Source of the DNA: Candidatus Faecousia gallistercoris
Lineage (GTDB): Bacteria > Bacillota > Clostridia > Oscillospirales > Oscillospiraceae
Reading direction: 5' to 3'
DNA length: 39,507 nucleotides
Assembly: GCA_018715965.1 (NCBI GenBank)
Contig: DVKP01000202.1
Location: 1-39,507, forward strand
Each line of letters starts with the position of its first letter. Positions within the stretch are counted from its first letter, which is position 1. The notes under the pieces are model-generated. The model worked only from the letters and a program-made list of their open reading frames with translations. It was not told the origin of the DNA and did not search any database. The position numbers and the translations under genes are program-made. This document shows, piece after piece, positions 1 to 39,507 of the stretch.

Positions 1-184
1 CCGAGCCGCAGCCGAAGGTGTTGAACTTGACATCTGTAATGATGTCGTTTTCCACCTTAATATAGATCTTCATGATATCGCCGCACTTGGCATTGCCCAC
101 TTCTCCCACGCCGTCGGCGTCGTCCATCTTCCCTAAATTTCTGGGATGGGTAAAATGGTCCATGACCTTTTCACTATACAGCAT
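1..184 (-). CDS. iscU: Fe-S cluster scaffold NifU/IscU, N-terminal part (runs off the window edge)
   Basis: Manual translation from ATG 184 gives MLYSEKVMDHFTHPRNLG...GEVGNAKCGDIMKI...FNTFGCGS, a typical IscU N-terminus. It overlaps the iscS stop by 11 nt. Confidence 0.95.
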   Translation of the reverse strand, partial: MLYSEKVMDHFTHPRNLGKMDDADGVGEVGNAKCGDIMKIYIKVENDIITDVKFNTFGCGS

Positions 185-1367
185 AATGAATCTCTCCTTT
201 TTCAATTGCCTCCCACACCGGGGAAATCGAGCGCAAATAGGAAACCACCTGGGGAATCTCCCGGAGCATATATTCCACATCCTCCTGGGTATTGGCGTGG
301 CTGAGCGTCAGCCGCAGGGAGCCGTGGGCCACCTCATGAGGCAGTCCCAGAGCCAGCAGCACATGGCTGGGGTCCAATGACCCGGAGGTGCAGGCAGAGC
401 CGGAGGACGCCTCAATGCCCTTGGCATCCAAGAGCAGGAGCAGAGACTCTCCTTCAATTCCCTGGAAGCAGACGTTTACATTCCCGGGCAGGCGGCGCTC
501 CGTGTCGCCGTTGACGATGGTCAGGGGAATCCGGCTCAGACCGGCAATCAGCTGATCCCGAAGCTCTGTCACCCGGGAGGCAGTCTCCGGCATGTTCCGG
601 CAGGCCTCCGTAAGCGCGGCAGCCATGGCGGCAATGCCGGGTACATTTTCGGTTCCGGCCCGCTTTCCCCGCTCCTGCGCGCCGCCCTCCAGCAGGTTGG
701 TGAGCCACACGCCGGTTCTGGCGTACAGGGCTCCCACACCTTTCGGGCCGCCAAATTTGTGGCCGGACAGGGAGAGCAGGTCAATGTGCATGGCCTGCAC
801 ATCAATGGGCACATGTCCCACAGCCTGCACCGCGTCGGTGTGAAACAGGACGCCGTGCTTTTTGCAGACTGCGCCGATTTCCGCAATGGGCTGAATGGTC
901 CCCACCTCGTTGTTGGCAAACATCACAGAGACCAGGCAGGTATCCGGCCGGATCGCCGCCTCCACCTGCTCCGCCGTCACAAGGCCCTTCCGCCCCACGT
1001 CCAGGAGCGTCACCTCAAACCCTTCCTTCTCCAGCCGCTTCAGGCTGTGGAGAACGGCGTGATGCTCAAATGCGGTAGAAATCAGATGCATTTTCCCCTT
1101 TTTCTTCCCCAGCATCGCGCCGGACAAAAGGGCCTGGTTATCCGCCTCGCTGCCGCCGGAAGTGAAGGTGATTTCCCGCTCCCGGGCCGCATTCAGGCAT
1201 TTTGCCACATCCTGACGGGCCTTCAGCAAAATTTCTGCCGCCACCTGGCCGGTGGTATGCAAGGAGGAGGGATTCCCCCAGGCCCGGTCCATGGTCTCCA
1301 GCATCACCCGCCGGGCTGTTTCGGAAACCGGCGTGGTCGCGGCATTGTCTACATAAATACGCTTCAT
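174..1367 (-). CDS. iscS: Cysteine desulfurase NifS/IscS
   Basis: Motifs YVDNAATT, GNPSSLH, SGHKFGGPKG (PLP lysine) and SSGSACTS (catalytic Cys). Confidence 0.97.
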   Translation of the reverse strand: MKRIYVDNAATTPVSETARRVMLETMDRAWGNPSSLHTTGQVAAEILLKARQDVAKCLNAAREREITFTSGGSEADNQALLSGAMLGKKKGKMHLISTAFEHHAVLHSLKRLEKEGFEVTLLDVGRKGLVTAEQVEAAIRPDTCLVSVMFANNEVGTIQPIAEIGAVCKKHGVLFHTDAVQAVGHVPIDVQAMHIDLLSLSGHKFGGPKGVGALYARTGVWLTNLLEGGAQERGKRAGTENVPGIAAMAAALTEACRNMPETASRVTELRDQLIAGLSRIPLTIVNGDTERRLPGNVNVCFQGIEGESLLLLLDAKGIEASSGSACTSGSLDPSHVLLALGLPHEVAHGSLRLTLSHANTQEDVEYMLREIPQVVSYLRSISPVWEAIEKGEIHYAV

Positions 1368-1400
1368 ATTATCACCCTTTGTATCAAAAAGTCTCTGTTT

Positions 1401-2330
1401 TTAACCATGGAACAACTCGGTGGACAGATACCGCTCCCCGCCATCCGGGAGAATCACAGCCAGCACCTTGCCCCGGTTCTCCTCCCGGCTTGCCACCTTG
1501 GCTGCGGCGGCCAACGCCGCGCCGGAGGAAATCCCCACCAGAATCCCTTCCAGCCGGGCCAGGTCCCGGACCGCTTCATAGGCCTCCTCTTCCGTAATGG
1601 GTACCACCTCGTCATACAGCCGGGTATCCAACACCCGGGGGATGAAGTTGGCCCCCAGTCCCTGCAAGCCGTGGGGCCCGGGCGCTCCTCCCTCCAGCAG
1701 GGCAGATGCGGCAGGCTCCACCGCCACCAGCCGGATCTTATAATTTTGCTGCTTCAAATACCGGCCCGCGCCGGTGATTGTGCCGCCGGTGCCGACACCT
1801 GCCACCAAAATGTCCAAACGCCCGCCGGTATCCGCCCACAGCTCCGGTCCCGTCGTTCGGAAATGGGCCATGGGGTTGCTCGGATTTTCAAACTGTCCCG
1901 CAATCCAGGAGCCGGGGATTTCTTTTTGCAGCTGCCTGGCTTTTTCCACCGCGCCCGCCATGCCTGCAGACCCCGGCGTGAGCACCAATTCCGCGCCATA
2001 GGCCCGAATCAGCTTTTGCCGTTCCGCGCTCATCGTCTCCGGCATCACAATGATCACCCGATAGCCTCTGGCCGTACCAAACGCCGCAAGCCCAATGCCG
2101 GTGTTTCCGGAGGTCGGCTCCAGAATCACGCCGCCGGGGGAAATCACCCCCTGCTCCTCCGCCTGCCGCAGCATTTCCAACGCCACCCGATCCTTGACGC
2201 TGCCCGCCGGATTCCAGCCCTCCAGCTTGCCCAAAATCTGCGCCCGCAGACCGCGGTCGGCGGCAAACCGCCCCAACCGTACCAACGGCGTCCGGCCCAC
2301 CAGCTCTTCTGCGGACTGATAAATTGCCAT
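1401..2330 (-). CDS. cysK: Cysteine synthase A
   Basis: Motifs NPAGSVKDR, EPTSGNTGIGLA, GVGTGGT and LPDGGERYLS. Start set at ATG 2330 behind a GGAGG RBS. Confidence 0.96.
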   Translation of the reverse strand: MAIYQSAEELVGRTPLVRLGRFAADRGLRAQILGKLEGWNPAGSVKDRVALEMLRQAEEQGVISPGGVILEPTSGNTGIGLAAFGTARGYRVIIVMPETMSAERQKLIRAYGAELVLTPGSAGMAGAVEKARQLQKEIPGSWIAGQFENPSNPMAHFRTTGPELWADTGGRLDILVAGVGTGGTITGAGRYLKQQNYKIRLVAVEPAASALLEGGAPGPHGLQGLGANFIPRVLDTRLYDEVVPITEEEAYEAVRDLARLEGILVGISSGAALAAAAKVASREENRGKVLAVILPDGGERYLSTELFHG

Positions 2331-2373
2331 ACTGTCTCCTCCTCTGTCAATCACTTACATTCCCACTGGGTGC

Positions 2374-2410
2374 ATTCTAGCACATAATTCCTACTAAGTC
2401 AATAGGAATT
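2374..2410 (-). promoter_or_regulatory. Sigma-A promoter of cysK-iscS-iscU overlapped by a palindromic operator (putative Rrf2/CymR/IscR box)
   Basis: The minus strand reads TTGACT-17bp-TAGAAT with a TGn extension. The palindrome AATTCCTA-N9-TAGGAATT at 2386-2410 covers the -35. Confidence 0.8.
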
Positions 2411-2418
2411 ACGCGCCG

Positions 2419-2895
2419 TCACCCGCCGCATTTCCAAACAGACGACATCTGCCCGCTGATCTCCGGCTGGGGGCAGGGGAGCTCCTGCGGCAGCCGCCCC
2501 TGTAACAAATCCGCCAGTGTCACACGGCGCAAATAGCCGTCGATCAGCTGATCCAGCTGTCTCCACATGGGGTAGGTCATACAGCTGCCCGCCTTATCGC
2601 AGGCGCCGCCCGGTTCCAGACAGTATACCGGCGCCATGCTGCCTTCCGTAAGCTGGAGGATTTCGCCTACGGAGCAGTCCTCCGGCCGCCGGGTCAGGCG
2701 ATAGCCGCCGCCTTTGCCCCGGAGGCTCCGGACCAGCCCCGCCCGGTTCAGCATCGCTACAATGCTCTCCAAATATTTCATGGATATGTTTTGCCGCTGC
2801 GCCACCTCCCGCAGGGAAATATACACCTCCGGGTCCTGCTGCGCCAGATCCAGGCAGACCTGCAGGGCGTAACGGCCTTTTGTGGATACCATCAT
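2419..2895 (-). CDS. Rrf2-family transcriptional regulator (IscR/CymR-like)
   Basis: MMVSTKGRYAL N-terminus, ISMKYLESI helix and SLRGKGGGY wing, plus the three-Cys motif CLEPGGAC-x5-C. GGAGG RBS. Confidence 0.93.
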   Translation of the reverse strand: MMVSTKGRYALQVCLDLAQQDPEVYISLREVAQRQNISMKYLESIVAMLNRAGLVRSLRGKGGGYRLTRRPEDCSVGEILQLTEGSMAPVYCLEPGGACDKAGSCMTYPMWRQLDQLIDGYLRRVTLADLLQGRLPQELPCPQPEISGQMSSVWKCGG

Positions 2896-3010
2896 GGTGC
2901 GCACCTCCCTCCCTATAATACGATAGGTTTGGTAGGAATTCAAGAGCTGCTTGCACTTAATATGCCCGGCATGGTATACTGTATGCACAAAGGCAAAAGG
3001 AGGCATGCGC

Positions 3011-3883
3011 ATGGCACAGGAAACCGCCCTGCGCCGGGGCTATCTCCGCGAGGATTTCCGGTTGTTCCATTTGAAAGACGCCGCCATGGAGCAGGTGGAC
3101 TGGCATTACCACAGCTTTCACAAGGTTCTGGTGTTGCTTTCCGGCCACGCCTCCTATACCATTGAGGGACAAAACTATGCCCTGGAGCCGGGCGATGTGG
3201 TTTTTGTGCCCCGCGGCTCCATCCATCGGCCGGAGGTTTTCCCCGGGCTGGCCTATGAGCGGTATATCCTGTACGTCGCACCGGAATTTCTCCGCCGGTC
3301 CTCTTCTCCAGGCACCGACCTGGAAACCTGCTTTCAATTGGCCTGCCGGCGTTACAGCTACGTGCTCCGGCCAGGTCGGGAGCTTCACGCAGTTCGCTTG
3401 CTGGAGGCGCTGTACGGCGCCCAATTCACCTCAGGGTATGGGCAGGACCTGCTGGGCAACGCTCTTCTGCTTCAATTTCTCATTTCCGTCACCCGGGAGC
3501 TGGAAGCATATCCTCGGTTGCACGCAGCTTCCGCCTTCTGTGACGAGAAGATTGTCGCCATTTTAAAATACTTAAACCTGCATCTGACCGAGCCCCAGTC
3601 TGTGGATCGCCTTTCCCGGCAGTTTTACATCAGCAAGTACCATATGATGCGCCGGTTTAAGGCGGAAACCGGATACACCATTCACGGCTATCTGACGGAA
3701 AAGCGGCTTTTCCTGGCTAGGGAAAAAATTGCCGCAGGGGAGCCTTTGAGGCAGGTCAGCGAGGGATGCGGTTTTGGGGATTATTCCTCCTTTTCCAGAG
3801 CCTACAAAAAGAGATTCGGCGTCAGTCCCAACGTGCCGCTGCCTCCTGAGGCCGGGGGGATGCCTGCCGCTCCCTTGGACTAA
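3011..3883 (+). CDS. AraC-family transcriptional regulator with cupin sensor domain
   Basis: WHYHSFH cupin motif and C-terminal ISKYHMMRRFK...CGFGDYSSFSRAYKKRFGVSP double HTH. AGGAGG RBS. Confidence 0.93.
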   Translation: MAQETALRRGYLREDFRLFHLKDAAMEQVDWHYHSFHKVLVLLSGHASYTIEGQNYALEPGDVVFVPRGSIHRPEVFPGLAYERYILYVAPEFLRRSSSPGTDLETCFQLACRRYSYVLRPGRELHAVRLLEALYGAQFTSGYGQDLLGNALLLQFLISVTRELEAYPRLHAASAFCDEKIVAILKYLNLHLTEPQSVDRLSRQFYISKYHMMRRFKAETGYTIHGYLTEKRLFLAREKIAAGEPLRQVSEGCGFGDYSSFSRAYKKRFGVSPNVPLPPEAGGMPAAPLD

Positions 3884-3887
3884 CGCC

Positions 3888-4592
3888 ATGAAGCAACAAA
3901 TACAAACCGGTCCTTCTCGGGAGGGCCTGCGTCTTTTCGCCGCCTGCATTATGCTTTTGGATCACACGGGCGTTGCGTTCTTTCCCCATGCTCTATGGCT
4001 CCGGTGCGCCGGCCGGTTGGCTTTCCCCATCTTTGCTTTCTTTTTGGCGGAGGGCTTCGGCCATACCGCCAGCCGGAGACGGTATTTGCTACGGTTGCTC
4101 CTCTTCGCTCTTCTGTCCGAGCTGCCTTTCGACCGGATGAATGGGGACACGTGGACCGACTGGTCTAGGCAAAACGTTCTGTGGACCCTGGCCCTCGGTC
4201 TGTGCGCCATGACCTGCGTCGGCCGGGCGCCACGAGAGACGGGATGGCAATCGCTGCTCTGGCTTTTCGGCGCGGCCGGTTGCTGTCTTACGGCAGAGCT
4301 TCTGCACACCGACTACGGAGCCTTCGGCGTACTGCTGTGCCTGTTGTTTTATTGCACCATCGGCCAGCGAGGCCGGTTTTGGCTCTGCGGGGGGATTTTT
4401 CTGCTTCTGTGCTTCGGATTGGAATTTGTCCCTCTTCCAGGCACATTTCTTCCCCTGGAAGCCTTTGGCGTATTGGCATTTCCCCTGTTATCCGCCTATC
4501 GGGGCCGGCGGTGGCGTCGCCGCCCCTTAGGAAAACACGGCTTTTATTGGTTCTATCCCTTGCATATGCTCATTTTGGGCCTGCTGTCCTAA
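3888..4592 (+). CDS. TraX-family membrane protein (putative acyltransferase)
   Basis: Motifs MLLDH, GRLAFPIFAF, SELPF, QNVLWTL, DYG and FYWFYPLHM; multiple TM segments. Confidence 0.85.
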   Translation: MKQQIQTGPSREGLRLFAACIMLLDHTGVAFFPHALWLRCAGRLAFPIFAFFLAEGFGHTASRRRYLLRLLLFALLSELPFDRMNGDTWTDWSRQNVLWTLALGLCAMTCVGRAPRETGWQSLLWLFGAAGCCLTAELLHTDYGAFGVLLCLLFYCTIGQRGRFWLCGGIFLLLCFGLEFVPLPGTFLPLEAFGVLAFPLLSAYRGRRWRRRPLGKHGFYWFYPLHMLILGLLS

Positions 4593-4599
4593 AAGAGGG

Positions 4600-4721
4600 G
4601 CTTGTCTCAAAAAGGAATTTTCTAAAGAATCGCCTAATATTGATGGCGCAGAAAACGAGTATTTCCCGTTTTCTGCGCCATTTTTTAATTGACATTTGCA
4701 AAAATTACGTTTTGAGACGGC
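4600..4721. repeat. MITE-like element, copy 1
   Basis: Terminal inverted repeats TGTCTCAAAA...TTTTGAGACG and the internal hairpin ATGGCGCAGAAAACG-N9-CGTTTTCTGCGCCAT. Homologous to the reverse complement of 7532-7665. Confidence 0.7.
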
Positions 4722-4744
4722 ATCTGTTTTGGTTCCGGCAATGG

Positions 4745-7351
4745 TTATTGGTTGAAGCTCCGGTACAAAAAGGTGGCAACCTGTCCCCGGGTACAACTCC
4801 GGCCCGGCGCAAAATGCACCGCGTCCACCCCTGCGGTGATGTCCTCTGATGCCGCCCACAAAACCGCATCATAGTAAAACCGTCCTTTCTCCACGTCAAC
4901 AAAGGGATTCCCTCCCGACGCCGTGGGACTCCCCTCGGCCCGCCACAGGAAGGTGACAAACTGTCCCCGGGTGACTGTGGCGTCCGGAGAAAAATGGGTC
5001 GCGTCCGTTCCCAGAGCAATCCCGGCCTCCGCCGCCCAGAGTACCGCCTGATGGTAATACCGCCGGTCCGATACATCCTGAAACGGGCAGCGGTCAGAGG
5101 AAGGTTCGGGACACCCATATGCCCGCCATAGAAACGTCACCACTTGGCCCCGGGTACAGGCCCGGTCCGGAGCAAAATGCGTGGGGTCAACCCCGTCGGT
5201 AATACCCGCGGAATAGGCCCACAGGACGGACGTATAGTAGAACCGGTCCGACTGAAGGTCCACAAACGGATGGCTCCAGGGTGCAATTTCTTCCGTCCGG
5301 TTTTCTCCACAGCGGGTGCAGAGGTAGGTCCGGATTCCCGGATGGGTCTCCGTAGGCGGGACCGTCACCCGGCCGTGATCCCAACTGTGTCCCAGCGGCT
5401 CTCGATTGCCGTCCCGGTACGTATCCCCACAGACTGCGCAGGTGTACATGGTATATCCTGCCTCGGTACACGTGGGCGGAACGGCCACGGCCCCATAGGA
5501 ATGGGGCAGGGGAGCCAGGGTCTCCGTCCACCGGTCGCCGCAGCGGGCGCAAGTGTATGTCCTGAGTCCGGAAGCGGTACAGCTGGGCTCTTGGACGACC
5601 GTTCCTTCGTCATACGCATGCCCCACCGCCGCAACCTCTTGCGTTTGACTCTGCCCGCAGCGGGCGCAGGTCAAGCGGCACAACCCGGGCTCTGTACAGG
5701 TAGGCTCTTGTATCCAGACGACGGCATCATAGCAGTGGCCCAGCGCTTCGGTAAATTCTTCTGTATAGGAGCTGCCGCACAGGGTGCAGACGTATGTGGT
5801 GTACCCCTTTTCCACACAGGTCGGCGGCGTCACGGTTTTTTCGTATGTATGTGAGTGCGGCGCGGAAGTCCATTTGGCATACAGGGTATGATCCTGCCCC
5901 ACCGTCACCCGGGTCTCCGCCGTCACCAACGTCTGAACTGCGCCCTGATCCAGATACCATCCTTGAAAAGCATAATCCAGCCGGACCGGCGTGGGAAGGA
6001 AGCCGTACGGCTCCCCGTAGGTTGCCGCGATTGCTTCGGGACTGACGCTGCCGCCTTGCGGATCTAATGTAACCGTCAAATTTCCATTGAGGCGTTCTAC
6101 TCGATCGGGTGAGGCGGGGTCCAATTTATAAAAGATCGGCGCGCTGTCGGCCGTACAGTACCACCAAACGCAGTCATCCAGCACCACCGGCTTACAGTCG
6201 GACAACTGTGCATCGGCACGATACATCCGGCCCTGCATTTTGCCCGTCGCATCCAAGAAACAATATTGCAGCTGTTCCTGCGCCGTCCACATCAGCAGCA
6301 GCCGGTCATCGGCCAGCCGAACCAGCTGGGGGTTGGAAACCGGCGTCTCCGACGTCCCGTCTGTCATCCAGTGGATTTCCGTAGCTTCCTGGGTAAACGC
6401 ATCCCATGGCGTACTGGTCACAAAGATGGCCCGGCCTCCGGTACGCGCTCCTTCCCCCTCCGGTTCCACAGCACAGCCCGCCACCAAGCAGGCCGCCGTG
6501 GTTGCTTCCAACCCGCCGATGCTCACGCCGGTCACGGGATCCCCCGGTGCTCCCGAAATGGGAAGCACTTCCACAGCCGTGGCGTAGCCGGAAAAGGAGC
6601 TCTCCCCAGCCGGTCTGGCACATTGAAACAAGACGACGGCCCGGGGGTAAGCGTCCCCCTGATCCGCCGCCACCAGGGTTTTTCCATGCAACGCCAAGAA
6701 CTGATTGGTTGAGCGGCTGACATAGCCGAAGCCGTAATTTGTAACAGCAGAATGCTGGTCTGTAATCTCCATGGAAGGTATTTGGATGCTGAAGGTGAGA
6801 TTCGCCTGGTGGGACAGCCCATCCTGCCGGGACTGATACATTTGATGGGCCGTGCGAATGTAAAGCATGTCTCCGCTTTGCACCATGCGCAAGCTCCCCT
6901 CATAAAAAGGCCGCACCGTATTGGCCCCCAGCAGGCGCGCATCATCCACTCGCTGCCAATCCTTGGTATACCGCACCACCCGGATGACCTCCCGGCTGTC
7001 GTCCTCCTGGGGATTCTCCTGGCCAAAGACGAAAAAATAATCCGTATCTCCGGCATAAAATCCGCCAAATAAATCAAGCTCCACCGGCAGATCCTTTTGC
7101 GTCAAAATTTGTCCCGCCCTATTGTACTCCTCCACGGTAATGCGATCCTCCACATACTCCACCCGTGTCATAAACCCCCCGCGTCCTGCGATGAGATAAG
7201 ACCGCACCGGCCGGGCTGTGCCTCCGTCATAATTTTGGGCTCCCACATTGTCCGACACGACCGGAGAAACCCCTTTGATTCCGGCCATCCCGGAAATCAG
7301 GCACCAAATGACGCCGGTTAAGACCAGACATCCGAAAAGCCGCCGCTTCAT
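4745..7351 (-). CDS. Secreted S-layer homology (SLH) surface protein with an InlB B-repeat/Flg_new module and five His/Cys repeats
   Basis: N-terminal signal peptide; LPTPVRLDYAFQGWY...TLYAKW module; H..PTC..G..C..CG repeats; three C-terminal SLH repeats (FAPDRACTRGQ, FSPDATVTRGQ, FAPGRSCTRGQ). Confidence 0.88.
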   Translation of the reverse strand: MKRRLFGCLVLTGVIWCLISGMAGIKGVSPVVSDNVGAQNYDGGTARPVRSYLIAGRGGFMTRVEYVEDRITVEEYNRAGQILTQKDLPVELDLFGGFYAGDTDYFFVFGQENPQEDDSREVIRVVRYTKDWQRVDDARLLGANTVRPFYEGSLRMVQSGDMLYIRTAHQMYQSRQDGLSHQANLTFSIQIPSMEITDQHSAVTNYGFGYVSRSTNQFLALHGKTLVAADQGDAYPRAVVLFQCARPAGESSFSGYATAVEVLPISGAPGDPVTGVSIGGLEATTAACLVAGCAVEPEGEGARTGGRAIFVTSTPWDAFTQEATEIHWMTDGTSETPVSNPQLVRLADDRLLLMWTAQEQLQYCFLDATGKMQGRMYRADAQLSDCKPVVLDDCVWWYCTADSAPIFYKLDPASPDRVERLNGNLTVTLDPQGGSVSPEAIAATYGEPYGFLPTPVRLDYAFQGWYLDQGAVQTLVTAETRVTVGQDHTLYAKWTSAPHSHTYEKTVTPPTCVEKGYTTYVCTLCGSSYTEEFTEALGHCYDAVVWIQEPTCTEPGLCRLTCARCGQSQTQEVAAVGHAYDEGTVVQEPSCTASGLRTYTCARCGDRWTETLAPLPHSYGAVAVPPTCTEAGYTMYTCAVCGDTYRDGNREPLGHSWDHGRVTVPPTETHPGIRTYLCTRCGENRTEEIAPWSHPFVDLQSDRFYYTSVLWAYSAGITDGVDPTHFAPDRACTRGQVVTFLWRAYGCPEPSSDRCPFQDVSDRRYYHQAVLWAAEAGIALGTDATHFSPDATVTRGQFVTFLWRAEGSPTASGGNPFVDVEKGRFYYDAVLWAASEDITAGVDAVHFAPGRSCTRGQVATFLYRSFNQ

Positions 7352-7383
7352 CTTGCATCCGCTCCCCATTCTCCATTTTCTAC

Positions 7384-7412
7384 ATTATAAAATAATTTTT
7401 CACTTTTTTCAA
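7384..7412 (-). promoter_or_regulatory. Sigma-A promoter of the SLH gene
   Basis: Minus strand TTGAAA-17bp-TATAAT. Confidence 0.7.
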
Positions 7413-7531
7413 TCCTCTCAATATATAAATTTCGCGCCATAGCGGATCCCGGCACGAACCCGGCAGAAGAAAAGCCTGCCCGTTGAGATATGCTGCAGGC
7501 GGCCGGAAAGATTCCGAGGGGTAAAAAAGGA

Positions 7532-7665
7532 GCTGCCTCAAAACCCAACGTTTGCAAATGTTCTTTTAGTAGAAGTTGTGAAAATGGCACAGAAAACGAA
7601 GAACACTCGTTTTCTGTGCCATAAATAATTAGGCTATTAGGGGGGAATTCTATTTTGAGACAGCC
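7532..7665. repeat. MITE-like element, copy 2 (inverted relative to copy 1)
   Basis: Terminal inverted repeats GCTGCCTCAAAA...TTTTGAGACAGC and the internal hairpin ATGGCACAGAAAACGA...TCGTTTTCTGTGCCAT. Confidence 0.7.
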
Positions 7666-7682
7666 TGTTCCCCGATACATGA

Positions 7683-8969
7683 TCACTTTTCTATTACTTC
7701 CAAGCCGCCCAGGTACTTTCTCAAGACCTCCGGTACCACCACAGAGCCGTCGGCCCTTTGATTTTGCTCTACCATGGCCGGGAAGATCCGGGAGGTCGCC
7801 AGGCCGGAGCCGTTGAGGGTGTGGACAAATTCCGGTTTCCCCGTGGCTTCCCGGCGGAAGCGGATGTTGCCCCGGCGGGCTTGATAGTCCCGGGCATTGG
7901 AAACGGAGGAAACCTCTTTATAGCCGTTCATGGAGGGAATTTGAATTTCAATGTCATAGGTCCGGGCCATAGAAGAGGAACAGTCGCCGGCCGCCAGCTT
8001 TACCGTGCGGAAGTGGAAGCCCAATCCCTTGACCAGATTCTCTGCCTTGGCAACCAGCTCATCAAAGGCCGCGTCGGAATCCTCCGGCCGGGTATACTGG
8101 AACATCTCCACCTTGTTAAATTGGTGACCCCGCACCATTCCCCGCTCATCGGCCCGGTGGCTGCCTGCCTCCCGGCGGAAGCACGGCGTATAGGAAAAGA
8201 ATTTTTTCGGCAGCTCTGCCTCGGAGAGAATCTCCCCCCGGTATACGCTGGCCAAGGCCGCTTCGGCTGTGGGCAGCATATAATGGACGCGGTCATCGGT
8301 GGGGTTGGCAATTTTGTAGACCTCGTCGGCAAACTTGGGGAATTGACCCGCCGTCTCGCCGCACTGGTACTCCAACATCAGCGGCGGCAAAACAAACTCG
8401 TACCCGTCGGCCACATGGGCATCCATAAAATAGTTCAGCAGAGCCCACTCCAGCCGGGCGCCCAGGCCCTTGTAAATCCAGAAGCCGGAGCCGGCCAGCT
8501 TGGTCCCCCGGTCGTAATCGATGAGGCCCAGCTCCAAACAGAGATCCACATGATGCTTCGGCGTAAAATCGAATTTGTGCGGTTCGCCATAGTAGCGCAG
8601 GGGCTGGTTCTGCTCCTTGCCGCCCGGCGCCAGATCCGGATCCGGCAGGTTGGGCAGGCTGAGCATGAGCGTACGGTATTCCGCCTCCACCGCATCCAGC
8701 TTCTCCGCCGCACCGGCAATCATGGCTTTTAGCTCCGCCATTTCCTGAAAAATCGGCGTCACGTCTTGCCCGGCTTTTTTTCGCTTGGGGATTTCCTTCG
8801 AGATGCGGTTTTGCTCCGCTTTTTTCGTCTCCGTCTCCATAATCAACGCCCGGCGCTGGGCGTCCAGCTCCAGTATCCGGTCGACAGCCGCATCACAGTC
8901 CACTTCCTTCGCCCGCAGCCCGTCCTTCACCGCCTGGGGATTTTCCTTAATTCTTTTAATATCCAGCAT
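7683..8969 (-). CDS. serS: Seryl-tRNA synthetase
   Basis: MLDIKRI start, LPTAE, CFRREAGS (motif 2), HQFNKVE, EVSSVSN and HTLNGSGLA (motif 3). Confidence 0.97.
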   Translation of the reverse strand: MLDIKRIKENPQAVKDGLRAKEVDCDAAVDRILELDAQRRALIMETETKKAEQNRISKEIPKRKKAGQDVTPIFQEMAELKAMIAGAAEKLDAVEAEYRTLMLSLPNLPDPDLAPGGKEQNQPLRYYGEPHKFDFTPKHHVDLCLELGLIDYDRGTKLAGSGFWIYKGLGARLEWALLNYFMDAHVADGYEFVLPPLMLEYQCGETAGQFPKFADEVYKIANPTDDRVHYMLPTAEAALASVYRGEILSEAELPKKFFSYTPCFRREAGSHRADERGMVRGHQFNKVEMFQYTRPEDSDAAFDELVAKAENLVKGLGFHFRTVKLAAGDCSSSMARTYDIEIQIPSMNGYKEVSSVSNARDYQARRGNIRFRREATGKPEFVHTLNGSGLATSRIFPAMVEQNQRADGSVVVPEVLRKYLGGLEVIEK

Positions 8970-8979
8970 GTTCCTCACC

Positions 8980-9636
8980 TCATGGGTTGTTTGATTCGGT
9001 TTCTTCCTGGACCTCTGAGACAAACGGCAGCAGCTCATGGTACAGGGTCTGTCCCTGGGCATCCAACTGCGAGGCAAGGGGCTCCAGGTCCTTCATCGCT
9101 GCCTGGAAGCCTGCTGTGTCCTCCTGATCCAAGGCTCTCTGGGCTTTCAGCAACAGCTCATAAGCCTCCACCTGCCGGTCCTTTGCCCCGTTCTGTTCCT
9201 CCAGGCTCTGATAGCTTTCCTGCAAAGCGGCATACTTCTGCTCCAGCTCCTGGATTTTGTCCTCCGCCGTTTTGAAATCCGTCCGGCTCTGCTCCAGCTG
9301 GGCCTGGAGGGTCTGACACTCCTCCGCCAGCTCCCGGTTATCATCCTGCAGCTGCTCGGCCCGGGACAAGGCGTTGTTTGCATTTTGGTTGAGCTCTGAT
9401 ATGGTCTGGCGGGAGTCTTTTTGCTGCATCAAAAAGGAAAACAGGACCAACACAAAGGCCACGCCAAATAAAATGGCAATATAGGTCATCAGCGCCTTGT
9501 TTCGATTGGGCGCCGGCGGCTCCTCCTTGTGGGGCGCCTCTTCCCCTCCGGCCGGCTGTTCCTCAATCAATTGTCCCACTTTTTCCAAGAGCTCGTGACT
9601 GGTCTTGCGGTTTTTTCTGTCTTGCCGCTTTCTCAT
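8980..9636 (-). CDS. Hypothetical single-pass membrane protein with long coiled coil
   Basis: One TM segment (YIAILFGVAFVLVLFSFL) followed by a heptad-rich E/Q/L region. ATGA overlap with the parB stop. Confidence 0.75.
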   Translation of the reverse strand: MRKRQDRKNRKTSHELLEKVGQLIEEQPAGGEEAPHKEEPPAPNRNKALMTYIAILFGVAFVLVLFSFLMQQKDSRQTISELNQNANNALSRAEQLQDDNRELAEECQTLQAQLEQSRTDFKTAEDKIQELEQKYAALQESYQSLEEQNGAKDRQVEAYELLLKAQRALDQEDTAGFQAAMKDLEPLASQLDAQGQTLYHELLPFVSEVQEETESNNP

Positions 9637-10517
9637 GGCTCTCTCTGCGCCTCCTTTGGCAAGGTTTGTAAGGCTTCATACAGCCGTTGCAGATCCTCCG
9701 GGCCGTAAAACTCCAGTTCAAAACGGCCCTTTCGTTTGCCGGTAACAATCTTCACGCCGCGGCCCAACCGGCGAGACAGGGTCTTTTCACATTCGGCCAC
9801 ATAGTTCACCTGTAACGTCCCGGTAGGCGGTTCCGGCTTGGGTTCCCGGCCCAAACTCCTGCACAGCGCCTCGGCCTGCCGCACGGAAAGATCCAGAGAT
9901 ACAATTTTTTGGGCTGCCTCCTGCCGTTTTTTTCCATCCTTCAGGCTTAAAATGGCCCTGGCGTGTCCGGGACTCAGCGCTCCGGAGCGAATCTGCTCCA
10001 ATATATCCGCCTCCAGGTTCAGCAGCCGCAGAGCATTGGCCACCGCAGGGCGAGACTTTCCCACCCGCCTGGCGGCCTCCTCCTGGGTCAGGCCGTAGTC
10101 CTCCAACAGGCTGTGATAGCCCTGCGCCTCCTCCACCGGGTTGAGATCCTGGCGTTGGAGATTTTCAATGAGCGCCAGCTCCATGGCCTGCCGGTCATCG
10201 GCCTCTATTACCAAAGCCGGAACCTCCGTCAGTCCTGCCATTCGGGCCGCCCGCCAGCGCCGCTCTCCGGCGATGATTTGGTAATAGCCGGAATGGGGCA
10301 TCTCCCGCACCGTCAGGGGCTGCAGAATGCCATGTTCCCCAATGGAGTCCGCCAAAGCCTGAAGCTCTTCTTCATTGAAATCCCGACGGGGTTGGTCCGG
10401 ATTGGGCTCTACCTTTTGTAGGGGCAGCTGCCGAAGCGAGCCGTCCGCCTCCGGGCCCTGGTTGTAGTCGCCGAGCAGAGCCCCTAGGCCTCTGCCCAGT
10501 CCTTTTTGCTGGGCCAT
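9633..10517 (-). CDS. parB: Chromosome partitioning protein ParB/Spo0J
   Basis: GLGRGLGALL, NPDQPR, IAGERRWRA (CTP-binding), ENLQRQDL and GKSRPAVAN HTH. Confidence 0.97.
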   Translation of the reverse strand: MAQQKGLGRGLGALLGDYNQGPEADGSLRQLPLQKVEPNPDQPRRDFNEEELQALADSIGEHGILQPLTVREMPHSGYYQIIAGERRWRAARMAGLTEVPALVIEADDRQAMELALIENLQRQDLNPVEEAQGYHSLLEDYGLTQEEAARRVGKSRPAVANALRLLNLEADILEQIRSGALSPGHARAILSLKDGKKRQEAAQKIVSLDLSVRQAEALCRSLGREPKPEPPTGTLQVNYVAECEKTLSRRLGRGVKIVTGKRKGRFELEFYGPEDLQRLYEALQTLPKEAQREP

Positions 10518-10521
10518 GGTC

Positions 10522-11277
10522 TCATCCTTTCTGCATCACTTCTTCCGCCAAAGCGTGATACGCCACTGCGCCGCGGCTGGTTCGGTCATAAGCTCCAACC
10601 GGCAGCCCATGACTGGGCGCTTCTGCCAGGCGGACATTCCGGGGAATGGCGGTGCGGAATACCTTGCCCGGAAAATGCCGCCGAACCTCTTGGGCCACTT
10701 GGGCCGAGAAATTGGTCCGGCCGTCGTACATGGTTAAGACGACGCCGTAAATCTCCAAGTTGGGATTGACGCGCCGCTTCACCGCCCGCAACGTCGCCAT
10801 CAAATCGCTGAGGCCCTCCAGGGCATAATATTCGCACTGCACCGGAACCAAAATGCCATCGGCCGCACACAATCCGTTTAATGTCAACAGCTCCAGGGAA
10901 GGGGGGCAGTCTACGAATATGTAGTCAAATTTCTCCTTGAGCGGCTCTAAAACCCGGCGCAGCTGATGCTCCCGGTCCTGGGCGCCGATGAGCTCCACAC
11001 CGGCGCCGGCCAATGCGCTGCCGGAGGGCAGCAGCCAGCCGAACTGCGTCTGCACCAAGACCTGCTCTGCATCCGTTCCGTTGATCAGCGCGTCGTATAC
11101 CGTTTTTCCAATCCGGCGTTTGTCCGCCCCCAGCCCGGAGGTGGCGTTGGCCTGGGGGTCAAAATCGCAGAGTAAAACCCGCCTCCCCCGTTCCGTCAGG
11201 GCGGCGGTTAAATTTACAGCCGTAGTCGTCTTGCCCACGCCGCCTTTTTGGTTTACAATGGAAATGATCCGGCCCAT
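10522..11277 (-). CDS. parA: Chromosome partitioning ATPase ParA/Soj
   Basis: NQKGGVGKTTT deviant Walker A, DPQANAT, DCPPSL, QCEYYALEG and IPRNVRLAEAPSHG. Confidence 0.97.
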   Translation of the reverse strand: MGRIISIVNQKGGVGKTTTAVNLTAALTERGRRVLLCDFDPQANATSGLGADKRRIGKTVYDALINGTDAEQVLVQTQFGWLLPSGSALAGAGVELIGAQDREHQLRRVLEPLKEKFDYIFVDCPPSLELLTLNGLCAADGILVPVQCEYYALEGLSDLMATLRAVKRRVNPNLEIYGVVLTMYDGRTNFSAQVAQEVRRHFPGKVFRTAIPRNVRLAEAPSHGLPVGAYDRTSRGAVAYHALAEEVMQKG

Positions 11278-11327
11278 CCCATGCCTCCTCCCCGGCGCCG
11301 CCTTGTTTTTCCAAAGGCACTTGGGTT

Positions 11328-11355
11328 ATTATACCACAGCGGCCCGGATTTGCAA
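11328..11355 (-). promoter_or_regulatory. Sigma-A promoter of the parA-parB-orf-serS unit
   Basis: Minus strand TTGCAA-16bp-TATAAT with a TGn extension. Confidence 0.65.
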
Positions 11356-11361
11356 CGTTTT

Positions 11362-11377
11362 TGTTTCACGTGAAACA
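11362..11377. promoter_or_regulatory. parS site
   Basis: Perfect palindrome TGTTTCACGTGAAACA, matching the established parS consensus. Confidence 0.95.
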
Positions 11378-11379
11378 GT

Positions 11380-11730
11380 TTATTCATTGGGCTGCGTCAA
11401 ATTGGTCACATAGTTCTGGCCAATGGTGGGCTTGGGCGTCAGATGCTGAGGAAGAAAAATCAGCAGGGCCGCCAAAAGGAGCGTGATGCAAGTCAGCGCC
11501 AGACAAATCCGCACCAGGACCCGTTGCCGCTTGCGCAAAATCAACAGCATTTCCTCCGCCTTTTGCGGCTTTGGCAATTTCTTCCCACGCCGCTCCAGAT
11601 CTGCAGGCGGACGTTTGGGAAGGATCACCGGTGTTTCACGTGAAACAGGATAGGCCTCCATCTCTGCCAAGCACCGGTCACAAAAAACATGGGGGGATTC
11701 AATCTCCATCCCGCATCTTAAGCAGTGCAT
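11380..11730 (-). CDS. Hypothetical zinc-ribbon protein with C-terminal TM helix
   Basis: MHCLRCG-x9-CDRC at the N-terminus, a hydrophobic segment near the C-terminus, and a GGAGG RBS. Confidence 0.7.
   Translation of the reverse strand: MHCLRCGMEIESPHVFCDRCLAEMEAYPVSRETPVILPKRPPADLERRGKKLPKPQKAEEMLLILRKRQRVLVRICLALTCITLLLAALLIFLPQHLTPKPTIGQNYVTNLTQPNE
11632..11647. promoter_or_regulatory. parS site (intragenic)
   Basis: Second perfect TGTTTCACGTGAAACA, read as VSRET inside the 116-aa ORF. Confidence 0.93.
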
Positions 11731-11895
11731 ACCTACGCCTCCAATCGTTGCTATTGTACTACAAAATAAGGCCTGCGTAAACAGGCCGGCGAAAAAAAGC
11801 TGTATGCAATCGGAAAAACAACAAAATAGAGTGGAAAATCACCAGCTCCCGTAGTATAATGAAACGGAATTCCAAAACAGCATAGGAGCAACGCC

Positions 11896-12198
11896 ATGAC
11901 AAAGGAAGCGCAATTTGCCCAAGCCTGGGCGAACTGTTGGGCGGAAATGGATGCGCTTAAAATTCCAACCGTCCGGATGCGCCGGGAGGCCGACCGCTTC
12001 GGCGCCGTTGCCGCCGCGCACCGTATTCTGTCCGGCCGCCGCTGCAGCGACGGCTTTCAGCGCCTCATACAGCTGGGTCACTGGAACCTGAGTCTGGAGG
12101 CGCTCGTTCTGCAGCCGCAGTGGGGCAGTCTGTTTCGCGATGAAGAGGCCAACGAGGCGCTCTCCCGCTTATTGGAAGCAGGCTGCCGCCTGTGGTGA
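11896..12198 (+). CDS. Small hypothetical protein
   Basis: 100-aa ORF with an AGGAG RBS and an upstream TATAAT at 11855-11860. Confidence 0.7.
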   Translation: MTKEAQFAQAWANCWAEMDALKIPTVRMRREADRFGAVAAAHRILSGRRCSDGFQRLIQLGHWNLSLEALVLQPQWGSLFRDEEANEALSRLLEAGCRLW

Positions 12199-12268
12199 GC
12201 GGTATGCCTACATTTTAATTAATTTGGTCACACCGTTCAGCCCGAAGGGGAGAAAGGAAATGATCGCC

Positions 12269-13276
12269 ATGAAGCAATATACCGTAGCCATTTTAGGCGC
12301 CACCGGCGCCGTGGGCCAGGAGATGAAACGCGTCCTGGAGGAGAGAAATTTTCCTGTGGGAAAGCTCAAGCTGCTGGCCAGCACCAGAAGCGCCGGAAAA
12401 ACGGAGACCTACTGCGGGGAGTCCCTTGCCGTTGAGGAGGCCAAGGAAAGCGCATTCCGGGGCGTGGACCTGGTCCTCGGCGCAGCGGAAAATGAGATCG
12501 CCCAGCGCTTTGCCCCGGCCATTCGCGCCGCCGGCGCCGTATTTGTCGACAACTCCAGCGCGTTTCGCCTGGACCCCGACGTCCCTCTGGTGGTTCCGGA
12601 GGTCAACCCGGAAGACGCAGCCCACCACAGCGGCATCATCGCCAACCCCAATTGTACCACCATCATCACCGTCACGGCCGTCGCCGCTCTGAACCGGATC
12701 TGTCCCATTCGTAGTATGGTCGTCAGCACCTATCAAGCCGTCTCCGGCGCCGGGGTCGCCGGCATCGAGGAGCTGCACGCCCAGGTGTCTGCCCTGGAGG
12801 CCGGGCGCCCCGTTGCGGCGCAGGCCTTTCCCCATCAAATCGCCTACAATCTAATTCCCCAAATCGGCGGTACGCAATACCGGGGCTACACCTCAGAAGA
12901 GATGAAGATGCAGAATGAAGGCCGCAGAATTCTCCATTTGCCGGAACTCTTAGTATCCTGCACCTGCGTCCGGGTCCCGGTGATACGCAGCCACTCCATT
13001 TCCGCAACCCTTCGGTTTGCACGTCCCCTGTCTGTGGAAGAGGCGCGCGCCGCCATGGAAACCGCGCCGGGCTGCCGTCTCATGGACCAGGTGGATGAGG
13101 GGATCTACCCCATGCCTTTGGACACATCCTCCCAGGATTTGGTCTATGTGGGCCGGATTCGCCCGGATCTCACCGACCCTGCCGGGCTTTGCCTGTGGTG
13201 CTGCGGCGATCAGATTCGCAAGGGCGCCGCCACCAACGCCGTGCAAATTGCGGAGCTGCTGTTCCTGGGAAAGTAA
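12269..13276 (+). CDS. asd: Aspartate-semialdehyde dehydrogenase
   Basis: GATGAVG, DNSSAFR, ANPNCTT, YQAVSGAG, CVRVPV and DQIRKGAATNAVQIAE. Confidence 0.97.
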   Translation: MKQYTVAILGATGAVGQEMKRVLEERNFPVGKLKLLASTRSAGKTETYCGESLAVEEAKESAFRGVDLVLGAAENEIAQRFAPAIRAAGAVFVDNSSAFRLDPDVPLVVPEVNPEDAAHHSGIIANPNCTTIITVTAVAALNRICPIRSMVVSTYQAVSGAGVAGIEELHAQVSALEAGRPVAAQAFPHQIAYNLIPQIGGTQYRGYTSEEMKMQNEGRRILHLPELLVSCTCVRVPVIRSHSISATLRFARPLSVEEARAAMETAPGCRLMDQVDEGIYPMPLDTSSQDLVYVGRIRPDLTDPAGLCLWCCGDQIRKGAATNAVQIAELLFLGK

Positions 13277-13277
13277 G

Positions 13278-14243
13278 CTATTTGAGGTCCCGTTTGATTC
13301 CGGCCGCGATGGCCTCTGCCTCGGCCATGGTCGCAATGTGCGAAATCCGCTCTTTGTAATAGCCGCTGTACGCCACGCCCCGAAGATACCAGGCAAAGTG
13401 CTTCCGCGCCTCCAGGCAGGCAATATGTTCCCCCTTATCTTGCCGGGCCAAGTGAAGCTGCTCCAAAGCCGTATCCATCCTGGCTGCCAAGGGTGGCCTG
13501 GGGGGAATCGGCCGCCCCTCCAAAGCGGCGTTCACCTCCTGGAAGAGCCAGGGATCGCCAAACACGCCTCGCCCCAGCATGAGAAAATCCGCTGCAGACC
13601 GCTTTTGGCACTGCACTGCGGCCTCCCCGGAAAAAATGTCTCCATTGGCAATTACCGGAATGGCAACCGCCTGCTTGACCTGACGGATGGTATCCCAGTC
13701 CGCCACGCCGGAATACAGCATGGCCCGGGTCCGGCCATGAACCGCAATCGCCTGTGCGCCCGCGCCGGCCACGGCCTGAGCCAACTCCACAACACAGAGG
13801 TTGCCCCGGTCCCAGCCCAGACGGCACTTCACCGTAACCGGCACGGAAACGGCCTTTGCCACCGCCTCGACAATCCGCGCAGCCAACGGCACGTTTTGCA
13901 TCAGCGCCGCGCCGTCTCCGTTGCGCACCACCTTGGTCATGGGGCATCCCATATTGATATCCAAGAAATCGCACCCTGAGATCTCCACCGCCAGCGCCGC
14001 CGCCTCCGCCATGATGGCGGGATCACTGCCGAAAATCTGCGCGCCCATGACAGAGCCTTCATTTCTCCGCAGCAGCGCCGCACTTTTCCTGTCCCGGTAT
14101 ACCAGCGCCCGGGAAGATACCATTTCCGTCACCGTGAGGCCGGCCCCCAGCCGTGCACAAACGGTGCGGAAGGCCCAATCCGTCACCCCCGCCATCGGCG
14201 CCAAGGCCAAACGGCCGGGAATTTCCAAATTTCCAATTCGCAG
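13278..14243 (-). CDS. dusB: tRNA-dihydrouridine synthase DusB (start either CTG 14243 or TTG 14228)
   Basis: LAPMAGVTD, DINMGCP, AVHGRT, IANGDI and EARKH motifs. Confidence 0.93.
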   Translation of the reverse strand: MRIGNLEIPGRLALAPMAGVTDWAFRTVCARLGAGLTVTEMVSSRALVYRDRKSAALLRRNEGSVMGAQIFGSDPAIMAEAAALAVEISGCDFLDINMGCPMTKVVRNGDGAALMQNVPLAARIVEAVAKAVSVPVTVKCRLGWDRGNLCVVELAQAVAGAGAQAIAVHGRTRAMLYSGVADWDTIRQVKQAVAIPVIANGDIFSGEAAVQCQKRSAADFLMLGRGVFGDPWLFQEVNAALEGRPIPPRPPLAARMDTALEQLHLARQDKGEHIACLEARKHFAWYLRGVAYSGYYKERISHIATMAEAEAIAAGIKRDLK

Positions 14244-14274
14244 AAGAATCTACCCCCAACTCGGATTTGTCTTT

Positions 14275-14303
14275 ATCATATCATAAACACGAAAAAATCA
14301 CAA
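14275..14303 (-). promoter_or_regulatory. Putative sigma-A promoter of dusB
   Basis: Minus strand TTGTGA-17bp-TATGAT with TGn. Confidence 0.55.
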
Positions 14304-14340
14304 CCAACATCGCCATACCATGCTCAAGGAGGTGTCTTTT

Positions 14341-14631
14341 ATGCCAGGTCCCGGTAGAGGTCGAATGGGCGGTCCCGGAGGCCCTCGCGGAGGTCCCGGT
14401 GGCCCTGGTGGCCCTCATGGCGGCCCCGGTGGCCCTCACGGAGGTCCCCGCGGCGGTTTTAGAGGCCCAGGCTTTGGTCGGCCAGGGTTTGGGGGACCTC
14501 CCCCCAGGCCGCCCCGCCGGTGGGGGCCGCACGGTTACCACCGCCACGGTTGTCTCGGCTGCTTCACGCTTGTGTTGACGCCGGTTCTGCTCACCGTTCT
14601 GGCTGTCGTGCTCTTTGCCATTCTCGGATGA
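14341..14631 (+). CDS. Small Gly/Pro/Arg-rich protein with C-terminal membrane anchor
   Basis: Strong AAGGAGGT RBS, GGP(G/R/H) repeats, then GCLGC and a hydrophobic tail. Confidence 0.7.
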   Translation: MPGPGRGRMGGPGGPRGGPGGPGGPHGGPGGPHGGPRGGFRGPGFGRPGFGGPPPRPPRRWGPHGYHRHGCLGCFTLVLTPVLLTVLAVVLFAILG

Positions 14632-14810
14632 GCCGGTAGTCTGCAGCGCGGAAAGCTCCCCAAATCACTGCTTGATCGGACCGTTTTCCGCAGCCTGCTC
14701 AGGCAATTTTCACAGCACATAGACGCCGGGCTGCCTCCGGTTGCGGCATCCGTCCGTACCCGGAGGCCAAAACCGTGGCGCTCTTATGACAAAAGAAAAG
14801 GACGATTGAC

Positions 14811-15293
14811 ATGAAACGACAGGATTACATCACCTGGGACGAATATTTTATGGGTGTCGCTATGCTGGCTGCCCGGCGGAGCAAGGATCCCAATACGCAG
14901 GTCGGCGCTTGCATCGTGTCACCTGAGAATATCATCATCTCCACCGGCTACAACGGTCTGCCCAACGGCTGTTCGGACGACGAATATCCCTGGGGCCGGG
15001 ATGGAAAAGAAACCAAATACCCCTATGTGGTCCACGCCGAACTGAATGCCATTTTAAACGCCAACGGCCGGGACTTAAGAGGCAGCCGCCTGTATGTCGC
15101 CCTATTTCCCTGTAATGAATGCGCCAAAGCCATCATTCAATCCGGAATTCGCGAAGTTTTATATCTGTCCGACAAATACGCCGAATCACCGGCCACCCAA
15201 GCCTCCAAGCGCATGCTGCAATCCGCCGGCGTCGTTTACCGGCAATTAAACCCCAAAACCCAGGAAATCACTTTGAATCTGTCTGGGGAATAA
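14811..15293 (+). CDS. dCMP deaminase (ComEB/deoxycytidylate deaminase family)
   Basis: WDEYFM, RSKDP, TGYNG, HAELNAI and FPCNEC zinc motifs. Confidence 0.95.
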   Translation: MKRQDYITWDEYFMGVAMLAARRSKDPNTQVGACIVSPENIIISTGYNGLPNGCSDDEYPWGRDGKETKYPYVVHAELNAILNANGRDLRGSRLYVALFPCNECAKAIIQSGIREVLYLSDKYAESPATQASKRMLQSAGVVYRQLNPKTQEITLNLSGE

Positions 15294-15428
15294 TTGGAAT
15301 ATGGCGGGGGAAAATAGAGCAGAGCCGTTTTGCTTTCAGAAAGATCACTTCTACTGCTTTGCCGGCCTGTCCCCAGCCGAAGCCGTTCTACATCGTTGAG
15401 GAGAATTGTGAAAATCTCAAAATTTTCC

Positions 15429-15457
15429 TTTACAATTGAAATAGCTTATGATATAAT
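15429..15457 (+). promoter_or_regulatory. Sigma-A promoter of rpsO
   Basis: TTTACA-17bp-TATAAT with TGn. Confidence 0.75.
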
Positions 15458-15581
15458 GGAAAAGCTGGCTGTAGCCAGATTCCCATATTTCGCCCGCCGC
15501 TCAGTTTCGGGATACCGCCGACGGCACTCCACTGGCCCATTCTTAGCTGCCGGGCAAATTACGTGAAAGGTGGAACCAAAC

Positions 15582-15848
15582 ATGATTCAGAAAGAAAAGA
15601 AAACCCAAGTCATTGCCGAATACGCAACCCATGAGGGGGACACCGGTTCTCCCGAGGTGCAGATCGCCATTCTCACCGCCCGGATCAACGAGCTCACAGA
15701 GCATCTTCGGGTTCATAAGCACGACAACCACAGCCGCCGGGGCCTTCTGATGATGGTCGGTAAGCGCCGTAATTTGCTGGATTACCTGGCAAAGAAAGAT
15801 ATCAACCGGTACCGCGCCGTAATCGCCAAGCTGGGCATCCGGAAATAA
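15582..15848 (+). CDS. rpsO: 30S ribosomal protein S15
   Basis: [25 protein letters not shown] and LGIRK. Confidence 0.98.
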
Positions 15849-15857
15849 CGTAAAAAG

Positions 15858-15884
15858 AAAGGGCGGCTTTTGTCGCCCTTTTTT
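15858..15884 (+). terminator. Rho-independent terminator after rpsO
   Basis: AAAGGGCGGC-TTTT-GTCGCCCTTT followed by a T run. Confidence 0.8.
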
Positions 15885-15902
15885 AGATTTCCTTTTCTGT
15901 GC

Positions 15903-15969
15903 GGGAGACATTTAGCAGTTGAAAGCGCCGCTGAAGCGTTCGGCGGTGGTTTCAAGTGCTAAACCTCCC
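15903..15969 (+). promoter_or_regulatory. Long imperfect stem-loop in the pnp leader (putative RNase III site)
   Basis: GGGAG..TTTAGCA.TTGAAA..GCCG pairs with CGGC..TTTCAA.TGCTAAA..CTCCC. Confidence 0.65.
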
Positions 15970-16009
15970 AACCAGAGTCCAAATTATCACATGTAGGAGG
16001 TCGCTTTCC

Positions 16010-18133
16010 TTGATTACACACAAAACATTTCCCAATCACCGAGTATTTGAAACGCAAATCGACAATCGCACCTTGACGGTGGAAACCGGAAAGGTCGCCG
16101 AGCTGGCCAATGCCGAGTGCATCTGCCGCTATGGCGATACCGTAGTTCTCACCACCGTTACCGCTTCCCCCGACCCCAAGCCCGGCATCGACTATTTCCC
16201 CCTTACCATTGAATTTGAGGAACGGCTGTACTCTGTCGGCCGGATTCCCGGCTCCTTTAACCGCCGGGAGGGAAAGCCCTCTGAGCGGGGCATTCTGAAC
16301 TCTCGGCTCATTGACCGGCCGATGCGTCCGCTGTTCGATGAGGAATTGCGCAACGATGTGGTGGTAACCTGTACGGTTCTGGCCAATGACTACGACAACC
16401 CCGTGGAAATCGTGGCCTCTCTGGGCGCCTCCATTGCCATTGCCTCCTCCGACGTCCCCTGGAACGGTCCGGTGGCTACCACCAACGTGGCCTATCTAAA
16501 CGGGGAATACCTGGTCAACCCCACGGCAGACGAGCGGGCAGCCGCCAGCTGCTTCGTCACCATTGCCTCCACCTTTGAAAAGGTGGTCATGATTGAAACA
16601 GAAGCCAACGAGGCGCCTGAGGCCATCGTTCTGGAGTGCATTCGCGTCGCCCACGAGACCAACATGGAAATCGTCAAGTTTATCAACGGGATCGTGGCGG
16701 AAATCGGGAAGCCCAAATTTACCTTTGAAAAGGCCGCAGTCAATCACGCCTTGCTGGACGAGCTGTGCGCCTACGGCATGGACCAGATTGAATACGCCCT
16801 GGATACGGACGACAAAAACATCCGGGAAGAGCGGCTCACCGCCGCCCGCCGGGACTTTACAGAAAAGTTTGCCGATAAATACGAGGATTTTGACGTCCAC
16901 ATTGAGGTCTGCCTGTACAAAATGCAGAAAAAAGTGGTCAAAAAGTGGCTCCTGGCAGGGAAACGGGTGGACGGACGCGGCATGGATGAAATTCGCCCCC
17001 TCGCCGCTGAAGTCGGCGTTCTGCCCCGGGTACACGGCTCCGGACTTTTCACCCGCGGCCAAACGCAGGTGCTGTCCATTTGTACCCTGAATACTCTGTC
17101 CGCTGCGCAAAAGCTGGATACGATTTATCCGGAGGAAACCAAGCGGTATATCCATCACTACAATTTCCCCGCTTTCTCCACCGGCGAGGCCAAGGCCGCC
17201 CGCTCCACCTCTCGCCGGGAAATCGGTCACGGTGCGCTGGCGGAAAAGGCGCTTCTGCCCGTCATTCCCTCTGTGGAAGAATTTCCCTATGCCATCCGCG
17301 TGGTGTCGGAGGTTCTGTCCTCCAACGGCTCCACCTCTCAGGGCTCCATCTGCGGTTCAACCCTGGCTCTGATGGACGCCGGCGTGCCCATCAAGCGGCC
17401 TGTGGCCGGCATTTCCTGCGGCCTGATCTCCGATCAGGAAACCGGGCAGTGGAGAACCTTCACGGACATTCAGGGCGTGGAGGACTTCCATGGTGAAATG
17501 GACTTTAAGGTAGCCGGCACCACCGAGGGAATCACGGCCATTCAAATGGACCTGAAGAACAAGGGCCTGACGATGGAAATCATCGCCGATGCCCTGGAGC
17601 GGACCCGGAAGGCCCGGCTGGAAATTCTCAGCGAGGTCATGCTCCCCTGTATTTCCGAGCCTCGGGCCGAGGTGTCCGAATACGCCCCCAAGATGATTTC
17701 CCTGAAGATCCCTGTGGACAAGATTCGGGAAGTGATCGGCTCCGGCGGAAAGACCATTCAGAAAATCTGCACCGATACCGGCGCTAAAATTGACATTGAT
17801 GACGACGGCTCCGTCTTCATTTCCGCCGTGGATTCCGCCGCTGCATATGCCGCCAAAAAGATGGTGGATGATATCTGCTTTGTCCCCGAGGTGGGCAAGC
17901 TGTACTACGGCAAGGTGGTACGCATTCTGCCCATCGGCGCCTTTGTGGAAATCGCACCGGGTCACGACGGCATGGTGCATATCTCCAAGCTGGAAAACTA
18001 TCGGGTGGATAAGGTGGAAGACGTCCTGAAGCTGGGCGATATGACCTGGGTGAAGTTCATGGGCTTTGACGAAAAAGGCCGGGCCAATTTCAGCCGGAAA
18101 GACGCTCTGAAGGAACTGGCACAGAACAAGTAA
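16010..18133 (+). CDS. pnp: Polyribonucleotide nucleotidyltransferase (PNPase)
   Basis: RLIDRPMRPLF, FTRGQTQ, RREIGHG, SNGSTS and MDFKVAG, plus KH and S1 domains. TTG start after AGGAGGT. Confidence 0.97.
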   Translation: MITHKTFPNHRVFETQIDNRTLTVETGKVAELANAECICRYGDTVVLTTVTASPDPKPGIDYFPLTIEFEERLYSVGRIPGSFNRREGKPSERGILNSRLIDRPMRPLFDEELRNDVVVTCTVLANDYDNPVEIVASLGASIAIASSDVPWNGPVATTNVAYLNGEYLVNPTADERAAASCFVTIASTFEKVVMIETEANEAPEAIVLECIRVAHETNMEIVKFINGIVAEIGKPKFTFEKAAVNHALLDELCAYGMDQIEYALDTDDKNIREERLTAARRDFTEKFADKYEDFDVHIEVCLYKMQKKVVKKWLLAGKRVDGRGMDEIRPLAAEVGVLPRVHGSGLFTRGQTQVLSICTLNTLSAAQKLDTIYPEETKRYIHHYNFPAFSTGEAKAARSTSRREIGHGALAEKALLPVIPSVEEFPYAIRVVSEVLSSNGSTSQGSICGSTLALMDAGVPIKRPVAGISCGLISDQETGQWRTFTDIQGVEDFHGEMDFKVAGTTEGITAIQMDLKNKGLTMEIIADALERTRKARLEILSEVMLPCISEPRAEVSEYAPKMISLKIPVDKIREVIGSGGKTIQKICTDTGAKIDIDDDGSVFISAVDSAAAYAAKKMVDDICFVPEVGKLYYGKVVRILPIGAFVEIAPGHDGMVHISKLENYRVDKVEDVLKLGDMTWVKFMGFDEKGRANFSRKDALKELAQNK

Positions 18134-18153
18134 TGCATACACCGACACATGGG

Positions 18154-18184
18154 AAAACCGGGTGGCTGTAGCCGCCCGGTTTTT
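18154..18184 (+). terminator. Terminator after pnp
   Basis: AAAACCGGGTGGCT-GT-AGCCGCCCGGTTTTT. Confidence 0.8.
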
Positions 18185-18335
18185 GGCGTCCCTGTTTCCT
18201 CCGATCTGAGCCGACTCCCAGCCCATTTTCCACGACTCTCCCGCACTCTCCCGGCCCCAATGATTGGCCGGGAGAAAACCGCCGCCCACCGGCCCTTTGG
18301 GATGGTACAGCCACGCAACAGCCGGGTGCCCTTGC

Positions 18336-18364
18336 TTGACAAACATAGGGCAGGCCGGTATAAT
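18336..18364 (+). promoter_or_regulatory. Consensus sigma-A promoter of the adenylation/MBOAT operon
   Basis: Perfect TTGACA-17bp-TATAAT. Confidence 0.85.
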
Positions 18365-18400
18365 TGTCTAAAATGATTCGCCGGATGCGGGGGCAAAGCC

Positions 18401-19924
18401 ATGCTGAAAAATGTACTGGAATATTTGGAACAAACTGTGGAGCAAGTCCCCGACCGGCTTGCATTTGCAGATGAGGCCCACACGCTGACGTTCTCTGAGC
18501 TGTATCAGGCCGGCCGTAGCATCGGTACGGCCCTAGCCCGCCGGACCGCCTGCCATAACCGTCCCATAGTCGTACTGGTTGAGCGATCGGCAATGACCGT
18601 GGCGGCTATGCTGGGCGTGCTGTACAGCGGCAACTTTTATGTCCCGCTGGACAGGCAAATGCCCCGCCAGCGTATGAAGCAGCTGTTGGAGCAGCTCCAG
18701 CCGGAAGCGTTGATTTTTTCTCAGGCGGCAGAGGAGCTGGCGGCAGAATTTTCCCCATTGTGTCCCCTGTTTTTGCTGGAGGAAGCAGTCCATACCGCGC
18801 CGGATTCTGCGCTACTGGCCCTGCGGCGGCAGCGGGTTTTGGATTTGGATCCTGCTTATATGATTTTTACCTCCGGCTCCACCGGGCTGCCGAAGGGGAT
18901 CGTGATTTCCCATCACAGCATCATTGATTTTATGGAATGGTACACGCCCACCATGGGGATTACCGGGCATGACGTGCTGGGCAATCAGGCCCCATTTTGT
19001 TTTGATTTGTCTGTAAAGGACCTGTACACCACCTTAAAAACCGGGGCCACCACTTGGATCATCCCCAAAACGTGCTTTTCCTTTCCCCTGCTCCTGATCC
19101 GGTTTTTAAATCAGCATCACGTAACCACCCTCTCTTGGGCGACGTCCGCGTTTCACTTGGTGGCGAATTCCGGCGTCCTGGAAAAAGAAGTACCGGAGCG
19201 CTTACGTATGGTCATACTGGGCGGCGAGGTGCTGCAAGCCAAGCAGCTAAACCGCTGGCGTCGGGCGCTGCCTCAGGTGCAATATGTGAATTTATACGGC
19301 CCCACTGAGGTGACCGTCGATTGCACCTATTATTTCATCGACCGGGAGTTCGACGACACGGAGACGATCCCAATCGGAAAAGCGTGCGGGAATATGGACG
19401 TTTTTTTGTTGGATACCGACAAAAATCCCGTGCCGCAAGGTACCCCCGGCGAACTGTGCGTCCGGGGCAGCGGTTTGGCCCTCGGATATTACGGCGATTG
19501 GGAGCGAACTGCCGGCGCGTTCCTCCAAAATCCGAAAAATCCGTGGTACCTTGACCGGATCTACCGAACGGGCGATCTGGCAGTTGAGGATGCCGCCGGC
19601 AATTTCTGTTTCATCGGCCGGAAAGACCATCAGATCAAACACGGTGGATACCGGATTGAACTGGGGGAAATCGAAGCCGCTTTAAACGGCCTGCCGAAAT
19701 TGGACGCCGCAGTATGCCTGTATGACCGGGAGCGGGATAAAATCATCTGCATCTACCAAGGTGCATGCTCCGGCGAAGAGATTGCCCGGACTCTGCTGGA
19801 AATGCTACCTAAATATATGTTGCCGAACCTTTACCACCAAATCCGGCAGATGCCGTATAACAGGAACGGTAAAATCGACCGGGCACAACTGAAAAGGGAA
19901 TACGATGGAACAAATTCAGAATGA
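18401..19924 (+). CDS. Stand-alone amino acid adenylation enzyme (DltA-like / NRPS A domain)
   Basis: YMIFTSGSTGLPKG, FDLSV, NLYGPTE, GELCVRG, YRTGDL, GRKDHQIK-GYRIELGEIE, LPKYMLP and NGKIDR. Confidence 0.93.
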   Translation: MLKNVLEYLEQTVEQVPDRLAFADEAHTLTFSELYQAGRSIGTALARRTACHNRPIVVLVERSAMTVAAMLGVLYSGNFYVPLDRQMPRQRMKQLLEQLQPEALIFSQAAEELAAEFSPLCPLFLLEEAVHTAPDSALLALRRQRVLDLDPAYMIFTSGSTGLPKGIVISHHSIIDFMEWYTPTMGITGHDVLGNQAPFCFDLSVKDLYTTLKTGATTWIIPKTCFSFPLLLIRFLNQHHVTTLSWATSAFHLVANSGVLEKEVPERLRMVILGGEVLQAKQLNRWRRALPQVQYVNLYGPTEVTVDCTYYFIDREFDDTETIPIGKACGNMDVFLLDTDKNPVPQGTPGELCVRGSGLALGYYGDWERTAGAFLQNPKNPWYLDRIYRTGDLAVEDAAGNFCFIGRKDHQIKHGGYRIELGEIEAALNGLPKLDAAVCLYDRERDKIICIYQGACSGEEIARTLLEMLPKYMLPNLYHQIRQMPYNRNGKIDRAQLKREYDGTNSE

Positions 19925-20684
19925 AGAAGCCCTGTCCGCCCTCCTCTGGAACCAGCTGAAGCCGGGGGTTGCAACCAACGCCCCCTGGAGGCCGGATGCC
20001 TATCTCCACGAAATTCAGGCAGGCCGCTTGTACGCCCATGTCTGGTCCGGGGGCTTGCTGCTCCTGCAGCAACGAAATGGATTTCAGCGGTTGCGCTTTT
20101 TTCTGCAACCCGGCGGCAGCCTGCCGGACTGGCGTCCAGAGCTGCCCACTGTCTTGGAGATTGCGTCCCGGCCCCAGGACGCCGCTTTGGCAGCCGCCCA
20201 ACAGGCTTGGCAGCGCTATGGCTTTCCGCTTTTGTTTTCCCGCCTGCGGATGACCCGGCCGCCCGGTGGGACCGCTGTGTCCGGAAGTCCCGCTTTTCCC
20301 GTGCGGACCGCCGGGCCGGAGGATCTGCCTCAGGTACAGGCGCTTCTTCTGGCGTGCTTTGATGTGCGAACCGGTTGTCTGCCCACGGCTTGGGAGTTGA
20401 AAGAAGACCTGCCGGCAGGCCGCGTGCTCCTGGGGGGCAGCGGCCAAGCCGTCCTGCATCAGGCGCCTGCGGCCGGGGGGACCGAGCTGCGGCATCTGGC
20501 CGTTTCACCCCTGCTCCGGCGGCAAGGCGCCGCCCAAAGTCTAATCACCGCTTACCTCCGTCAGGAAGGCCATCGAATCAGCCGGGTGTGGGTCCGGCAG
20601 GACAATGAGGCTGCCCTCGCGCTTTACCATAAAAACGGATATCGTCCGGACAGCTGGACCTCCAGGGTCTACTGCCTGGACTGA
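19905..20684 (+). CDS. GNAT-family N-acyltransferase
   Basis: LAVSPLLRRQGAA (motif A) and NEAALALYHKNGY (motif B). Overlaps the end of the A-domain gene. Confidence 0.85.
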   Translation: MEQIQNEEALSALLWNQLKPGVATNAPWRPDAYLHEIQAGRLYAHVWSGGLLLLQQRNGFQRLRFFLQPGGSLPDWRPELPTVLEIASRPQDAALAAAQQAWQRYGFPLLFSRLRMTRPPGGTAVSGSPAFPVRTAGPEDLPQVQALLLACFDVRTGCLPTAWELKEDLPAGRVLLGGSGQAVLHQAPAAGGTELRHLAVSPLLRRQGAAQSLITAYLRQEGHRISRVWVRQDNEAALALYHKNGYRPDSWTSRVYCLD

Positions 20685-20703
20685 AACAGAAAGGACGTTC
20701 TCT

Positions 20704-20934
20704 ATGCATGATGAAACAAAACTGCTGCAGATTTTAACGGAAACCTGTCCCGGCGTGGATTTTACCAAGGAGACGGCTCTGGTGGACGACGGTTTTCTGG
20801 AGTCGCTGGACCTGGTAACCATTGTGTCGGAAATCATGGCCACGTTTGACATTGAATTGAACGTAGACGATCTGCTTCCGGAAAATTTCAATTCGGTGCC
20901 GGCCATGCTCCGTTTGATCCAGAGCCGAAAATAA
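20704..20934 (+). CDS. Acyl/aminoacyl carrier protein (DltC-like)
   Basis: 76-aa acidic protein with LVDDGFLESLDLV (Ppant Ser) and PENFNSV. GAAAGGA RBS. Confidence 0.9.
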   Translation: MHDETKLLQILTETCPGVDFTKETALVDDGFLESLDLVTIVSEIMATFDIELNVDDLLPENFNSVPAMLRLIQSRK

Positions 20935-20938
20935 TCCC

Positions 20939-22501
20939 ATGTCTTTTACGTCTGCAGAATTTATCGGCTTTCTCCTGCTGACCCTGGCAGCATACTACCT
21001 CCTGCCCCGGCGCTTTCAGTGGATCGTCCTGCTGGTCGCCAGTTATGGCTTTTATCTTTGCGGCGGCGTGGGCGCACTGGGATATTTGCTGTTTACCACG
21101 TTAACCACCTATGGAGCCGGTCTCTGGTTGGGGAAGCTCAACCTCCGGCGGCAGGCCTTGCCGCCGGAGGCGCGTCCTGCTGCCAACGCCCTGAAACGGC
21201 GTAAGCAGCTGATTGTCGCGCTGGTCACCGTGATCAACTTCGGACTGCTTTATGTGGTCAAATACTGGGACTTTACAGCAGACGCCGTGGCCAGCTTTTC
21301 CGGGAGCCGGCTCCAGCTTCCCAGATTGGACTTGCTGATGCCGCTGGGTCTGTCCTTTTATATGTTTCAGAGCATCGGCTATGTGATCGATTGCTATCGG
21401 GGAAAATACCCTCCCCAGCGAAATGTGGCAAAGTTTGCGCTGTTCACCTCCTTTTTCCCTCAGATGATCCAGGGACCCATCAGCCGCTACGGTCAGCTGG
21501 GCAACCAATTGACCGCCCAGCACCCCTTTGACGCGGACAATCTGAAATACGGGATTCAACTGGCCATGTGGGGATATTTGAAAAAGCTGGTCATTGCAGA
21601 CCGGGCGGCCGTGGCAGTCAATACCGTTTTCGACAACCCGTCCGGTTACGGCGGCGCCATGACCGCCTTGGCCGTGGGCTTCTATTGCATTCAGCTCTAC
21701 TGCGACTTTTCCGGCGGCATCGACATCACCCGGGGCGTCGCGCAGATGCTGGGCATTCACCTGGAGGAAAATTTCCGCCGTCCCATTTTTGCCGCCAGCC
21801 TGAGCGAGTATTGGCGGCGCTGGCACATGACTCTGGGCAGTTGGATGAAGGATTATCTGTTTTATCCCCTCTCCCTGTCCAAGCCCTTTGGACGGCTGGG
21901 AAAATTCACCCGGAAAAAAATCGGCGGCAAGCTGGGAAAGATCCTCCCCACTTCCCTGGCAACCTTTATCGTTTACTTTGTCATCGGAATCTGGCACGGC
22001 GCCAATTTTCGTTACATCGCCTTTGGCCTTTGGAACGGTGTCCTCATTACCGGGTCCTTGCTGCTGGCCAATTCATGGATCGCGCTGCGCAATGCGCTGC
22101 ACATCTCCGACTCCAGCCGTGGCTTGCAGGTGTTCCGGGTCCTGCGGACCATGGCGCTGGTATTCATCGGACGCTATCTAACCCGAGCGCCCCGGCTTTT
22201 GACGGCACTGTCCATGCTGTGGACCACCTTAACCAAGCCCTGCCTGTACCAGGTCGCCGACGGCACCATTTTGCGCCTTGGGCTCCAGGTGAGTGATCTG
22301 GTGATCATTTTAGCCGGGACTGTGTCGGTACTGGCAGTCGAATGCTACCAGGAACGGGGCGGGCAAGTCCGGAAAGCCCTGGAGCGGCGTGGTTTTGGGA
22401 TCCAGTGGCTCTGTATTCTCCTTCCGCTGGTCATCCTGCTTCTCTTTGGAATTTTGCGGGGTGGGTACATCGCCTCGGAATTCATTTACAAGCAATTTTG
22501 A
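20939..22501 (+). CDS. MBOAT O-acyltransferase (DltB/AlgI/PatA-like)
   Basis: PLGLSFYMFQ, FFPQMIQGPI, LYCDFSG, EYWRRWHMTL and GIWHG (catalytic His). The C-terminus is FIYKQF. Confidence 0.95.
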   Translation: MSFTSAEFIGFLLLTLAAYYLLPRRFQWIVLLVASYGFYLCGGVGALGYLLFTTLTTYGAGLWLGKLNLRRQALPPEARPAANALKRRKQLIVALVTVINFGLLYVVKYWDFTADAVASFSGSRLQLPRLDLLMPLGLSFYMFQSIGYVIDCYRGKYPPQRNVAKFALFTSFFPQMIQGPISRYGQLGNQLTAQHPFDADNLKYGIQLAMWGYLKKLVIADRAAVAVNTVFDNPSGYGGAMTALAVGFYCIQLYCDFSGGIDITRGVAQMLGIHLEENFRRPIFAASLSEYWRRWHMTLGSWMKDYLFYPLSLSKPFGRLGKFTRKKIGGKLGKILPTSLATFIVYFVIGIWHGANFRYIAFGLWNGVLITGSLLLANSWIALRNALHISDSSRGLQVFRVLRTMALVFIGRYLTRAPRLLTALSMLWTTLTKPCLYQVADGTILRLGLQVSDLVIILAGTVSVLAVECYQERGGQVRKALERRGFGIQWLCILLPLVILLLFGILRGGYIASEFIYKQF

Positions 22502-22515
22502 ACGGAGGGAATTCC

Positions 22516-24348
22516 ATGTCATCCAAACGCCCCGTGTCATCTAAAAAATGGCTGGCAGCCTTTTTCGGTACCGTCCTTTTGCTGGCCGTTCTGGTCATGG
22601 GCTTCAACTTTTGGACGGATCCCTTCGGCGCATTTGGCGACCATTTTTTTCAGTGGTGGAGCTATGACGAGACGATGAATCCCAGGGTGGCGAAGATTTC
22701 GTATCTGGATCAACATCACGACCAGTATGACTCTTATATCATCGGCGCTTCCTCCTCCAGCTCCTTTCCCACCGAGCAGCTCAACACATATTTCGACGCC
22801 AACTTCTACAATCTGGTGATGTACGGCGCGGACATGCTGGACGTGGAGCAGACCTGTCAATATCTGGTGGACCATTACACCGTCAAAAACCTGGTTGTCA
22901 GCGTGTACATCCACAATGCTCAGGTCTATCACGTGGAGCAGGACCCTTTGACGTATAATCTCCATTGGAAAGTCGACGGCAGCTCCCCGCTTCTCTTCTA
23001 CGCCAAATACCTGCTCTCCAATCCCCGCAACGGCTGGACCAAGCTGCAGCGGCTGCAAACGGATCCTTACCTGCAGCAGTCCTACCGGGTCTTTGATCAG
23101 CAGACCGGCGCCTATGACAAGAGCCGCCGGGATGTGGAGCCCATCGGCGACCTGGAGAGTTACCTGGCCAAAAGCAGCTACGCCGTCTTTTCCAACTACC
23201 CAGAGGGCAGCGCCGATCTTCCCTACCTGGAAGACTGTATGCAGAGCATCGCCAGAATTCGGGACCTGTGCCGGGAGCAAGGCGTAAATTTAACCGTAGT
23301 ATGTCCGCCTATGTACTATGCCTACCTGGAATACTACTCCCCGGAAGACCAGGCCGCCTTCCGGGATGCGTTGGCCGAGGTGACCCCATATTGGGATTTT
23401 ACTCTAAGCTCTGCCAGCTATGAGCCCCGGTATTTCTACGACGATACCCATTTTCGCAACTGCCTGGGTGAGATGGCTCTGGCCCGAATGTTTGGGGACA
23501 GCAGCGTTTATGTGCCGGAAGACTTCGGCGAGTACGTCAGCCAGGCTCCCGCCGGCGCGCAGGAGGCTTCCCCTGCCGCCGCCGAAGCCTACAGCGCCCA
23601 GGTTCCAATTTTGATGTACCATAACCTGGCCCAGGAGGGCTCCGGGAACGACACCATCTCCGTCCAGCGCTTCGAAGAACACCTGGCCGCCCTGCAGGAC
23701 GCCGGGTACACAACCATAACCTTCCAGGATCTGCTGGCCTACGTGGAACAGGGCACAGAGCTGCCGGAAAAGCCGGTTTTGCTCACCTTCGACGACGGCT
23801 ATGAAAGCAATTACACCCTGGCATATCCCCTGCTGCAGCAATACCAAATGAAGGCAACCATTTTTGTCATCGGCGTCTCTATGGGAAAAGACACCTATAA
23901 GGACACCGGGCAGGCCATGATCCCCCATTTCACACAGGAGCAAGCCGCGGAAATGGAGGCATCCGGGCTCGTCGCCATAGAAAGCCACGGCTACGACATG
24001 CACGAGGTCCAGGGCAGAGATCCGGAGCCCATCCGTGTGGGCATCCTACCTCGGGAGGACGAATCCGAATGGGACTACGCAGCTTTTTTGCAGGAGGATT
24101 GCCAAGCCATGACGGATTTACTGGGCAAAACGCCCGGCGTCTTGGCCTACCCCTACGGCTATGCATCTGAGCTGAGCGAGGTCGTCTTACATGAAATGGG
24201 CATATACGCAACGGTGACCATTGAGGAGAAAATCAACACGATTGTCAAAGGCTTGCCCCAGAGCCTGCGCCAAATGGGCAGGTTCTATATGACGGAGGCC
24301 ATATCCGCTCCGGAATTGCTGTCTATGCTGTCCGGCGGAGCGGAATAG
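22516..24348 (+). CDS. Membrane-anchored fusion of an SGNH/DltD-like domain and a CE4 polysaccharide deacetylase domain
   Basis: N-terminal TM ending in DPFG; IIGASS and YDDTHF (DxxH); an Ala-rich linker; then VPILMYH, LTFDDGY, ESHGYDMH and AYPYG. Confidence 0.82.
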   Translation: MSSKRPVSSKKWLAAFFGTVLLLAVLVMGFNFWTDPFGAFGDHFFQWWSYDETMNPRVAKISYLDQHHDQYDSYIIGASSSSSFPTEQLNTYFDANFYNLVMYGADMLDVEQTCQYLVDHYTVKNLVVSVYIHNAQVYHVEQDPLTYNLHWKVDGSSPLLFYAKYLLSNPRNGWTKLQRLQTDPYLQQSYRVFDQQTGAYDKSRRDVEPIGDLESYLAKSSYAVFSNYPEGSADLPYLEDCMQSIARIRDLCREQGVNLTVVCPPMYYAYLEYYSPEDQAAFRDALAEVTPYWDFTLSSASYEPRYFYDDTHFRNCLGEMALARMFGDSSVYVPEDFGEYVSQAPAGAQEASPAAAEAYSAQVPILMYHNLAQEGSGNDTISVQRFEEHLAALQDAGYTTITFQDLLAYVEQGTELPEKPVLLTFDDGYESNYTLAYPLLQQYQMKATIFVIGVSMGKDTYKDTGQAMIPHFTQEQAAEMEASGLVAIESHGYDMHEVQGRDPEPIRVGILPREDESEWDYAAFLQEDCQAMTDLLGKTPGVLAYPYGYASELSEVVLHEMGIYATVTIEEKINTIVKGLPQSLRQMGRFYMTEAISAPELLSMLSGGAE

Positions 24349-24376
24349 CTGTTGCGCAACTGCCGGAAACTGCCTC

Positions 24377-24405
24377 TTGACCTTCCGCGTTTTTTCCTGT
24401 ATGAT
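24377..24405 (+). promoter_or_regulatory. Sigma-A promoter of queT
   Basis: TTGACC-17bp-TATGAT. Confidence 0.7.
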
Positions 24406-24425
24406 GGAAGCCGAATTACATAAAG

Positions 24426-24463
24426 GACAGTTCGTGACCATCCTGTCGATAAACAAAACTATG
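24426..24463 (+). ncRNA. preQ1 class I riboswitch aptamer
   Basis: P1 GACAG/CTGTC, loop TTCGTGACCATC and A-rich tail ATAAACAAAACTA, upstream of queT. Confidence 0.85.
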
Positions 24464-24561
24464 GAATGTCTCCGGTATGCCGGAAACCAGATGGGCGCCA
24501 TGGCGCCCATTTTCCTTTGGGATGGGTCTGTTCTGCCCATCTCATTTTTGGGAGGAAGTTT

Positions 24562-25095
24562 ATGATGTCCAAACACACAAAAAATCTGGTTTACGGCGGC
24601 GTTCTGGCGGCGCTGTACGTCGCGCTCACCTATGCACAAAACCTGCTCTGGCCCGGCTCCACCACCATGGCCATTCAGATGCGGCTGTCGGAGGCCCTGT
24701 GCATTTTTGCCTTCTTTACCCCGGCCGCCATTCCGGGCCTCACACTGGGATGTCTGTTATACAACGTCAGCTGGGCCCAGGCGCTGCCTCTGGACTGGCT
24801 GGTAGGAAGCCTGGCCACACTGCTGGCCACCGCCTGTATGTGGGCGCTCCGGAAGGTACGGATCAAAAAATGCCCCTTCCTGGGCCTTTTGATGCCCGCT
24901 GTCTGGAACGCGCCCCTGGTGGGCTGGGAATTGGCTGCCTACCTGGGAGAGGGCGGCTTCACCTGGCCGGTGTTCGGGCTAAATGCATTGTATGTCTTCT
25001 TGGGAGAAGCGATCGTCCTTCTGGTCCTGGGTACAATTTTGTATTATGCCCTCACGGCGCGAAAGCTGGATCAGCGCCTCTTTTCCCCATCATAA
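24562..25095 (+). CDS. queT: Queuosine precursor transporter QueT
   Basis: AALYVALT, IQMRLSEAL, GLTLGC and GSLATL motifs; multi-TM; preQ1 riboswitch upstream. Confidence 0.9.
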   Translation: MMSKHTKNLVYGGVLAALYVALTYAQNLLWPGSTTMAIQMRLSEALCIFAFFTPAAIPGLTLGCLLYNVSWAQALPLDWLVGSLATLLATACMWALRKVRIKKCPFLGLLMPAVWNAPLVGWELAAYLGEGGFTWPVFGLNALYVFLGEAIVLLVLGTILYYALTARKLDQRLFSPS

Positions 25096-25099
25096 TAGC

Positions 25100-25143
25100 A
25101 AAAACGCGGCAGCCGGTTCACAGAACCGCTGCCGCAAATTTTA
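25100..25143. terminator. Probable bidirectional terminator between queT and the HAD gene
   Basis: GCGGCAGC-CGGTTC...GAACC-GCTGCCGC hairpin flanked by A and T runs. Confidence 0.6.
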
Positions 25144-25289
25144 TGAGCAAGACACCCAGGTCCAGTATCAGTCGATACCGCTTCCGGCGGAGCTGGGCGG
25201 AGACAGAAGACGCGCCCAGCTAATACCGGCAGACCTGCTGCACCTGGCCCGGTGTCAGTGGACAATACAGGTGGGAAGCTCATTGACCC

Positions 25290-25997
25290 TCACGGAAGGG
25301 CCTCCAAAAAGCGCAGCAGCTCTGCAAAGCTGCCCCTGGGACAATGGGGCGGCGTTCCCCGGCTGATGAGGCAGTCCGTCACTAGGAACGTGTCCAGTCC
25401 GGCGGCAGACGCCGCTTCCACGTCTTCCTGCACATCATTGCCGATCATGAGGCAGCGTTCTGCATCCAGATGCAGACGGTTTAAAATCTCCCGGTAATAT
25501 CCGGGATTGGGCTTACAGGTGCTGGAATTTTCATAGTCCGTCACCAGGTCAAAATCCTCCGGCGACAGCCCCACCCAGTTTAATCGGGTCCGTACCCCTG
25601 CCGGGGGAAACAGGGGATTGGTCGCCAGAACTACGGTACCGGCCTTGGCCCGGGCCAGGGCAACTGCCCGAGGCGCCTGGGGATTGGGCTCCGTGTAAAT
25701 CTGGGCCCGGCGGAACTCCCCGGCGTAAAACGCGTCAAAAACCGGAATATGATCATAGACCTGCTTCCCAAACGCCTGAGCGAAGCGCTCCCAAAACACA
25801 TCCCGGTTGGAGCGGACGCCTTGATTTTTTACCATGGCCCCTACCCCTTGCCACAGCGCGGAAACCAGGGCCTTTTCCTCATACCCATAGGGCGCCGCCG
25901 TCTGAGCCAGAAGGTGGAAATACCCCTGGGTAAACCGGTCGTTATCCATAGGCAGCAGCGTACCGTCTAAATCAAAGAAAATTGCCTGATACTTCAT
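25290..25997 (-). CDS. HAD-superfamily hydrolase
   Basis: FDLDGTL, LATNP, KPNP and MIGND...D motifs. Confidence 0.92.
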   Translation of the reverse strand: MKYQAIFFDLDGTLLPMDNDRFTQGYFHLLAQTAAPYGYEEKALVSALWQGVGAMVKNQGVRSNRDVFWERFAQAFGKQVYDHIPVFDAFYAGEFRRAQIYTEPNPQAPRAVALARAKAGTVVLATNPLFPPAGVRTRLNWVGLSPEDFDLVTDYENSSTCKPNPGYYREILNRLHLDAERCLMIGNDVQEDVEAASAAGLDTFLVTDCLISRGTPPHCPRGSFAELLRFLEALP

Positions 25998-26020
25998 AAA
26001 CGCCTCCAAAGAAAAACCGG

Positions 26021-26461
26021 TTAAGCTTTATATTTCTGGGACTCTGCCACGGCCATCTGGTCACATCGGTTGTTCTTAGGGTTCGTGCTGTGGCCCTTGA
26101 CCCAGTGACAACGGACCCGGTGGCATTGGAGCAGCGGCAGAAGCTCCTCCCATAGGTCCACATTGAGCGCCGGTTTCTTATCGGACTTGATCCAGCCGCG
26201 TTTTTTCCAGCCCCAGACCCATCCCTTTTCCAGCGCGTCAACCACATACTTGGAATCGGAGTACAGCTCGACTGCACAGGGCTCCTTCAGCTGCCGCAAC
26301 GCTTGTATCACCGCAGTGAGCTCCATTCGGTTGTTGGTCGTCTCCGGAGCGCCGCCGGAGAGTTCCCGCTCATGCCCCTGATATTCCAAAATCGCCCCCC
26401 AGCCGCCGGGGCCCGGGTTCCCGGAGCAAGCTCCATCGGTATAGACCGTGACCATTTTCAA
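26021..26461 (-). CDS. rnhA: Ribonuclease HI
   Basis: YTDGACSGNPGPGG, TTNNRMEL, SDSKYV, WVKGH and NNRCD. Confidence 0.97.
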   Translation of the reverse strand: MKMVTVYTDGACSGNPGPGGWGAILEYQGHERELSGGAPETTNNRMELTAVIQALRQLKEPCAVELYSDSKYVVDALEKGWVWGWKKRGWIKSDKKPALNVDLWEELLPLLQCHRVRCHWVKGHSTNPKNNRCDQMAVAESQKYKA

Positions 26462-27270
26462 GTGGATTCCCCCTCGGAGGCCGGCGGGTCCGTTTCCTCA
26501 AAGCCGCCCCCCAGCTTCCGGCGGCGGTGTATAGGCTTCTCTAAAGAGCATACCCCGGTGAACTGCCACAGAGCCATGGCGGCAAAGAACAGCCGATCCG
26601 TCCATCCTGCGTCTGCCAAGGAAACGCAGCTGAAATACACAGCCGCCATGGAGCAAAAAATAGACGCCCGGCGGCGCCCCCTGCCCAGGGGAAATCCTGC
26701 CAGCTGGTATGCCGCCAGCATCGCGAAGACACAGGCCAAAAGCTCAAAGCAGTAATCGCCCAGGAGCGGGTCCTTGCTCCAGTCCCGGAAGCGGCAGATG
26801 AGCAATGCCGCCAGGTACAGACATACCAGCATCCCCGCCGGCGCCGATGCCCGGCCGGAAACACGCAGATATCCCTGGAACGCCAAGGCAAAAGCGGCGC
26901 CCACACCCAAAACATAGACCACAATGGAAAACAGATCCGTGTGATTCAGCAAATTCACAATGGAGTAGACAAACAGCCCTGCCGCCGACAGGACCGCACA
27001 CACGGCCGGAATCTTGGCGGCCTTAAAATTTTCCTCCAAGCCGGAGCGCTTTCCCATGCCCAGGCACAGAACGGCCAGTCCTATCAGCACCAGGCCGGAC
27101 AAAACCCACAAAGAGACATAGGGCCAGCTGCCTGTAATCTGTACGCCCTGGCTATCGTATCCCACTGCCAGCATTTGCAAACGCAAAAAGAAGCCCGCCA
27201 GGCCTCCCACCAACACGAACACAGGGATGGGAAGCGGGCCAATTTTTTGATCCTTCATGTTATCATCCAT
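26458..27270 (-). CDS. Hypothetical multi-pass membrane protein
   Basis: About 8-9 hydrophobic segments; translationally coupled to rnhA. Confidence 0.75.
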   Translation of the reverse strand: MDDNMKDQKIGPLPIPVFVLVGGLAGFFLRLQMLAVGYDSQGVQITGSWPYVSLWVLSGLVLIGLAVLCLGMGKRSGLEENFKAAKIPAVCAVLSAAGLFVYSIVNLLNHTDLFSIVVYVLGVGAAFALAFQGYLRVSGRASAPAGMLVCLYLAALLICRFRDWSKDPLLGDYCFELLACVFAMLAAYQLAGFPLGRGRRRASIFCSMAAVYFSCVSLADAGWTDRLFFAAMALWQFTGVCSLEKPIHRRRKLGGGFEETDPPASEGEST

Positions 27271-27426
27271 CCTTTTCTCGCCATTCAGCAAGCACAATCT
27301 TTCTCACATACAAGAAACAGAGCTATTATAGCACACCATCGGCAGAAAGGGAACGGATGCCGGAAATTTTTTCTCCGCCTCTTGTATTTCTGTCTCCGGT
27401 GGTATATCCTGTGAAAAAAGGAGTTG

Positions 27427-27885
27427 ATGCAATTGAAAACACCGCGTTTGGTCCTTTCCATTTTGCAATGGCTGGTTTACGGCATCTGTGTGGCAGACGG
27501 CATCTGCATCGTCCGGGACCTGACCTTTTTAGGAAAAATCGGCGGTAATCTCATGACCGGTCTGTTTTTTGTCATCTTGGCGTTGCGCCTATGGTGGGTC
27601 TGGAGGGAAAGAGACCGGCACGGCATGATCCGGCTGCGGAACTACGCGTTGGGCGTACTGTGTCTGTCCCTGCTTTTCCTCACGGTCTGGCTGCTGCTGT
27701 GGAGCAGCAACCGGCTGGTATACGAGGCTGCCCTGTATTTGCTGATCCTTGTATCGGCTCCGCTGCCCTCTTGTTCCGTTTTGTTCCTGCCTGTGCTGGG
27801 CTGGGCCCTTCTCTTGGTCAGCGCGTGGACCGTCAACCGGAAGTGGAAGAGAGAATCCCGTAAAAAGAGGCCCGAACCGCAATAA
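27427..27885 (+). CDS. Hypothetical membrane protein
   Basis: 4-5 TM segments and an AAAGGAG RBS. Confidence 0.7.
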   Translation: MQLKTPRLVLSILQWLVYGICVADGICIVRDLTFLGKIGGNLMTGLFFVILALRLWWVWRERDRHGMIRLRNYALGVLCLSLLFLTVWLLLWSSNRLVYEAALYLLILVSAPLPSCSVLFLPVLGWALLLVSAWTVNRKWKRESRKKRPEPQ

Positions 27886-27889
27886 ACCG

Positions 27890-27918
27890 TTGCCTTTTGC
27901 CGGAGCATTTTGTACAAT
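27890..27918 (+). promoter_or_regulatory. Putative sigma-A promoter of the methylase-kinase pair
   Basis: TTGCCT-17bp-TACAAT. Confidence 0.55.
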
Positions 27919-27965
27919 AAGAACCAATTCGACGCCGTTTCAGACGGCAGACGGGAGCGAAAGAG

Positions 27966-29093
27966 ATGGAAGCAATGACCTTTGTGGTACCATGCCTGTT
28001 CGGCCTGGAGGGGCTGGCAGCGGAGGAGCTGCGGCGGCTGGGACTGGAGCAAGTCCTGGCGGAAAACGGTAGAGTTTTGTTTCAGGGGGGAGCCGAGGCC
28101 ATGGCCATGGCCAATCTCTGGCTGCGGACCGGCGAGCGGGTGCTGCTGCGCCTGGCCAGCGGTCCCGCCCGGACCTTTGAGGAGCTGTTTCAGACCGTCG
28201 CCTCGTCTCCTCTGGAACAGGTGATTCCAAAAGACGGCAAATTCCCGGTAAAGGGACATTGCCTGAACAGCCAACTGCATTCCGTACCGGATTGCCAGGC
28301 AATTGTGAAACGGGCAGCCGCTCAGCGGCTGGGTGAGCAATACGGCTTGACCTGGCTTCCTGAGACAGGCGCTTTGTATCAGCTCCAGTTTTCCCTGATG
28401 CACGACCGGTTCGAGCTGTTTTTGGATACCACCGGTCCTGGACTCCACAAGCGGGGCTACCGGGCCGTGGGCAACGACGCACCCCTGCGGGAGACGCTGG
28501 CCGCCGGTATGATCCAGTTGACCAAATACCGGGGGCGGGATTTCTTCTGGGACCCCTTCTGCGGTTCCGGCACCATTCCCATTGAGGCCGCCCTCATTGC
28601 CAAAAACCGGGCGCCCGGGCTTAGCCGCCCATTTGCAGCCGAGCAGTTTGCCTGGATCGACCCCTCCCTCTTTCCCCGGCTTCGCCGGGAGGCCCCCGAC
28701 CGGGAATACCGGGGAGACTACCGGATTCTCGGTTCCGACCTGGATTCCAAGTGCGTCAGCCTCTCCATGGCCAACGCCAAAAAGGCCGGCGTCGGCAAGC
28801 TGATCGCATTTCAGCAGGCCGATGCGACCAAGGCCCCCCTCCCGGCCCAGGAGGGACTTCTGGTGTGCAACCCGCCCTATGGCCAGCGGATGCTGGAGCA
28901 GCGCCAGGCGCAGGCATTGATGCAGCAATTGGGCCGTCATCTGAAATTCGCCGACGGCTGGAAAACCTGCATCATCTCCTCCGAACCGGAATTTGAGCGC
29001 TACTTCGGCCGGCGGGCGGACAAGCGCCGGAAGCTATACAACGGGATGATCCGTTGCGAGTATTACATGTACCTGGGAGGCAGGCGGAGATGA
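27966..29093 (+). CDS. THUMP-domain SAM-dependent RNA methyltransferase (RlmL/YpsC type)
   Basis: FGLE, NLWLRT, GLHKRGYR, APLRETLAA, DPFCGSGT, NPPYG and KLYNG. Confidence 0.93.
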   Translation: MEAMTFVVPCLFGLEGLAAEELRRLGLEQVLAENGRVLFQGGAEAMAMANLWLRTGERVLLRLASGPARTFEELFQTVASSPLEQVIPKDGKFPVKGHCLNSQLHSVPDCQAIVKRAAAQRLGEQYGLTWLPETGALYQLQFSLMHDRFELFLDTTGPGLHKRGYRAVGNDAPLRETLAAGMIQLTKYRGRDFFWDPFCGSGTIPIEAALIAKNRAPGLSRPFAAEQFAWIDPSLFPRLRREAPDREYRGDYRILGSDLDSKCVSLSMANAKKAGVGKLIAFQQADATKAPLPAQEGLLVCNPPYGQRMLEQRQAQALMQQLGRHLKFADGWKTCIISSEPEFERYFGRRADKRRKLYNGMIRCEYYMYLGGRRR

Positions 29094-30037
29094 GGCACCT
29101 GTTTCTCATAAATCCTGCCGCCGGAAAAAGGGACCGGACCCGGGAATACCAGGCTCGGATTGCAGCCGCCTGCAGCAACCTGGAATATGAAGTGCTGGTC
29201 TCTCAAAAGCCCGGCGATCTCACCGCCTGGTCCAGGCGGGCTGCAGCCTCCGGAGAGGAGCTTCGCCTCTATGCCTGCGGCGGGGACGGGACGCTCAACG
29301 AGGTGGTCAACGGCATCGCCGGGTTTTCCAATGCCGCAGTGACCCATTTTCCCGGCGGCTCTGGAAACGACTTCATTAAAATTTTTAACGATCCCGCCTT
29401 ATTTTCAAATCTGCACGCTCTGCTGGACCCTAAGGAGACAGAATTTGATCTGATATCCTGCAATGCCGACTATGCCATCAACGTCTGTTCCCTGGGCCTG
29501 GACGCCCGCATCGGCACGGAAATCGCCCGGTACAAGCGGCTCCCCCTGGTCACGGGAACCGGCGCGTACGCGCTCTCCGCCCTGGTCAACGTCGTACGGG
29601 GTATCCACCGGCCCTACCGCGTCACCTGGGACGGGGAAAGCTTGGACGGGGAGCTCACCATGATTTTTGCGGGAAACGGACGCTGGTACGGAGGCGGCTT
29701 CCACCCGGTTCCGGACGCCGACCCCTGCGACGGCCTGCTGGACGTGCTGCTGGTGCAGCCGGTCTCCCGTCTCCAGGTGGCCGCCATCATCGGGAAATAC
29801 AAGCGGGGCCGGTATGCCGACTACCCGGAGCTCATTCGCCATATCCGCACCAAATCCCTGGAGATACAATGTCCCACACCGTCTGCAGTCAATTTGGACG
29901 GTGAGCTTCGCATAGCGCAGCAGATTCGAATTCAAGTGGCCAAAGAGCGTATCCGCTTTTTCTACCCCAAAGCCCTCACCTGGAATCTCCTGCCGGACGG
30001 CTGTGCGGCCGTCCCATCCGGAGAAGCAGGACTCTAA
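29090..30037 (+). CDS. Diacylglycerol/lipid kinase family protein (YegS/BmrU/DagK)
   Basis: INPAAG, GGDGTLNEVVNG, GSGNDF, YGGG and NLDGE. Confidence 0.93.
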   Translation: MRHLFLINPAAGKRDRTREYQARIAAACSNLEYEVLVSQKPGDLTAWSRRAAASGEELRLYACGGDGTLNEVVNGIAGFSNAAVTHFPGGSGNDFIKIFNDPALFSNLHALLDPKETEFDLISCNADYAINVCSLGLDARIGTEIARYKRLPLVTGTGAYALSALVNVVRGIHRPYRVTWDGESLDGELTMIFAGNGRWYGGGFHPVPDADPCDGLLDVLLVQPVSRLQVAAIIGKYKRGRYADYPELIRHIRTKSLEIQCPTPSAVNLDGELRIAQQIRIQVAKERIRFFYPKALTWNLLPDGCAAVPSGEAGL

Positions 30038-30062
30038 CCGGCGGAGGCCTCCGCCGGTTTTG
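30036..30062 (+). terminator. Terminator after the lipid kinase gene
   Basis: Palindrome AACCGGCGGAGGCCTCCGCCGGTT followed by T residues. Confidence 0.7.
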
Positions 30063-30173
30063 TCATGGGAGGATTTTCCGGCTGTGCACGTATTGTCCAC
30101 ACCCGGAGCGGGGATACTAGGAAGACCGTGCCATTGTTCATAAAATTTTAACGGAAAAACATGGAATTTCCTC

Positions 30174-30202
30174 TTGCATTTTGCTTACGGTTGCGCTATG
30201 AT
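30174..30202 (+). promoter_or_regulatory. Sigma-A promoter of groESL
   Basis: TTGCAT-17bp-TATGAT. Confidence 0.75.
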
Positions 30203-30209
30203 ATGGGCG

Positions 30210-30236
30210 TTAGCACTCAAGAGAAAAGAGTGCTAA
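30210..30236. promoter_or_regulatory. CIRCE element (HrcA operator)
   Basis: Perfect TTAGCACTC-N9-GAGTGCTAA. Confidence 0.97.
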
Positions 30237-30310
30237 CCCGACAAATTCTGTATACCGCCGCGGCGGGGTTCCGCCCTGCCGCAATTCAATACTTTTGGAG
30301 GTAATCAATT

Positions 30311-32235
<1,925 letters not shown>

Positions 32236-32258
32236 TCTCTCTTTTGCAGTGCTTTTTC

Positions 32259-32292
32259 CCCGCCGGAGCTTTTGCTCCGGCGGGCTTTCTTT
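32259..32292 (+). terminator. Terminator after groEL
   Basis: CCCGCCGGAGC-TTTT-GCTCCGGCGGG followed by CTTTCTTT. Confidence 0.8.
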
Positions 32293-32320
32293 GAGCCCGC
32301 CGACAGACACCCAACTAAAC

Positions 32321-32356
32321 TAAAATGTACCCCTGTGTGCGAGCACACAGGGGTAC
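32321..32356 (-). terminator. Terminator after rpiB
   Basis: GTACCCCTGTGTGC-GA-GCACACAGGGGTAC hairpin, T-rich downstream on the minus strand. Confidence 0.7.
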
Positions 32357-32387
32357 CGGATTTTATCGGGATCATATGGGATTTGCA

Positions 32388-32828
32388 CTATTCCAAATCC
32401 ATCAATTTTTGGACACGGCGGGCGTGGCGGCCGCCTTCAAACTCCGTCGTAAGCCAGACATCCACCAGCTCCAGCGCCAGCTTTTCCCCCACCACGCCGG
32501 CGCCTAAGGCCATCATATTGGTGTCATTGTGCTGCCGAGTGAGGCGGGCGCTCATCAGATCGGACAACAGCGCGCAACGAATTCCCCGAACCTTATTGGC
32601 CGCAATGCATACGCCAATTCCCGTCGTGCAGATGACAATGCCCCGATCGCAAGCGCCCCGGGCCACCGCTTGCGCCGCAGGCGCTGCAAAATCGGGATAG
32701 TCGCAGCTCTCCTGGGAATCTGTACCGAAGTCCTCCACCTGATGTCCCAATGCCTCCAAATGCTCTCTCACCGCCCGTTTTAGGGTGAGGCCACCGTGAT
32801 CACACGCCAGGGAAATTTTCATCTTCAA
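32388..32828 (-). CDS. rpiB: Ribose-5-phosphate isomerase B
   Basis: ACDHGG, DYPD, ICTTGIG, ANKVRGIR, HND and FEGGRH. Confidence 0.96.
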   Translation of the reverse strand: MKMKISLACDHGGLTLKRAVREHLEALGHQVEDFGTDSQESCDYPDFAAPAAQAVARGACDRGIVICTTGIGVCIAANKVRGIRCALLSDLMSARLTRQHNDTNMMALGAGVVGEKLALELVDVWLTTEFEGGRHARRVQKLMDLE

Positions 32829-32845
32829 ATCCTCCTGTATTTGTA

Positions 32846-33547
32846 TTACGTGATAACAAATCCGCCGTTGACCGCCAGAATTTGTCCTGTGATAAAGTCC
32901 GCATCCGCCAAATAAATCATGGCGCCCACTACATCCTCCGGTTTCCCATTTCTCCCCAGAGGCGTCTCCTCCCGTAAAGATTCCAAAATCTCCGGCGCCA
33001 CCTGGGCAGTCATATCCGTTAAAATGACGCCGGGAGCAATTGCGTTCACCCGAATCCCGGAGGGGCCCAGCTCCTTGGCCAAAGCCTTGGTCAGCGCCAA
33101 AAGCGCTCCCTTGGAAGCCGAGTACGCCACCTCACAGGAGGCCCCTACCTGTCCCCACATACTGGACACATTGATGATACAGCCCCGATGCTTTTGCAAA
33201 AAAAGATGGGTTGCCGCATTGGCGCATAGGTATGCTCCTTTGACATTCACGTCAAAAATCCGGTCCCAAACCTCCGGCGGCGTTTGGGCCAAGAGACCAT
33301 AGTGGCAAATGCCCGCATTGTTGATCAGCACATCCAGCTCTTTCAGTCCGGCAAACGCTTGGGCCACAGCGGCAGCCTGGGAAACGTCCACGCAAACGGC
33401 AGTCGCTCCCGTCTCCTCTGCAATCCGCCGGGCCGACTCGTGATTTTTCTCATAAAAAAAGGTAACCCGGTCTCCCCGGGCAGCAAATGCGCGAACTGCA
33501 GCCGCGCCGATTCCCCGGGAGCCGCCGGTGATCAAAACAGATGCCAT
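32846..33547 (-). CDS. SDR oxidoreductase, YmfI/FabG-like (possible EF-P 5-aminopentanone reductase)
   Basis: TGGSRGIG, NNAG and SSMWGQVGASCEVAYSASK (YmfI-like signature with YxxxK). Confidence 0.85.
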   Translation of the reverse strand: MASVLITGGSRGIGAAAVRAFAARGDRVTFFYEKNHESARRIAEETGATAVCVDVSQAAAVAQAFAGLKELDVLINNAGICHYGLLAQTPPEVWDRIFDVNVKGAYLCANAATHLFLQKHRGCIINVSSMWGQVGASCEVAYSASKGALLALTKALAKELGPSGIRVNAIAPGVILTDMTAQVAPEILESLREETPLGRNGKPEDVVGAMIYLADADFITGQILAVNGGFVIT

Positions 33548-33596
33548 AGGCGTCTACTCCTTTTGTCAGGCTACGCCTCTTTCCAGACGCGATTTG

Positions 33597-33626
33597 AAAA
33601 AACAGGGGACCACGTGGGTCCCCTGT
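33597..33626 (-). terminator. Terminator after the S1-domain gene
   Basis: ACAGGGGACC...GGTCCCCTGT hairpin followed by T6 on the minus strand. Confidence 0.75.
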
Positions 33627-33640
33627 GCGGTTGTTCCTCA

Positions 33641-34099
33641 TCACCGGCGCCGGTTTTTGGTGCGGTGATCCGTATACTGCCGCAGGGAGGAAATTTTACT
33701 GTCGGACTCAGACATGAACTGCTTCAGCCGCTCTTCAAAAATCTGATCCGAGGATTTGGCTACCGTAGCCTGTGTGGGCGTAGGCGTACCGGTGCGGGCA
33801 TTTCCCTGCCGGGCCGCCCGGGGGCGGTCATTTCCACCTCGCTGCCGGCTGGAAACCGCCGGTTTGGGCTCCAACCGCTTCATGGATAGGTTGATTTTCC
33901 CCGCCGGGTCTAAGGCAATGATCATAACCTTAACTTCCTGCCCCTCCGTCAGATACTGACGGATATCGCTGACATAGGCATTGGCCACTTCAGAGATATG
34001 TACCATGCCTGTCTTATTCTCCGGCAAGGCGATAAACGCGCCGAAGTTGGTGATGCTTTTTACCTTACCTTCGATGATGGCTCCAACTGTCAAATCCAT
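33641..34099 (-). CDS. yabR: S1 RNA-binding domain protein (YabR/YugI type)
   Basis: GKVKSITNFGAF, GMVHISEVA, KINLSMK and FEERLKQFMSES. Lies downstream of divIC. Confidence 0.9.
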   Translation of the reverse strand: MDLTVGAIIEGKVKSITNFGAFIALPENKTGMVHISEVANAYVSDIRQYLTEGQEVKVMIIALDPAGKINLSMKRLEPKPAVSSRQRGGNDRPRAARQGNARTGTPTPTQATVAKSSDQIFEERLKQFMSESDSKISSLRQYTDHRTKNRRR

Positions 34100-34153
34100 A
34101 CTGTGAAATTAGTCCTCCTCAAAAATACAGACGCTGGCTTCCAGGCCCGCAAT

Positions 34154-34444
34154 TTATTCTCCCACATCAGAAAAAATAATTTCCCCATTTCCCACCAGAC
34201 CCAGCTTATCCCGGGCGATTTTCTTTACGCTTTCGTCGGAATCCAGTCCCTCGATGTCGGCCTGAAGGCTCTGATTTTCCTGCTGCAGCGCGGATGCCTG
34301 ATTGACCAACTCCTGGTACTGCTCCTGATTGGTCCGGATTTGATTCCGCTGAGATACCAGGATAACAGTAGCGGATACCACCACCAACAGAACGACCACC
34401 TTGGTCAGCAGGGAAGATCTGCGGAATTTCACGGGTAATTTCAT
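34154..34444 (-). CDS. divIC: Septum formation initiator DivIC/FtsB family
   Basis: TM, then coiled coil, then IARDKLGLVGNGEIIF. Syntenic with yabPQ. Confidence 0.88.
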   Translation of the reverse strand: MKLPVKFRRSSLLTKVVVLLVVVSATVILVSQRNQIRTNQEQYQELVNQASALQQENQSLQADIEGLDSDESVKKIARDKLGLVGNGEIIFSDVGE

Positions 34445-34907
34445 ATTGTTTCCCTCCAGAGTGGGCGCCACGGCGACGTTCGCGGCGTCTATTACCGATT
34501 ATTTTAACCCATTTGCGCCCAATTGAAAAGAGAAATTTTAAGAATTTTTTGATTTTTTTCAACAGAGCACCAAGCGGCCACCAGATTATCTTCCATATTC
34601 TTCCAATTAGACTCCAAAACCAGCGAAATGCCCGCCGCAAAGGACTCGATACCGTCACACCGTACACGCCTGCCCCAGCGCCCAAGCCCAAAAGCTGAAA
34701 CAGCTGCAATCGGCCATGACACAGGGCCAGGCCCAAATACGCCAGCGTCCATACTGTGAAAGCCAAAAAAAGTAAATCTGCGGGAACGGTAGCCCGGGGA
34801 CACAGCCGTCGCAGTTCCCGCAGAAAGTCATAAAGCAAAGCCAAGCCGGCGCCCATGCCCAAGGCCCACACAAACCACAGCGCCTGCTCCGCAACCGCCG
34901 GGGCCAT
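34206..34907 (-). CDS. yabQ: Spore cortex biosynthesis protein YabQ (C-terminal tail overlaps divIC)
   Basis: G..LALLYDFLR, DLLF and G.LQLF..LG...G...Y pattern. Directly follows yabP. Confidence 0.82.
   Translation of the reverse strand: MAPAVAEQALWFVWALGMGAGLALLYDFLRELRRLCPRATVPADLLFLAFTVWTLAYLGLALCHGRLQLFQLLGLGAGAGVYGVTVSSPLRRAFRWFWSLIGRIWKIIWWPLGALLKKIKKFLKFLFSIGRKWVKIIGNRRRERRRGAHSGGKQYEITREIPQIFPADQGGRSVGGGIRYCYPGISAESNPDQSGAVPGVGQSGIRAAAGKSEPSGRHRGTGFRRKRKENRPG
34501..34529 (-). promoter_or_regulatory. Putative internal sigma-A promoter for divIC inside yabQ
   Basis: Minus strand TTTTCA-17bp-TAAAAT with an A-rich upstream tract, about 55 nt before the divIC ATG. Confidence 0.5.
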
Positions 34908-35188
34908 CAGCCAAACAGGCGGGAGAAAAATCCCCCTTCCCGCCGGGGCTCCTCATAAATCAGAGCTGTAATTGTGCCGTCCACCGCCACCTGCCCGCCG
35001 TCCAGAGACAGCGTCTTCAGGTGCAGATCCTGACCCCGTACCAATAAAGTTCCCCGGGCAGTACGGAGCACCACGGCATTTTCCTCAAAACTCACAACCT
35101 CCACAACACCGGAAACTGCCAGCTTCTTCCGTTCCTCTAAACTCAGCTTATGGGGCTGCTGCAGCCCCTTGTCCTCCCCTTGTGCCAT
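34907..35188 (-). CDS. yabP: Sporulation protein YabP
   Basis: HKLSLEERKKLAVSGVVEVVSFEE...G.LLVRGQDLH...GFFSRLFG. GGAGG RBS before ATG 35188. Confidence 0.92.
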   Translation of the reverse strand: MAQGEDKGLQQPHKLSLEERKKLAVSGVVEVVSFEENAVVLRTARGTLLVRGQDLHLKTLSLDGGQVAVDGTITALIYEEPRREGGFFSRLFG

Positions 35189-35217
35189 CTGCCACGCCTC
35201 CTGTCTGGTTTGTTTCC

Positions 35218-35246
35218 AGTGTATGCCGGGCAGAGGCGAGGTAGAC
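35218..35246 (-). promoter_or_regulatory. Putative sigma-E promoter of yabPQ
   Basis: Minus strand GTCTAC-15bp-CATACACT. yabPQ is sigma-E dependent in B. subtilis. Confidence 0.6.
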
Positions 35247-35253
35247 GTAAAAT

Positions 35254-36159
35254 TTAGCCGACTGTTCCCTTCAGTCGATCCAACACCTTTTGGAAATACG
35301 GCGGCAAGGGCGCCGTCACGATCACCGGCAGCCCGGTTCTGGGGTGGCAAAAGCAGAGCGTGGTGGCATGCAGGCATTGAGACTCCTGCCCCAGCTCCGG
35401 TTTCTTCCGGCCGTACACACAGTCCCCCAGGATTGGATGTCCGATATACGCCATGTGCACGCGAATTTGATGGGTCCTGCCTGTCTCCAGACGGCAGCGG
35501 ACATGCGTGTATCCCCGGTACCGGGCAACCACCTCCCAGTGGGTTACCGCAGACCGGCCCTGGTCCGTCACTGCCATTCGCTTCCGGTCCGAAGGATGGC
35601 GGCCAATGGGCGCATTCACGGTTCCCCGGTCCTCCTTCAGATTTCCGCAAACGATAGCCTCATAGGTTCTGGCCAAGGTATGGTCCTTCAATTGGCTGGC
35701 CAAAACCGTATGGGCCAAGTCGTTTTTCGCCACCACAATAAGACCCGAGGTGTCCTTATCGATACGATGGACAATGCCCGGCCGCAGAACGCCGTTGATG
35801 CCGGACAAAGACGCGCCCCGGGCATACAACAGTCCATTGACCAGGGTATCGCTCCAATGCCCCGCAGCAGGATGTACCACCAAGCCCTTGGGCTTGTTGA
35901 TGACCAAAATATCCTCATCCTCGTAGGCGATCTCCAAATCCATCGGAGTCGGAGAAATCTGCAACGGCTCCGGCTCCGGGCAGTCCACCTGGATCACATC
36001 CCCCACCCGGGTCCGGTAATTCTTCTTCACCGGTTTCCCGTTGCAGGTGACACACCCGGTTGCAAGAAGATTTTGCGCTCCGCTCCGGCTCAAACCGGGC
36101 ACCATCTGGGACAGGAACTGGTCGATTCTCAGTCCCTCCGCCTCACACATCAGAGTCAT
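35254..36159 (-). CDS. rluD: RluA/RluD-family pseudouridine synthase
   Basis: N-terminal S4 domain, NKPKGLVVHP, VHRIDKDTSG, ETGRTHQIRVH and HPILGD. Confidence 0.93.
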   Translation of the reverse strand: MTLMCEAEGLRIDQFLSQMVPGLSRSGAQNLLATGCVTCNGKPVKKNYRTRVGDVIQVDCPEPEPLQISPTPMDLEIAYEDEDILVINKPKGLVVHPAAGHWSDTLVNGLLYARGASLSGINGVLRPGIVHRIDKDTSGLIVVAKNDLAHTVLASQLKDHTLARTYEAIVCGNLKEDRGTVNAPIGRHPSDRKRMAVTDQGRSAVTHWEVVARYRGYTHVRCRLETGRTHQIRVHMAYIGHPILGDCVYGRKKPELGQESQCLHATTLCFCHPRTGLPVIVTAPLPPYFQKVLDRLKGTVG

Positions 36160-36646
36160 GACGTTTCTCCATCTTCTTATCGTCCCGCCAGAAGCTCCGG
36201 TTCCAAAATGCCAAATGCACCAGCAAGCCGATGGCGCCGCAGGTAATGAAGCAATCGGCCACGTTAAACACCGGAAACTGAATGAAATCCGTTGCGAACA
36301 GATCTACCACATAGCCCCGGAACACGCGGTCGATGATATTGCCCAAGCCGCCCCCCAGCGCCGCCGCCAGGCACCACAGCTCAAACCGGGAAAAAGGCAG
36401 GACCTTTTTATGCATGCCCCAAATCAGCAATGCCACAAATACGACAAATACAACAATAAACAGCCATCGCTGCCCCTCAAAAACGGAAAAGGCCGCGCCG
36501 TAATTTTGTACATAAGTCAAATGCAGGACCCCATCCCAAAGGGGAACAAAACCGCCGTATGGAATATGTTTGACCACAAAGTACTTGCTGATCTGATCTG
36601 CCACTGCAATGAGCAGGGCAAACAGCCCCAAGGGAATATAGCTCAT
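36143..36646 (-). CDS. lspA: Lipoprotein signal peptidase II
   Basis: DQISK, NYGAAFS, GGLGNIIDR, VVD and FNVAD. Confidence 0.95.
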   Translation of the reverse strand: MSYIPLGLFALLIAVADQISKYFVVKHIPYGGFVPLWDGVLHLTYVQNYGAAFSVFEGQRWLFIVVFVVFVALLIWGMHKKVLPFSRFELWCLAAALGGGLGNIIDRVFRGYVVDLFATDFIQFPVFNVADCFITCGAIGLLVHLAFWNRSFWRDDKKMEKRHDSDV

Positions 36647-36709
36647 ACAAAGCCGCCCTTTCTGTCGTAAGATTAATTTATTCTCCACCAGACCGGCAGA
36701 ATTAACGAT

Positions 36710-36738
36710 ATCTTACCACTCTTCCTTCCAAAAGTCAA
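36710..36738 (-). promoter_or_regulatory. Sigma-A promoter of lspA-rluD
   Basis: Minus strand TTGACT-17bp-TAAGAT with TGn. Confidence 0.65.
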
Positions 36739-36773
36739 AGAAAACTGCACAGTTTCTCCCTTTGCACTCCACC

Positions 36774-37124
36774 TCAACCGGATATGGCATCCATTTCGCC
36801 CGACTGGGAAAACTGCACCACCAACCGGTGCGGCAAGCAAATGATCGGTCGCCCCCCATTTTGCCAACCGGCTTGCATGCATTCGCCATTGGGACAATCC
36901 GCCTGCGTCACGGCAATTTTGCCCTGTGACACCGTCACGGTATTGGTCCCGTACCGGCTTTCCACCAGGATGCTCTGATCTTCAGCCAGGGACACGCGGC
37001 ATACCAATTCGCCGTCGGACCAGATTTCCGCAAAGCGGGCCTCAGCCGGTGGACGGAGCAGAAACAGCAGTCCTGCCAAAAGCAGGCCTCCCAGCAGGAG
37101 AATCCAGGTCCGGGTTCTGATCAT
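36774..37124 (-). CDS. NusG domain II-containing membrane-anchored protein
   Basis: N-terminal TM and ADCP...C...G...PIICLPHRLVV signature. Confidence 0.88.
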   Translation of the reverse strand: MIRTRTWILLLGGLLLAGLLFLLRPPAEARFAEIWSDGELVCRVSLAEDQSILVESRYGTNTVTVSQGKIAVTQADCPNGECMQAGWQNGGRPIICLPHRLVVQFSQSGEMDAISG

Positions 37125-38119
37125 GACCCAATCACCTCAAACGTGCAGCCGGACAGCTGCCCGGCAATCCCCTCTGTGGCGTAAACCGTCCCGTCCTCCG
37201 TCAAAAACACAGCTTCAAAATCTCCGCTGTCCCGCCAAAATGCAGCGGCCCGCTCCAGTCCCATGACATACAGCGCGGTGGACAATCCGTCGGCCAGCAG
37301 TCCGTCCTCCGCCACAACCGTGACGGAGGCCAGTCCCGTCTGGGCCGGCATTCCCGTATCCGGGTCGATGATATGGCAATACCGCACGCCGTCCTCCACA
37401 AAATACCGCTGATAGCCCCCGGAGGTCACCACGGCCCAATTGCCGGTGACCGACAGCATACCGGCCGTTCCGGCGCCCTCCGGGTCCTGGATGCCAATCT
37501 GCCAGGGCGTTCCGTCGGGTTTTTCACCGTAGGTCTGTACATTTCCACCAATGGACAAAATACCGCCTGTGATATCCTCCCGCTCCGCGAGAGATTCCAC
37601 AGCCAGACGCGCGGCCCAGCCTTTTCCCACAGCCCCCAAATCGATCTGCGCGCCGTGGGCCAAACAAGCGCCGGATCCATGGAGCATCAGCTGTTCGGCG
37701 CCCGTATGCTGCAGCGCCTGCTCCAGCTCCTCTTGCTCCGGGACCCGATAGTGTCCTGTGGTAAATCCCCACAGCTTTGTCACCGGGTACAGACAGGGAT
37801 CCAAGGCGCCCCCTGTTCGCCGACTCAAGTGCAGCGTCTCCTGCAGCAGGATTTGCATCGGCCCGGTCAACGCCACCGTCTGCCCCTCATTCAGGCGGCT
37901 GGTGAGAGAATCCGGCCGGGTGACAGACAGCTGCTCCTCCTGTTCCTGAAACAGCCGTGCCAGATCCTGCCCCGCCTCTTCTCCGCCGCTTCCCCAAAGC
38001 TTCACCGTCATCACCGTATCCATCGCGTAAATCTGAAATTCTGCCGGTTGCCGGCTGCAACCCGGCAGCAGCAGCGCTATAATCAGGAAAGAAATCCAAA
38101 ATAATCCCTTTTTTGTCAT
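37121..38119 (-). CDS. apbE: FAD:protein FMN transferase ApbE (lipoprotein)
   Basis: Lipobox LLPGC, AMDT, IDLGAVGKG, SIGGN, TSGGYQRY, HIIDP and ADGLSTA. Confidence 0.94.
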   Translation of the reverse strand: MTKKGLFWISFLIIALLLPGCSRQPAEFQIYAMDTVMTVKLWGSGGEEAGQDLARLFQEQEEQLSVTRPDSLTSRLNEGQTVALTGPMQILLQETLHLSRRTGGALDPCLYPVTKLWGFTTGHYRVPEQEELEQALQHTGAEQLMLHGSGACLAHGAQIDLGAVGKGWAARLAVESLAEREDITGGILSIGGNVQTYGEKPDGTPWQIGIQDPEGAGTAGMLSVTGNWAVVTSGGYQRYFVEDGVRYCHIIDPDTGMPAQTGLASVTVVAEDGLLADGLSTALYVMGLERAAAFWRDSGDFEAVFLTEDGTVYATEGIAGQLSGCTFEVIGS

Positions 38120-38188
38120 ATCAATTTCCGCTTCTACTCCACAAAAACAATGTGACCCGGCAAAGCCGGGCCACACCACAGCAGTTCC

Positions 38189-38386
38189 TTATACAGGCAC
38201 ATTCTCCCGGACAATGACGAAACCGTCCACCAAATTGGCCTCCTGCAGCTGCCCTTCAACGGCCACCTGCCGGTCCATCAAGTCGGTCAAAATGACGCAA
38301 CCGTCTCTGCACTCCACCTTCATGACGTTTTGCATGATCACATCCTCAGGTGACTTCTTGTTCTTATATACGGTAGACAAACACAT
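38189..38386 (-). CDS. CooT-family nickel-binding protein
   Basis: 65 aa starting MCLSTVY (conserved Cys2), with MQNV...TDLM...G...ANL pattern. Confidence 0.8.
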   Translation of the reverse strand: MCLSTVYKNKKSPEDVIMQNVMKVECRDGCVILTDLMDRQVAVEGQLQEANLVDGFVIVRENVPV

Positions 38387-38388
38387 AA

Positions 38389-38757
38389 TTACGCATTCCT
38401 TTCATGCTCCATGGCCGTCATCACGGTGGAAAGGCGCAAATTGCCCTTTTCAAAATCAGACACCGCCTGCAGCACCTGTTCGTAAGCTTCGTGCTCCCCG
38501 GCCTCATCCAGCTGCTTTGCCAAGCCGGCCAATTCCCGGGCATGGGCGGCGTTATGGCCCACCATGTATTTCATGAGCGCCATCAGTTCTTCCCGAGGCG
38601 TATGGGAGCAACCGTTACAAGTATCGCAGGCTGTTCCTGTACACGGTTCCTGGCCACCGTGGGTATGAGGGTGGTTACCATGCTCATGGGTGTGCCCATG
38701 GGACTCGTCATGATTGTGCCCGGAAGAAACGGAATCGGAATGTAAATGCATAAACAA
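38389..38757 (-). CDS. His/Cys-rich putative Ni/Co chaperone or storage protein
   Basis: HNHDESHGHTHEHGNHPHTH, C-x3-C-x2-C-x2-C, then LMKYMVGHNAAHAREL helical domain. Confidence 0.75.
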   Translation of the reverse strand: MFMHLHSDSVSSGHNHDESHGHTHEHGNHPHTHGGQEPCTGTACDTCNGCSHTPREELMALMKYMVGHNAAHARELAGLAKQLDEAGEHEAYEQVLQAVSDFEKGNLRLSTVMTAMEHERNA

Positions 38758-38803
38758 TCTCCTCTCCCTGGCATTAAGACCGCCAGAGTTTCATTTTACG
38801 TCC

Positions 38804-38832
38804 ATTATACTGCACCTTGCCTCCTATGTCAA
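38804..38832 (-). promoter_or_regulatory. Consensus sigma-A promoter of the His-rich/cooT unit
   Basis: Minus strand perfect TTGACA-17bp-TATAAT. Confidence 0.85.
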
Positions 38833-38871
38833 AGGATTCCGCATCGGGGAAAAAATATCCCCCCACCACCC

Positions 38872-38900
38872 TTGCGCTCTGAAAATGCGGCTGCTATAAT
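38872..38900 (+). promoter_or_regulatory. Sigma-A promoter of the metal-sensor gene
   Basis: TTGCGC-17bp-TATAAT with TGn. Confidence 0.7.
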
Positions 38901-38940
38901 AACAAAAATAACATGTTTCATTCAGAAAAAGGAGCTCCCT

Positions 38941-39294
38941 ATGGCAAACGAACCGGTCCACTCGTCAAAAGAAGAAACGACCCACGACCACGCTTACCTG
39001 CACGCCCACGGCATCGCCCACAGTCATAACCACGTGCATGCCAATCAGAAAGCTGTGGTGAACCGCCTGGCCAGAGCCATCGGCCACTTGGAAAAGGTCA
39101 AGCGCATGGTAGAAGAGGGATATGATTGCGCGGAGGTTCTGGTGCAGCTGGCCGCCGTTCGTTCCGCTCTGGACAATGCCGGCAAGGTAATTTTACAGGA
39201 CCATATGCGTCATTGTATGGTAGACGCCGTGGCGGCAGGAGATTTGGCCGCCATTGAGGATTTGTGTCAGGCCATCGAAAAATTTATGAAGTGA
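38941..39294 (+). CDS. CsoR/RcnR-family metal-sensing repressor with His-rich N-terminus (InrS-like)
   Basis: NRLARAIGHL..V..M, DCAEVLVQLAAVRSAL and DHMRHC. AAGGAG RBS. Confidence 0.92.
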   Translation: MANEPVHSSKEETTHDHAYLHAHGIAHSHNHVHANQKAVVNRLARAIGHLEKVKRMVEEGYDCAEVLVQLAAVRSALDNAGKVILQDHMRHCMVDAVAAGDLAAIEDLCQAIEKFMK

Positions 39295-39304
39295 GGAGCC
39301 CGTT

Positions 39305-39507
39305 ATGGATTTAAAAACCTGCCGTTTGATCACCAGAGTGCTTTACGCCGCCTGCTTTATTTTAATTCTGCTCTCTCTCACTCAGGAAAGGGAACCTATC
39401 CGGATGGGAATCCTGGGCGTGGCTTTGGGATACATTGACCGAGGCGGTGCCCAAATCAAGAGTCGAGCCGCTTTGGGGAGTCTCGATATAGGGCGAATCT
39501 TCACCCA
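39305..39507 (+). CDS. Partial small membrane protein (open at the window edge)
   Basis: GAGGAG RBS, then ATG and MDLKTCRLITRVLYAACFILILLSLT...; no stop before the end. Confidence 0.45.
   Translation, partial: MDLKTCRLITRVLYAACFILILLSLTQEREPIRMGILGVALGYIDRGGAQIKSRAALGSLDIGRIFT

Follow-up and report, generated by a model that had tools for sequence, protein, structure and literature searches.

Five contiguous genes in the window analysed here, a 39,507-nt stretch from Candidatus Faecousia gallistercoris, probably encode one variant of a modular membrane relay family with swappable donors. By analogy with PatA/PatB and Dlt (PMC12148441), the relay itself would very probably pass an acyl group from a carrier protein to a tyrosine and then to a serine. 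We tentatively propose a fuller scheme, in which a stand-alone amino-acid adenylation (A) enzyme would charge the carrier with Glu or Asp, an acidic amino acid, a tandem GNAT would N-acetylate the tethered amino acid, and an MBOAT would move this cargo across the membrane onto its own C-terminal Tyr. Outside the cell, a CE4 domain would first strip the acetyl group from an amino sugar of the wall, and the SGNH domain to which it is fused would then join the cargo to the freed amine. The result would be an N-acyl swap on a cell-wall sugar, with an N-acetylated acidic amino acid replacing acetyl. With this N-acetyl group never removed, the decoration would make the wall more negative, the opposite of what D-alanylation does. 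Within this scheme we infer the acidic substrate, the acetyl donor, the action of the GNAT on the tethered amino acid, that of the CE4 domain on the acceptor, and the amide linkage.

The operon lies on the + strand between pnp and queT, as flanking-gene matches confirm, behind a sigma-70 promoter (TTGACA-17-TATAAT, 18336..18364) that matches the consensus at 12/12 positions. All five genes are intact. Those for the A enzyme (18401..19924, 507 aa; Pfam AMP-binding, 2e-70; TIGR01733) and the GNAT (19905..20684, 259 aa; Acetyltransf_1, 2e-7) overlap by 20 nt, and gaps of 19, 4 and 14 nt precede those for the carrier (20704..20934, 76 aa; PP-binding, 9e-5; predicted phosphopantetheine site Ser34), the MBOAT (20939..22501, 520 aa; MBOAT, 9e-16) and the SGNH-CE4 fusion (22516..24348, 610 aa; Polysacc_deac_1, 6e-23 for the CE4 part). 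Promoter, coupling, location and gene contents thus agree with the preliminary description, the contents on the strength of Pfam and, for the SGNH part, of a modelled fold. A longer, 668-aa start of the fusion at 22342 was ruled out, as it runs into the MBOAT and homologues have about 610 aa. Independent contigs from two public runs cover the operon without an indel. It is also present in contigs from RNA-labelled runs of three studies, possibly as DNA carry-over, since two runs are flat over 13 kb.

The MBOAT carries the catalytic His353, which 78/81 aligned MBOATs retain, and ends in FIYKQF (22481..22498, + strand). This fits FXYXXF, the shuttle motif in which the Tyr of PatA and of DltX receives the acyl group (PMC12148441). 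There is no separate dltX inside the operon, where intergenic gaps of 4-19 nt leave no space for one, and DltX is replaced here by the motif fused to the MBOAT. The operon has in common with Dlt an A enzyme, a phosphopantetheinyl carrier, an MBOAT, an FXYXXF shuttle and a membrane-anchored SGNH protein with Ser and DxxH. It differs in its A pocket, which is not of D-Ala type, the lack of DltX, a longer MBOAT with its own motif, the additional tandem GNAT and the SGNH-CE4 fusion, and its DltA, DltC and DltB scores all fall below cut-off (DltB, 137.2 bits vs 375). As in PatA/PatB, the MBOAT has a C-terminal shuttle motif and an adjacent, separate extracytoplasmic SGNH partner; unlike that system, the operon pairs its PatA-type MBOAT with an A enzyme and a carrier, both conserved with it. 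In the accessible part of PMC12148441, non-Dlt MBOAT pathways are acyl-CoA-fed and have no carrier protein, and Dlt is the sole carrier-fed pathway; the operon and its sisters, by contrast, would be carrier-fed MBOATs with a fused shuttle.

The A enzyme scored 359.6 bits on TIGR01733, above the cut-off of 317.4, but only 292.4 and 297.6 bits on two DltA models (cut-offs 559.85 and 476). Similarly, the carrier, whose Ser34 is invariant (25/25 aligned carriers), scored 17.6 and 23.2 bits on two DltC models with cut-offs of 52.35 and 68. The pocket code, DLKSIGLVDK, places Lys239 and Gly301 at the Met and Cys positions of DltA; it has 3/9 positions in common with DLMTLCTVA, taken from an alignment of Bacillus cereus DltA, with Lys at Met201 and Gly at Cys269. 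Given these scores and the pocket differences, including the change of Cys269 to Gly, the enzyme is not a DltA, and the operon most likely does not use D-Ala. The cargo amino acid is likely acidic, since Lys239 is kept in 51 of the 54 A domains of the family, an Asp/Glu racemase gene directly precedes the A gene in 18/54 sister loci, and the code shares 5/10 positions with the Glu/Gln code DAQDLGVVDK, codes from NRPS modules carrying over poorly to stand-alone A enzymes. Arg-activating domains have a similar frame, but with Glu239/Asp278 (PMC12283262). Among the published codes compared DLKSIGLVDK had no exact counterpart; the supplementary tables of PMC12283262 may inform the substrate assignment. 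The sub-cut-off Dlt scores, the pocket code, and the shuttle motif and His353 of the MBOAT bear out a Dlt-like relay working without D-Ala, as first suggested; the fused shuttle and the modular family had been overlooked.

The surface enzyme begins with a membrane helix (residues 9-34) and an SGNH transferase domain (together 22516..23550, + strand; Ser79, Asp309, His312). The SGNH part had no Pfam match and no DltD family match by Pfam and NCBIfam profile scores. Its modelled residues 57-329 match PatB (Z 11.0, rmsd 3.6, 161 aligned) and DltD (Z 10.6, rmsd 5.2, 246 aligned), and the three catalytic residues are kept in 39/39 dereplicated fusions. The CE4 de-N-acetylase that follows (23581..24348, + strand) has the permuted fold of PplD, PgaB and IcaB (Z 27-28.5). 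Its His369, Asp426, Asp427, His491, His496 and Arg589 correspond to PplD H105, D167, D168, H223, H227 and R302 and are likewise intact in 39/39, and the closest structures are enzymes acting on GlcNAc. Like those proteins it is extracellular and membrane-anchored (PMC8807736, accessible part); unlike them it is fused to an acyltransferase, and it falls below the orthologue cut-offs for PgaB (134.9 vs 321.9 bits) and IcaB (66.1 vs 248.35 bits). A PNAG biofilm system is disfavoured, no IcaA/PgaC scoring above cut-off in the host assembly (78% complete).

Among 400 genomes of the class that were sampled and scored, 12 besides the host contain the SGNH subfamily, and CE4 was present in all 12 (fused in 10, adjacent in 2). 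The donors varied: A-GNAT-carrier in four, FkbH plus carrier within the cluster in four and FkbH elsewhere in the genome in two; G606 and G895 have CE4, MBOAT and SGNH, and a search of these genomes for FkbH found none. Loci with the other SGNH type (racemase, decarboxylase and plain clusters) had no CE4 among those examined. In addition, the CE4 residues are intact in 11/11 dereplicated fusions lacking a GNAT in the cluster, among them 6/6 fed by FkbH plus carrier, and in 3/3 A-only clusters. Since CE4 accompanies the SGNH subfamily throughout and stays intact where the FkbH glyceryl-carrier donor has no amine, it belongs to the acceptor side and most likely acts on the acceptor sugar rather than the cargo. 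This modularity allows a choice between the two CE4 roles put forward in the preliminary description, and supports the first, the unmasking of acceptor amines. None of the genes linked to the operon is an acceptor gene, a point against the swap.

Whether the freed amine itself receives the cargo is the point on which a somewhat unlikely alternative departs from the swap. Here the donor and relay would be the same, the SGNH domain would esterify the polymer like DltD or PatB, and the CE4 domain, like PplD, would deacetylate an amino sugar nearby, either to mark it for recognition or to tune charge. Every characterised MBOAT/SGNH pair in the accessible part of PMC12148441 is an O-acyltransferase making O-esters, whereas the swap would require an SGNH domain to form an amide. 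PplD removes N-acetyl from a wall GlcNAc (PMC8807736), and the amine exposed in this way gives protection from cationic proteins; all the co-occurrence data fit O-esterification equally. It explains less well, however, why CE4 is found in 12/12 genomes of this SGNH subfamily and in none of the examined loci of the other type. For the proposed swap, deacetylation followed by aminoacylation has a precedent in the Wbp/Vim pathway, alike in logic only, where it is proposed that a CE4 enzyme (VimE) deacetylates an amino sugar and that the freed amine then receives an amino acid (PMC7468200). The transferase proposed there is the GNAT-like VimA, and the accessible part of that source describes no A enzyme, carrier, MBOAT or SGNH; conversely, none of the operon's five genes matches a VimA-type transferase or the wbp genes.

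The GNAT consists of two GNAT domains, the C-terminal one with an acetyl-CoA-type motif (R205 in 51/51, G208 in 49/51, N234 in 46/51 and Y241 in 49/51 aligned sequences). The closest folds to its predicted model are the tandem GNATs MAB_4324 (Z 18.1) and MshD (Z 17.5, rmsd 3.9, 244 aligned), which likewise have two domains and a CoA-binding motif in one, a fold that does not fix the substrate. The GNAT is part of the donor module. All 14 non-self matches to its profile in genomes adjoin A and carrier genes, with or without CE4. In L157 and L189 the A-GNAT-carrier trio is found with no MBOAT, next to AAC(3)-like and FabH-like genes and, in L189, embedded in a Wzy/glycosyltransferase locus. An Atlas search returned only generic GNAT clusters. 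A predicted GNAT-carrier complex hints that the two may bind (score 0.37 vs 0.04 for the best control; partner pLDDT at least 83; contacts at least 90% alike between runs), at a score in the benchmark range of 0.60 or less, where 18/157 solved complexes reached the mark and both of the passing mismatches (2/215) lay.

It is unlikely, in our view, that the GNAT instead depends on a different acyl-CoA, works on the amino acid while it is still free and not yet activated, or restores the acetyl group of glucosamine once this has been released. Its fold also matches glucosamine acetyltransferases (5kf1, Z 15.6; 4zm6, Z 16.3), and two GNAT clusters have A domains without Asp235 (IARCFTHASK, VARCFTHASK). 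The GNAT is retained beside codes as diverse as DTETIGTVDK, DSQPIGVVDK and DIFFWALLDK and is missing from the cluster in three lineages (L068, L085, L096), so either acetylation is sometimes dispensable or the GNAT has a substrate other than the tethered amino acid; L085 has the same A code as three GNAT-bearing loci. Against these alternatives, the host A enzyme keeps Asp235, which in A domains binds the free alpha-amine, and the GNAT accompanies A and carrier even in loci that have neither MBOAT nor CE4. It also occupies the slot between A and carrier that a PLP decarboxylase fills in 11 sister clusters. This fold-III enzyme resembles BtrK/VinO. Butirosin BtrI/J/K and vicenistatin VinN/O, like the donor module here, combine a stand-alone loader, a carrier and a tailoring enzyme, but feed cytoplasmic secondary-metabolite assembly rather than a membrane relay.

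The second CE4 role suggested earlier, in which the GNAT would mask the amine for transit and CE4 would remove the acetyl group after transfer to leave a free amino-acid ester, now looks very unlikely. GNAT and fusion do keep company, in 23/34 dereplicated, context-complete fusions (five short-context ones left out) and in 10/13 assessable GNAT genome matches, and their conservation with the cluster was as anticipated. Yet CE4 is intact in the GNAT-less fusions, including the six fed by FkbH, whose cargo should carry no N-acetyl group, and in A-only clusters; GNAT clusters without any CE4 occur (L024, L030, L151); and the nearest CE4 structures act on GlcNAc. These fusion counts leave out fusions below 540 aa and the CE4-only metagenome loci L104-L144; L026 was dropped as a duplicate of L012. 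Ordinary D-alanylation of lipoteichoic acid by a divergent Dlt, with GNAT and CE4 as passengers, is barely credible: DltA and DltB rank near the top of the named NCBIfam matches and the host assembly (78% complete) has a TagF-like gene, a membrane sulfatase-fold gene and no other DltA above cut-off, but every Dlt score is far too low, the pocket has Lys239 and lacks Cys269, and GNAT and CE4 retain their catalytic residues even where A identity has fallen to about 38%.

The operon and its sisters are common in one gut genus, 61/200 genomes of which have an A-family match, and are scattered through Clostridia, and the five-gene architecture recurs across the class; a contig search with a single A protein as query gave three loci only. 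Trees (quick or FastTree) were used for clustering and not for the order of events. A literature search found no description of this architecture, although the original DltX survey may mention such clusters. More speculatively still, gut Clostridia may possess a whole family of relays of the Dlt kind, into which different donors plug: N-acetylated acidic amino acids, Asp or Glu after racemisation, decarboxylated aminoacyl groups, or glyceryl. In the branch described here, a single bifunctional surface enzyme would exchange the N-acetyl group on an amino sugar of the wall for N-acetyl-aminoacyl, making this an amide-forming, charge-lowering MBOAT/SGNH pathway that reverses the effect of D-alanylation. 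If so, wall polymers of these bacteria would bear a range of amino-acid and glycerate groups not described so far, part of them anionic and part joined through amides, which could shape recognition by antimicrobial peptides, phages and the immune system. As the A/GNAT/carrier trio is soluble, its donor chemistry is directly accessible to carrier mass spectrometry.

Finally, recent horizontal transfer is unsupported (GC3 0.62-0.72 in the operon vs 0.72-0.73 in pnp and queT), and a fixed genomic site was ruled out, the A gene following pnp in 1/29 other pnp loci of the genus. Perfect sigma-70 sites are not rare in the host (38 across the 1.93 Mb assembly); upstream of the A gene in relatives, 3/17 loci have a 12/12 match and 10/17 match at least 10/12 positions.

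Five tightly coupled genes lie between pnp and queT, as the preliminary description had it, encoding an adenylation enzyme (A, 18401-19924), a GNAT (19905-20684), a carrier (20704-20934), an MBOAT (20939-22501) and a fusion of SGNH and CE4 de-N-acetylase domains (22516-24348), with a 20-nt overlap and then gaps of 19, 4 and 14 nt. This operon is real. It was spanned without indels by contigs from two chicken gut metagenome-labelled runs, runs so labelled contained 94-97% of its sampled words, and the five proteins share 50-74% identity with those of the closest named locus, in Candidatus Faecousia faecigallinarum (Oscillospiraceae). The claimed perfect promoter is present upstream and, since the host assembly contains 38 such sites, the operon's included, it is of housekeeping type and no rarity. 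The five-gene form is also conserved, bearing out the association of GNAT and CE4 with the cluster on which the preliminary description had staked its proposal. Besides the host, a GNAT profile search matched six genomes from the order sample (400), six from the class sample (398) and two from the phylum sample (400), these draws overlapping in part, and all 14 matches adjoined A and carrier genes. The complete form recurred in 10 of the 14; two had SGNH without CE4, one was ended by a contig edge, and one, with a broken A gene and no MBOAT, sat among polysaccharide genes and next to AAC(3)-like and FabH-like ones. An MBOAT-free A-GNAT-carrier trio likewise occurs in a Paenibacillus record. 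The two loci with this trio, L157 (8301-14307) and L189 (8217-16536), have AAC(3)-like, FabG and FabH genes alongside; L189, the broken-A case just mentioned, is a Wzy/glycosyltransferase locus with A in pieces. Among the loci examined, five genomes of the genus carried the five-gene form. Since one of 29 further pnp loci has it downstream, the form is patchy and moves; the operon's GC3 is near that of the host.

The operon A scored above the cut-off of the general amino-acid adenylation model and below both DltA models, and the 78% complete host assembly yielded no DltA above cut-off. Its ten-residue pocket code, DLKSIGLVDK, compares with DLMTLCTVA for the first nine residues of B. cereus DltA (alignment read by eye), and Gly occupies the position of DltA Cys269, which we take to be the D-Ala selectivity residue. 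None of the codes compared matched exactly, and the Glu/Gln code in the available portion of PMC12283262 matched in part. As a query, this A matched 61 of 200 genus genomes (75 matches), and gene context was examined for 49 of the 75 and a few other loci. Each cluster type had its own pocket code and its own group on the tree. Directly after an Asp/Glu racemase gene, mostly with a transglutaminase-Ig gene too, stood 18 of 54 A rows; 11 lay upstream of a fold-III PLP decarboxylase gene, 8 upstream of a GNAT gene, 12 had none of these partner types, and 5 had no MBOAT nearby. The racemase type, the commonest sister cluster in the genus (L015, L017, L019-L021, L033-L041, L061-L064), runs transglutaminase-like/Ig protein, Asp/Glu racemase, A (DAKCAALGIK), carrier, MBOAT, SGNH and lipoprotein-like gene, which suggests a D-Asp or D-Glu relay. 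Lys239, whose change to Gln in the surfactin Glu module reportedly gives Gln specificity, was retained in 51 of the 54 rows. Together, the racemase link, the partial code match and the Lys239 swap lead us to infer that the operon A probably activates an acidic amino acid. Decarboxylase-type clusters (L014, L022, L023, L043-L048, L051, L060) place the fold-III enzyme, which is reminiscent of BtrK/VinO, between A (DVKILSLCNK) and carrier, and several of their MBOATs end PMYANF or PIYAGF. Five orphan A genes (L054-L057, L059) form one clade with DAKSFVLGVK-like codes and have neither carrier nor MBOAT nearby; their partners may lie elsewhere. At L083 (2944-6157), an A gene with Glu at 239 is flanked by two tandem GNAT copies.

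The remaining proteins point to several known systems. The GNAT model (pLDDT 95.7) is a tandem GNAT whose second domain carries the conserved CoA-type motif, and its nearest structures are MAB_4324, MshD, VipF and glucosamine acetyltransferases. At its C-terminus the MBOAT carries FIYKQF; in the available portion of PMC12148441, FXYXXF is an acyl shuttle that stands alone in DltX and is part of the MBOAT itself in the PatA type, and the carrier is described as absent from MBOAT pathways other than Dlt. A second, unrelated MBOAT gene of the host assembly (contig C157, 1-759) is cut by the contig end. The fusion model (pLDDT 90.9) comprises a single N-terminal helix, an SGNH domain matching PatB (Z 11.0) and DltD (Z 10.6), and a CE4 domain nearest PgaB, PplD and IcaB (Z 26.9-28.5), in which His369, Asp426, Asp427, His491, His496 and Arg589 are equivalents of PplD residues named in the available text of PMC8807736. 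The operon is a hybrid, combining a Dlt-type donor part with an MBOAT of PatA type and a deacetylase of PplD type. Judged from sequence, it would work like Dlt, yet falls outside Dlt by the DltA, DltC and DltB/DltX tests. A literature search, with coverage mainly outside subscription journals, found no description of this architecture. No IcaA/PgaC above cut-off was found in the 78% complete host assembly, which does have a TagF-like gene next to one resembling a flippase, as well as a phosphopantetheinyl transferase and a membrane protein with a sulfatase fold.

The preliminary description had the CE4 either unmask an acceptor amine or remove the cargo N-acetyl group. With the SGNH part alone as query, 12 of 400 scored class-sample genomes matched besides the host. 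CE4 accompanied all 12, fused in 10 and encoded by the gene preceding the MBOAT in 2, and only 4 had an A-GNAT-carrier donor. In another four of the 12 a carrier and FkbH lay inside the cluster, and in 2 more FkbH lay elsewhere in the genome. FkbH loads glycerate, which has no amine. Of 39 dereplicated fusions, 6 of them FkbH-fed and 3 A-only, every one retained all ten of the SGNH and CE4 residues checked. By these patterns the GNAT pairs with the donor side and the CE4 with the acceptor side; acceptor unmasking is thereby favoured, and cargo deprotection is disfavoured by the six FkbH-fed fusions with no amine to protect. FkbH-linked fusions form one tree branch, across three families and two metagenome loci, so the pairing reflects one or few events among kin that are not independent. 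The clusters of MBOAT, SGNH-CE4, carrier and FkbH (L072, 5490-13071; L084; L190-L194) are predicted glyceryl relays. In L072 and L094 there is also a gene for a GT2-GtrA glycosyl carrier, together with a shared membrane protein of 630 aa that has no Pfam match, a hint that the acceptor might be a sugar attached at the membrane surface.

We tentatively propose, at somewhat under even chances, that the operon runs an extracellular acyl swap. A would load an amino acid on the carrier and the GNAT would N-acetylate it there; the cargo would pass from the MBOAT His to the MBOAT C-terminal Tyr and on to SGNH Ser79, and the SGNH domain would transfer it to the amine that CE4 has freed. VimE/VimA, for which the available portion of PMC7468200 proposes deacetylation and then aminoacylation, offer a proposed precedent. 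Against the swap, the GNAT is absent in three lineages, one of them with an unchanged A code, and is retained beside A domains without Asp235; a complex of GNAT and carrier is predicted weakly (0.37, versus 0.04 for the best control); and the portions of the MBOAT/SGNH literature consulted contained no amide-forming SGNH partner. The genomic data are almost equally compatible with an SGNH domain that instead makes an O-ester on the deacetylated polymer, which we consider the less likely of the two.

Downstream of the operon, a PreQ1-like riboswitch aptamer candidate lies upstream of queT at 24422-24468 on the forward strand (RF00522, E 0.0046; its 24.4 bits fall below the gathering score, 39), with a terminator-like hairpin 3' of it at 24518-24544. 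Three relatives keep the leader.
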